From: Callorhinchus milii
Taxonomy: Eukaryota
Direction of reading: 5' to 3'
DNA: 64,000 bases
Assembly (NCBI RefSeq): GCF_018977255.1
Contig: NW_024704744.1
Location: 70,184,001 to 70,248,000, forward strand
Shown piece by piece: positions 1 through 64,000 of this stretch. The notes under the pieces are model-generated. The model made no database searches. It had not been told where the DNA came from and saw nothing but the letters and a program-made list of their open reading frames with translations. Position 1 is the stretch's first letter. Every line of letters begins with the position of its first letter. A program made the position numbers and the translations under genes.

Positions 1-350
1 TGGTTAGAGCACTTGCCTCGCAAGCAAGAGGACGTGGGTTTGATTCCCGGGCAGGGCGAAACTTTGGGCAAGTTTTCTTACTCTACATGCTTCTGTTTAC
101 CTAACAGTAAATAGGAACCTGGTTGTTAGTCGATTGGCGAATCGCTTTTCTGGGGGTAATAATCTCTTCAAAACAATAAATCTAACAATAATTTGGCAAC
201 TCAATCTATGAGTGGTTGTGGGTAACAATTGGCTGCCATGTTTTGGCCACAAAATGTACAAGTAATTCACTTTACAGTATATTCTGTGAAGCGCTTTGAG
301 ATGTCTCAAAGACATGATATGGTACTTTATCAAATGCTAGGATTATTATT
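1..350 (+). mobile_element. tRNA-derived SINE, near full length (5' end cut by window edge)
   Basis: tRNA-like head (TGGTTAGAGCAC...CTCGCAAGCAAG...GGTTTGATTCCC B-box). Body matches copies at 42385 and 60349. L2-like tail GTGAAGCGCTTTGAGATGTC...ATCAAATGC plus (TTA)n. Confidence 0.85.
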
Positions 351-1744
351 TTATATCCTCTAAAGTGCTTTGAGATGTTCTCCCAAAGTGAAAGGTGTTA
401 TACCAAAACAGATCAATTTTTTTTATTCTTTTACTGATATTTTTAACCAATGAACTCCCCTCTACGTCAAGTGTAGTCCGCATCCTTTTTAAAGACGAGG
501 AGGTGCACTAATTAAGATATTTATTTTCTCATGGTCTTTTGTCCATTGGTGCGGTCTTTCCTGCCATACTAGTGTTTTTGTACACGCTAGAAGGGAAACT
601 AGTGTGTAGTGTCTTGTGAGAACATATGCTGAGGAAGGGGAAACAGCTGGAGGTCTTACTGTGGCCGGTATTATTCTACGTAAGTTGTATGGGGGCTGAA
701 TAGTTTGCATTTCCCTTAATGGGTCTTATTTGTCATGGGAGTCCTGATCAGTATTTTGAGGTTTACAATTCTTTGTCTGTGATAATCTAGCTGCCATCAT
801 ATTAAATCAAAGTGATAGATTAGGTGGTGTTTTCTGCAGTTCTCTGCTCATTGTTGCATACTAGGCAGACACACTATCTCTGAATGGGAGAAGCAGAGAC
901 TGTGTCTCGGTTCCAACCGTTCACTACAATATAAATCAGGGTCAGAACATGGAACAGGAGTTTGGGGGAAGAAGGATGGGGGAGGGGATAGGGAGAACAG
1001 GGAAAGGAAGCATCTGGGCTTTCAATCTGTGCCAAATTCAGAAAGCCAAGCCATGCATGAAGTGGGAAAAGAATAGGTGATTGTTCTGAGATAGAGCAGC
1101 CTTAAGGAGGAAAAATTTCACAGGAATAGACATAAAGATGATAGATATTAATACACTTGATTTCTGTCTTAAGTAATCCAAGATTTACACTAATTGGAAA
1201 AGAACAACAGATAAATTTACACTGACTGCCCTGGAAAGCTGAGGGCTCAGATTTTGCTTCTATACTGTTGGCTAAACTCCTTATTTGTTCTACAGCTTTG
1301 TTTTCCAAACACTGTTAGTTTTCCGTTTGCACATCTGGAGCCATCAATTTCTCATGCCCTTAGGCTTAAGACCAGTGTCTTCGAGATAATGCAGAATTGT
1401 GGAAAAGTTTTTAACCTCAGCCTTGTTGGATGCCAATATTCCCCATTTCTTTCTGGTGCTATACAAATCAGCCTTCAGATTAAGACCAATTTTCACACTA
1501 TTTTCCAAAATTCTTCATTTTCGTAAACTTTTAAGATAATGGACTTAAATTCTAAGAGGAGGGATTTGACACCCCTGATCTGTAAAATAACACAAAACGT
1601 AATTGTTAATAATAAATAATAAAATATAAATAATATCAATTTTTTTTTAATAATCCTGGCACGTCAGAAGGACATCCCAAACCACTTCATGGGATTTAGT
1701 GTAAAGTACAGTCACTGTATTTTATAGATAAACAAGTAGAAAGT

Positions 1745-1842
1745 AGCAACAGAGAGAGCTGAGAAAACTCAGCAGGTCAGGCAGCATCTATGGAGAAAGG
1801 AAAGAGAGTCAACGTTTCGGGTCCACGACCCTTCGTCAGAAA
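1745..1842 (-). mobile_element. Penelope-like element pLTR fragment with hammerhead ribozyme motif
   Basis: Reverse strand reads CTGACGA-A-GGGTC-GTG-GACCC-GAAAC-GTT-GACT, then ...ATAGATGCTGCCTGACCTGCTGAG. The same block follows the PLE 3' region at 21389-21494. Confidence 0.8.
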
Positions 1843-1928
1843 TTAACGACCAAATGATCTGAAAAACTGATGGTTGGGATATTGGGAAGCACTCCCTTTT
1901 TTTTTCAATGATGTTAAACATTTCCAAG

Positions 1929-2045
1929 TAGGAAATGAATACGTCATGGACTCGAGGAGATAAACACTAGGAAATGGATGTGTCACAGTTTTGAGGAAAT
2001 TGACACTAGGAAATGGACACGCCATGGACATGAGGAAATGGACAA
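1929..2045. repeat. 3 x 39-bp minisatellite
   Basis: Units start TAGGAAATG at 1929, 1968 and 2007, with an internal AGGAAATGGACAC-like subrepeat. Confidence 0.8.
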
Positions 2046-2699
2046 TTCATCCTGGTAATACGTGCCGTTCAGACGATACGACATGTTAAGCACTAACTCA
2101 TGAGTTCATCTTGGGATATGGTTAACATATGGCCCATCCTTGGTTGCTAGGCCATTTCAGGAGTTGAGAGTCAATGATTTAATGTGGGACTGGAGACTTG
2201 TGTCACCAGTACTGGGTAAGGTTGGCAAATTTCCTTCCCTGAAGGACATTGGTTAAACAGTTGGATTTTTGCAACACAATTGTGTGACCATTGTTCTGTT
2301 CTGGACCTCTTTGCACAGGGAAAAGATTAAACCTTCACCTACCCAGCTTCATTTGGCTTATAAGTGATACCAGGCAGAACCACAATATTTAGGAAATCTT
2401 AATCCTCTTCATTTGGAATGTTACAAAGTAGATTCTGATCCTTAAGAGGTTAAAGATCAGTGCAGAGAATATACATTTTATCTGTAGTTTGGAGCTGGAG
2501 TTGTAACCACATTCTGCTACCGTTGCTGCCTTATAGTCTCAAGGGTATTGACAGGATGCTGCTCTTCCAGTTCCTTTAATAGTCGTGGCCCAGTGCACAT
2601 CCCAGAGTATTTTGTTCGGATTGAGTTAAAGGAGAGCCTGGATTCAGACACCAGTGCTGTTTGTTTACCATTCCACAGTCCTTGAATAGGAATATAGGA

Positions 2700-3298
2700 G
2701 AATAAAATAACAGGCCAGGAAAGTTGAACGGGTTGGAACCACAGAAGAGGAGACATTGATGGGAGCCAAGAACTATGGCTTCCATCTTGTCAAAATTCAG
2801 CTTCAGAAAGTTGGGGTTCATACAGGCTTTACTGTCTGACAAGTAAGATGACAGAACATAGATGGACCTGGAATCAAAACTGGAAGAGAAGGAGATTTGA
2901 GTGTCATCTGCATGCACATGGAAGTTGATCCCATGTCTGTAGATGACATAGCAGAGAGGGAGCATATAGATGAGGAAGAAGGGGCCAAGGATGGAACCTC
3001 GAGGTACACCACAGGTGACCGGGTGGGGGAAGGAGGAGAAACCGTTTGTGGAGACAAAGTGATGGTAGTTGGTTAAGTAGTACTCGAACATTGCAAGTGC
3101 AGGCCCACTGAGGTAGATGAAGGAGGAGAAGCGGTGGATGAGGGTGGTGTGATCGACTGTGTCAAATGCGGTGGAGAAGTCCAGGAGGATGAGGAAGCAG
3201 AGGGAGCCCTGGTCACATAGAGAGCGAGGACGTCATTTGAGACTTTGCCAAATGTAAGCAGGACAGAAACGAGAATGAAGGGCGAGTTAGAAATGGAC
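2700..3298 (-). mobile_element. L2-clade LINE reverse transcriptase fragment (degenerate)
   Basis: ORF 2576-3091 contains GVPRGSILGP-FLIYMLPL...HADDTQI...NFLKLNFDKMEAIVLG, the RT motif series of L2/CR1-group LINEs; frameshifted. Confidence 0.85.
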
Positions 3299-3904
3299 AA
3301 TGTTACTGAAGTATGAATATTTTTCAGTGTTACACACTGAGGGAGCTGAACTTGTCCAAAACTGCTCGGCCCATAGCCAGGAAATTCTGTGGACCTTGCT
3401 AGCAGTCTAGGGTTAGTGGTAACAGTGATGCTTATAGGAACAGGCGTTCACTCCTCTGTGGAAAGCAATACTTCTTACTGCCAGATAACTGTTCAAGTGC
3501 CTAACACGAAACAATCCCAAAATATCACCCTGAGCTTTAAAAATAAGAGAAGAAAATTCCAGCTGTTAACTGTATATCTCCTATGAAAATTCCCCAAAGT
3601 AAAGAATGTTCCATTACCAATGCATCTCTGCACATGGAGAGGAACTGGATCCAGAGAGACCGAGCAGAAACTGACTGTTGGATGCTGAAGCAGAGACTGA
3701 ATACCAGTGATGCTTAGGGATGGGATTGTGTACATTTGCCTGGAAACTGTCTTGTGGTTAGGAAGCTGCCCAGAAAATGTGAAAAATTCTCTTACCCTTT
3801 TGAAAGGAAGCCAAATTTTCAATATTTTAGTGGTGGTTCAAATGTTTTCCTCCATTCTGTTGGGCATAAAACATATGGTGTGTGATGTCTATGTAATATC
3901 GGGG

Positions 3905-4658
3905 GTCTGTGTCTGCGTCGTGTGTGCGTGTCTGCGTCATGTGTTTGTGTCGCGTGTTGCATGTGTCGTGTACTCGCATGTCTGTGCGTGTCATGTGCGT
4001 GTTGTGTGTCGTGTGCACGCGTGTCTGCCTGTGTCGTGTGCACGCATGTCTGCCTGTGTCGTGCGCGCGCGTGTCTGCCTGTATCGTGTGCACGCATGTC
4101 TGTGTCGTGTGTGTCATGTGCGCGTGTGTCTGTGTCGTGTACGCGCGTATTTGGGTCGTGTGTGTCATGTATGCACGTATCTGTCCTATATGTCGTGTGC
4201 GCGTGTGTCTATGTCGTCTGTATCGCGTCTGTGTCGTTTGTGTGTGTCTGTCGTTTGTATGTGTGTTGTGTTTGTCATGTGTGTGGGTGTCTGTGCCATG
4301 TGTGTCGTATGCGTGTGTGTGTCTGTCTGTTGTGTGTATTGTGTGTGTGTGCGTCGTGTGTGTCATGCGCATGAGTATCTGTCGTGTGTGCGTGTGTCTA
4401 TGTCGTGCGTTTCTGTGTCGTGGGTGGCACGCGTGTCTGTGTCATGTGTGTTGCGTGTCGTTAGTCTGTGTCTGTGTGTGCATGTCTGTGTTGTGTGTGT
4501 CTGTGCCGTGTGTGTCTGTATGATGTGTGTGTCGTGTGTCTTGTTTGTGTCCTTCTGTGTCGTGTGTCTCTGTCTGTGTCGTGTGTGTGTGTGTGTGTGT
4601 ATGTTTGTTGTGTGTGTGTTTGTGTCGTGTATGTGTGTGTCTGTATCATGTGTGCGTC
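3905..4658. repeat. Complex (TG)n/TGTCG-rich simple repeat, about 750 bp
   Basis: Near-continuous purine-pyrimidine alternation with recurring GTGTCGTGTGCACGCATGTCTG-like units. Confidence 0.95.
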
Positions 4659-4864
4659 AGTAAGTTGGTTGACATTTTGTATCCAATTCAGCATGATGAC
4701 TATCACATCAAATCAGTTATGAAATGTTGTAAATTTATCCTCAATGATGCATGAGACAAAAATTGCAATTTGAAAATAATAAAAAAAGGAATCTTGAAAA
4801 GATATGGAGCCAAAAGTTCCCTGTATTAAAGAGAAATGAGCTCTGTGTTTACTTTTACATTCAG

Positions 4865-4991
4865 GAGGAAGCTGGCTTCTACTGTTATCTTAACTCCTCA
4901 TCAGATAACTCACAGAACATTTATGCCATTTATTGATATTTTATTCTATGGTCCAATTCTGCAAGAGCTTAAAGGCTCCAGTGTTATAAAG
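4865..4991 (+). CDS. Candidate internal coding exon, unidentified gene
   Basis: Acceptor TTTTACATTCAG| and donor AAG|GTAAAT. Open frame RKLASTVILTPHQITHRTFMPFIDILFYGPILQELKGSSVIK (phase 2 to 0). No homolog recognised. Confidence 0.25.
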
Positions 4992-7828
4992 GTAAATGTT
5001 GCTGTCCAGTGTAGATCAGCCATCAATGCCTCCCTCTCCAAACACTTGGAGCGACCTAAGTGAGTGATCCAAAGATCCAGTACCAACCTCATTATAGGAA
5101 AAATGAAACCATTTTAATTAGCTTGAATTGATAAACTCTAGTTTAGCTTGTGCCAAAACAACTTCTGGTATGTCAACAATGTTGATATGCACAACCATCT
5201 TCTAATCAGCAGTACCAAGGTTTGCTTGTTTTGTTGCTGCTGAGATTTACTTTGAGAAGTGCATAGTTCAGTACACTGCGGTCTTCTGCTCAAATTACCA
5301 CAAGATGTCATTTACTGGACTCCTGGAAGTGTACATAGTATGGGACCAAAGAGGGATTTGTCAGACAAACTAACATTAGATTTATTGGCTTGCAACTGTA
5401 GGCTCTGGCAAGTAAGTAACTATATGCATCTCAGTTAATCTCGGAGAATTTTACCTTTGCAAAATGTTTTTGCCTTCATTGACAATGTCTTGTCAGCAAA
5501 AGAAACTAACACACTTGATGGATGGCTTAATTGGTAAAGGTTGCTGTCCAGTGTAAGATCAGCCATACAGAGGCACAAGAACACAGGTTTGAGTCCTTGA
5601 GTTAATGGGCATCAACTTTGGCATATGAGGGTTATATTCATGCTCCTGAGCAAGGAGAAAAGAAAGACTATTAGTGGGGGTAATTCTATGTGTATGTGAA
5701 CAGGATCAGGCTCTGATGCCTCCTGCAGCTGAATAGTCTGCCAACGTTCATTGTGAATGCTCAAACAGGATCACAAGACGTTTAGATGAAGAAGGCTCTT
5801 TGGCCCATTTGATCTCATCCATCCAGAATATCCACCCTGTTATCTTCTCATTTCAGCTTCAAACAGTGAATCCTGTGAAGCACTTTGAGATGTCCTCCCA
5901 ATATGAAAGGTGCTATATCAAAGTATTATTAATATGGATCAGTCTGGAAATAAGACTAAGACATGTGAGTAAACCTGGGACGCTTCACCATATGAAGAGT
6001 GCTATATAAATGCAAGATGTTGTTGTTGTTGTCGTAAGCCAGGTTGAATCATTTCCTGTAATTGAGTGCCTTTCACAAAGTTATTCAGTGACCAAGAACA
6101 ATGGTTCACTGTTATTTCATGGGTGCTTTTGCTGGTGTTGTCGAGAGTAATTACTATACTTTGAAAAAATACAATATGAAGAATAAAAAACATTGTTGGA
6201 CCTACAAAAAATTGCTACCAGTTTTGTAAGGAAACACACTGGGTGATATTTTCCATTGGCTGGTGAATTTATAGATCTTGGCAGCTGATGCTGCTAATAA
6301 GAAAATCCCATTCTATGCACATGTGCCCAAGTCAGTAAATTTACCAAACTTCGGAAAATAAGTCCTGAAGCATGAACTTTTACAGGAACCTTACTTCAGC
6401 CAAATAGTTTCCATTTTGTGTCAGAAAAGAGACCTCATTAAGCAGTTACCATCATTGAGAGCAATACTGTTCGTAACTCTTGTAAACAGTGTGAGTTATG
6501 AGATTTTTGTGTGTGAATGTGCAGCGACAGGGAGCCCTGCTCATGTGCCTTATATTGGATCCAGAGGAGGTCCTGAACCAAACAAGTAGTTTGTGTTCAC
6601 AATTGCTGGAGTGCTTTTGATCACTATCAGATTTGATACACAATAATCTTCCACTTATCTGAGGAGGGGGCACTGGGGGACCAGATGACAGAACTTGAAA
6701 CCACATTTTTTTCCCCTTCCAGTTTACAACCAGCAGAAATTTATGATTTCCTTCAGTGCATGGAGCACACTGCTTTAATCCAGTGCCAAAATGTAATGAT
6801 TGCAGTATGATACCAGTTACATTCACAAGGTTCGATACCAGTAAATGCCCTGACTACAAAATAGAAAACAACTTACAAAGGAATGCTGCAAAAAGAATGA
6901 AAAATGTTAAAAACAAGTCAGAGTTTTCAATATGAAGGCATATCAAAGTCATGGTCATCCCCAGTGCCATGATCCTGAATGCTAGACCTGGCACATGCTG
7001 GTAGGATATTTTGATCTCTGTGTTGCTGTTTCGCTTTATACTTTGCCCTAAAACAGCTGGACTGTGTGGAGTTCCCAACCCCCCACAATTACTCTGTCTC
7101 AGACTTGAAGATAATGACCTTCAGTTTCCAAACATTCTTTTCCAGAGCATCCTGGCTTCACTAACAGCCACTAAGCAGTGAATGCTTCTTATTTTCTTGC
7201 TGTTCTAAGAAGCCTTCCTTGTGATTAAGGAGCTTTGCTAACTCGTATCATCTGCTAGGTCACAACAACAGCAATTCCTCTTTCTGTATTGGAGCATCAG
7301 CAGTTCTGTGCTGGATGGGTCATCCCAAAGGCACAGACTCAAACTGTCCTCAAAGACAATGACAGAGTTTATTTCTGTTTTTTCTATTGGATTACACTTA
7401 TTTCCACACTGAAACACTCACCCTTTGTGTTATCGCTTGTGAACTTCCAGTGATTGAGTTGCAGGCAGTAATCTCTCAGTCAGGACATCAATACACAAAA
7501 TGCATTGACCATCAGCATCCACAGGCAAGTACAATAATGGGCGCTTGTTCAAGTTAGGGAGGGGATGCCAGTGCTGACGGAGCCATACCCCAGCATGAGC
7601 CATCCCCCTCGTGGAGAGCATGGGGAAAAAAAAGATTATTCGCAGGCAATGTCAATGTCTCAACACTACTTTGGCATTTCTCAGTTTACATTACAAAGCA
7701 CCGTAATCCTTGAATGCTCTACTGGAAAATACTGAACATGAGAGCAAGAAAGAAAGCTGAACTTTTACTGGGATCAAACATAAGATCAAGAAATATGCCT
7801 TTTAAGCTGATTTCCTTGGGTTTTTTTT

Positions 7829-7952
7829 GTCAGTCCGGTGCCTGGCACATGTGGAAACCCATACTTAAGAGTATCCAAACCAGAATGAGGGTTTCACATA
7901 TGTATGCCACCTACATGAGGAAGTATGCCTTTTATGGAATGTGTACCAGTTA
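7829..7952 (+). repeat. Unclassified ~120-bp dispersed repeat with internal hairpin (copy 1)
   Basis: Alignable by eye to 37881-38007 (GTCAG...CTG.CACATGTGGAAACCCAT...CTTAAGAGTA.CC.AACCAGA.TGAG...ACCAGTT). Confidence 0.6.
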
Positions 7953-8908
7953 AGACCACCCTACCCATTAGAACTAAGCTTGCAGAGTTAATAGGAGTCG
8001 GTTGGGAAATATCACTGCCCCCAAGTGCCTTGAGCGATTATACTGAATCCCTTTGTCCTCGGTTATCTCAAACCTTGTCTTTTTAAAAAATGATTTATTT
8101 CTTTATAATAAAATGAGATATCAACATCAAAGCACATTGAGATGTCTAGAAGACGTGATGAGGCACTATGTAAAATGAAAGGGTTATTATTTATTATTAT
8201 CACAAAGGGAGGTTCTCTTGGCAGTCAGAAACGTTTTACTATTTATGAAACTTCTGATCATTTTGTATCTTACGAGGACAACAAAGTATTAGCCTGTGTG
8301 AATTGTTACGTTTCTTTACATAACGATTTGACTGCATTTTCGGTTAACTTCGCTCCTCAGCTCAAACTAGCCACCGAATACGAGAAAGTTACTCATAACA
8401 TAAGATCGTAATATACATAATACACATAATTATATATATACATAGAACAAGTTGATACAAATGTAATCCTACGTAAATTATTTTAGGTACAGCTGATATT
8501 TTATGCTGCTGCCTTTCAAGCACTGGCTAGTCTGACTCAAACAACACTAAATATGTTATTTTGCCTAAAGCCAATGTTGCTACAAGAAACAGTAATAGAA
8601 ACAAGTCACCTAGTCATTGAACTTGCCACCCAGCTGAAAAATGTGCTGTCAGAGATTCTGGCTTACAGTATCTGAACAAAGTTATTAACTAAAAATTGTT
8701 GTAACCCTTGGCTCCGATTGCTGATTGAAATGTTCACATTAAATTCTCCCCTTGTAGGTTTATGATTGATTTAATTTGATGTGCAGGTATCATACATTTT
8801 CTCCGGTGCTGGGACATGAAAAGTCAATCCATATCACAATGATAAAAGCCTTTCACTTCCATAATTGCAAAGAAGCACATTTATTGCATTGCTTAATACT
8901 TGTATCAG

Positions 8909-8953
8909 ATTACATTCAGAAATATGCTTTCCTCCTTACCCTCATGGCCTAAG
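8909..8953 (+). CDS. Candidate 45-nt coding exon
   Basis: TACTTGTATCAG| ... AAG|GTAAGA. Encodes ITFRNMLSSLPSWPK in phase 0-0, compatible with the 4865-4991 candidate. Confidence 0.2.
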
Positions 8954-9499
8954 GTAAGATAGGGAGAACTGAAGCATAGCCTGCACTGCATGCCCTTTTA
9001 TTTCAATCGATCTGTTAATTCAGGGGCTTATGTAAGCTATTTCTCACCAGATCTCTGCATTCAATTCCATATGGTAAAGTAAACGCTGAGTGGGAAGTAT
9101 TTCTACATTGCTGCATTAAGCACTGGGTAATGTACTGTGACTCAATTATAATGTGGTATGTGTAGGTTGGTTTGCCCACGCATTAAACAGCTTTGTGTGC
9201 ATTTCTGAACCGAAATGTGAAATTCAAAATTTAGTCTGTGGGTAATTTGACACCTCAGTCTATCTTATCAAATTGGACGTATTCCTGGAAATGTCATTTA
9301 AAAGACAAAGTATTGAAGGTGTTCCCTGTGGTAATCTAAATCTTACATTATGAAGGTTAGATTATTGCAAACTTTTTTTTAATAGAATCAGAAATTATAG
9401 GATCAAAGAAAGGTGTTTGGTTTATCAGCCTCTACAGATGCTGACTTCCTCTAGAACTAAATAATCAAATAATAATAATAATCTTTACATTTGACATAG

Positions 9500-9645
9500 T
9501 GTAACTGCTGTGCGCAATTGGCTGCCTCATTTCGCCCACAAAATATACAGTCAATTCACCTTACAATATATTGTGTGAAGCGCTTTGAGATGTTTCTTGA
9601 AGATGTGATAAAGCGCTTTATCAAATGCAAGTATTATGATTATTA
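9500..9645 (+). mobile_element. tRNA-SINE 3' half
   Basis: CTGCTGTGCGCAATTGGCTGCC...CGCCCACAAAATATACAGTCAATT...GTGAAGCGCTTTGAGATG...ATCAAATGCAAG tail. Confidence 0.8.
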
Positions 9646-9689
9646 TGGTGTCTTTCTCATTGTGAGGTTTTCTCAAAGGTTTTGCTGCA

Positions 9690-10030
9690 AACTATAATGA
9701 CAGCTAACTTGCACACAGCAATGGGCCACAAACAGTCATGAAGTGAATGGCCAGTTTTATTTGAGTGTTTATTGGCCAGGAGACTGGGATCTTTAACGTC
9801 TACCTTACCAAGCAGACGGGACCTCGGTTTAACATCTCGTACAAAGGATGGCACCTCGACAATGCAGCGCTTTCCCAGCACTGGATTGAAGCGTTCTGGG
9901 ATGTTTCCCTGTATGTAGGGTGCTACATAAATGCAAGTCATTGTTGAAGCATGAGCTTAGACTTGTCGTGGGGCTTGAACCCTCAACTTTCTGAATCAGA
10001 GATGAGCGTGCTACCAACTGAGACGGGCTG
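9690..10030 (-). mobile_element. Deu-domain SINE (SacSINE1/AmnSINE1-like), degraded
   Basis: Reverse strand has head CTCAGTTGGTAGCACGCTCATCTCTGATTCAGAAAGTTGAGGGTTCAAGCCCCAC and Deu-like core GAGATGTTAAACCGAGGTCCCGTCTGC...GACGTTAAAGATCCCA. Confidence 0.75.
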
Positions 10031-11019
10031 ACTCCAGAGAATACCACTTTCCTCATACCTCTTTTTGATTTTCCTCTTCAAATACTTACCAATTCCATTT
10101 TAATTCTTGTTATGGTTTTAACTTCAATAGACATTTGTAGCAAACATTCTGTGTTATTGGCTTTGGTACTGCTGAGTCAGTGAAGCTTAAAATCCAACCT
10201 GTCCTTGTGAAGTACTTTTATTTATTTTTATTCCTGTGAAGTGCTTTTGTGAAATGAAAAACTGCAGGCTGGTTTATAATGGAGAAACCCAACCCTTGCT
10301 CTTCACCCCTTTTGATTCCAATCCCCCAGCTCGGGTGCAAACCCTTCACTGTCCAGCGCCTTGGGACGTCCTCCCAAAATAAAAGCATCCTATAAATGCA
10401 ATTTGTTATTGTTGTTATAGTTCAAGTGGTGCCTTAATACACCTGCAGTGCAAATGTTTGAAGCAGGATTGGTGAATTTGACCTATTTTTAGCCCATTCT
10501 CTCTCACCCTCCTCATTCTCTGCATACTCCAGCAATGGTGTGGATACATCTGCCAACAAGTGGGAATCTGTCTGCAGGATACTGCAGAGCACCTTGTGAA
10601 ATACATACATGAGGAAAAAGACAAATGAGAATATGGGAGGGGAATAGAGAGAGGACACTTGGATGGGTGTGACTCTTGTGGGGTATAAACACCTGCACGG
10701 ATGAGTTGGGCCAGACAGTATTTTCATTGCTCTACAGTCTATATAATTCTATGTACTATAATAACCTTTTCCCACCCCTAGAGAATTTGGTAAACAATCT
10801 TAAATCCTGTCTTGATTTCTAAGTAGGTTTTCCACAGTTCTTTTTGGATGCTGGCTAGCATTGGTTTTCAAATCAATTGAATTTAAGACTATTTTGCAAA
10901 ATTCCACTCCAATTTTAAGACAAAGCCTAAGAAATTGAGCAAATCTGTGCCCCAAAATGTGTAACAAACTCAATATGATGCTCATTTATCCAGATCCGCT
11001 CGCTTCTTTTGCCAAACAC

Positions 11020-11292
11020 TTGGTTAAGCAAGGTTCGCTCCATTGGCGGGTGGGCCTTTTGCCATTCTGCCCCCGCCTTCTGGAACTCCATCCCGCAGTC
11101 CCTCCACCCCACCCCCTCCCTTGCCTCCTTCAAGACCCATCTCAAGACCCTCCTCTTCGACCATGCTTCCCACCCCATCCTCCACCCTCCCCGACCCCAA
11201 TCCCCAGCTCAGGTCCGAAACTCTGTCTGTCCAGCATTTGGGATGTCCTCCTGACGTGAAAGGTACTATACAAATGTAGTTTTGTTGCTGTT
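11020..11292 (+). mobile_element. L2 LINE 3' end
   Basis: Encodes IGGWAFCHSAPAFWNSIP...LASFKTHLKTLLF (L2 ORF2 C-terminus), followed by the stem-loop tail and (TTG)n. Confidence 0.85.
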
Positions 11293-13118
11293 AAACGTTT
11301 GGTCCTAAATTTTACAAAATTTTACTACTTTACAAAATTCTGCACAATCTTAATTTTTAAGACAATGATACTAAATCTAAGAGCCTACGTTTGTTACAAC
11401 TACAGTCACTACACACCAGTAACTTCCTGGGAAGAGCTTTGAGATGTCTCAACAATATAACAAGACACTATATCAAATGCAAGGATTATTATTACTATGT
11501 TACATTGAAGAAATCTTCTTTTTATAAACAAAACCTGACATTTCCTACATGTCCTGGCTGGTAGATCTAAGCAGTACATTGATAACATTTGTGGCAGGTA
11601 CAAGCTCTGTCTGGTTACTTAACTGCTGCACTTTGACAGATGTGGGTTTTGAATGCTGACTCCATACAACAAGCTTGCACTCACGTGCTCCAGAATTACT
11701 TCATTGCACCATTTCCCATAAAAATAGGAATGAGTGCTGTTTTATTCAGGCAATGCACATCACATACATAAACAGTTTCACTTGGTTTTACCAAAGTCCA
11801 TTGCCTTATCATCGCACTCTGGCCAGATACAATAAAGTGGTCTATAAAACTGTGACAAATGGATATAATGTACTCTGACCTCAAACATCCACCCAATGAC
11901 TTCTTGAAGTATAGTTTCTGTGTTTAACCTTTATGATGGATGTTCGTCTGTGTCTTTGTTCACTAAAGAACACAGTTGATTCCTTTACGCCTTTTAACGT
12001 TGATCTTTTCAACTTTCAAATACCTTTTTTGTGTCAAAGAAATAGGTCAAATTCAACAATCTATTCTTTCTTATTATTTCTGCAAACTGGAAGCAGAATT
12101 TTATTTCTTCTAGAAGGTCCATATAAAACATCTTTGTTCTAGATTGAAGAACCTAGTTTAATAATAATAAATATCCTTACATTTGCTGTCGCGACTTTCA
12201 TGTTGGGAGGACTAAAATGCTTCAGGGGACATACTGAAAGTAGAGTGATTGTATTATGGGTGACTGAGTTTGTCTAATTATATTTTTGTTGGGGAGTTTA
12301 TTAATTAGAAAATGACAGCATAAGATCACAGTGAGAAGTATATGGTTGTACTAGCTTTATAGCTTTATATAGTGCCCTTCACGCTACCCCACATGTTGGG
12401 CGCTACATAAATGCAAGTTGTTGTTGTACTGAAATAGTTTAAATCTAATGTCACAAACTAGCTGTGCGGGTGGAGACATTGTCTGATAGATACATGGGCT
12501 TCTGGACTGGCAGCAGATTGGGTTAAGAACTGCCTGCTAAAGTGTTGTGATAAAATAATAAAAATCCTTTCATTTGTATCATGTCATATTGTCCAGATGT
12601 CTTAAAGAGCTTCACAGGATATACTTTGAAAGAGTGTAACTGTGGGGGTAAAACACCAGTAGAATTATGCAGCCCATCAATTATTTGTTTTTAATGACCG
12701 ATTTCAAAGTTCAAAAGCAAATGTGAATTTTTTTTGTTCTGTAAATTCCTTGCCAAACCAGATTTGTAATAATAATCCTTCCAATTGATGCAACCTCTTC
12801 TATACCAGGAAGACATCACAAAGTGTTTCATGGGATTTACTGAAATGTGTTGTGACTGTGTATTTTGTTGGCAAACATTTACCTGAAAGTGCTGAAGCCT
12901 CTTTGGAGATTTCAGAGTGAAGCTGGTTTTATTATGCTTCAGTGTAGATTATTTTTCTGTTTAATATAAGGTTTAACGCAGCAGCCAATTGCACTATATT
13001 GTCTGACAAACAGTCGTGGATTGAGTGACCAATTTATTTTACATAATTTTGTAATTTTCTGTCAGGATTTGGGAATTGGCTGTTGGGAGCCCAAGACGGG
13101 GGCTGTCCGTGCAGCAGC

Positions 13119-13465
13119 TTCATAGTTGCGATGTTTGGTGGCTTCCATGATGATGCCTTTATAGCTCTGGAGAGCAGCTTTGATGTCCTTAATTAGCAGA
13201 GCCTGTAGAGTATAGGTAAGATCCAGCCCAATCTCTCTCAACGTACTGTAATGCTCTTTTGCAACTTACTCACACTCAGCAGTTGTGGACAGACTTTCTT
13301 TACTGCTTGCCGAAGGCATCTACAAACATCTTCATGGCAACACAAAACCACACAACGAAGGCTGTTTTTTGCGAAGTCCATCTCAAACTCTTTGGCTGTA
13401 TCCAGGAGGCTGATGAAAAAATTATAGCAGAGCTTGTGGATGTAGGGCAGGGTGGCACCCTCGAT
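13119..13465 (-). pseudogene. EXOC8: Disabled internal fragment of exocyst complex component 8 (Exo84)
   Basis: Reverse strand, across two frameshifts: IEGATLPYIHKLCYNFFISLLDTAKEFEMDFAKN / AFVVWFCVAMKMFVDAFGKQ / KESLSTTAECE*VAKEHYSTLREIGLDLTYTLQALLIKDIKAALQSYKGIIMEATKHRNYE. Collinear with vertebrate EXOC8 as recalled (IEGATLLYIHKLC...AFVVW...MFVDAFSKQVFDSKESLSTAAECVKVAKEHC...IGLDLTF...EATKHRN). In-frame TAA at 13266-13268. Confidence 0.92.
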
Positions 13466-14039
13466 GATAGGGCTGTCCGCGTCAGTGCTTCTTAATGTTT
13501 AACAGCACAACATCAGTCCGAGTTCATTGCAACGCAAATCTGTTTGTCTGTACTTGAAGTTGCATCTTTCATTGAAATTATACAGATGAGGGTATTCAGT
13601 GAAATGCAGTCACATTGGTCACATATGTGAGACTGCATAATTATATGAAGGTAAACACTTCAAGGCCTCTTTGAGGTGCTTTTCTCCACCCAGGCCCTTA
13701 TATAAGAGACGTTTTTTATATCTATACAACCTTTCCGTGATGCTGGCATGCATTTGTGTTTATCTCTCAAAATGTCAACAAACCATTTGACTTGAAAGCT
13801 CAAGTATCTTATTGAAGTTGGGTTGTTTATTACGCATTAAGAAAAAGGCAAGTTAGATCCTGAGAAAGCGTCTTTGTTGAACTTATAATTTTCTTCCACC
13901 CCAACCGGCTGTCGTTTATGGCATTGTCTTTCATTCATTCACCCATTCAAAACAGAGCTGGATTTCTCCAAATATAATTTCTGTCTTCAGGGGATGAACA
14001 AAGAGGTGCTCTCTTACAGATTCAGTCCTTTTTCTAACA

Positions 14040-14198
14040 TACATTAGTTTGCACAAGGAGAATAATAAAGGGATATGGGGGAGTGGGCGGGGTGGGGAGG
14101 AAGCAGGATAGAAAACCTAATTGTATAGCTCTTTCAGACACAGCACTGGCATGATGGACCAACTGCCCTCCCTCTGTGCTATACATTCTGTGGTTCTA
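14040..14198 (+). mobile_element. CR1-like LINE 3' end
   Basis: AAAGGGATATGGG...ATAGCTCTTTCAGA...GATGGACC...CCTCTGTGCT...ATTCTGTGGTTCTA tail typical of CR1 3' UTRs. Confidence 0.6.
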
Positions 14199-15261
14199 CA
14201 ACATTTATACAATGCCAGAATGGTGAAAATAAAGTTCATGTCTACCCTTTTCAGGTCACAGTCTCACTGCAGCACTGCACTGTTTGTTCCAACCTAAAAC
14301 TAAGCATGTCAAAACATTTTTTTAATGTTATTGTTCGTCTTATTTCTTGGTGGTTTAAATGATGATGATTTGCTTTTAGAAACATAGAAACTAGATTCAT
14401 TGAATAGGGGTCACAGCAAAGTATAACCCAAGGTTGCAAAAAATAGCAGAAAAACATGAGTGAAACATAGTGATTAGGTGGTGCTCAGCTTGGGTTTTCA
14501 AAGGCTCTGAGATAGCAAAACAAGAGGATCTAGATTCAGGGTTTGCAAACGGCAATTTCAGGATTGACGCCAGATCATAACTAACAACTGGAACAGGTTA
14601 GCGGGGAAAAAAAATTGGTCACTCAATCCAATGCTGTGCGCAATTGACTGTTGTGTTTCGCCCACAAAATATACAGTCAAAACAGTTTACAATATATTCT
14701 GTGAAGTGCTTTGAGACAGCTCAATGATGTGATAATGCTATTATTATTATTAAACCTTCTCAGAGACATTGCTGAATCTGCTGACTGACTCAGAATGTTC
14801 CTGTCTTTAAGCCCTGGGAGAGAATGAGCTTGAGTAGGAGTAGAGCAGTGCAATGAGTTTTAATTTCACCCCAGCGATGCTGCAGAGAAGAAGAGGATGT
14901 AAAATGACATGTCTGAAGCTTGGGAGAAAGTTGCAAGCTATTTTAACTGTAGTATTCATTCACATTAATTGGCTGCCCACATTAATCATTGTTTATGGGA
15001 CATAGGGAACATAGGAAATGCTAGACGAAAAAAGACCAAGGTCCATCCTGGTAGTCGCATGCTATATTGCTATGTTTGTCTACAGAACAACATTCACTTC
15101 ATTACTAAGAAATTCTATATTGTAAAGTGCTTTGAGACATTTTTACACTAAAGGAATTATACAGATGCAAAACATTTTTATTGTTATCATTTCTTTTATT
15201 AATAGAGGGAGACCGGAAAGGCTGTGTAGGAGGGAGCTATTCACTTATTCTGTTCTCTTAG

Positions 15262-15579
15262 TCTCTGTCTCCTGGATCATGGGATGTTTCAGCCATGGCA
15301 GTAAAACGCCTGTTACACAAGCCTCCAGGAAGCGTGCTCACTATTTCACTCATCTCCAGCTGAGCTTCTTGATGTGTTGCACAGGGAGCAGAACCTCACA
15401 AGCTGTTGCATGCTGGTGGCTTGCCGATGTCAGCGTTTCACAGTTCTATCCGATGGTTTTGCATGGAATAAAAAAATCTGGAAGAACGGTCGGAACATAT
15501 TCATTCGTATCTTCTGGGCTCTGCTCACAGGGAAAGTTACTGAAAACAGCAGGCTCAGAACTTCTGCCATTTTATATTG
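15262..15579 (+). other. Candidate 318-nt symmetric (phase 1-1) exon, unidentified
   Basis: Pyrimidine tract TTATTCTGTTCTCTTAG|, donor G|GTCAGT, stop-free in the frame of ORF 15132-15635, not recognisably repeat-derived. Confidence 0.2.
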
Positions 15580-15654
15580 GTCAGTTGGAAAAAATATTCA
15601 GGCAAGAAGAAAAAAACGTATTCGGTGTCAGCTAGCTCAGTCAACAGCACGCTC

Positions 15655-15870
15655 GCCATGCTACACCTACCACCATGCTCCACGCCCCAACCGCTGTGCG
15701 GGCGGGGCGGCCCTCATATCCAGGGAGTCACTTGCTCTATCCTCCTACTCCACCAGCTCATTCCCCTCTTTCGAACACCTTATCTCTGCTATCCCTCCCA
15801 CCTCTCTCTTAAAAATCCTCCTAATTTACCCCAAAATCCCCCCCTCACCTTCACCTCTGACACCTCATGA
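15655..15870 (+). mobile_element. L2 LINE apurinic endonuclease domain fragment
   Basis: YTYHHAPRPNRCAGGAALI...SFPSFEHLI...ILLIYP resembles the APE motifs of LINE ORF2 (R..GGGVA, SFE, IYRPP). Confidence 0.7.
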
Positions 15871-15899
15871 TCATTAACATTACCATGATTCTGACATGA

Positions 15900-16172
15900 A
15901 TCCCTCAAGAAAAAAACACAATAATAAATCGGTTATTTTCAATCCATGACTGTTTGTGGGACACTGCTGTGCGCAATTGGCTGCTGTATTTCACCCACAA
16001 ATATATACAGTCAATTAATTTTACAGTTTATTCTGTGAAGTGCGAAATGTCGTGAATTGAATGACCAAATTATTATTATTTTTAAAACATTGAAGGGATT
16101 ATTACCCCTGGAACACCAATCCGCCAATTGACTAACAACTGGGCTCCTACTTACCGCTAGGTGAACAGAGGT
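15900..16172. mobile_element. Two tRNA-SINE fragments in inverted orientation
   Basis: 15900-16045 is the SINE 3' body on +; 16050-16172 is the SINE central/5' body on -. Confidence 0.7.
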
Positions 16173-17089
16173 AATGCAATGATTATTATTAATAGTAACT
16201 TGCGTTTATCTAGCACCCGGGGCAATGTTTCAAAGTGCTTCACAGAGACGGTGACCGAAAATTCCTATATGAAAGCCGCCATACAAGTGCAAATTGCTGT
16301 TGGTGTAAAGCATTATAAGAACGGCTAGGCTCTTCACAGGCATATCAGTTGTCATACATGGATGGTTGGGTAATTGACCCTGTGCCCATTGCATAGAAAT
16401 ACAGTATCTTGATGTTAATCAGTTTCTATGTGTTATGTGCACACCCAGGCCTGTCTGCATTCCCCTTTAAATCAATATTTCAAACCTTATACAACTGAGC
16501 TTGACTGAACTTGGGCCAAGACCTGTGGGTGACATGATTCCCTGAGCCAAATCATGAATTGAGCTAATAAAGGAAGCACTAGAAAAAGTAACATGCTGGC
16601 TTGTGCGAGAGATTTTGAGAGAGTTGATGGTACCCTCAAGAATATAAATTTAATTTATAACTCCCCTGAGCAGTTACGAAATTTCATTCAGTATACTCTG
16701 TTACAATGTACCTTTTAAATTACACATTGTGTTTCTGATCGATGTGACTGTTGGGATATATTGCAACGTTTTAGTTGAATAAAGAGCTTAACGGAGCCAA
16801 GGGATTTCTGGAGAATGACATAGGGGCAAATGCAAACTATGATGACAAAACAATCTTTCAAAATTAGAAAAGCAAGAGGGTAGCTGGGGAGTAATTGTGA
16901 CACCAAGCAGCCCAAAGGGAGTTGGAAACGAACATGAAAAGGCATAGTAAATGGCTACTTCTTAAAGGTTTTGTTTTGCCAGGAAGGGGTATTAACAATA
17001 TGCTGTCCACTATTCAACAAAGGATACTGTGTATGAGTGCAGTGACACTGACTGATGTTAGGGTGGCTTGAGGGGCTGGAAAAAATAAT

Positions 17090-18185
17090 ATTCTGAGACA
17101 GGAGAAATCAGCTCAAGGGTATTTAGAAAGATGGGTTCAGGAGATTTATGAACCATTTCACAGTATTTTTTCAGGCTCTCATTGAGCATTGGGAAGGGTC
17201 TCACAGATCGACACAAAACCAATATGGTTCATATATTCAAGAAGAGTAGGGTAGTCATATCTGGCTGTACCTGACAACCATAAACTCATTGGCTGAGCCT
17301 GAATAATTGGAAAGCTCATTGAATTAATCATTAGAAGCAGAATGGAAGAGTATATATACAAAAATAAATTAATTATTATTAATAATAATACTCTTATTTG
17401 ATCACATCATCCAAACATCTCAAATTGCTTCACAGAATACAGTATAGTCACTGTGTATTTTATGAATGACTGGGTATGTCATGGCTTCACAAGGGCTAGA
17501 TATTGCCTGATCAATCACACAGCCTTTGTTGAGAAGGTGACATCCCAGTTTATCAGTGGAAAGCCATTTACATAAGGTACCAAGACTTCCTTTTGATAAA
17601 GCCCACACCAATGACTGCTTTACAAACTGATATCAGTCATGTGTAAGATATGGATGTAAGTTAGAAACTCGCTAAAGAGATGGAAATAGACGGTCGTTCT
17701 GTCACAACGGGAAAAGTACCAACTATGATGTCTCAGGATCTGTTCAAGTTCCCCTTGTGTTCTTTGTATACATAAGTTACCTGGATTCACAGACACAGTG
17801 GGGTCAATTTACACTGTGCCATGGCTAATAAAGCAATCGCTGAACATATTGTGGCCTGGGTTCCACCTGAGTCAAAATTTGCTTTATTCGGAATCAGGAC
17901 ATACAGAATTTGGCAAGTTCTTGATTTTTTTTATACACATGCAGAAAACTGTTTAAGACCAAATTGAACAGTTTGCCAAATTCTGGATACTCTGAAATGC
18001 AACAAAATAGAGTAAATGAGATGCAGGATGTAGAATTTCTCCCCTAAAGATTTGTACATTGCACAACATAGATCATTGAAATCAACATCACTGGAGTCGA
18101 TGAAAAAGATTTAGGTTGTGCAACTTAAGGCATGGAGCTTAAGTCATGGGAAGTGATACTGAATTTGTGCAAGAAGGTTAGAACT
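17090..18185 (+). mobile_element. Old CR1 RT-region fragment interrupted by younger insertions
   Basis: Degenerate CR1 motifs: ATATTCAAGAAG (PIFKK), HGFTRARYCLIN (HGF..GRSCLTN), a QGSV/LFVYI-like stretch, GMELKSWEVILNL. Split by a SINE tail (~17375-17475) and a MITE (17853-18045). Confidence 0.6.
17853..18045. mobile_element. Palindromic MITE-like element
   Basis: Inverted arms CAGAATTTGGCAA (17904-17916) and TTGCCAAATTCTG (17973-17985). End GAATTTCTCCCC shared with the 49129 and 50560-50670 copies. Confidence 0.65.
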
Positions 18186-18504
18186 TTATGAATTCTGGCA
18201 AAAATTCATACAATTAAGCTATCCTCTCAAATCTTTGAACGTAGTCAACTGAATCACAGGTAAGCCTACAACACTCTTTTTAAAAAAATTACCATTAATA
18301 ATGGAACAATTGTAATAAGGTCTGTATAAATTTACATACACTGTTACAGTATGGAAACAGACTGTTCACACAGGCTTTGTTGAGAGGGTGGGTTACCTTC
18401 AGTGCCTTGGGACGTCCTTCCGACGTGAGAGGCGCTGTACCATTGTAATTTGTTTTTTGGCCCAACTCGTCCGTGCCAGTGTTTATATTCCACATGAGTC
18501 TCCT

Positions 18505-18670
18505 TTGATAGGTTTCTTGTGGATAAAGGGATTAAGTGAAATGGGGCTAAGGCGGGTAGGTGGAGTTAGAATAGATCAGCCATGATCTTATTGAATGCGG
18601 GGCAAACTAGAGGGTTCGAATGGCCTACTCCTGCTCCTAAATCTTATGTTCTTTGTTCTTATGTTCTAAT
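18505..18670 (+). mobile_element. CR1 LINE 3' end
   Basis: GATCAGCCATGATCTTATTGAATG...GAATGGCCTACTCCTGCTCCTA plus (TTATGTTC)n tail. Confidence 0.8.
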
Positions 18671-19068
18671 CCCCTTCCCATACCCCTCGATTCCCTTCTT
18701 ACTCGTGTACTCTGAAACTCTTCTCAGAGTAACGAATTTCACAGACCTCTCTGAGTGGCAGCAACATGTCTTTTTCATTCTTTTGAGATTGGGCCATATT
18801 TCTAAATGGTTCTGAACAGGCCAAGTTGGACCAAGCCATGAGAGAAAAAAAAGATTGCCTTATGTGGTTGTATTTGGGAAAGCTATTGAGCTGAGTGAGA
18901 GCAGGACATTCCCAATGAGTGAAATATATTTTGCATTGCAAATATTTCTTATAAATTACCTGCACTTCTGCAAGAAACCAGAACACCGAGGAAATGACAT
19001 GAGCTTACGTATTACATACATTAAGTATTATTGACAAGTATAGGAATAAACATGTCATTTTTGAACAG

Positions 19069-19750
19069 GAAATTCCACCTACAATCCATTATTTCCTTGT
19101 TGAAATTTTAAAACAAGCCTGATGACAAGTTCTTGCACACCAGCCCAAACAAACTGCTTCATGTGCTGCTGCAGATGAGTTTGCCATGTGTCTGCAGCGG
19201 CACAATGGCCAAGAAAAGATGCTACATTGCTCTCTCTCCCACACGCACTCAAATGTCCAATTCTTCTGCAAGTTCCAATCGCAATCTACGTGTGCCAAAG
19301 AAAACATTAAAGCAAGCTGCATAGCCGATTCGACCATGCATGATGTGCAGGAAGTGGAGACTTACAGTGAAGAGTTTGATCTGAATGGCCAAAGGCTAAT
19401 AACAAGCTGCTAAGATGCTTCTTCCATGCCTGAAGATCCATATGGTTTGTACGTACGGTAAACATCTGCGCATACGGTGCACGTCGGGGCACCTTCCAAA
19501 AGTGGCAAGTGCACCTTATCAGGGTGTGTGCAGGCATTCACGTGGATGTGGTGTACACAGTGATGATTCCCGACTAAAGGGAATGTCCCAAAAAACGTGT
19601 GCACAATTTATGTGCAGTAAAGAAATGTACCGTAAACAATGGCATTTTTTTTGTATCGGGAGGAAAGGACAAATTGTAACAGAAGATGTTGTGTTTGTTT
19701 TGGATTTCTACTGTACTAAATATATTTATAAATAAATATTTATACATTTT
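19069..19750 (+). other. Candidate terminal exon / 3' UTR
   Basis: Acceptor TCATTTTTGAACAG| at 19068, repeat-free ~700 bp, AT-rich end with AATAAA at 19731-19736. Coding frame is ambiguous. Confidence 0.25.
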
Positions 19751-20162
19751 ATAAATATATATAAATTTTCAAAAACAAAATCCATATGGCTTGGGAGAAG
19801 TCATAGATTTGCAGACGTTGCTAAGGCGGGGTGTTATCGAATACTTTTGTTACTGTACTAGATTAATGGTTTACACTTGATTAGCACAACCTGTAAATTA
19901 GAAACCTTTGTTTGCATGGTCGTTTCTCTTTTAAATGGCTTTGATTTTTCACATTGGTTGCTGAAGGCCTCAAGGACTTTTCACAACAGGCTGTGATAAT
20001 ATTAATAATCCTTCTATTTATAGCACGCCTATTACAAAGGATGACATCTCAAAATCGTTCACATTATTTACTGTAAAGTGTAGGTGAATGTGGTAGCCAA
20101 TTTGTGCACAACGATGTCCCACAAACAGCCATGAAGTGAAAGACTATTTTTATCTTTTATTT

Positions 20163-20480
20163 GCTGAACAAAAAAAGTGTGGGGGGGGGCAAAAAACTTG
20201 CAACAAAACAGGCAGATCAGGAACAGAAAAGGTGCGTCTGGGACCAAGATGATTAGGTGAGCTGTTATGGCCTGAAATTGTTGAAATCAATATTGAGGCC
20301 AGAGGGCTGTAAGGTCCCTAGGAGATAAATGAGGTGCTGTTCCTCGAGCTTGCGCTGTGGCTCATTGGAATAGCGTAGGAGACCGTGGATGGAGAGGTCA
20401 GAGTGTGAGTGGGAGGGAGAGTTGAAATGGCAAGAAAATGAAAGCTCAGGGTTATGCTTGCAGACAGAATGGAGGTGGAA
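20163..20480 (-). mobile_element. Penelope-like element: GIY-YIG endonuclease C-terminus and start of 3' region
   Basis: HLHSVCK...CHFNSPSHSHSDLSIHGL...RKLEEQHLIYLLGTLQPSGLNIDFNNFRP* fits the PLE GIY-YIG end (HF...R...E..I..L.T..P.GLN). Confidence 0.88.
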
Positions 20481-20514
20481 GATCCCTTTAGAATGCTGAG
20501 AAGGGAGAGGGGGA

Positions 20515-20996
20515 AAACAACAACAACAACAACAACAACAAGATTCCATTTATAAAGCGCCTTTCACGTCAGGAGGACGTCCCAAGGCGCTGCACAGTTG
20601 GGTCATGACCCGAGCAGGGGGCAAATGGTCAGGGTGAGGGGAGGGGAGGGAGGAGGGGGGAGATGTTCAGGGTGAGGGGAGCGGAGGGAGCGAGGAGGGG
20701 GGAAATGGTCAGGGTGAGGGGAGGGATGGGAGGGAGCGAGAAGGGGGAAGAGAGTCGAGAGGGGAGCTGAAGGCTCGGTCAAAGAGAAAGGTTTTGAGAC
20801 CGGCCTTGAAGGAGGAGAGGAGGAAGCGGCGAAGGCACTGGGGGATAGAGTTCCAGAGCCGGGGCTGAGAGGCTGAAGGCCCGAGCACCGATGGTAGGGC
20901 GATTGGGGCGGGGGACGTGGAGCGGAACGGAGGGTACGGGCAGGTAGGTAGGGGGATAGTAGGTTGGAGAGGTAGGAGGGAGCAAGGCCGTGAATG
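20515..20996 (-). mobile_element. L2 LINE 3' end with G-rich duplicated 3' UTR
   Basis: LHVPRPNRPTIGARAFSLSAP motif, perfect tail hairpin at 20556-20591, and a (CAA)n end on +. Confidence 0.85.
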
Positions 20997-21072
20997 GTGT
21001 GTTTAGTGGTTGGGTCACACTGGAGATGCCGGAAATGGCGGAGAATTATTTTTTGGATGAACCTTTTACTTT

Positions 21073-21494
21073 GGTTTCAATACTGGCTTCAACAATTTCA
21101 AACCAAACAGCTCACCTTCCCCCTCACCCTGTTCTGTGACCCCTACCACATCATCTTGGTCCCAGACACACCTCTTCTCTCCCTGATCTGCCTGTTTTGT
21201 TGCAAGTTCTTTTCCCCCCTTTTGTTCTGCAGTATTCCCCTGCTTTGTTGCAATCACTTTGTTCTGCATCATTAACACCTCTTTAACCCATCATCCCCTG
21301 TCCTCTACCCCATTTTCTTTTTGTTTTCCTTGCCCTGCCTCCCCCCTCTCTGTTAGCCTTTAAAAGTCTCTCCCTCCCAACATGCCCCAGTTCAGACAAA
21401 GGGCCGTGGACCCAAAACGTTGACTCACTTTCCTTTCTCCATAGATGCTGCCTGACCTGCTGAGTGTTCCCAGCGACTTCTGTTTTTGTTTTCT
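21073..21494 (+). mobile_element. Penelope-like element 3' region / pLTR with decayed hammerhead
   Basis: Starts with codons GFNTGFNNFKP (compare GLNIDFNNFRP). 21073-21230 is the inverted counterpart of 20163-20300. Ends with AGTT-CAGACAA-AGGGCCGTGGACCC-AAAAC-GTT-GACT and the pLTR block. Confidence 0.8.
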
Positions 21495-23054
21495 AATGAA
21501 TCAAATGTTGGAACTACATAAATAGAGTAAATCTAGACTGAAGACTTATTTCAATTTGAATAATTTTAATGACTATAATACGAATGAGGGGAAGTTTCTC
21601 CTCTGTGTATATTTGAGTTTACTATAACTTGTATCTAACATTTTTCCACTGTACACATTTACGCTGTACACATTATCTCAGTGTAACTATAGGCATTTGG
21701 ATACTCTTTGCCAGATACTAGTGATAACCTAAAATGTTTCAAAACAGATAATGAATTGTAAAAAGGAGTCTTCGCTTTAACGTTTCACTTTCAGTTTTAT
21801 CCATGACGACAGTACAAGATCTCACTGTTGAAAGTAGTCAAACGCAAGGATACAGTAAATCACCAATAAAGCACTGATGTAAATCATTACACAGTCTAAT
21901 TATAACACATCTCATAGTAAAATATCAGACAAGAGCAAGGTTCCATAACACAAGCAAACCATAAAATGTCTAAGAGTGAATGAGTGAGGCAAACCCTCAT
22001 TGTACCTACATTTGGCAAATCTGTGATGTAATAAATAATGATCTTTGCAGTTTATATAGCATCGTTTCAGACCATCGAAACACCTTAAAGCACTTATTGC
22101 ATTAATTATAGAGTGTGCGTTTTTCAGTGAAAGCACAGCAGCTAATTTGCACTCAGGAATTTTTCACAAACACCCATGAAGTGAATGACAAATTTTATTT
22201 GGAGGTTTATATACTTGGAGGTGATTAATACTAGTCATGCAAATAAATCTAAGTGGTTTTGATAGGAAACTGAATGGGACTCGGGGGAAGGTACGACTTG
22301 GGTAATTATACGATTTATAAAGATAAGACATATGCGAGTTTTACTTATGATAATAATCCTCGGTTGATATAATGCCTTATCACGTTGTCGAGATGTCTCT
22401 AAGCACTTCAAGTTTTTTTTACTGTGAAGGGTAGTTACTAAGTATTTGGAAGCAAACAAACAAAATACTCACACAACTTTTACATCAGAGAGTAACATTC
22501 TACGTGTGCCTGTTTATTGTTTGTTGATTTCCAGATACATCGTTTTTTAATCATTTCATTGATTTAGGTCTTGGCTAACTTGTGGAGGAGTTTCTACCAT
22601 TGTCCTAGCTTGTATTCTTTTCTTATCCAAATTTACTCCAAAAATTCACATGGATAAACTGCTCATCTCATTGCTGTTTGTAAGACCATGCTAACACTAA
22701 TTCACCACAGGGTTTACCTGCATAACATTCACTTCGTTTCTATTTCATCTCAGAATGTAAAGTACTTCAAGATGTTTCTTTTACTTTTTACTAGCAACAA
22801 ATTGCACAGGCAATGATCAGCATAAACTGTAAACTGAGAGTTATGCATGTCCACACTCCATTCATTCTAGTTTCCCTTTTACCTTTCAAATACTAAATGC
22901 CTCTTCCTAGTTATAATAATAATGTTTATTATTATTATTATTCAAATGTAAATTGTTATTGTTACTATTCAGCACACCAGATTTGCAGGTTATAGAACAA
23001 TACTCCATTCACTACATTGTATGTTTGTACATTGTGACTGTTTATACTTCAGAT

Positions 23055-23385
23055 AACCAGAGAGCATAGATTAAAGGTAATTATCAAATGAACAAAAGGA
23101 GAGTTTAGGAGAACGATTTTTACACAGAGGGTTCTTAGAACTCGGAATTTGAGGAATACCTGAAACACTCCTTGAGGCAAAATCTATGTCAGCTGTAAAT
23201 AAAGAATTATATAAATAACAACAATAATTTCATTTATATGGCCCCCTTCATACAGAGTAGTATGAAAAGTAGAAATGTTAAAGTGTATGGGGAAAAGGCA
23301 TCAGAATTGAACAAGATGGATAGCTCTTTCAGACACAATGGGCTGCATGGCCTCCTTCTATGTTGTACATTTCTACAGTTCCAGG
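23055..23385 (+). mobile_element. CR1 LINE 3' fragment
   Basis: ACCAGAGAGCATAGATTAAAGGTAA...TTTTTACACAGAGGGT...GGAAT (TRGH..K...FFTQRV..WN) and a CR1 tail ATGGCCTCCTTCT. Confidence 0.7.
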
Positions 23386-23794
23386 TTCTTGATTACCAGG
23401 TTAAAACCCTTCACTTGAACTACTGTGTATCAGTGCAAAAGTTCATTAAGTTGATCAAATATTGGTTTGAGTTGCTTGACAACTTTTTATGAGCTTACAC
23501 TCGACAACTTTAAAGCATTCTACATGAGCAAACCTTAAAGAAGGAATGTGATAGCAGACTGAAGGTTAGGTGAACACTTCCCTGGTAATATTATACTTTA
23601 AGAGTGAATGTTGGTTTGTGTCGAGAAAGTAATTAGTAAGTGACATGTGCTGTCAGATCCTTCAAACCAAGTGCAAACACTAAATATTTTCCTTGCTATA
23701 TTTTTATCATATTTAATACAACTTGTAAACCAGTATGCCTGTATCATTAGACTAATTTACAGATGAGAACAAATACAATATTTATAATAAAATA

Positions 23795-24125
23795 ATTATT
23801 TCATTTGATCTAGCACCCATAATGCTGAGAATGTCTTAAAGAACTTCACAAAGTTTCTATTAGGTGTAGTGACTGTGTATTTGCAAGTGAATACAACAGC
23901 CTTTTTGCACACAGCTACATCCCACAAACAGCAATGAAGTAAATGATAATTTGATCTGGGTGATTGTTGGCCAGAACGTAGGGAGAAACTCTTTTCTCGT
24001 TTCGAATCGTGCCATTGGGATCTTTAATGTCCACATGAACAGGCAGATGGAAACTTGATTTAACATTGCATATGAAGGACAGCACCTCTGACAATTCAGC
24101 GCTCTCCCAGCACGGCGCAGGAGTG
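23795..24125 (-). mobile_element. Deu-domain SINE
   Basis: GTGCCATTGGGATCTTTAATGTCCACATGAACAGGCAGATGG...TTTAAC...GAAGGACAGCACCTCTGACAAT is the reverse of the Deu core. Confidence 0.75.
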
Positions 24126-24514
24126 TCTATGAGCTTACAGTCTCAACAAAACAACTGGCATGTAAATATGGCCTAGTATGCCTTAAACTGCAGTGAATAT
24201 TTAGTCTGTGAACACCCTATTTTTTATATTTGAGTCCTAGAAATGTCAGTGCAGAAAGACGTCATTCATCTACTCTAACCCATTTCCCTGTTCTTTCCCT
24301 GTACTCTTGTATTAGGCAGAGGTCCATATCTAATTCTTCTTGTCAGGACATAAATGTACATTGTGAAATGGAAACAAACGTGCAGTGACAAAAGCCACTC
24401 AAACGTTACAAAGGTTTATTGCTGTAATCTAATCACTAAACTATTTGTGCTTTGAGCTGGAGTTTTGAGGTGCCCTCCTAATGTGAAAGGTGCTATATAA
24501 GTGTAAAGTTATGT

Positions 24515-24985
24515 ATCAGCCTGGCTCAGTTGGTAGTACTCTCGCCTCTGAGTTAGAAGTCCACTTCGGGACTTGGAACCAATATAATCTAAGATGGCTC
24601 TCCAATGCAGCACAATGTGCTATATTGTTAGTGGTGCCATCCTTCAGATGAGACTTTAAACTGAGGTCTGTAAGCCTGACGAGGTAGCTGTTAAAGGTCC
24701 TATGGCATTTTGTGGGGCATTGCTGTGTACAAATTGGCTTCTCCTCTCACCTAAAAAATACACAGTCGCGACACCTTACACTACACAGCAAGAAATTACA
24801 TTTGTATAGTGCCTTTCATGTTGAGAGGACGTCCCAAGGTGCTGAACAGTCATGGACTTGGACCCGAGCTGGGCGTTGGAATCAGGAGGGGTGAGGAAGT
24901 AACTAACGCTAAATCCTGTGAAGCACTTTGAGACATTCTGACGTGAAAGGTTCCGTATCAAATGCAAGGATTATTTATATTATTA
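24515..24985 (+). mobile_element. Deu-domain SINE with an antisense L2 tail inserted (~24790-24880)
   Basis: Head TCAGCCTGGCTCAGTTGGTAGTACTCTCGCCTCTGAG, core CCTTCAGATGAGACTTTAAACTGAGG, tail GTGAAGCACTTTGAGAC...ATCAAATGCAAGGATTATT. Confidence 0.75.
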
Positions 24986-25032
24986 TAACTACGTATTCTC
25001 CACAGGGAGGGAGGAAGATTGGAGGTGAGTCC

Positions 25033-25215
25033 TAGGAACATAGGAACAGGAGTAGGCCATTCAGCCCCTCGAGCCTATTCCGCCATTCTTTTAGATCATG
25101 GCTGATCTGTACTTCAGCTCTCATAACCCGCCCTTGACCCACATCCCTTGATACCCTGTCCTAACAAAAATCTATCCACCTCAGCCTTGAATTTGAATAG
25201 ATCAGGCATCCACAG
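25033..25215 (-). mobile_element. CR1 LINE 3' end
   Basis: (TAGGAACA)n-GGAGTAGGCCATTCAGCCCCTCGAGCC...GATCATGGCTGATCT is the reverse of a CR1 tail. Confidence 0.8.
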
Positions 25216-26677
25216 CCACATTCACCACAACCTCCTTGTGGTTTGTTGCAGAGTTGCATCAACAGACATCCTGTGCTCATCCACTGCTTGTGCATTGTAC
25301 AAGGAGGGCCAACAAGGGCAAAGGGTGGAGGGTGGGGGAGGGAATCAAAATAAGGTAAAGAAAGGATCTAGGACAAATTACAGAGCTTTAGAAGTTTGTG
25401 GATTTTGGCCCAATTCCCACTCCGCCTGCTTTCACAATAGAGCCAGCAGAAATCTAGCATTCATTGTTAAAACAATAAGCATGTCGCACGGATATCTATG
25501 TAAAACATTGATGGGGACCAGGTTGATCAACAAGAAACTAAATAAGCAGAACCACAGTCCATATGAATGACATTCTTGTTTGCATAAGCGCCACTGTAGG
25601 GTTGTGAATTAGTGCAGCAATGTAGCGAAAGCTCAGCTGTACAACTGGCTGACAGCCAAGGAGGCAGATACAGTGCCTTTTCAGTAGTTTCCAGCTCTGC
25701 CAGAGCTGAGCTGGAGTTGGGGAGAGTCGTCGGCAGACTGTAGAATATGCAGTACTGTATGTATTAGACTCCAGCTCTTTCAGTACAGAAGTATTCCATC
25801 GTTAACCAGCTCTGAAAGAACAGCAAAACAGAGGATATACTTTTAAACAGTTGGTGAGTACCACTGGTTTCCCTGTTGTGCAGTGTTGTAAAACTAAAGT
25901 GCTACTTTTAGAACTATTGAGAAGTTCTCCCTCAGCAGTAATGGAGAAGTTTTTTTGCAGACTGTCGTTCACTATCCAGGGAGTCTGTGCCTGTCAGCTC
26001 ATGCAGTGGCAGAAGGGAACTTTTGCTTTAGCTCTGTGCTCACAAACAGTGATTATTTCTGAGGGACAAGCCAGTCCGAGAGCAGTGGTTCTTTTGAATG
26101 AATGTCTTTCTGTTTGTTTGGAGTCATTTTGACAGCGAGCTATAAATCACTTATTGTTTGGTAGACTGCAGCCTCACTTACTAGGGTGCTATCAGTGTAT
26201 TCGGGACCTGTTATAATCAGCTGTGAGACTTGAGTGTGGTTCGACTAGCAGAGGTCAAAACAACTCCAAACCCAGCAGCAGGATTCACTAAGCTGAACTC
26301 AGTCAGTACTTAAACACCGGTCGTACCAGAGGCAACAAAACTGGAAATCTGTAACCTTTGAGGAGTGTCTGAAATAAGAGACTTTCAATTGTAAAGCATT
26401 TTAACTAGCTTACAGGACAAGAAGGCTCGAAACCGTTTCATTCTCTTAATCATACTGACTTCTAGAAATACATCAATTAAATAATCTGGTTTCTGGCTCG
26501 AATCGTATTTGATTCCACACTGAGACTGCTGATTGACCTCTACGTTTAATGTACTGTTGTAATCGTAACACAATGTAGGCTTCATTTAAATCGTTTCAAG
26601 TCATCAGACTTATCAGCCAACACACAGTGTCTTAAGCAAGTGCAGTATTAGAACCAATTTAACTCTTTAATAACTTA

Positions 26678-27060
26678 TGTCAGCCTGGCTCAGTTGGTAA
26701 CACTTTCACCTCTGAGTCAGACTGTTGTCAGTTTAAGCCTCGCACTGGGACTTTGAGCTCCTAGTCTAGGGTGACCCTCCAAAGTAGTCCTGGGGGAGCT
26801 CAACAATGTCAGCACTGCTGTCTTTTGGATTGGATATTAAACCAGAGCCCCGTCTGCCTGTTCAAATTGGTTCTATAGCACAATTCGAAAGAGATGGGAG
26901 TTTTTTCCCAGTGACCTGGCAAATAATTCCCCAAATAAAATTGATCATTCACTTCATGGCTATTTATGGGATATTGCTGTGCGCAAATTGGCTGCTGGAT
27001 TGGTCTACAAAATAGTCACTACAGTTTGCAATAAATTGTGTGAGGTGCTTGAGACGTGAT
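26678..27060 (+). mobile_element. Deu-domain SINE, near full length
   Basis: Head GTCAGCCTGGCTCAGTTGGTAACAC...TCTGAGTCAGA, core TTAAACCAGAGCCCCGTCTGCCTGTTCA, and TTGCTGTGCGCAAATTGGCTGC. Confidence 0.75.
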
Positions 27061-27062
27061 AA

Positions 27063-27247
27063 AACAAAACAAAAAATAATTTTGTCACTCGATCCATGAC
27101 TGTTTGTGGGACACTGCTATGCGCAATTGGCTGCCGCGGTTCGCCCACAAATATACAGTCAATTCCCTTTACAGTGTATTCTGTGAAGCGCTTTGAAACA
27201 TCTCGAAGACGTGAAAAAGCACTATATCAAATGCAAGGATTATTATA
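27063..27247 (+). mobile_element. tRNA-SINE 3' half
   Basis: High similarity to the reverse complement of 60349-60530. Confidence 0.85.
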
Positions 27248-29956
27248 GATAAAATGCAAGGATTATAAAAATGCTGGAGGAGCAGAATGGAATTTATTGA
27301 ATTATAATATATATAATTAATATATTGCTATAGATTCATTTATTAGCTTTCCTTCAAACACTTCTATCTTTCTCCCCCGCCCGCACCAACATAGTGACAG
27401 CCGGTTAAGAGACATCTTAATAACTTAGTTAATAAGGTTGGAGACAGGGACACACCCAGGACCTTTGATGCACCCATTGCAGTGGTGAAGTTCTGGAGTT
27501 GGGGAAGGTGTGGAGTGGAACTCAGGCTGGGTCTGAGCAGAATGGGAGAGGTGGCGAGGCTGAAGGGAAAGAGCTGAATGTACCTGGTTGCTGATCTGGT
27601 GTGTGATTCCAGTTGCTGCTGACGGGATTGTTGCACTGCCATGTGCAGACTGACACACATGCATAGTCTGATATTCTTCTGAGGCTCCACTCAATGTGTA
27701 AAAGGAAGCTTACTCTAGAAGCAGCCTGCAGAAGACAGAGCAGAGCTCACCGTATGAGGTTAGGAAGCGCCGAGTGTCTTTCTCCGGCACGTGCAAGACT
27801 TTGCAGGGTTTGCTTACGTCCCTGCATTTTATAGCATCAAATCATTCAAAAGGTCTCGGAGCACGTCATGTGTAATTTTTGTGAACTGGTTCTGTTGGCA
27901 GAGGTGGCTATCGTTTTCCATAAGGCAAGGTCTCACTAACAGTCATGAAACAAATAACCAAGTAATCTGGAGAATTGTTGGTCAGGACATCTCTCTACGA
28001 ATAGTTCTTTGGGATCTTTAAGTCCCTCCTGATTAACAGGCCGAAGGGGCTTTGGTTTAACAGTTCATCTGCATGAAATGGAAATATGGCTCATGATTCT
28101 TTCTTAGTCCCTTGTACTCGCCTTCATCAGGTGAGAATAGTCTTTTCACACACAGGTCACAGGACAGAGCACCCCATGCTCAGGGTCCAAACCTGTAGAG
28201 GGAAGGTGAGGTGACACACCAAAAGTCGTACCTCTTATGTGTGATTGTTTTTGAGAAACGCGCAGCTCAAACCAGGATGGTGCCAAACCTCTTTCAGGAG
28301 ATGGATCGTAAATCAGAATCTAAAACGTGGTCTTCCTCTCAAATCACAATGGTACTTTTACAGCCGCAGTGATTTGAACTATAGATCTCATGTCACTGGA
28401 ACAACTCAAAGCGCTTGCCAGATAGGATGAGAAGCACCGAGGAGAGTCAAGGATGTGGGCCAAAAATATAGTCAAAGAGAGCTGTTTTGAAGGCTGGGAG
28501 AGAGGAAGCGAGGCACAGAGAGATTCTATTTATCATGTTTCATGGGAGGCTGACAAGTACAATAGAATTCAGCACAATTGATGTCAAAACAAGCTTATTG
28601 TAGCGTTACGCCAATTCTTTGATATTCATTGGGGTGCTGTAAGTAATCATTTTTCCTCCATATTTTAAACTATTTATCTCATAAGAGAAGTGTTGTTGGA
28701 TGAAGCAAACCTCTAGTGTAAGATCAGCCTCATGAATCACAACAGTTGTTTCTTCTCTGTCATTTTGTTCCAGTCATCATTAAAAAAGTATTCTCTGTCA
28801 GCAAAAATCTTTCTCTTCTGTACACAGGACGCTTGGTGATGAAGATGGTGTGTTTTTAAATAGAAATGAGCTGTAAGTGATATTGGTTCAAGAAGCAGAC
28901 TCCAGCTGGCTTACAAAGAGAGACTGTAGGCCTTTAAATAATGGTTTGCATGTTAAAGATCCCACTACTGATATTTAAGCACAGAAATTACAGGACTTGT
29001 GTGGTAGTCTTGAAACAGCAACATTTATTTAGACATTTGGCATGTGTTTTCTTACTGGGTAATCAGTTCTCCGACACACTAGGGAGCAAACTGGAGAAAG
29101 ACTTCTTTCTTACCACATTTTTGAAAAGAATCCAGCTGCAATTTTTCTGTCCTTTTGGTTCACAAAGTTAGTGGGTTTAATGCTGCTTGAGTTAAAAGTA
29201 GACCTATTGTGTAATCACAACTAACTGAGTTGTTACAAAAAGACAACCCTTTTTGTAAATGAATTTCCCATGATCTTCCCATGATCCATAGATGTGAGAG
29301 GTGAGTGTGTCCTCTCTCGCTCACACACACGCACTGCATCGTAAGTTTCTCTCTCTCTTAGGATCAAAAGCTGTGCTTCAGATCTTTTGTAAATACTGAC
29401 ATAGTTGTTTAGGAATTTGCAGTTTGACTCTGTAAGTCAGCCTGTGGAGAAATTACATTTGCAAAACAAAATGTGCCTGATCCATGTAGCAGTTGAACAT
29501 TTCATCCAGGGTTTTCCTACAACTTCTGGAATTGGACCCAAAGAGTCCAGTCTTTGCTGCAGTTGTGCTTTACATTAGTGTTCTCAACGTCTTCCTTGTA
29601 ATAACCTCACCACCGAGATCTATACCACGCTGCAGAAGCCTTTAGGTTGATGACCTGACCTAGCCTCACTTACTAATGGTCACCACTTTTAAGAATGAAC
29701 TAGTACCAAAGCACTGGCCTGCACAACGCAACTAAAATGATTGATGATGTCAGGAACTCGGTAATAATTGGCTTCCCTCTGGTCTGTGCACCAACATCAA
29801 TTTACATTTATATTGCACCAGGAAACTGTCTCAAACTGTTTCACGGACTGGGATCCGAGCTGGGGGAGGAGGAAGGTGACCAAAAGAGCGGTCGAAAAGA
29901 ATACATATCCCTACCTGAACACAGCTAGATTCAGAAATAAACCTGCTGGTCTGTAT

Positions 29957-30123
29957 AAACAAAACACAAAATACTGCAGATGCTGGAAATCTGAATCAAA
30001 AACAGAAGTCGCTGGGAACATTCAGTGCTGATGAAGAGTCGTGGACCCGAAACGTTGACTCACTTTCCTTTCTCCGTAGATGCTGCCTGACCTGCTGAGT
30101 GTTCCCAACGACTTCTGTTTTTG
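29957..30123. mobile_element. Fold-back PLE pLTR-derived insertion with hammerhead motif and 14-bp TSD
   Basis: Flanked by CTGCTGGTCTGTAT (29943-29956) and CTGCTGGACTGTAT (30124-30137). Inverted arms AAAAACAGAAGTCGCTGGGAACA / TGTTCCCAACGACTTCTGTTTTT. CTGATGA...GAAAC at 30028-30053. Confidence 0.85.
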
Positions 30124-31059
30124 CTGCTGGACTGTATCACATGTATGTTTTTTTTTAACCTACTTGATTTATTTTTGGTTAAGCATGTAAGAGAAATATT
30201 TTGTAACTTATTTTGGGCACAACACAAAAGGGGGGCTCTTTTGAATGGGATTCCTAAATCGACCCATGGGACTTCCACTCTGGAAGTAGATTGTATTGCT
30301 GCGGAGTTTATCCCAGGTTTGTATGATATTGTCAACTTCCCATTACCAGACGAAACTTCCACTTGGGCAGCTCAGGCTCCTTATTAAGAGATACCGCAGG
30401 GTAGACCCAAATGTTTTATTTCGAGCAGCTATCACACAGGGAAAACTGAATGACACGGAGTTTGAATCCAGCATTCCGTAATGTCCGTTCATATGGCTAA
30501 ATATGGCATCCGGATCAGATGGGAATTAAAGAAACATTTTTAAAAGATGCGAACAAGGGCAGGTAGCCATTCAGTTTCCTGCGCTGGCTGGAAGCTCAGA
30601 GGGTTATATATTTATTCTGGCAGAGGAACAAGCTGTGCTTCCTGGTCTGAGTGATGCTGCAAGACCTCACTGCTTTCCTGGCCACTTGAAATGGCTGAGC
30701 AGCTTGCCATACAGGAAATCAATTGCAGCTGAAAGGGATGGCTTCTACTGGAGGCATAAACACATATTTTGCTTCAAAATAAAGCATGACTTTCATCTTC
30801 TGTCTGTTTTCACAATTGCAATGCAAACCCGAGGGTCCCCTCACAAAAAAGAATATTAACAAATGTTCAATTCCAGGCTTTGTATGGGAAGACTGTGTTG
30901 CAATATTTTTAAATGACGATGCATTCATCCGTCGCATTTCTCTGGATGCTGAGTGGGTGCGCTTGAGAGATGTCTCAGAGGTGATCTCATATGGATGCAC
31001 AACACTTTAAATGGGATTGGAAAAAGTAAAGCCAGAGCAGTACATTACGATGCACTAAG

Positions 31060-31225
31060 ACAGTAGGACAAGAGGATATAGGTTTAGAATGTAAAAGGCA
31101 ATTTCAGGACAGACACCAGAAAGTTTTTCTTTAATCACAGGGTAATTAACAATTGGAACATTTTGGCAGGAAGGAAGGTTGAGGCCAGGACACTGGATTT
31201 ATTTAAAACATGGCTTGATGCGTTT
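31060..31225 (+). mobile_element. CR1 LINE fragment
   Basis: AGGACAAGAGGATATAGGTTTAGA...TTCAGGACAGACACCAGAAAGTTTTTCTT...TGGAAC (RTRG...FRTD.RK.FF...WN). Confidence 0.65.
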
Positions 31226-34200
31226 GTAATTTTGATGGTAGATCAGCTTGTGATTTTGAAGGTAGATCAGTCGCTGCAACTGTAAAATAATCCTTGCATT
31301 TGATATAGCGCCTTTCACATCAGGAGGATATCTGAAAGCATTTCACAAGATGCATTGCAAAGTACACTGACCGTGTATTTTGTAGGCGAACATGGCAACC
31401 AACCTACTTGCAGTAATGTCCCACAAACAGCCAAACAGTAAAAATGCTACTAATCTATATTGCACATCAATTCAGTGAATAACTTGACAAATAACTCCAT
31501 AATACAAAAAACTATGCCAATTACTTTATCCACTACTGATACAACTAAACTTTCTTGTATCTGCATTGACTCACCAAACCTTGATCTCACCCCACACCTT
31601 CGATGGAAACAAAGATAAGCTTATTTCATTCAATTATTTAAAATCTGTTTCTTCATATCTCTTGCAAGTTTAAGTGACAATTGTTTCCACTTCCACTTCT
31701 ACTTGACCGCAACACTCTTTATCCTTCCCTGTTTGCTGGCTTTGTTAGTCTCGCTATCTCTTTGTTATCTCTTTCAAAACGCAATGCTCACTACTTTGCT
31801 GACGTTGCCTCTAAACATCTTGTCAACAACTTTCAACTTCCTATTCAAGAAAAGTTACAAGAAAAGTTCTGCTGTCTGATAGTTAACCCTTCTCTTGTCT
31901 GTAGCATGCATCCTCTATACACATCACAATCTTGTGTGCCTTTCATAGAAATCTAGAAGTTTCAGTACAGAAGGATGTCATTTGGTGTTTTTCCCGTTAT
32001 AATGCTATTCCGAAGACCAGTGTTTCTCTGAACTTTTCAGGAAGCATTCCTTCAACAACAACAACAAGATTCCATTTATTGAGCGCCTTTCACGTCGGGA
32101 GGACATCCCAAAGAGGCTTGTGGAGATGTGGAGCTCTGCCCAGAAAGTTGTAGGAGTGGGATCATAGGGATGTTTAAAAGACAGATAGATACTTGAGTAG
32201 TAGTGGTATTATGGGAAATGGCAAAAGGCTGGGGCATTGGGTTTAAAAGATTTAATCTTTATTGATCTAATACACAGGTGGTACAGACTCAATGGACTGA
32301 ATGGCCTCCTCCTGTACTCCGATGCTCCTTTGTTCCAGGCTCAAAATGTATCATGCCCCAAGAATTTCCTCCTTCTTTCATCCTCACTGGATTGAAATGA
32401 AATCTCATCACCGTCTCTGAAATACTCCAGCTCAACCTGTATTCCTTTCTGGGATTTAAGTCAACAGAGCTCCTGTACCATTCCTGGTCTTTACTTCCTA
32501 CTGAAATATAGAGGCTTTAAGATTTTTGTCAGCTAGCCATTGTTCATTTCATCTTCCTGCCTACTCTTTACAGCTTTGGTAATGTCTTCCACTATGGAGT
32601 TTTTGCCCTTCACCTAGTTTCTCAATAAAGCAAAAGTAACATTTAGACCACATGATCTTCAGTGTCTATTAAGAAAGAGGAAAGTCTGTATTGTAAACCA
32701 TTACATAATGAGGGTTCTTCAATAGGCAACCTATAAAAATGTAGATTCAACCTGTACACCCCTCCATGTTCAGCTCCACAGACATTATTATCAAGATGTA
32801 CAGTGATGGATTTTCTTAAAGGATGAGATCAAATGGGTCAAAGGGCTTTTAGTATCATCATTTTTGTATGTCTTTTGTAGGAACACTTTTCTCGTATGAT
32901 CTGCTGGGTAGGAACAGCCAGGCTGAGGTTGAGAGAAAACTGGACTGGAAATGAAATTGAACTTACCTTGCATGCGTGTGTGAAGCTCTCTGTTGTGTTG
33001 AGTCAGATCCTAACTGTTAGAATTTCACTGTGTGGGGGCTGATGTGATAATTAATTTCCATCAAGTATCTACTCTGAGTCTTACTCGTGAAGTGGGCAGC
33101 CGGTGGGCGGTAGAGTAGAGATCACAGATGCTCTGATGGAAGAATGGTAGAGTGGGTGTTCTGGAAGGATGAGACCAAATGGGCTGAGAGGTTTCTCATC
33201 CTGAAGCTCTGTTGCGATCTTGTGAGGGCAATTGGGAAGCAATGTGATCCCCTCACGCACCTCCTGACCTCATTCTATGGGGGTTGTGTTACAGACCTTC
33301 AACTATACCAAAATCTTCATCTTACTCAGATACCCGGGCTTCATTGTGTAATCCCAGTCTGTGCACTGGAAATGAAGAAAACTTTTATAAGATGAATGAA
33401 TTGCCCATAAAAATTTATCCTGACTTAACCAATAACAATGTGCATTTGTCCAGCACCTTTCATTGTAAAAGAATATCTGAGAACACTCAACAAATACATG
33501 TAAACAAACATGGAAAAAAGTGCATATTGAATCAGCTTGCTGGTCTTCAGACTGCTGCTGTAAGGGATCAGCTTCAGTGCAAGTTGACTTGAGGAGTTTG
33601 GTCAAGTTCAGTTAGACCTTCTTTGATGTTACATTTGAGACTTGGCTTATGTCGCTGTGCACTCCACTGCTCTGCTGCAATGAGGGACGAGGTTCAGACT
33701 GACCACACGCCCATCATGCTGGGACACTTAACAGCTGCTAGACCATCTGTATATACTGTATTATAAACCAGGTCCCAAAGGACACAATTCTGAGACATAA
33801 GTGCTCTGACTCTGTTTTTTTTTATTTGAATGCGTTTCTTTTATAACAAAAACCTCAAATCAAGACTATAATAATCAGACATAACTCTGAACCTTGTCTG
33901 AAGTATGCAATGAAATAAACCCACAAGCATTACTGAAACCTGCAAGCGATTAAAGGAGAAAATTAATTTTTGATGAAGTTTTTCATCGTGTCCAAGTTGT
34001 AGGATGACTATTCCATTTTTGGCTCTGTAACCCACAGACCCACATAGCCTGTAGGAACCTGCTCCAGTTCACTTTTTAGAACTCTTAAGCAGTAGATAAT
34101 GCAAAATTATAGTTTTCTTACGACGGCAAATCTTGTGCTGCGGTGACCAGAATTGATTGTGTGGTCTAACCAGAGCATTGTGCAGCTTGAGAATGATGTC

Positions 34201-35678
34201 TGGGGATCTAAACTCAAGCAATTTAGCAATAAAAGTTCATCACTCTTTGAAGGATATGGTGTGCAAATTGGTTGCTGCAGTCGCCTACAAAATACACTTT
34301 AAAATATATTCTGTGAAGTGCTTTGAAGTGTATAAAATTAAACTAGTTTGAGCTGAGACAGGTAAGTGAGGAATGAGAAAGCTTTAACTTGGCCATGCCT
34401 GCTTTAAGAACTTCAACTGAAAATGTTCTCTCTTATTCATATAAAAAATGTCTCTTCTGGTTCCACTTAACTTTCTCCTGAGGTTTAATACCAAACTTTA
34501 GTTTTCTAAAATCCATCATCCTGAGGTTCGTACAGGGATTATTTTCTGATTAACTCAAATGGGCTGTTTCAGATAAATTGGAAAATGACTGTAAATTACA
34601 TGTAGCTCAGGTCAAGGTGAGTCATTGCGTACTCACACAAACCCAAGTCCTGCCTCTCCAGTCATTGTCCTCAGATTTTAATGAACAAACTACAATACAT
34701 CCGTGCAAGCTGTGCGTAGAAAACCTGTGACTAAAACAATTGCAGGAAAGAGTTACCTAAACAAGCTGCTTTAACAGGAGGCACAGAAGAGGGGACATTT
34801 CTTCAGTGTATTAAAGGAGCTCTGAACATTTATTGAAAAGTGTAAAACTTTGGTGCTGATATTGGTCTTGGAGGTTTATAATACTGCTTTTGCATTACTA
34901 ATCTGTCTCCAGAGGCAACTAATGACATAGGTTTTACCAGCTCTGGATCCACCGAGACCTGTCTTGGAGTTGGATCTGATTTCAGCAAGTGCTGAAAGAA
35001 CAGTCACCTCTCTGGAGTTGGAGAGCTGATTAACAGATTCCCTGATCAACTAATTAGCAGAAAAACAGGGATGCAGTTCAAAGGAATTTCTTCACTCAGA
35101 GTGCTGTTAGGGTTTGGAATTCGTTCCCAAAAGCAGTTACTGATGCTCGAGCAATGGAATTGGAATCGTTCAAAAAAAGGAATTGGATAAACGCCCAAAC
35201 AGTAAAAACATTGAGGGATATTGGGAAAGAGCTGGGAAACAGGAATAATAAAAAAATTGGGACAACTTAGAAAAAAACTGGCACAAAATCAATGGCCTCC
35301 TTTGCTGAACATTTCTGGTTCTATCTTCTGTGGCCATTGAAAGCATGACTCTAGAGAAAGGTAAACGTCCCGGAGCTCTGAAATGGGGCACTGCCTTCAT
35401 ATTCCAGGACTCCGGGTCGCTAAATATAAAAGGGAGTGTGAGCGAGCTCGTGGCCCCTGAGAACACGAGCTGCTCCAGATTCTGATTGTCAAAATGTGGA
35501 GCAAGGAGAGGGATTCTTTGTTGAAAGTTGTGACTTTCAGTGTAAAATATGTTACATCTCTAATGAATAAAGAACTAAATTGTACTAGCACAATTTACAG
35601 TGCTGTAGGTATTCAATGGAGAATTAATTACCCGCAAGCTGACTACAAGTTTGACCCGTGGCTAAAGGACATTCCTGA

Positions 35679-35910
35679 GGCCTGAAATTCCACCTAGGTC
35701 TTACCCTGTAAGACCATTTCACTTTATAATTTAGTAGGAATTTTGTAATATTCTTCAATTCAGTTTTACTTTGGAAGCCAGTTGTTTTTACGAATTGCAG
35801 ATTTCCAAATCAAAAATGAACTCAAGAATTTGATCACAGTCCTGTACAATATTAAACTTTTTAAGATAAATGCTCTTACTGGCTGAGACGGGGTGAAATT
35901 TTGAATCCCT
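35679..35910. mobile_element. MITE-like element (GGCCTGAAATTC terminus)
   Basis: Start CTGAGGCCTGAAATTC is shared with 61399; imperfect palindromic AT-rich body. Confidence 0.55.
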
Positions 35911-37880
35911 AGGATCAGAAACCATTAGATATCAGAGTGGGAGTCTTTCCTCTTATGGCAGACGCATTCACTCAGAAGGGAATGTGGGGAGTACTGTTAG
36001 CTGCCAGTAGCCAAGAGAAGTGGGCAATGGCACAGAAACCCTGCTCACCAAAGGGGACAATGAAAAGGTGATGTAGCAGAGATGCTTCTGAGATGGGTTT
36101 TGAAATAACTGCACGTTGTTGAGTGGTACTCATGCTCATACTGTGTGTAAATAATGTACAAGGAGTGTAGAGTTACTGGCGTTTCGTGCTCACATAAATT
36201 GTCCTGGTGGACCACTTCACCTTCAAGGGCATTGCATAATTTCTGGATACATCCCACATCCTCTTTGGAAGATCAGCATTACTTTGAGTGCTCATCTGAT
36301 AACCTTCCTAGGGTTTAAAAATTGATTTATAAGTACTTGTTTTTTTTTAATCTTACGGTGAGGTGACATGTTTCCTAGTCTAGGTCACAGGAATGTATCC
36401 ATTCAATACATGTACCCAATAACATAAATCCTTAAGAGTCAACAACAAAATTCAGATTTGGAAATAATAACAATAATCTTTACATTTAGTATAGCGCCTT
36501 TCACGTTCACAGGAGACCAGCCAACTTCACAGTAAGATACCGTTTCTTGGAGCGTGAGCGAGGGAGCATTGGATTCAACAAAGTCACAAGGACGTATTTT
36601 CTATTGTGAATACATGACAGTAAAGGTAATATCCAAGAAAGTCCTTTAACTTCTGAGATAAATTTGACCCTTCAATCAAAACAAAGGTTAGATCAATGTC
36701 TGCTGTCAGAGGGCTATTTGTCCTATGTTGTGATGATGGCAAATTACACTGGTACAGAGTGCAGCTCTAGAATAGTTCAGAACACAAGCAATGCCATTGC
36801 AAGTGCAAAACACTAAGTCACACCACAAGGCACAAACCACATGGGCACTGAACAGTACCCCATTTACTCGGAACAAGACTTCTTCATTTGTCTCTATCCA
36901 TAGTGCACACACTCTCCTGCCAGCACTGCATATACAAATATAATTTGTTGTTGTTGCTTGGGTTTTCTAACATGGAAAAACCCCCTTGATGTGCATTGGA
37001 AGTGAATAAGCAATCTTGATGATGCTACATCTGTTGTTTTATTATTTGTTTTCCTGTTGGTTATAAACACAATAGAGCGTCCTGTCTTTTTGCAAGAGTG
37101 GATCGAGCACTATCAGTTACTACACCCTGTGACCCGAAATATCCTGAAAGAGTTTACAGAGTTGGAAGTTTACAGGAAAATGAAATGTCTTGCTGAGATT
37201 GGCTTGGGGACAAATATTTTTGATTAGTAACTTCTGACTAAACAGTTGAAAAATTCATTGTGAGTCAAGGTTGAGAAGGCTTGAGCTGATGTGAGGGCTT
37301 GCTGTTATCTCTATGTTTGCATTTCCTTCCTACTGGATCTAACTGCAGGTGGCTTCCTTTGTCAACACATGTCACCTCTATTAACTGTTTGAGGACCTAA
37401 AGATTATTTAACCAGATTAACAATAAGGAAAAAGCAATGTATGGCAGTAAAGTTGATAGCTATTAATATAGCAATCGTATAAAAGTCAAATGTCATTGAA
37501 TTGAGAGTTTGGAAGCAGTGCCTTCCTGCTCCAGGCCGGCCACACTGTCCTTGGGAGTTTGTGTATTGATCCTTATAGCACTTGTTCTCTTTCTCCCTCA
37601 CAACATGTTGTGAAAAAGCAATCTTACTATCCTTCGCTTTGTTTTGCTCCAACAAAATACCACCGTCCCATAACAATCTATCTGTCTCTCTCCTACACAA
37701 ACACAAGATAAGCCTCTGGAATATTTTGTCTGACTAATATATCTGCCTCCCACTCCCATGCCAGCCTCACTTACTCGATGGTCACTCGTACATAAAACAG
37801 CACATGTGGGCTTCAACTATATACCCCATTTACTGTAGTCGCATTGTAAGACAAATTTGTCTATAATGGATCTTTTTTTT

Positions 37881-38036
37881 GTCAGCTGGATGTCTGATAC
37901 ATGCAGAAACCCATCATATGCTTAAGAGTACCCAAAACCAGACTGAGTTCCATCTACATATGTCACCAATATATGGAGATTTCCCTGTTAAATTGTTTTG
38001 ACCAGTTTGGATGTCTGACACTTGTGGAAACCCATC
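37881..38036 (+). repeat. Unclassified ~120-bp repeat (copy 2, about 1.3 tandem units)
   Basis: Unit start CAG.TGGATGTCTGA.AC.TG..GAAACCCATC recurs at 37883 and 38003; homologous to 7829-7952. Confidence 0.6.
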
Positions 38037-39614
38037 CCAATGAATGACAACAACGTGCCTTTATACAGTGCCCTTCAGGTCTCAATGTGCTTAAGAAGTT
38101 GGAAATTAAGTCTTAGAAATGAGTCGAATGGGTCTGATTGGTGAGATAGGTAAAATAATTAGTAACTAGTAAATCCTACGGAGTTTGCATGAACCTCAGG
38201 CTGAGCTGACCCTCTGGAACTCCACCGGATACTTAATCTCAGTTTTAAATTCAGTGAAGCCTGATTCCAGCCATAGGCAGCTCCTGGCACCCAGCAGATC
38301 AGTGTCCAAATGGAGCTCCAAATGATAGGCCTTTGCCAAACCTTTTACTTTTTTTTACACAGGTAACCAGCAGAATATATAATGACCTCCCATCGTGAAA
38401 GGCACTATATACAGTATATGTAATTTGTACTGTTGTTGTAGAATCTACAATTTATAAGTCTTACAATTAAACCTCACTAAAAACCGAATGCTATGATTTT
38501 ACTATTTAATAATTATTTATTATTGCTATTTAACACGAATAGTGCTAATGCACATTTGTGCTGGAAAAAGGTGACCTTTTGATGATAACAACACCTAACT
38601 GCACCACCCCCCTCTCCTCCACCCTGGGTACGTGGGAGGTGAATGTGACACCTTTTCCATTGGTTGAGCCCAGAAGAGATGGGAGTATCCTGACTAAAAA
38701 TACCCCAAATAAAATCGGTCACTTATTTCATGCTTGTTTGGGAAGCATTGCCGTGCTTAATTTGGCTGCCACATTTGTCTGCAAACACAGTCACTCCACT
38801 TTACAGTATATCCTGTGAATCACTTTGAGATGTCCTCCTGACTTGAAAGGCCCTATATAAAATATAAGGGTTATTATAGAAACGGGATGTGTCACAGATT
38901 GAAGCTGGTTAGCGGGATACCTGATTAACCTTGATTTCTCTGTGAAAATCCTTTCTCTTTCCATCTTCAGCTGCACAACTGGCGTTGTCAAGATATGTAG
39001 CAGCCTGGAACTGTGTGTACAGTGGAGTAATGTGATGTGGATTAAATGCTTTGTGAAGAAGCTGTGAATAGCTGGCTATGGAAAGGCTGATGGTGACAGA
39101 GACACATTGTTGGCCCAATGACCGAAGCGCGTTGTGGAGTGTGATGGTTCCAGTTCTGTAACTGGTCATGGCTGAATCATGTCGATTATAATGTTAGATA
39201 AGCAGCAATTATCTTCAGAGGACAGGGAAACATTTCACAGCTTCGTGTTGCTCTGAACTATCATTACTCAGCTCCCTCAGCAGATTAAAGAAGTCCCCAA
39301 ACAAGTGCTAATTGTACTCAGTTTTTTTGAAGATGTAAACTCTCTTGGTTAAAAGCCTTTTTCTCATTCTGTTCATTATTTCTTATACACACTATTGTAT
39401 TGCATCAGCCAAGCAATTGCCTCATGTGAGAATGATACCAGAAATGTGCTTCATGTCAATGGGAGCCAGATCTATACTGAGGAAGCGTGACAAAGGCACT
39501 AATGTTGCTCAGGCATTGATGATGGGGGACAGGTAGCCTGTGATCAAGGTGATACACATTCTGTACCAAGAACCTGACTGAAAAATACTATGTTTTGTTT
39601 CTCAGTGTGCACTC

Positions 39615-40570
39615 CCTCAAGCTGCCTCATCCTCACTTCAAACATCAAGTGCAAAGAGGTCCTAGACTTCCTCATGTCAAAGATTGAAAATATCTGCTTG
39701 GCTGCATCCTCTTCCCCTATGTCCCCTGCCACACCCCCCAGACCATCTACACCACTCCCTCGTTCTGCCACAGACCCCACCACTTCCCCCGCCCTACACT
39801 CCTTTGCCCCGATTACTTCTCCTTCCCTTTCAACCACCATCTCCTAGATGAAACCCACCACCTGCTGCCTCGACCCCCTCCCCACTCAATTGCTGGTCAC
39901 CCACGCCCCTCCTCTCACCGCTAATGGCCGACATAATCAACCAGTCACTCTCCTCAGGTTTTGTTCCTCTTCTCCCTAAAACCGCTGTCATCACTCCCCT
40001 CCTAAAAAAACCCTTGTCCCCTCCAACCTTACAAATTACTGTCCCATTTCCAACCTGCCCTTCCTTGCCAAAGCTTTGGAATGTATTGTCACTGATCAGC
40101 TCTGCTCTCACCTCTCCCTTCTGCCCTTCCCATAGCACAGAGACAGCACTTGTCTGCAGCTGAACATGGACAAGGTGGAAGCTAAACTCCTTGGCTACCG
40201 CCAACATCTTCTATCCTGCAGATCTGACCTCCTCAATCTCCCCAGCCTATCTTTCAGACTCACCGAACCAGTGCACAACCTAGGTATCAGGTTCGACCTA
40301 CAGCTGTCCTTTCTACCCCATATCAAGTGCCTGACCAGGACCGCCTTCCTCCACCTCCGCCACATTGCCCACCTCCGACCATACCTCACCTCAGATACAG
40401 CCGAAACACTCTTCCATGTGTTCGTCACTTCTCGACCCAACTTTTCAAAAGCCCTCTTTGCTGGTCTCCCCATCTCCACTATGCACAAGATCCAGTTGAT
40501 CCAAAACTCCGCCACTCTCGTACTCATCCGCACTGAACTCCATACCCCCATCACACCAGTTCTAGACAGC
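39615..40570 (+). mobile_element. L2 LINE ORF2 fragment with internal deletions
   Basis: IINQSLSSGFVP..KTAVITPLLKKP, HSTETALV, NLGIRFDLQLSFLPHI...AFLHLRHIAHLRPYLT...IQLIQNSA. Confidence 0.9.
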
Positions 40571-42384
40571 TTTTGTTTTTGTTGTTGTTGTTTTAGAGGA
40601 TCGTGTTCAGTGAGTGAAATTATTTGCAGATTTTATGGGCTTAATAGCTTCTGTTTGTGCTGTAGATTTCTATTTCTATGTGCAGGAAACAGGAAATAAC
40701 GTTGTGATGACCCAATGATTCATAAGTTGGCTATTTTTCTTTTAACTTATGGAAACCAGCCATCGCTCTCCCTGCACTCTGGACGGTTCCACATGCATGC
40801 AGTAATAAACAACAACAACAAAATTACATTTATAGAGCGTCTTTCATGTCGGGAGGACGTCCCAAGATGCTGAGAGAGATAACCATGAACTTACACTATC
40901 TTAAATACTGACCTAAGATCAAAATAATTTGTAATAATTAGGAGAAATGAGCCACCATTATTGATGGTTTTCTCTCATCACCTCCATGTGGTGAAATGCC
41001 ACTGTCAGAGTTCGGGCTGAACCAAACTCTCTGATAAGAGGAGCAGTGTTGTCATGAAGAGTGACGACTTACTTCCTAGTGATAAATAATGATAATCCTT
41101 ACATTTGATATTGTGCTTTTCATGTTGGGAGGAAGTCTGAAAAGCATGAAAAGTAGGATTTGCAGGATATACTATAAAATATAGTGAATGTGTATTCTCC
41201 AGTCAAACACAGCAGCCAATTTGCTCATAGCAAATTGATGGTGGTTAAAAGCATTACCAGCTACCCTACACTTTGCCTTTTTATTTAAACAACAGTGCTA
41301 GAGAAGCAGCATTGGGGCATGAAGAAACAGTACTTTGCCATCTAGTTTATCTTCATCATTTATCTAACATTTTATCACTTAAGTTTGTTGGTGTTAGAAA
41401 CGGCAGAGACAAGAGTTTAGAAGCACGTTAAACTTTCCAGGATGATATTCTGTGTAGTTTACAATGACATTTGCATGGATTTCTGCACTTTCTTCTCATG
41501 ACATGTTTAAAAAGCATAACTTAGAAAGATTTTTACAGCGCCTTATCACATTGAAATATCTGAAAGCCAGTGACAGGTAATTAATATCAAGTGTAGTAAC
41601 TAATTTTGCAGGCGAATGCGGTAACCATTCATGCAAGATTCTACAAATAACTATGAGGTGAGTGACCTGTAATCCTGGATTGTTAGCCAGGACACAAGGA
41701 GAAACGTTCTCGTTTTAAATCGGTGTCATGGGAATCTTTAACCTGCAGAGGAGACATCAGTTTTAAAAAAACTAAGGTATGTAACCTCCAGTAATGCAGC
41801 GATTTTACTATAAGTCCAGTGTCAGGGTGGAGTGTGGGCGCAGGACCCAATGTGAGGATGAACAAGCACCCCTCTGACACCAAAATGCTATTAATGCTAC
41901 AACAAGGTTGCTGACTTGGTAAGTGATTCCCACACAACTCTGTCAACATTTTTTTTGTACGATGGAGTTTTTTTTTGCAAGTAATATTCTTGCCTTATTT
42001 AATATTTACTTCATCTAAAAGTCTGTGCATATGCTTACATCTGGCATGCATTCTGCCCCTGTCGTCTGTCTACACGAAAACTGGAGTTGTGCAGATATTT
42101 TTGGCTCCAGCTGCGTTTGAGCAAAAGTGTGTTTCCAATTGCGTATTGAAAAGCCAAAGCTCAGAAACTAAGTTGAAAGTAAGTGCAGGAACTAACTATA
42201 GTAAGTGCAGTGTTGGAATCTTACATTGGCACGGAACCAGTGTCTTAAAATACATTTTCTATTTTCATGAAATCCGCAGTTGTTGGGGAGTCTGAGAAGT
42301 GAAGTTGTGTTGTTTGATGAAACGTGCTACAGATGGGAGCATTTCACATCGATGTTAGATGCTTGTAGTCTCCATCAGCTTGTG

Positions 42385-42700
42385 GAGTCAGTGTAGCTAA
42401 ATGGTTAGAGCACTCGTCTCGCAAGCAAGAGACCTGGGTTCGATTCCTGGCAGGGCTAAACCTTGGCCAAGTTTCCTAACTCCACCCGCCTAATAATAAT
42501 CCCTCAAGAAAAAAAAAGTAATAAACTGGTCACTTCAATCCACGACTGTTTGTGGGATATTGCCTTGCGCAATTGGCTGCCGCATTTCACCCACAAATAT
42601 ACATTCGATTCACTTTACAATTATTCTGTGAAGTGCTTTGAGACGTCAAGAAGACGTCAAAAGCACTATATCTAATGCAAGGTTTATTATTATTATTATC
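42385..42700 (+). mobile_element. tRNA(Ala-like)-derived SINE with internal deletion
   Basis: GGAGTCAGTGTAGCTAAATGGTTAGAGCAC (A box), GGTTCGATTCC (B box), L2-like tail plus (TTA)n. Confidence 0.88.
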
Positions 42701-43849
42701 AGCAACTGTGCCAAAACCAGCAACTGGAATGTTTGCAGTTACATCCGAAGTGACAAAATTGCAAGAATTTTGGAAATGGGCAAAAGCAACCCTCAAAACA
42801 TCTGGTTTCCTTCTGTGCCCCAAGTGGCAGAAACACAGCTTGTTAAATTGACTTATTAAAATGCTTCAGATGATGAAAACCAAAGAGAACAAAGGGGACT
42901 CAGAAGAAGTTTGCCATGTCAGAATCATGTTGTTTTCCCCAAAGACCTGGAACATGCAATTCTGAAGGACGGTGCACTGTAATCTCTGATCTCATAATGA
43001 ATGCTGAGGCAAGTGTCTTTGTTACATCTTGGCGTCTTTGGGGCTTCCCAACCCGTCTGTGAGCCAAATGTCTGTCCCTGGTAGGTGTGCTATTCAGATG
43101 TTTGGATGATGATCTTCAGTCGCTGTGAGACTGAGGAATGTGTCACTATGTCAAAGGCCAGTCAGTCCCTAATTCCCTGCTGGTCTGCAACATTTTATTT
43201 CATTCAGGGGTTGTTGAAACAGCTGGGAAAACTGAAGCTGTAGAAATGAAACCTTCTGACAGATGTTGAATGATAGAAGACACCAAAAAANCATGTTGTG
43301 AACTGTATTACAAAATAGATTATTTTGCCAAAGCTGAAAAGCTATCGTACTGAGCCATTTAAACCCACAGTCTCTCTGGCACTCTCCCTTGTTTGGGGGT
43401 AATTCCCTGAAGCAAAGACCAGATTTGCCAAAGTGATTTAAATAGTTTAGAATACTCCCTTAACAGTTCACGGTTCTGACACAGCATTATATGGGTTAAA
43501 ATTTAGCAAATTCTATAACTCATTCCTTTTGATAAGAATCTTCTATCACAAGAAACGGATTCTGAAATGCTGCCAATTTTAGAATATCAGTCTTTATCTA
43601 TTGCTGGCGAACCATCCATGCCAACCATGCTGGTGTAACATTACTGCTTGTCCATCATCACTGTCTCTCTCTCTCCCCTCCCCACCATCACCAGTACCTA
43701 ATGGTCTCGACAAAATGAGTGAGTAGGTGGGAAATCCATCTTTATAACAATGTTTTTGAACGTGAATAACTGGATTTCATAATAGGAAACCGTGTAAATT
43801 AAGTTCCTTTTTCTAGTTTTTTGAAGGCGACAGTGTCAGAATACAATAC

Positions 43850-44350
43850 AAATTTTCATTTATATATTGTGTTTCACATTGGGAGGATGTCCCAAGGCAC
43901 TTAACAGTCCTGGATTGACATCCAAGCTGGGGATTGGAGTTGAAGAAAGTGGGGAGGGGAAAGATGCCCGAAGGCAGACAGAGTGAGGGAAGGAGTGAAT
44001 TGGAGGCACTGGGACGAACTTCCAGAGAGTGAGGGCAGATAGGCTGAAAGCCTGACAACCAATGGAAGGGTGGGTCGGGTGTGGGACATATAGTAGGGCG
44101 GGTGAGTGAAGCGAACGGCCAGATCAGTATGGTTTAAGGAGATTGCAGCGGTAGCTTGGGGCAAGATCATGGAGGGGTTTGAAGGAGAGGACGAGGGTCT
44201 TGAACTCAATTCGGTAGGGAACATGGAGCCAGGCGGGGGTGAGGGTGATAGGTTCACACAGCCTAGTGCGGGAAAGAACATGGTCTGCGGAGTTCTGGAT
44301 AGTGTGCAGGTTATGGAAGGAAGAGTTGGGTAGTTCAGAGAGTTGGCATG
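43850..44350 (-). mobile_element. L2 LINE 3' fragment
   Basis: LHTIQNSADHVLSRTRLCEPITLTPAWLHVPYRIEFKTLVLSFKPLHDLAPSY. Confidence 0.85.
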
Positions 44351-45674
44351 GAATATGAAGGTTTAAGGATGAAAAATCAAAGCTAGTTGGTGGGTATGGC
44401 ATTCGAGGGGGAATGGGACCAGGGCTGATGGATAAGTGAATGCATATGGGCGATTATTGAAGAATGAAATGTGCAGCATTTCCATAAGCCGTTGTCCAAG
44501 TTCTCATAAGGAACCTGTTAAGAAAATTGCAGACTTCACCCCGTCCATTAGAAAAATCTGCTGGGAGCCTTCCTGAAGTTCCCGACTGACAGAATGTTAT
44601 AGCACAGAATTAGCATATTCTGACTATCAAGTCTGGATTGGGGTTTCCCTCCATATAAACCATCTAATCCTCCTCACTTCCCCATATCCTGAATCTCATA
44701 CTGAAGCATTGTTGAATCTAAATATTTCATTGTGCTGCAAACTATACCAAAAGTGAAGTCAGTTCTTTTCTGAATGCAGCATCCGTTACAAATGTCACCG
44801 TGCAAGTAAAATGTAATTTATCAATGTGTTAAAGGTGTAATTTACTGGGGCTGAGGTTTCAGGACTTTCTTCAGGACTCCTGCTAGCAGATTCCAGACTA
44901 ACAAACAGCCCACAGCCTGGAAGGAGTATGTATCACATAATAATTATAACAAAAATCAATAATAATCCTTGCATTTGATATAGCGTCTTTCACATCAGGA
45001 GAACATCTGAAAGTACTTCACAGGATTTTCTGTAAAATGTAGTGACTGTGTGTTTTGTAGGTGTACGTGATTTACCTCACACTTGCCGCAGATGTATTAA
45101 CATGGGCTGTGTTTCTGAGAGCCAGAGATGTTCAGCTTCATAAATGTTCTTACATAAAAACTAAAAAACTATTTTGTCTGTACATTAAGTTCATAACACT
45201 AAGGGCATCCCTTAAAGATATGTTAAATTCAGTTGTAGAACATGTCACAAAATAGCATTTATCTGAAAACAGTTTAGGTGAAATCCTTTTTAATCCATGA
45301 ATTTTTAACTCTGCCTATAACGTAATCTCAATTTGTTGGTCCTTATATTCTGGCACATCATTTAGTTCTGAGAGTAAGGCTTGGACAACAAGTTGTATGT
45401 CAATCCACTTGCTAAGCACTTAACAACCGGCAGAAATATGCTTTATTTGTTAATTAAATAAAAAACAAAGATTGTTCATGATGTCTCTACAGGAGGAATA
45501 AAACCATTCTTAATGGGAGCTAAAATATGAACGCAGGGCATTTTGCCAGGAATTCTCTTCAGATAGGCCCAGGAGCCAGTTTGTGAGAGACAAGAATTAA
45601 GTCGGCTTCAGGACTCTGCCACGAGACCATCAGCACCAACATCTGACTCTGTAAAAATGACTCAAAGGCACCTT

Positions 45675-46345
45675 ATAATAACAATCTTTGAATTAGATAG
45701 AAACAAAAAAAACAGAAGTCGCTGGGAACACTCAGCAGGTCAGGCAGCATCTATGGAGAAAGGAAAGTGAGTCAACGTTTTGGGTCCACAACCCTTCATC
45801 AGAACTAAGTCAGCTTCAGGACTCTGCTTCAGTTCTGATGAATGGTCGTGGACCCGAAACGTTGACTCACTTTCCTTCCTCCATAGATGCTGCCTGACCT
45901 GCTGAGTATTCCCAGCAACTTCTGTTTTTGTTTCAGATTCCAGCATCTGCAGTATTTTGCGTTGTGAATTAGATAGATTGCCTTATCACATCATGGAGAC
46001 ATCTCAAACCACTTCACAAGATTTTACTGTGAAGTGTAGTGACTGCATATTTTGTAGGTGAACATGCAGTCAATTTGCGTATAGAAATATCCTACATTGA
46101 GAGAGTGACCAATTTAATCTGGGGACTTGTTGGCCAGGACACCAGGAGAAAATCGCTTCTCTTTAACATCCATCTGAACAGGCAGACAGGACCACCACTT
46201 AATGTCTCATCTGAAGGACGGTACTTCCAAAAACGAGGCACACCCTCAACATTGCAGCCGGCCTGGACTGTGAGCTCCAAGTCTCGATGTGGGGCTTGAA
46301 CCCACAATCTTCTGACAGACAACTGCCAACTAGACCAGGCTGACA
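45675..46345 (-). mobile_element. Deu-domain SINE hosting the 45701-45964 insertion in its tail
   Basis: Head at 46290-46345 (reverse GTCAGCCTGGTCTAGTTGGCAG...GGGTTCAAGCCCCAC), Deu core at 46160-46225, and a tail continuous across the insertion. Confidence 0.75.
45701..45964. mobile_element. Palindromic PLE-derived element with a hammerhead motif on each strand and 13-bp TSD
   Basis: About 105-bp inverted arms (45701-45806 and 45831-45933) with a 24-bp spacer. TGAATTAGATAGA at 45689-45701 and 45965-45977. Confidence 0.9.
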
Positions 46346-47159
46346 CCTTGCAGATGTATACATAAATGCGATTCAGAAAGATACTCTAAACATTCATTCC
46401 AGGTAAATTATTCTTAAGTCCAATTGTACTTTTTCAGTTACCGTCATTTTATGCACCTTGTTGTTTTTATAAAAAAAAGTCTTCATTCTTGTTTCAAGTC
46501 TGATTTGCCCTATTGCCCTCTCTCTGCTACTGTGTATGGAAGCCTGGATCCAGGTGTCATTCAAGCATAAGGAAGCTGCCCTGGAGCTGGCTGGCCATTC
46601 TTTGTCTCATGGACCCTGTCTCTATGGCATGCACAAATCTGACAGTAATGTTTATAACCGGAACAAAAGCTACTATTTTCAATGTTGTCTCTTGCTTTAT
46701 TGCGCGGAGAAAGTGAACCCCAGCAAACTAACAGTTTAGCTCGAAACCTAATACTGCAGATTTATCATTGTGGTGAATCAACAATCTAAGGCCTCTTGTA
46801 GCCTGAGTCCTGCATTTAGGAATTCTTGGGTTCACTTGGCGTGAAACGTCTGTCATGCGCTGGTAAAGCAGCCCTGACATTAATTTATGTGCAGCCCATT
46901 CATTATCTTACATTAAATTGGCCATTCATTTCAGGGCTGTTTGGCGTCATTGTTGTGCACAAATTGGCTGCCACGTTCAACAAAATCTAACAAAGCCATA
47001 AAGTGAAAAAGTTATAGTTAAAATACAACAACAACAACATTACATTTATAGAGCACCTTTCCTGTTGGGAGGACGTCCCAAAGCGCTGAAATAAGGTAAA
47101 TAAAGCACAGGGTGGTGGGTGGGGGATGGGGGAAGGGACAGGATGGCACTGATCATGTG

Positions 47160-47360
47160 CAAGAGTATTTTATCTTCAAATTTAAGATTGCACACAATTG
47201 TGGACATTTCTTAATTTTGAAACCAAACCCTTTTAACAACTGCAGAAGCCTGGCTTCCAAATTGAGCCTGATTTTAAGAAAAATTCCACAATTCTGTGTG
47301 ATGTTAAATTTTAAGGCAAAATAGTCTTGTAGGTTAAGACTAAATAGAATATCAGGTCTC
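47160..47360. mobile_element. MITE-like element, partial
   Basis: Ends GAATATCAGGTCTC (reverse of a GAGGCCTGAAATTC-like terminus). Arms CACAATTGTGG / CCACAATTCTG. CTGGCTTCCAAATT is shared with 61531. Confidence 0.5.
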
Positions 47361-49128
47361 TTATGCATGAGCACAAGTTATCCCTACATGAAAAGTGCAA
47401 GTTGTTGCTTTAAATTCAGCAATGCGAGGAGAATCGCTCTATGTTCTTGCTTCGAATGCTTCGAGTGAGTCACAGCCTTATAATGCACTTCTGACCATCT
47501 GTTATGCTCCATGCCAAAGATCCATGATCTCTCCATGACTCATTAGCCCTTCTAGTCAGACTCCTCCGCAGAGCTGGTAAAACATTCCCTAAAAATGGAA
47601 TTGGGTATTTGTGTCCTGCATGAAAAAGCATTTCCACTTCCATAGGACATTTGGAAAGCAACATATGCTCTCTGATTGTCCATTAATGTGCAAGTGCACT
47701 GGTCAGGCCCCACATGAGCACCGGTGAAATGATCACCTCCATAATGAATCTGTAACACTTGTTAACAAGGCATTCCATGCTGTAAATAAAGCTGTCGGAG
47801 TTAATCCAGCTGTGGAGAATGGAGGCTTGGGTGTGATGATGGAGAGTCAGAGCGGTAAACTCCTGTGAGAGCATTTAATGCAAGCAGTGCTGGAGAAGTG
47901 AGACGTTCTTTCTGATGTTGTTGGAATGAACAGGAAGCAAGCTTAGCAGACAGTCATTTCACAGTGATAAATTAGATTTTAAAATATTGATCAAAGGTAC
48001 CATCAACAAATTGCCTTTAGAAGATTTTTGGAGAAGTAACTGAATGAATAAATGGAGTAAAATAAATAAATAATCACTACATTTGTTAGTACAGCTATAA
48101 TATTGAAACCTTCACTTTTGCAGTAGTTACTGATAAAGTGTAGTGACTGTCTATTTGTAGATAAATGCAGCATTTTTGTCCCACAAAAAGCCAGAAGGTG
48201 AATAATCATTTATCTAGAGGATTGTTAGCTAGGACACAGGGAGAAACTCCCTTCTCTACTGCAATGGGATCTTTAACATTCACCTAAACAGAAAGTCGAG
48301 ACTTTGGTTTAAAGTATGTCAGCCTTGCTCAGTTAGTAGCACTCTCGTCTCTGAGTCAGAAACACTGCCCCAGAATCTCAGTGTAGAGTGTGAGCTCAAG
48401 AATGGGCCTAAGCAGAGAATCATCCTTATTTCCCCTGGCAAAAAGAGAGGGTGAAGAACGTTCTCACTCCTTTCCTTACATAAATGTCTCATGATGTCTC
48501 CAGGATTTTACTTCTCTCCCCATGGAGAAGCATTTTACCAGTAGCGTTTTACTAAGTTTGGGAGCCTACTGTATGGAGAAACACCAACCAGATTGTCTGT
48601 GACTTATTACTCCGTGTGCAATAATGCTTTGGGACGGAAGCCAACTGGCCCACAACTTGTGGCATTGCTAAAGAACGAGAGCCTCCATCAGTCCATCTCT
48701 TAAAAGCCAAACAGTTGCAAACAATTACCATTTACACATCTCCAGTTTTATTTTATTTGATCTATCTGTGCTTAAATAAGTCTCAGAAGATTCCAAATAT
48801 CAGTTGTTGCTAGTACTCCAAAAATTGGGATTTGTTTAGTTAATCTTTTCGATGCTGGCGAGTGGTGGTGGGGTGGGGGTGAGTTGGAAGGAGGGAGGTA
48901 TGTGTCCTGGATAATTGATGTTAAAGGGCTTTGTATTCATGGAAAAAATTGTTTAACTTTTCTTTTGCTTGAGACAAGTGTAGAGGTGATAGAACTGTAG
49001 AAATTTACAGCACTGAATGGTAGAGACTTTGATGATCCATTTTGACAATAAATTGAGATCACTGTGTGGTCTGTTTGCTCAAGGATAAAAGGTGTTCTCT
49101 AACCCTTTTGTGAAGACAGTGCCCATTT

Positions 49129-49459
49129 GGGGAGAAATTCCTTCTCGGTCTAGATTTTGTATATTTCGCTTACAAAAATAGACAGTCACTACAGTTGACA
49201 GTAAATACCGTGAAGTGCTTTGAAACCTTCTCCCACCTAAAGGCTCCATATCAAATTTCAAGGATTATTTACTGAATATCCAGAATTTGGCAACTTGTTG
49301 AGTTCAGTCTTAACTTTGAAGTCAGTTTTCTGTAGTTTTTTAAAAGAAAACCTTCAAAATTAAGGCTGTTTAAATTGAGGAATGTACCAAATTCTAGACA
49401 GAATGCTCTAAAATGTTACATAAATAGAGTAAATTTAGATCCAGGTAAAATTACACCCT
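49129..49459. mobile_element. MITE-like element interrupted by a SINE tail (~49169-49272)
   Basis: GGGGAGAAATTC...[SINE tail]...ATCCAGAATTTGGCAA...CCAAATTCT...AAATAGAGTAAAT...AAATTACACCC; matches 17853-18045. Confidence 0.65.
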
Positions 49460-49486
49460 AGTTTGACAATGAATTTCATCCTGGTT

Positions 49487-49630
49487 TCGCCCACAAATAT
49501 ACAGTCAATTCACTTTACAGTATATTCTGTGAAGCACTTTGAGACGTCATGAGACGTGAAAGGCGCTATATCAAATGCAAGGATTATTATATATTATTAT
49601 ATTATATATATTATTATATATTATATTGTG
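49487..49630 (+). mobile_element. tRNA-SINE 3' end with expanded AT microsatellite tail
   Basis: TTCGCCCACAAATATACAGTCAATTCAC...GACGTGAAAGGCGCTATATCAAATGCAAGG followed by (TATTA)n. Confidence 0.85.
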
Positions 49631-50559
49631 AATATTCGCAATGTGGATGTTGCGATCCCGGGCAGCCTTTTGCTTTCGAATCATTTCTCAGCCGAGAAAA
49701 AACCTGATAAGTGTGACAACAGGTTAGAATGAACAAAATCCAAATAGGCAACCTGGTCTTTGCCAGCCTTCAGGAATGGAATGTTTTTCCTGATTTTTTC
49801 TCCCCACCCACTTCCCCAATGCTAGTTCCTTATGGAATTCTGTAGCAAATCCCAGATTTTCACCTGCAATTCAGAAATCACCATTAGTACATAGACTTTT
49901 CATCAAAACAGAGGGAATATGAGGAGTTGTAAGCATGGCGTATGTGGTTCTACACTACAAACATCTAGCTTTAGCCCTAAGTGAGTGGCAATTGCTTGAA
50001 AGTATGACTAAAACAATAAAAATGTAAGCTGGGAGTCAAGTAGGGAAGAAATATAGCTCAGCCAGATGTTTCTCATCTCTGCCAGAACTGAAGGGGCCAG
50101 TCACATTCTTTCTGTTACTTGAGGAAAATGTAGTTTGAGCTTTGCTGTCATGGTTCTCTGGACAGGCTTCTCAGACCAACAATACCTTTGTCTAGAAAGC
50201 AGTAATGCATTTCAAAACGAGTCTTGCCATGCTCAAAATGGAGCAAATCTGAATTTCAGCGCTCGAAGATACTGTCCCACGTGAAGGGGGCTATATAAAC
50301 GAAAGTTATTGTTGTTGAATATAAAAACTGTGTGCTAAATATCAACCAACATAAACAGGAGAAAATAGCTGGAAGTTTGCATTTGTGGATATTAATTCTA
50401 CCTCGTCTCTCCAATGATGTACCCTAGCCTCTTCCTTTTCAAAGAGCAATACTGTGTAGCATCGCAATAATCTGATGAGTCCCAATAATCTGGGATGAGA
50501 ATTTTTCTGCGAATTCCATAACCATAAAATGTGAGGTATAACATAAATCCTTCGCAGTT

Positions 50560-50670
50560 AAGGACTTGGAGAAAAATGATTTCAAAGTTAAGATTGAATT
50601 TGCCAAATTCTGGATGCTGTGAAATGCTAGGAAAATAGCGTAAATCTTGTCCCGGGTGGAATTTCTCCCT
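50560..50670. mobile_element. MITE-like half element
   Basis: TTTGCCAAATTCTGGATGCTGTGAAATGC...AAAATAGCGTAAAT...GAATTTCTCCC matches 17972-18044. Confidence 0.6.
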
Positions 50671-51214
50671 CAAAGATGGTAATAGTTATAACAGACTGGT
50701 TATGAAATACCAAAAAATTCACCCGTAGAAGGTATTACGAAAAAAAACATTTTATTTGCATCTCTTGACATCAGCCCATGGTTAACATAGAATCCTAATG
50801 GAGCCATAAATGTAACACAGCATTTGATACAGTGTATTGGGATCCAAGTATAAATCCATTCATAACAAAAACTAATGATCATTCCGTCTGCTGACCAGGT
50901 ACAAATATGCCTGATCGTGTTACATCAGGAGCAAACAGCCACTCAACACCAAAACAAAGAGGCTTTTCCTGGCACATATAGGGAGTGTGAGAATGGGACA
51001 GATAAACCCTCTCCTTCCTGATTATTGGATCAGGAATGATTCAAGGTGGCATCACTCTTTGAGAACCATAGAAATTTACAGTACATTCAGCCGATTGTGT
51101 CTGGAGGAAGGAAAAGTATATATAGCAATTAGGGAAGGTGAGGATGAGGTGAATGTATTCACTATGGCAAAGAGTTCAGTACCAAGGCCCACATGTAAAA
51201 AAATGTGGTAGTTC

Positions 51215-51447
51215 GCGCGAAGGGCAGACAGAACTTTTTTTCACTAAAATTTGAAGACTAGCTCACCAGGAAAGGTAATGGAAACAGACCATATCAGCTG
51301 GTTCAACAGGAAACTACAATAGTTATATTTCTGAAGAGGAAAGGGGATGGTGGGATAGGATTAGTAGGCAGGTGGGACTGAGGTCAACCAAAAAGGTTCG
51401 GTATGACTAATGGCATCTTCCTGTTCCTAAAAATTCCTATGTTCTCT
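51215..51447 (+). mobile_element. CR1 LINE 3' end, degraded
   Basis: AATGGCATCTTCCTGTTCCTA...TTCCTATGTTCT tail. Confidence 0.5.
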
Positions 51448-52039
51448 TTTCCCTAAATGGACAGAGGGAGCCGTGCTAATTTCAGAAGTCTAAGTTTGTC
51501 GTATCGCATAGAGGGATGGAATTAGATGAATTAGTCCAGGTCCCAATGAGGGCTGGGTCCCCATAGAAATCACCTCCCACCTGAAAGGGAGAATTATAAA
51601 CACATCGAGGAAATGGTGCGTGGAAACTGGTATATCCTCCAATATGATCTAATTAATTTCAGAGCAAGAGAGAGCCATGCACGTGGAATGGCCAAAATTG
51701 GAGCTTTGTTCTGAACAAATCTGCCCAAAATAGCAAATTGTTATCAGTATGCAAGGAAGTCCTCTGTGCCGTAACCCAGTCTGCCCTTCCTAGATACCAA
51801 CACCCTAACGCTCGGTTGCCAATACAATGATGGGATACATTTGCACTTTGAATTCTTTTGAATAAATGTGGGAGAACTCAGCTGCTTTCTTTACTTTTCT
51901 GGAGGAGGGGAAGGTTAGGGTGCGGTTGGCTTTGTTCGTATTTGTTTTCTTCAAGATAAGGGATGGAGTTCCTGGATAATGGATTATATTCCATGCTGCT
52001 CCTGAATACTAAATTAGATCATATATAGCAACCCCTCAA

Positions 52040-52420
52040 AGCAATCATACAAGATCACAAGAGAGGTTCGGATGAATTAAGCGCTTTAGCCAAATTAATC
52101 TCATCCTGACAGAACATTGCCCCCATCATAGTATCAAACTGCTTTTTAAAATGAATCCAATGCCGCAACCTTCTTAGTAATCTTCTCTAGTTGTTAATTA
52201 ACCTCTGGGCAAAGAAACACCTTTTGGTGTCTGTTGGAATTTGCTTTTTGTAAATCTAAATCAGGATCTGCTAGTTCAGTTGCCTTGGTGCATCAGAAAA
52301 TATTGTTCAGGGTTTACCTTTTCCAGTCCTACTTAAAATCTTGAATACCTCTATAAGGTCCTAACTAAGATATCTCCTTTCAAATCTGAGCTTGGATAAT
52401 CGTTCTATATAGGGGTCCAC
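52040..52420 (-). mobile_element. CR1 LINE fragment, degraded
   Basis: AAAATCTTGAATACCTCTATAAGGTC...CTCCTTTC is the reverse of the ERR...DLIEVFKI region. Confidence 0.55.
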
Positions 52421-52914
52421 TGCACTAAATGGAGTTGAAAACATGCCATTTGCAAACTGGAAATTGTTGTTCTGATAGAAATGTCCAGTTTGGGACTGAA
52501 ATACCAAATTCAATATTACATTTCCTAAAAAATAAATTTTGATTAAAATCGTGATCCCATGGCTATTTTGCTTTCCAGGCTCAGTCAGATTCTTTTTGGG
52601 ACTTTTCCATTGGAAAAATAGCCTGAAAGCACAGTGCTGATCACAATTCCCTTTTGGTATCAAATTAGATAGTAATTTCAGGTACAAACTGAAAGTCATC
52701 ATTAACGCAGTGAATTTCCTGGTGTAAATGCTATATTTTTAGCTGCAATTCTAGTGAACACTTCCTTCTACTTCAATGCAAGCATTCCATTTCATCAACT
52801 GCATTCACATTCTCTGTAATAGAATTTCTGAATTAGGATCAATTGTACTCAGTTCATCAACAATGTTGAGTCCATGCGAACATGTGAATACGTAGCACTC
52901 AATTCTTCAAGTAG

Positions 52915-53220
52915 TGATGGGGGAACACTGCATTGTCGGAAATGCCATTCTTCGGATGAGACATTAAACCAAGTTCCCATCTGCCTGTTCAGGTGGATGC
53001 TATTCGAGAAGAAAGAGAAGGTTCTTCTGATATCCTGGGCCAATCGTTGAAATAAAATTGGTTGTTTACTTATAGCATTTTATGACACATTGCTGTGCGA
53101 AGATTGGCTGCTACCTTTGCCTATGCATACATAGTCATTCCACTTTACAGAAACATTAGGTAATAAGCACTTTGAGATATTTTCAATGTTACAATACCAA
53201 ATGGAAGCTTATTGTTATTT
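52915..53220 (+). mobile_element. Deu-domain SINE, 5'-truncated
   Basis: CTGCATTGTCGGAAATGCC...CTTCGGATGAGACATTAAACC...CTGCCTGTTCAGGTGGATG...ATTCGAGAAGAA. Confidence 0.75.
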
Positions 53221-53559
53221 TAACAAGTGCAATTCTAATCTCAGCTGTCCTGTCATTCCTTTTTTTAAGCGCTACAAGAAGCTACTCATGTGAAGGGAGC
53301 TATACAAATGCAAGTTGCTGTTTTTGCATTGCTGCCTCTTCTATGTGTCATTCCTGTCAGCATCTATGAGCAGTTTGCTATCCGTCCAGACAGAATGTCA
53401 CACTCTTATGGTTCCTGGGTGCAGTTTCCTCCATAATGTTGCTTTCAAGTTCAAGCAGTAATATCTATAATCTAGCAGAGTAGACATCGCTCAGGTATTG
53501 GGGTCCTCGGTGATATTGCAATTCTTAAAGGAAAAGATGACCTAACAGTTTGTGGGAGC

Positions 53560-53975
53560 AACAACAACAACAACAACTTGCATTTCTATAGCGCCCTACA
53601 TGCCGGGTAGCGCCCCGGAGCGCTTGACAGTGGACGACTCTGATCCCGAGCAGGGGGGAGAGGGAGGGGGGCATGAAAGGATTTGAAAATGATTGAGAAG
53701 ATCTTGAAATCAATCTGTTCAATAATTGAGAGCCAGTGGAGCCTGGCAAGGACTGGTGTGATTGCGATATGGAGTTTTGTGCGGGTGAGAATCCAGGCGG
53801 CGGGGTTTGGGATTAAATTAATTGTGTGTATGGTGGACCTGAGGAGACCAGCAAGGAGGGCATTGAAACAGTCCAGCCGGGAAGTGTGGATGAGGGCTGC
53901 TTTTCGGCTGCTTTTGTGTGAGGTATGGACGGAGGTGGGCAATGTGACGGAGGTGGAACTGGGAGTCCTGCAACA
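53560..53975 (-). mobile_element. L2 LINE fragment plus tail
   Basis: TSRLDCFNALLAGL...AAWILTRTK...ITPVLARLHWL...IDFKI; (CAA)n end on +. Confidence 0.85.
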
Positions 53976-54614
53976 ATTGAGTATGGAATGTTGTAATTGG
54001 AGGAATAAGATACAGCAAAGACATTTCCATCAATTAAATGGTGAGAGGTTAAAAATTATAGAAACAATGACTTCACTTCTGAAGTTCAAGGGATATCAGA
54101 CAAAAGACTTTTGTTCCATCTGTCTGGACTGGATTCAAACTCACTCCCCAGAAGTGAATGGACAGAGTCTTGACGCCCGTTTCCTTATTAGAAATTTCTT
54201 TGCAAACCAGCAATGTTTCCATTTGATTGTAAATTTGTGCCAGATGTTCAATGCCTTAAGGACACAGAAAATGGAAAAAGTGCATTTCTTTCTTGTGCTG
54301 ATCCCACACAGATAAGCTGTTAAAATACGCAACAGGCATCCTCATTGATAATGCCTCCTAAATGGGATGGATATTTCACCTAATATTTTTTGTGATCTGA
54401 GAAATAAAGATTAAGGTTCTAGTGTTGGATTTTATTTCAAAACTATCTGAAGCTAAGCTTCAGTGATGCTCTTGTAAGATAAATGAAGGTGATCAAGCAA
54501 TGTTAATTTAATATCACCAACAGGATGCAATACTAACTAATGTTTTAAAGTAGAATTATCTATGGCAAGCTTTTGATTTTTTAAAAATTACCTAAAGAAC
54601 TCTATTAAGTACAA

Positions 54615-55342
54615 GACCTGGGCAGTTTGTTCGACCCTCAACTGTCCTTTCTCCCCCATATCCGTGCCACGACACGCTCTGCCTTCCCCCACCTCTGCAA
54701 CATTGCCCAACTCCACCACTGCCTCACCCCTCAGGCCACCAAAATCCTCATGCACGCATTTGTCACCTCGAGGCTCGACTACGGAAACTTCCTCCTTGTC
54801 GGCCTCCCTAACTCTTCCCTCCACAAGCTACAGGTCATCCAGAACACTGCAGCTTGTGTCCTCTCCTGCACTAAGCTCCGTATCCCCATCACCCCCACCC
54901 TCGCCCGGCTCCACTGGCTCCCCATCCCTCAGAGGATAGAATTCAAAAACCCTCGCCCTCACTTTCAAGGCCCTCCATGGCATTGCCCACTCCTAGATCT
55001 CTGACCTGCTAACCCCCTATCAACATGTCTGCTCCTTCTGTTAAGCAGGCTCCGACCTGCTCCATGTCTCCCACCCGACCCACCCTACCATTGGTGGCCG
55101 GGCTTTCAGCCTCTCTGACCCCACCCTTTAGAACTCCATGCCGCAGTCTCTTTGCCTTGCTCCCTCCCTTGCCTCCTTCAAGGCACGACTCAAGACCCTC
55201 CTTTTCGACCAGGCCTTCAGCTGGCCTCTTACCTTTCTGCTCTCCGTCAGCCCACCCCTGCCTGATCCCCGACTGTTCAGCACGTTGGGACGTCCTCCTT
55301 ACGTGAAAGGTGCTTTACAAGTGTAATTTTGTTGTTGTTGTT
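54615..55342 (+). mobile_element. L2 LINE 3' portion
   Basis: FDPQLSFLPHI...HAFVTSRLDYGNFLLVGLP...LQVIQNTAA...LHWLPIPQRIEFK...SFKARLKTLLF, tail plus (TTG)n. Confidence 0.92.
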
Positions 55343-55578
55343 ATATACTGGGGACTGTGTGTGCCATAACAGTCAGGAAAACTGTCTTTTCACCCCTGGG
55401 GACTTCTGTTGAAAAAGAGTTTGAGCAGTATCGCCTCAGTTATGAGTGGCTAGAATCCATCAGTACAAAATGTTTACATATCAGCATTAAGATGGCCACA
55501 GGAATAGATAGTACATGAAATTGAAAAGTCTCTCATGCACACAGACACACACAGACACAAAACACACACACATACATG

Positions 55579-55792
55579 AAGTGGATTGGTCACTTTGAGA
55601 TTATGAGTTTCAGTGAGCAGGTGGTCATCATAAAATTGTAAAATTTAGCGAGTGGTTGCTGACTATGGATTTAGTTAGTGTGTTAGTCACTGATAATAAG
55701 ATTTATTGAGTGGGTTGGTCACTATGAGATTATAAAATTTGAGCGAGTTGGTCTCAAGGAGATTAGAAAATTTAGTGAGTGGATTGGTAGGT
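55579..55792. repeat. Degenerate ~33-36 bp minisatellite
   Basis: Recurring GAGTGG.TTGGTCACT.TGAGATTAT.A.ATTT(AGT) units, about six copies. Confidence 0.65.
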
Positions 55793-55861
55793 GGAGTTGT
55801 AAATCTTCTCAGATGGAATGATCATTTAGAGCTGAAAGTTTTTTTTACATTACTCTCCTAA

Positions 55862-56700
55862 TTGGCTCTCCTGATTGGTTCCCGTCAGCTCCTCCTCATC
55901 TCAGGCCTTGACAGTATCACCATCCATGGTTGCACACTCCACTTTGCTAAGCCAGTCCGGAGCCTTGGGGTCTTGTTTGATCCTCAACTATCCTTTCTAC
56001 CCCACATCTGCGTCAAGGCCCACTCTGTCTTCCCCCACCTCCGTAACGTCGCCAGCTCCGACACTGTCTCGCACCGCAGGCCGCCGAAACCCTCATACAC
56101 GCCTTCAGTACATCGAGGCTCAACTATGCAAACTCACTGCTTGTCGGTCTCCCCAACTCCTCCCTCCACAGACTGCAGATCATCCAGAACCGTGCAGCCC
56201 GTGTCCTCTCCCGCACTAGGCTCTGCGACCCTATCATCCCCATCCTTGCCCAACTCCACAGGCTTCCCATAACCCAGAGGATACAGTTCAAGATTCTGGT
56301 ACTCACCTTCAAAGCCCTCCATGGTCTTGCTCCCCCCACCTCTACGACCTCCTAACCACCTACCATCCTGTTCGTTCCCTCCGCTCAGCGGGCTCCAGCC
56401 TGCTTCACGTCCCCCACATTGCTCGCCCCACTATTGGCAGGCCGGCCTTCCGTCACTCTGCACCCACCCTCTGGAACTCCATCCCACAGTCCCTCTATCT
56501 CGCCCCCTCCCTCGCTACTTTCAAGACCCACCTCAAGACCCTCCTCTTCGACCGTGCTAATGATCTCCCTGCTTCCCCCCTGCCCTCCCCCCTCCCCCAC
56601 CCCGACCCTCAGCTCGGGTCCATAACTCTGTCTGTCCAGCGCCTTGGGACATCCTCCCAACGTGAAAGGTGCTATACAAATGTAATGTTGCTGTTGTTGT
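55862..56700 (+). mobile_element. L2 LINE 3' portion
   Basis: LLIGSRQ...VRSLGVLFDPQLSFLPHI, frameshifted continuation through to the tail AGCGCCTTGGGACATCC...GTGAAAGGTGCT plus (TTG)n. Confidence 0.92.
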
Positions 56701-58584
56701 ATAGTGCAGAGGCATCTGCAAAACAAGCAATATCGTTTATTTTCCAGGAATGGTATCCTTCATCTTGATAAGCAAACATTTAACCTTCCAAGTAGTGGAT
56801 TACATAGAAATACATGGACTTCACAACAACAAAACAGGCCATTCAGCCCAACTAATCCATGCTGGCGTTCCTACTTCACATGAGCCTCTGTCCCCCTAAT
56901 TCCCTCGAACTATCCCCCTCCCAAATCTCTCTAATCCCTTTTCCCTCTTAGAAGATAGAACCATAGACATTTACAGCACAGAAGAAGACCATTCAGCCTT
57001 GTGTCCTATCGTGTCTGCACTGGCAATATCTGTGATATTGAGAATGGGTTTATAAGGCTGTATTCTTCTTGATGAATGCCGATCTGATTGTAAAGGGCAA
57101 AGCTCAAATGGGTTGTAACAGTCAATCTCTGATGCAGAGATCAGATTGCAGACTTGATGTCTTATTATTTTAGTTCTGTTATCCATCTGTTTTTGCACAG
57201 GTAAGTGCTTATAAGCTGAAGAGACATCTGTAAAACAAAAATTAGCAGTTTATGATTTCACGATGGAATGTTTATCAAGAAAGGATCAACTGCTGTCCCG
57301 TGATAACCCAATGTGTAAAGGAACCACTTAGTATAGGGTTAGTTAATCCCATAACACATCTTGGCTTCATCTGATCTCTACAAACTGTACAGAGAAACGA
57401 GCAGTGGGCCGAGAATTGTGTGTTTGTGTGTGGGGGTGGTTGTGGCTGTTCAAGCCAGCTCCTAAAATTTGGCATCTTGGGTTGCTCGGAACAGAGCCCC
57501 AGGAAACTCCCACAAATATCAACAGGACTTGCCAACATTAAAAAAATGGAAAAAACACAATTGCTAGATTAAATTAACAATAGAAATATTGGAAATCCCC
57601 AAATATAAAAGTATTGAGTCACAGATCAGGCATTAAAATGTCAAGGCGGGCTCAATGGGCTGAATCACTTACTGTGGTTCCTGTGTACTAATAGACCTTC
57701 CATTTGATTTGATATGCAAGGATTATTATTTTTAACATAAAGTAGGATCTTAAGAACATAGGAACAAGAGCAGGCCATTTGTCCTTTCATACCTGCTCTA
57801 CCATTTTCTTATATCACGGCTAATCTATAACTCAACACTGCAAATACTATCAATACCATCAGTGGATTTTAAAGAAAATCTTCAAAACATATGAAGTCCT
57901 GCAATGAAGTAAAAAAGAAAAATGTTGAATGTCGGAAACCTGAAATGAAAATTCAAACTCATCGAGAAGGGAAGAAGAGAAGAGGACAACGTTTCTCGGG
58001 TCTCCTGGCCAACAATCATCCAAATGAATTGATCATTCACTTCATGGCTTTTTGGGACACTACTATGGACAAATTGGCTGGCACATCTGCCTAAAATTAG
58101 ACAGCCACTACATTTAACAGCGATTACTTGTAACAATGGTTTAAGACATTTCAACGTTATAAGGGCTGTATACAATACAGAGGGTATTATTAGTATTATT
58201 GAAACAGATGCCAAAAATTCAAAGCTTGTCCGTAGATAAAATGGGGTGGCATCTCAGTTATGGCTTTCCAGAAATTCTATTTACATTGCGTGTTTTTCAA
58301 AATAGAAAGTTTTTTCAAAATAGATAGAAAACTGAAGCATATTTATAGGCAAAGGCAACAGTCAAAAAGCAATGTCCCAAAAAGAGCAATGAAATATATG
58401 ACCAATTTTATTGGGAGGATTGTTGGCCAGGACACCTAGAGGAACTCCCAATAAGTGGTCCCAGTTTAACAGAATTTGAAAGCCACATTTATTTAATATA
58501 GCATTATTGCTCTATGTTTTTCTCTATGTTTTATTAATCATTAAATGATAAAAGTATATAAAGGGAGTTTGTCATGAACATACA

Positions 58585-59445
58585 ATACAAAATTGCATTT
58601 GTAAAGCGCCTTTCACGTCGGGAGGATGTCCCAAGAAGCTGAACAGTCAGGGATTAGGACCCGAGCGAGGGGGCATTGGGATCAGGGAGGGTCTTGAAGA
58701 TAAGGACAAGAATTTTGAACTCGATCCTCTGAGGAAATGGGGAGCCAGTGGAGCCGGGGGAGGGTGGGTGTGAAGGGGTCACAGAGCCTGGTGCAGGAGC
58801 GGATACGAGCTGCAGAGTTCTGGATGATCTGTAGCTTGTGGAGGGAAGAGGTGGAAAGGCTGACAAGCAGGTATTGGCATAGTCGAGCCTGGTTGCAATG
58901 AAAGCGTGTATGAGGGTTTTGGGGGCCTGAGGGGTGAGGAAATGGCAGAGTCAGGCAATGTTGCGGAGGTGCGGAAAGGCAGAACGGGTCATGGCACAGA
59001 TGCGGGGGAGAAAGTTGAGGGTCGAACAAGAAGCCTAGGTTCCTGACTGGCTTGGTGAGATGGAGTGTGCATCCGTGGATGCTGATGCTGCCAATGCCTG
59101 AGGTACAGAGGCACTGGCGCGAGCCAATCAGGAAAACCTCAATCTTGCTGACATTCAACTGTTGAAAGTTGGCTCCCATACAGGACTTGATATCTGTCAG
59201 GACAGCAGTGGTCCTGGGGTCGAGGGTGGAAACAGAGAGATAGAGTTGGATGTCATCCGCATACATGTGAAAGTTGAGCCCACGTCTACGGATGATGTCA
59301 CCAAGAGGGAGTATATAGATATTGAAGAGGAGAGGAGCGAGGACAGAGCCCTGAGGAACACCATACGAGACAGTGCGGGGGCTGGAAAAGAAGCCATTTG
59401 TGGAGACAAAGTGGAGCCGGTGTTAGAAAAAAGATCTGAACCGTT
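58585..59445 (-). mobile_element. L2 LINE RT fragment plus tail (internal deletion)
   Basis: MYADDIQLYLS...NFQQLNVSKIEVFLIGS...VRNLGFLFDPQLS...LQIIQNSAARI...LHWLP. Confidence 0.92.
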
Positions 59446-60348
59446 CAAGGACAGAACATGCGGTTAATACATTTTTTAAAAAAAAGTAACGATGGACCTA
59501 ATACCTGTAACTGTGACCAATGAGGAGAACAGCTCTCAGCCTTTGCATTTGTTCAGTCACTTACAGATTATTAAAATGATCACCTCTGTATTTCTTCTTC
59601 CTGACACACCAATCTGGGTGAACACAACAATCTCCTGTAGGACAAACTCTTCACACAGAGGGTGATGAGAACTGTCAGATGCTGTGGTTGAAGCAGAAAA
59701 TTGCCGTTGTTATTGTTGAAAATATCTATGTATTTACAACAACAACTTGCACTCACATAGCGACCTCCACGCAGGGTAGCGTCTCAGAGCGCTTAACAGT
59801 GGCAGAGCCTGACTCTGAGCCAAGTGGTGGAGATGGCTGTAAGCATGGTCGAAGAGGAAGGTTTTCAGGGGAAACTCAATGCACATATGGGAAAGAGGGG
59901 AGAATTAGAGTGGGCGGAGGCTCGTGTGGAGTATAAACATAAGCATGGATTGAATGGCCGGTTTCAACGCTGTAGATTCATACAAACTTCAGTTTAATAC
60001 AGGTTCAGTGTCTCCAAAACCTTTTTGTTCTGGAGGTTATATGTCAGGAGTTTACCACAGCACTTAACCCCACATGGGAAATCTTTGCTGCATAAACATT
60101 TTCCAAGATAAGCTGTGTCAAGTCTCTACCTGAGGTGTGGGTTTTTCTTACTCTTGGAAACTTATCATTAGTCGAGAATGAGATGTTTGAAAGTGCTCAA
60201 ACTGAATTGGGTTTATTGGTACTTGTAGCTTAAATGGCCTCAGTAATTTTCAAGGGTAAAGGTGACAACAGCAGCAAGTCTTCCTTTAAAAGCTGCAGCC
60301 AATGTGAACAATCATTTAAATGCATGCAGGTGGTGTATAATCCGTATA

Positions 60349-60715
60349 TAATAATAATCCTTGCATTTGATATAGCGCTTTTCAGATCTTCCAGACATCT
60401 CAAAGCGCTGCACAGAATATACTGGAAAGTAAATTGACTGTATATTTGTGGACGAAACGCAGCAGCCAATTGCGCACAGCAAAGTCCCACAAACAGTCGT
60501 GGATTGAGTGACCAAATTATTATTGTTTTTCTTAAGGATTATTATCCCTGGAAAAGCGATCCGCCAATCGACTAACAACCGGGTTCCTACTTACTGCTAG
60601 GTAAACAGAGACGTATGGAGTAAGGCAACTTGCCCAACATTTCGCCCTGCCGGGAATCAAACCTAGGTCTCTCGCTTGCAAGGTGAGTGCTGTAACCACT
60701 GAGCTACACGACTCC
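60349..60715 (-). mobile_element. Full-length tRNA(Ala-like)-derived SINE
   Basis: Reverse strand: GGAGTCGTGTAGCTCAGTGGTT (A box), GGTTTGATTCCC (B box), core CTCTGTTTACCTAGCAGTAAGTAGG, hairpin tail and (TTA)n. Confidence 0.9.
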
Positions 60716-61400
60716 ACCACCTTAATTCAGTGTGTGAAGGGAATGCTGTTCTGATGTATATTTTCTCAGGATGCAATGCAGTGTTTCTGGGGCTTAGTGG
60801 GCCAGTCTCCAAATTGTAAAAATTTGTGAGGACTATCTTCACTTTTGGCTCAAAAGCTGTGAGTAAAAACCTCATTCAAGTGCAGCTAAAGAATCGACAG
60901 CATAAAGAATTGTATTTGTTTTTCATATTGAAAATGGTTGAATGATTTTGAACAGCCTTACTTCCCAAAAGACTACTGAAGCTGACAGCATTGTGAAGTG
61001 GCAATCCAGTATTGGTGTGAAGTTTATCTTGGTTTAAGTACCCGCACCTCCCACTGAAATCCTGACTGTCAACGCTGCAATCTCAGTGTATAGTCGATGT
61101 GACTAGGACTGAAGGCTTGTTTGTTTTGGATTGTCTTTACTTCAAAAGGGTGGGGGGCAAGAGAGTCTGTAATGGCATTTAAAAGATTGGCAAACAAGCT
61201 TGTGTTCAGTGCCAACACACAATATTTAATTTAAGGGCAGCTGTGCATATTATACCCACCAAATGCAGTGAGCTCTCAACTTTAACCAAGTAATAAAACA
61301 ATCTATTAAGAAAATTCTAAAAGGGTCAGTCAAGCATTGAGACAATTACACACCTCAGTACCTGGTGGTTTCATCCGATCAGTTCTAGTTACAGGAATCT

Positions 61401-61590
61401 GAGGCCTGAAATTCTACTTGACCTTAGCCTATAAGGTTGTTTTTGTTTTGCAATTTATATTCACGCAGAATTAGAATTCTTCAATGTTATCTGAATCTGG
61501 AAGCTGGTTTTCCGCACTTCATATAAAGAACTGGCTTCCAAATTCTGTGTAATTTTAAGACTGAACTGTCTTATGGGCCTTGAATTTTCT
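61401..61590. mobile_element. MITE-like element
   Basis: GAGGCCTGAAATTC start; internal inverted TGGAAGCTGGTT / AACTGGCTTCCA. Confidence 0.55.
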
Positions 61591-61629
61591 TCTTGTTTAG
61601 TCAAGGTACGGCTCAAAACGCACCTCTCT

Positions 61630-61960
61630 TCCAGAACTGTGGAGAGAGTTCAAAATCATCTTCCCCACCTTCAAGGCCCTCCACAACTGTGCTCTTTCCT
61701 ACCTCTGTGACTTGCTAACCCTTTATCAACCTGTCCTCTTCCTCGGGTCAGCAAGCTCCAGCCTGATACACGTCCCCCGCCCGGCCCACCCCACCATTGG
61801 CGGTCAGGCCTTCAGCCTCTTCGTCCCCACCCTATGGAACTCCGTCCCATAGTCCCTTCGTCGATCCCTCCCTTGCCTCCTTCAAAGCACGTCTCAAGAC
61901 CCTATTGATAATAATAAGATCCTCTTCGACCGTACATTCGGCCACCCTCCTACCCACCCC
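61630..61960 (+). mobile_element. L2 LINE 3' fragment
   Basis: GAGTTCAAAATC...TTCAAGGCCCTCCAC...ATTGGCGGTCAGGCCTTCAGC...SLASFKARLKTLL. Confidence 0.8.
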
Positions 61961-62330
61961 CACAAAACCACCACTGGTACAGCCAAAATGGTCAACAGGG
62001 AGAGCCCAATTGTATGTACGTCTTGCAGTTCAAATTTACAAAGGCCTGTCCACAATCCCCATTTAAAACCTACAGCATGTATTTCACGTACTGGCCTGCC
62101 CTGTTATAATGTGCTTCAGTATAGTGCAGAGTACCCTAGCTCAGCTGGCCAGAGTTCAGTGAGCAGCAACTTGGTAGAGTTCCACTTGTTCATGGCTTTC
62201 ATGCACTAATCTTTTGCTTATGACCTTCCATGAGATCCTCCCATCCATGTGATTATCCCTCCTCTTGGCTGCTGGTGGACAATGTGCGCTCTCAAAAGGT
62301 GGTTGATTTTCAGTCTCAAAGCATGAACTT

Positions 62331-62391
62331 ATAGTGTTGGATTAATTTACACCGAACATAGTGTTAATTAATTTACACTGAACATAGTGTT
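62331..62391. repeat. 26-27 bp tandem duplication (2.3 copies)
   Basis: ATAGTGTT..ATTAATTTACAC.GAAC units at 62331, 62358 and 62384 (partial). Confidence 0.75.
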
Positions 62392-64000
62392 TGAGGGGAA
62401 GGGGTAACTGATAGATTGGACATGTATACGTGTTATCACAATAAGATCTTGTGCTCTGTATCTGTATTGGTATCTGTAATTCCTTATATATGGTGTGTAA
62501 AATGCTTTGCAGCATCCTCCTGATGCGAAAGGTGCTTTATAGTTCTAAATTGTATTATGGCTATTCGGAAGGTGTTTTTCGCTGTGGTGGGAAAGGGGTG
62601 GAGGGGGGATGGGAATGGAGGGGCATTACACTTATACATATCTCTGAGCATATGAGGCAGGAGTAGAATGTGAAAAATATTATGCACATTGGGCTGGAAT
62701 ATACGGTGAAAATGTCAGTGTATCTTATTCCTTTAAGCTCCATGAAAGAAAATTCCTTTCTGGTGGGGTGAAAGGGTGAATTGATTCATGTGAGTGAGAT
62801 TCTTATTTGTAATAGTTTAATAGGTATGGATGAGCTGTGAGCATTCACTCCCAATTCCTTTATATATGAAAACCTTAATTTTCCTAACCTCAATACAGGA
62901 GACAGTACAGGAACTTTACTGACCCGTGACTTATTGGAAATAGAGCAGCTGAGATATTTTGCCCCAAGGCTTAGTTCAGGTATTTACTTAGTAAAGCTGG
63001 GGAAGGGGGAAGTTGAGCTTATTGAGATGACTGACGTCAATGTGGGTTTTTCTTCTCTTGCTGTCAAGTGTCAACATCTTGTCTTCATTGCCCAACAATG
63101 CGCACTTTCTAACTCACGAGCATGATTTGTTGTTTGACTCTTCTGCCTTGTGTTGTTCAATATGTGCTCTGTTGGCGAATGGATTAATCACTTTTTGTAA
63201 CTTATACTTGACAGCCTGTCTACCTATCTGCCATAGGGGCTTGTAGCAACATTGTGCAGTTTTCTCTCAATATTTCTATGCTGGATTTATTTTATACTCT
63301 CTATTGACTGAAGGGAAGGCACAAGGTGTCTTTCGCTGACAGTCCAATTTTCAGTATGTGAGAAGGGTGAGGGATGAGAGGGGGAAGGGGATGGAAGGGG
63401 GAAGGAGAAAGAATGGGAGTGAATGTTCAGTAAGTTCTCTACTAGAGAACGGATCTATTTTTGTCTGCAGTTAAAAGGAAGGTTGCTTATAGCCAGTCTG
63501 GCCAACAATCCCCAAATATAATTGCTCATTCATGGCTCCTTATGGAACATTGCTGGGTGCAAAATAGCTGCTGGATTTACCTACAAGATACAGTAACCAC
63601 ATTATATCATAAATCTTGTGAAGCACTTTGAGATGTCCCCCCGCTGTGAAAGGCACCATATGAAATGCAAAGATTTTTTTTGTTTCTTGGGTCTAGTGTT
63701 TAACTGTTAAAATTCTATTTGTTTATTAAGAATTAATTTACAAATCCCATTAAATTACCAATTGCTTTAACAATGTAGATCAGTGGTGGCCCAACCCATG
63801 ATCCAAAAGTGGCCTGCCAAACATTTGCACTAGTTTGGGTAAGTCTGTGTTAAGTCAAGACTTTGTTTCCTGTAGCTACTAAGTAGTGATATTTATGATG
63901 TTGCAATCAATCAAGAAATTTTCAATCAAGAAAAATGTGTTCAGTTGGCTGACCAAAAAGATTGGCTACCACTGATCTAGATTCTTGCCAATAGGGCACC

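What the first reader, a model, noticed from the sequence alone, without database searches (positions are those of the whole stretch)
45689..45977. Non-coding fold-back element carrying a hammerhead-ribozyme motif on both strands, with a clean 13-bp TSD
Seen: two ~105-bp inverted arms and a 24-bp spacer. Each arm begins with AGTT-CTGATGA-A-stemII(GG.T.GTGGACCC)-(G/A)AAAC-GTT-GACT. The TGAATTAGATAGA duplication sits on both sides, and there is no ORF or poly(A). The insertion splits the tail of an older Deu-SINE. Known: Penelope-like elements carry minimal hammerheads in their pLTRs and often leave inverted pLTRs, and retrozymes are non-autonomous hammerhead-bearing retroelements. Inference: this may be a self-propagating short hairpin family mobilised by PLE RT rather than a one-off truncation. 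Each arm has one lesion (G12>A on the left, a stem II mismatch on the right).
Basis: partly seen in the sequence, partly recalled or inferred. Interest (0 to 1): 0.7.

Follow-up and report, generated by a model that had tools for sequence, protein, structure and literature searches.

The report
Locally assembled Penelope hairpin insertion
This DNA hairpin is two back-to-back scraps of the ribozyme-bearing end of a common Penelope-type jumping gene, and its middle matches a stretch of neighbouring DNA, so it was likely assembled on the spot during one insertion and is likely dead debris, not a self-copying ribozyme element.

Summary
In detail: a 263-bp insert, an exact 13-bp TSD and a damaged minimal hammerhead on each strand.

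Both arms are the last 105/134 nt of a Neptune-like Penelope element (PLE); a 28-mer from them occurs 2,934 times in the genome.

- No two of 34 spacers of 10 nt or more are identical.
- This spacer copies a 21-mer lying about 90 bp upstream; the exact pattern occurs only at those two places.
- Hinges vary: both arms reach the hammerhead start in only 5 of 43 unbiased pairs.

Two regularities remain. Arms pair tailed with tail-less in 39 of 43 pairs. Inner ends pile up 15-fold just before the hammerhead (31 of 99), not at its cut site.

Likely mechanism: both nicked strands prime cDNA at the two known PLE start sites, both run off the RNA 5' end, and end-joining adds templated filler. No RNA evidence was obtained. 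The scan reached this reading many times before, in this and other genomes; the flank-copied spacer is this locus's own contribution.

The parts
45689..45701 (.). left target-site duplication (13 bp)
   Evidence: family TSDs mostly 12-16 bp
45702..45806 (-). short, tail-less arm: PLE end positions +1 to about +103, hammerhead-sense on the minus strand
45770..45806 (-). minimal type I hammerhead motif, left copy, core G12>A (likely CpG decay)
   Evidence: features compared with PMC4209133
45807..45830 (+). 24-nt hinge filler; 45807-45827 matches flank 45599-45619 at 20 of 21 nt
   Evidence: (family D3)
45831..45964 (+). long, tailed arm: PLE end positions +1 to about +135
45831..45867 (+). minimal type I hammerhead motif, right copy, mismatch at the base of stem II; cleavage triplet GUU as in the family
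45934..45964 (+). 31-nt one-sided PLE tail (between the two inferred RT start sites)
   Evidence: bimodal 3' ends; tail described in PMC3846280, PMC8557442, PMC11167929
45965..45977 (.). right target-site duplication (13 bp)
45593..45619 (+). flank stretch that is the likely template of the filler (27 nt, 93% identical to 45801-45827, including a 5-of-6 match to the left arm's last six bases)
45661..46350 (-). older high-copy tRNA-type SINE-like repeat whose 3' end is split by the insertion (Deu-SINE label recalled, not tested)
   Evidence: ARAGORN found no tRNA

Best explanation
The hairpin consists of two head-to-head copies of the end of a Penelope-like retroelement with a Neptune-type cysteine linker, and was likely built at this site in one insertion when both strands of a staggered cut primed cDNA synthesis. 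Shown: in the parent unit the 137-nt arm lies both just before the ORF start (about +169) and again after the ORF and 3' UTR. Inferred: (1) the GIY-YIG endonuclease nicks both strands about 13 nt apart, giving the TSD; (2) each 3' end primes reverse transcription internally on PLE RNA, one at about +135 (tailed arm) and one at about +103 (tail-less arm), as a dimeric enzyme with two start sites would; (3) when the 5' copy of this segment is used, each cDNA runs off the RNA 5' end at -2 to +3, just before the hammerhead, like a strong-stop cDNA, so the template was uncleaved RNA; (4) the two free cDNA 3' ends are joined by synthesis-dependent end joining. At this locus the left end likely annealed by about 6 nt to the flank some 90 bp upstream, copied 21 nt, slipped once more and annealed to the right arm. 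The product is not itself copied as a unit, and its hammerheads are likely inactive: both are mutated, and they would pair with each other in any read-through RNA.
For: Parent element: arms continue upstream into GIY-YIG, cysteine-linker and RT sequence and downstream into an ATG and N-terminal frame in L192/L229, L195, L198, L169. Local assembly: the filler 21-mer pattern has 2 exact hits in 991 Mb, both at this locus, plus 1 one-mismatch hit elsewhere. 0 of 561 spacer pairs are identical; 10 of 34 spacers match their own arm ends better than shuffles at p<=0.05, about 1.7 expected. Many hinges are overlaps of 1-9 nt. Four flush-joined copies have different flanks and arm variants. Double priming: tailed plus tail-less in 39 of 43 unbiased pairs (binomial p 1.6e-8; 71 of 75 in all) and in 12 of 13 further loci chosen by the hinge alone, the 13th being rearranged. 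TSDs of 9 nt or more in 61 of 75 pairs versus 7 of 150 mismatched-flank controls. One template lineage per insertion: arms share non-CpG variants at 0.84% versus 0.17% when permuted (maximum 0.45% in 1000), and subfamily labels agree in 48 of 49 and 58 of 59 pairs. Fixed stop: 31 of 99 arms end at -2..+3, 15% per base versus 1.0% elsewhere, Fisher p 1.5e-24; 1 of 99 ends at +33..+35, the cut site. Genome-wide, 333 of 1,376 arms intact at +3..+24 keep the upstream hexamer (uncorrected for decay). No shared sequence lies 5' of the stop, so no spliced exon is attached. In vitro, the anole Poseidon protein nicks and extends both strands, starts at two internal sites that bound the tail, is predicted to be a dimer, and mainly uses uncleaved RNA (PMC11167929).
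Against: No RNA start was observed, so 'RNA 5' end' is inferred from DNA ends alone; an RT block at that position is not excluded. The commonest end is +2 (G), not the A of the initiator-like CCAGTTC. Flank-templated fillers are rare as a class (3 of 34 against about 1.7 by chance); only this locus and L012 are individually clear. 40 of 99 arms end at +6..+49, which needs extra trimming or stalling, and some of these calls are inflated by a diverged subfamily. Pfam hits for RT (E 0.0057) and GIY-YIG (E 0.0012) are below the curated cut-offs, and 3 of 5 pieces gave nothing. The biochemical precedent is a Poseidon element, not a Neptune one. The 99-arm sample comes from the first 31 Mb of one contig and needs an intact 28-mer.
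Confidence: 0.8

Rival explanations
1. Self-propagating hairpin or retrozyme: the whole fold-back is transcribed, processed by its hammerheads and reinserted as a unit by PLE RT.
For: 65 genome-wide hinge matches have both arms intact to +3; ends are regular; TSDs are clean; the hammerhead stems show a compensatory change between subfamilies.
Against: Spacers are not shared. This spacer comes from the local flank. Both arms are full in only 5 of 43 unbiased pairs. Each strand holds only one sense hammerhead, and it is predicted to be buried in a -181 kcal/mol hairpin. No ends map to the cut site. Animal retrozymes are head-to-tail tandems (bioRxiv 10.64898/2026.07.22.740005).
Confidence: 0.03
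2. Self-priming fold-back on an antisense template, the model offered for PLE head-to-head palindromes in PMC3846280: one cDNA or RNA snaps back at the hinge and copies itself.
For: Head-to-head geometry; 10 of 50 listed hinges are flush or nearly flush, giving near-perfect palindromes; arms share subfamily variants; 10 of 34 fillers copy arm ends.
Against: A snap-back does not explain a filler copied from DNA some 90 bp outside the TSD, hinges where the two arms stop at unrelated positions, or the near-strict tailed plus tail-less pairing that matches two RT start sites.
Confidence: 0.08
3. Double priming as in the best explanation, but the inner stop is an RT block or processing site at the 5' edge of the hammerhead (a bound protein, or a factor at the pyrimidine tract plus CAG), not the transcript start.
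For: The stop coincides with a CAG after a long pyrimidine tract, and in D. virilis Penelope an intron ends at the 5' end of hammerhead helix I (PMC4209133). G at +2 is kept in 66 of 81 stopping arms, A at +1 in only 34 of those 66.
Against: No common exon sequence precedes the stop (top 6-mer in 2 of 66). 53 of 134 arms read through the site. The anole enzyme's product length tracked the RNA 5' end (PMC11167929).
Confidence: 0.2

Closest known systems
EN+ Penelope-like insertions with an inverted 5'-truncated copy, a one-sided 30-40-bp tail and a TSD (PMC8557442 Fig. 2 legend and text; Adineta Pen2a_Av in PMC3846280)
   Same: Head-to-head inverted ends, a 31-nt tail on one arm only, a TSD, AT-rich targets, hammerhead in the pLTR.
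   Different: No ORF body between the arms; inner ends strongly focused at one point; TSDs mostly 12-16 bp against the 8-10 bp examples in PMC3846280; copy-specific filler, here copied from the flank.
Poseidon PLE of Anolis carolinensis, PAc (PMC11167929)
   Same: Two internal RT start sites bounding the tail, extension of both strands, uncleaved RNA as the main template: all fit the anatomy here.
   Different: The parent here has a cysteine-rich RT-EN linker (Neptune-like), and its ATG lies after the tail (about +169) rather than in hammerhead stem II. The PAc passages read do not describe joined head-to-head products.
Minimal hammerheads (min-HHR) of metazoan PLEs (PMC4209133)
   Same: Core, unpaired base between positions 9 and 10.1, 4-bp helix I, palindromic 15.2-16.2; that paper also notes pairs of min-HHRs 100-700 bp apart on opposite strands in Schistosoma.
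   Different: Helix II is 5 bp with a 3-nt loop; position 17 is U in 51 of 51 arms; both copies at this locus are damaged.
Non-LTR retrozymes of animals (bioRxiv 10.64898/2026.07.22.740005)
   Same: Non-coding, type I hammerhead, related to the PLE pLTR.
   Different: Retrozymes are head-to-tail tandem units with a hammerhead in each unit; this is a single head-to-head pair with no inherited unit.
[quoted passage not shown]
   Same: Flush joins, microhomologies and short templated insertions from nearby DNA, all seen among the hinges.
   Different: Here the joined ends are inferred to be two cDNAs; the polymerase (Pol theta or the PLE RT) is unknown.

Membership tests
EN+ Penelope-like element (parent) | Single ORF with RT followed by a C-terminal GIY-YIG endonuclease | tested here: met
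   Broken but colinear RT and GIY-YIG frames upstream of the arm in L155, L157, L161, L229; Pfam RVT_1 E 0.0057 and GIY-YIG E 0.0012, both below cut-off.
EN+ Penelope-like element (parent) | Partial-tandem pLTR: the same segment before and after the ORF | tested here: met
   L229 holds the arm at both ends; L195, L198, L169 show arm then ORF start.
EN+ Penelope-like element (parent) | Inverted copy, one-sided 30-40-bp tail and TSD | tested here: met
Neptune clade | Cysteine-rich linker between RT and EN | tested here: met
   C-x4-C-x2-C motif in L153, L157, L182; feature as stated in PMC3846280 and PMC8557442.
Neptune clade | RT phylogeny groups with Neptune rather than Nematis | not tested
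   No tree built; no reference PLE proteins were fetched.
min-HHR (type I) | Conserved core, extra base after position 9, helix II, short helix I, palindromic 15.2-16.2 | tested here: met
   Family consensus. Stem II pairs kept in 91-97% of 150 arms; subfamily B (10 arms) has G-C to A-U at the stem II base and U-G to U-A in helix I, one event each. Not met in either copy at this locus.
min-HHR (type I) | Self-cleavage as a dimer | not testable with these tools
   No assay. DNA ends show no pile-up at the cut site (1 of 99).
Non-LTR retrozyme | Head-to-tail tandem units, each with a complete hammerhead | tested here: not met
   Head-to-head single pair; both motifs damaged.
Non-LTR retrozyme | Circular RNA | not testable with these tools
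   Only assembled contigs of guessed RNA status were offered.
Self-propagating non-autonomous hairpin (MITE- or SINE-like) | Copies share ends and internal sequence under different TSDs | tested here: not met
Deu-SINE (flank) | Deu-domain sequence | not tested
   Resemblance recalled; no reference sequence fetched (one search gave a listing only). High copy number shown.

The most novel reading that the evidence does not exclude
The arms begin at the PLE transcription start and carry an internal promoter, as D. virilis Penelope does (PMC2377424). Then ORF-less arms, hairpins included, would be transcribed outward from the hinge as short RNAs that hold both RT start sites and serve as templates in trans. 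Each new hairpin would be rebuilt by double priming with a fresh filler: a SINE-like relay that spreads palindromes without ever inheriting its own middle.
Probability: 0.12. Interest if true: 0.65.

Novelty: new member of a known kind. Interest (0 to 1): 0.3.

Why it matters
As an object it is old PLE debris (about 6% non-CpG divergence from consensus). Its value is as a record of mechanism. The papers read call the origin of PLE inverted ends and one-sided tails unresolved (PMC8557442) or attribute it to self-priming (PMC3846280). The tailed plus tail-less rule, the fixed inner stop and a hinge copied from unique neighbouring DNA together give a testable model: two primings, run-off at the RNA start, then repair-style joining. 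Two targeted searches found no paper stating this (related searches), but most subscription papers were outside the library.

Tried and rejected
Rfam scan: no hammerhead family; the two miRNA hits reflect the hairpin and lie far below cut-off.

RNA evidence: no RNA holder listed; all 13 runs were contigs. Laying 4 of them could not show starts or strand; no empty-site joint was among those shown, and 86 were not shown. Depth was not used as a copy number.

Hammerhead cleavage as the source of inner ends: rejected, 1 of 99 at +33..+35. Two copies starting near +32 (L152, L169) look like ordinary junctions.

Spliced exon joined to +3: no common upstream sequence.

Gene conversion between arms: arms differ by 7.1% within loci against 8.5% between loci, so they are not homogenised.

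SINE targeting: 10 of 74 sites against 25 of 292 background (p 0.19); for the SINE's 3' part 10 of 74 against 17 of 292 (p 0.04), weak.

First Pfam scan of four short pieces found nothing relevant. PMC5785218 was not held, so nothing is taken from it. Reduced cleavage at GUU is recalled, not checked. No supplements were opened; those of PMC11167929 and PMC4209133 may bear on RNA ends and motif variants.

Rows dropped before counts: duplicate loci L001, L021, L029 (same flanks as L028), L031, L050, L058, L070; one of the 100 listed motif hits was not fetched; one pair was kept per locus except L012, which holds two insertions.

Full report
Observation. The insert at 45702-45964 (263 bp) lies between exact copies of TGAATTAGATAGA. 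It has a 105-nt left arm, a 24-nt spacer and a 134-nt right arm whose last 31 nt have no partner. Taking the A at 45831 as +1, each arm reads outward from the centre through a minimal hammerhead: helix I (+1-4 with +34-37), core, an extra A, a 5-bp stem II, then GAAAC and GUU. Rfam does not detect the motif. As one strand the insert folds into a single hairpin of -181.1 kcal/mol that buries the hammerhead. A contig from another run bridges the left junction.

Parent element. An arm-only search returned copies that continue 5' of +1. Walking upstream gave a 3' UTR, a GIY-YIG frame, a C-x4-C-x2-C linker and an RT frame (Pfam hits weak). Walking further reached copies in which the arm and tail run on into an ATG at about +169 and an N-terminal frame. 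L229 holds the arm at both ends of an internally deleted unit. The parent is therefore an endonuclease-bearing PLE with a Neptune-type linker, and +1..+137 lies at both ends of its unit. A 28-mer from the arm occurs 2,934 times, control 0.

Sample not chosen by inner end. I took 99 of the first 100 listed hits of that 28-mer. Outer ends are bimodal, near +99-108 and +131-138. Inner ends pile up at -2..+3: 31 of 99, 15% per base against 1.0% elsewhere (p 1.5e-24). Only 1 of 99 falls at the cut site. Forty end at +6..+49 and 24 reach -3 or beyond. 58 of 99 arms have an inverted piece of the element just 5' of them. Of 43 head-to-head pairs in this sample, 39 are tailed plus tail-less, 3 are both short and 1 both long. 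Both arms reach the hotspot in 5, one arm in 18 and neither in 20. Thirteen more loci chosen by the hinge alone gave 12 clean tailed plus tail-less pairs and one rearranged copy. TSDs of 9 nt or more flank 61 of 75 pairs against 7 of 150 controls, with a mode of 14-15 nt and 70% A+T. Genome-wide, 333 of 1,376 arms intact at +3..+24 keep the upstream hexamer; decay lowers this figure, so it agrees only roughly with the sample.

Spacers. Among 34 spacers of 10 nt or more, none of 561 pairs is identical. Ten match their own arm ends better than shuffles and three match their flanks; the flank class is not clearly above chance, but this locus and L012 are individually clear. A hinge pattern found 65 loci genome-wide. 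Of the 50 listed, 10 have joints of 3 nt or less (4 flush at +2/+2), and the 40 longer ones all differ by eye. The flush copies differ in flanks, subfamily and orientation. At this locus the spacer repeats 45599-45619 at 20 of 21 nt, preceded by a 5-of-6 match to the left arm's end. The 21-mer pattern has two exact hits in the genome, both here, and one single-mismatch hit elsewhere. The hinge could therefore hardly have been imported from a source copy.

Template. Arms of one locus share non-CpG variants five times more often than permuted pairs, and agree in subfamily in 48 of 49 and 58 of 59 cases. They still differ by 7.1%, so they are not homogenised. This fits one RNA or one source element per insertion, followed by independent decay. 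Arms that stop at the hotspot show G at +2 in 66 of 81 and no shared sequence beyond -2, which argues against an attached spliced exon. Only 12 of 51 arms keep core and stem II intact, and position 17 is U in all 51. A compensatory stem II change in subfamily B suggests the motif was under selection in the parent.

Mechanism. Shown: anatomy, parentage, end statistics and local origin of the filler sequence. From the literature: the anole Poseidon protein nicks and extends both strands, starts at two internal sites bounding the tail, is predicted to be a dimer and mainly uses uncleaved RNA (PMC11167929, parts 1-2 of 4 read); end joining can give flush, microhomology and templated joins (PMC2943611, abstract). 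Inferred: double priming at the two start sites, run-off at an RNA 5' end at -2..+3, and synthesis-dependent joining. The RNA start is the weakest step (about 0.65 on its own), because only contigs were available.

Comparison. Inverted ends and a one-sided tail are described for PLEs (PMC8557442, passages; PMC3846280, parts 2-3 of 5 and passages, which favours self-priming). Minimal hammerheads, and pairs of them on opposite strands, are described in PMC4209133 (parts 1-2 of 4). Animal retrozymes are tandem units (bioRxiv 10.64898/2026.07.22.740005, part 1 of 5 and passages). D. virilis Penelope has an internal promoter (PMC2377424, passages and Discussion). PMC6765202 was seen in passages. 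Searches for a strong-stop or head-to-head account returned 1 and 2 papers; by title and abstract start none states this model, apart from PMC3846280's own self-priming one.

Earlier scan notes. My reading was recorded before I looked (no sequence match). Word and place look-ups then showed the same reading many times in other genomes and in this one. These are unchecked notes and are not counted as support.

Verdict. A real, old, ORF-less PLE insertion of a known kind, assembled in place; not a retrozyme or self-propagating hairpin. Interest 0.3, for the unusually direct sign of local assembly and the testable model.

Noticed in passing
window 29957-30123: A second head-to-head insertion of the same family: tailed arm cut at about +72 joined by a 3-nt overlap to a tail-less arm starting at -1, with a 14-bp TSD (1 mismatch).
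   Followed up: partly
window 21388-21491 and about 20255-21059: A tail-less copy that continues upstream into the PLE 3' UTR; further PLE pieces lie upstream.
   Followed up: partly
window 1758-1841: A solo tail-less arm on the minus strand with the subfamily C variant, stopping at about +3, beside a SINE piece.
   Followed up: no
L007, L023, L118 (also L088, L114): Independent insertions share essentially the same 15-16-bp TSD, which looks like one position in the abundant SINE: a possible target hotspot. This window's insertion lies roughly 50 nt nearer the SINE 3' end.
   Followed up: partly
L176 (about 1227-1363, turned to the ORF strand): An inverted tailed arm stopping at +3 directly abuts a 5'-truncated RT body: the same inner stop appears in a classical long PLE insertion.
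   Followed up: no
L012 hinge: A 14-nt spacer matches its own flank exactly, a second case of flank-copied filler.
   Followed up: partly
L192/L229, L195, L198: just 5' of the ATG at about +169: A pyrimidine tract and TAG precede the start codon, a possible splice acceptor for a 5' UTR intron.
   Followed up: no
L204, L205, L206; L028 and L029: Near-identical multi-kilobase duplicates containing PLE pieces: segmental or assembly duplications, not transpositions.
   Followed up: no
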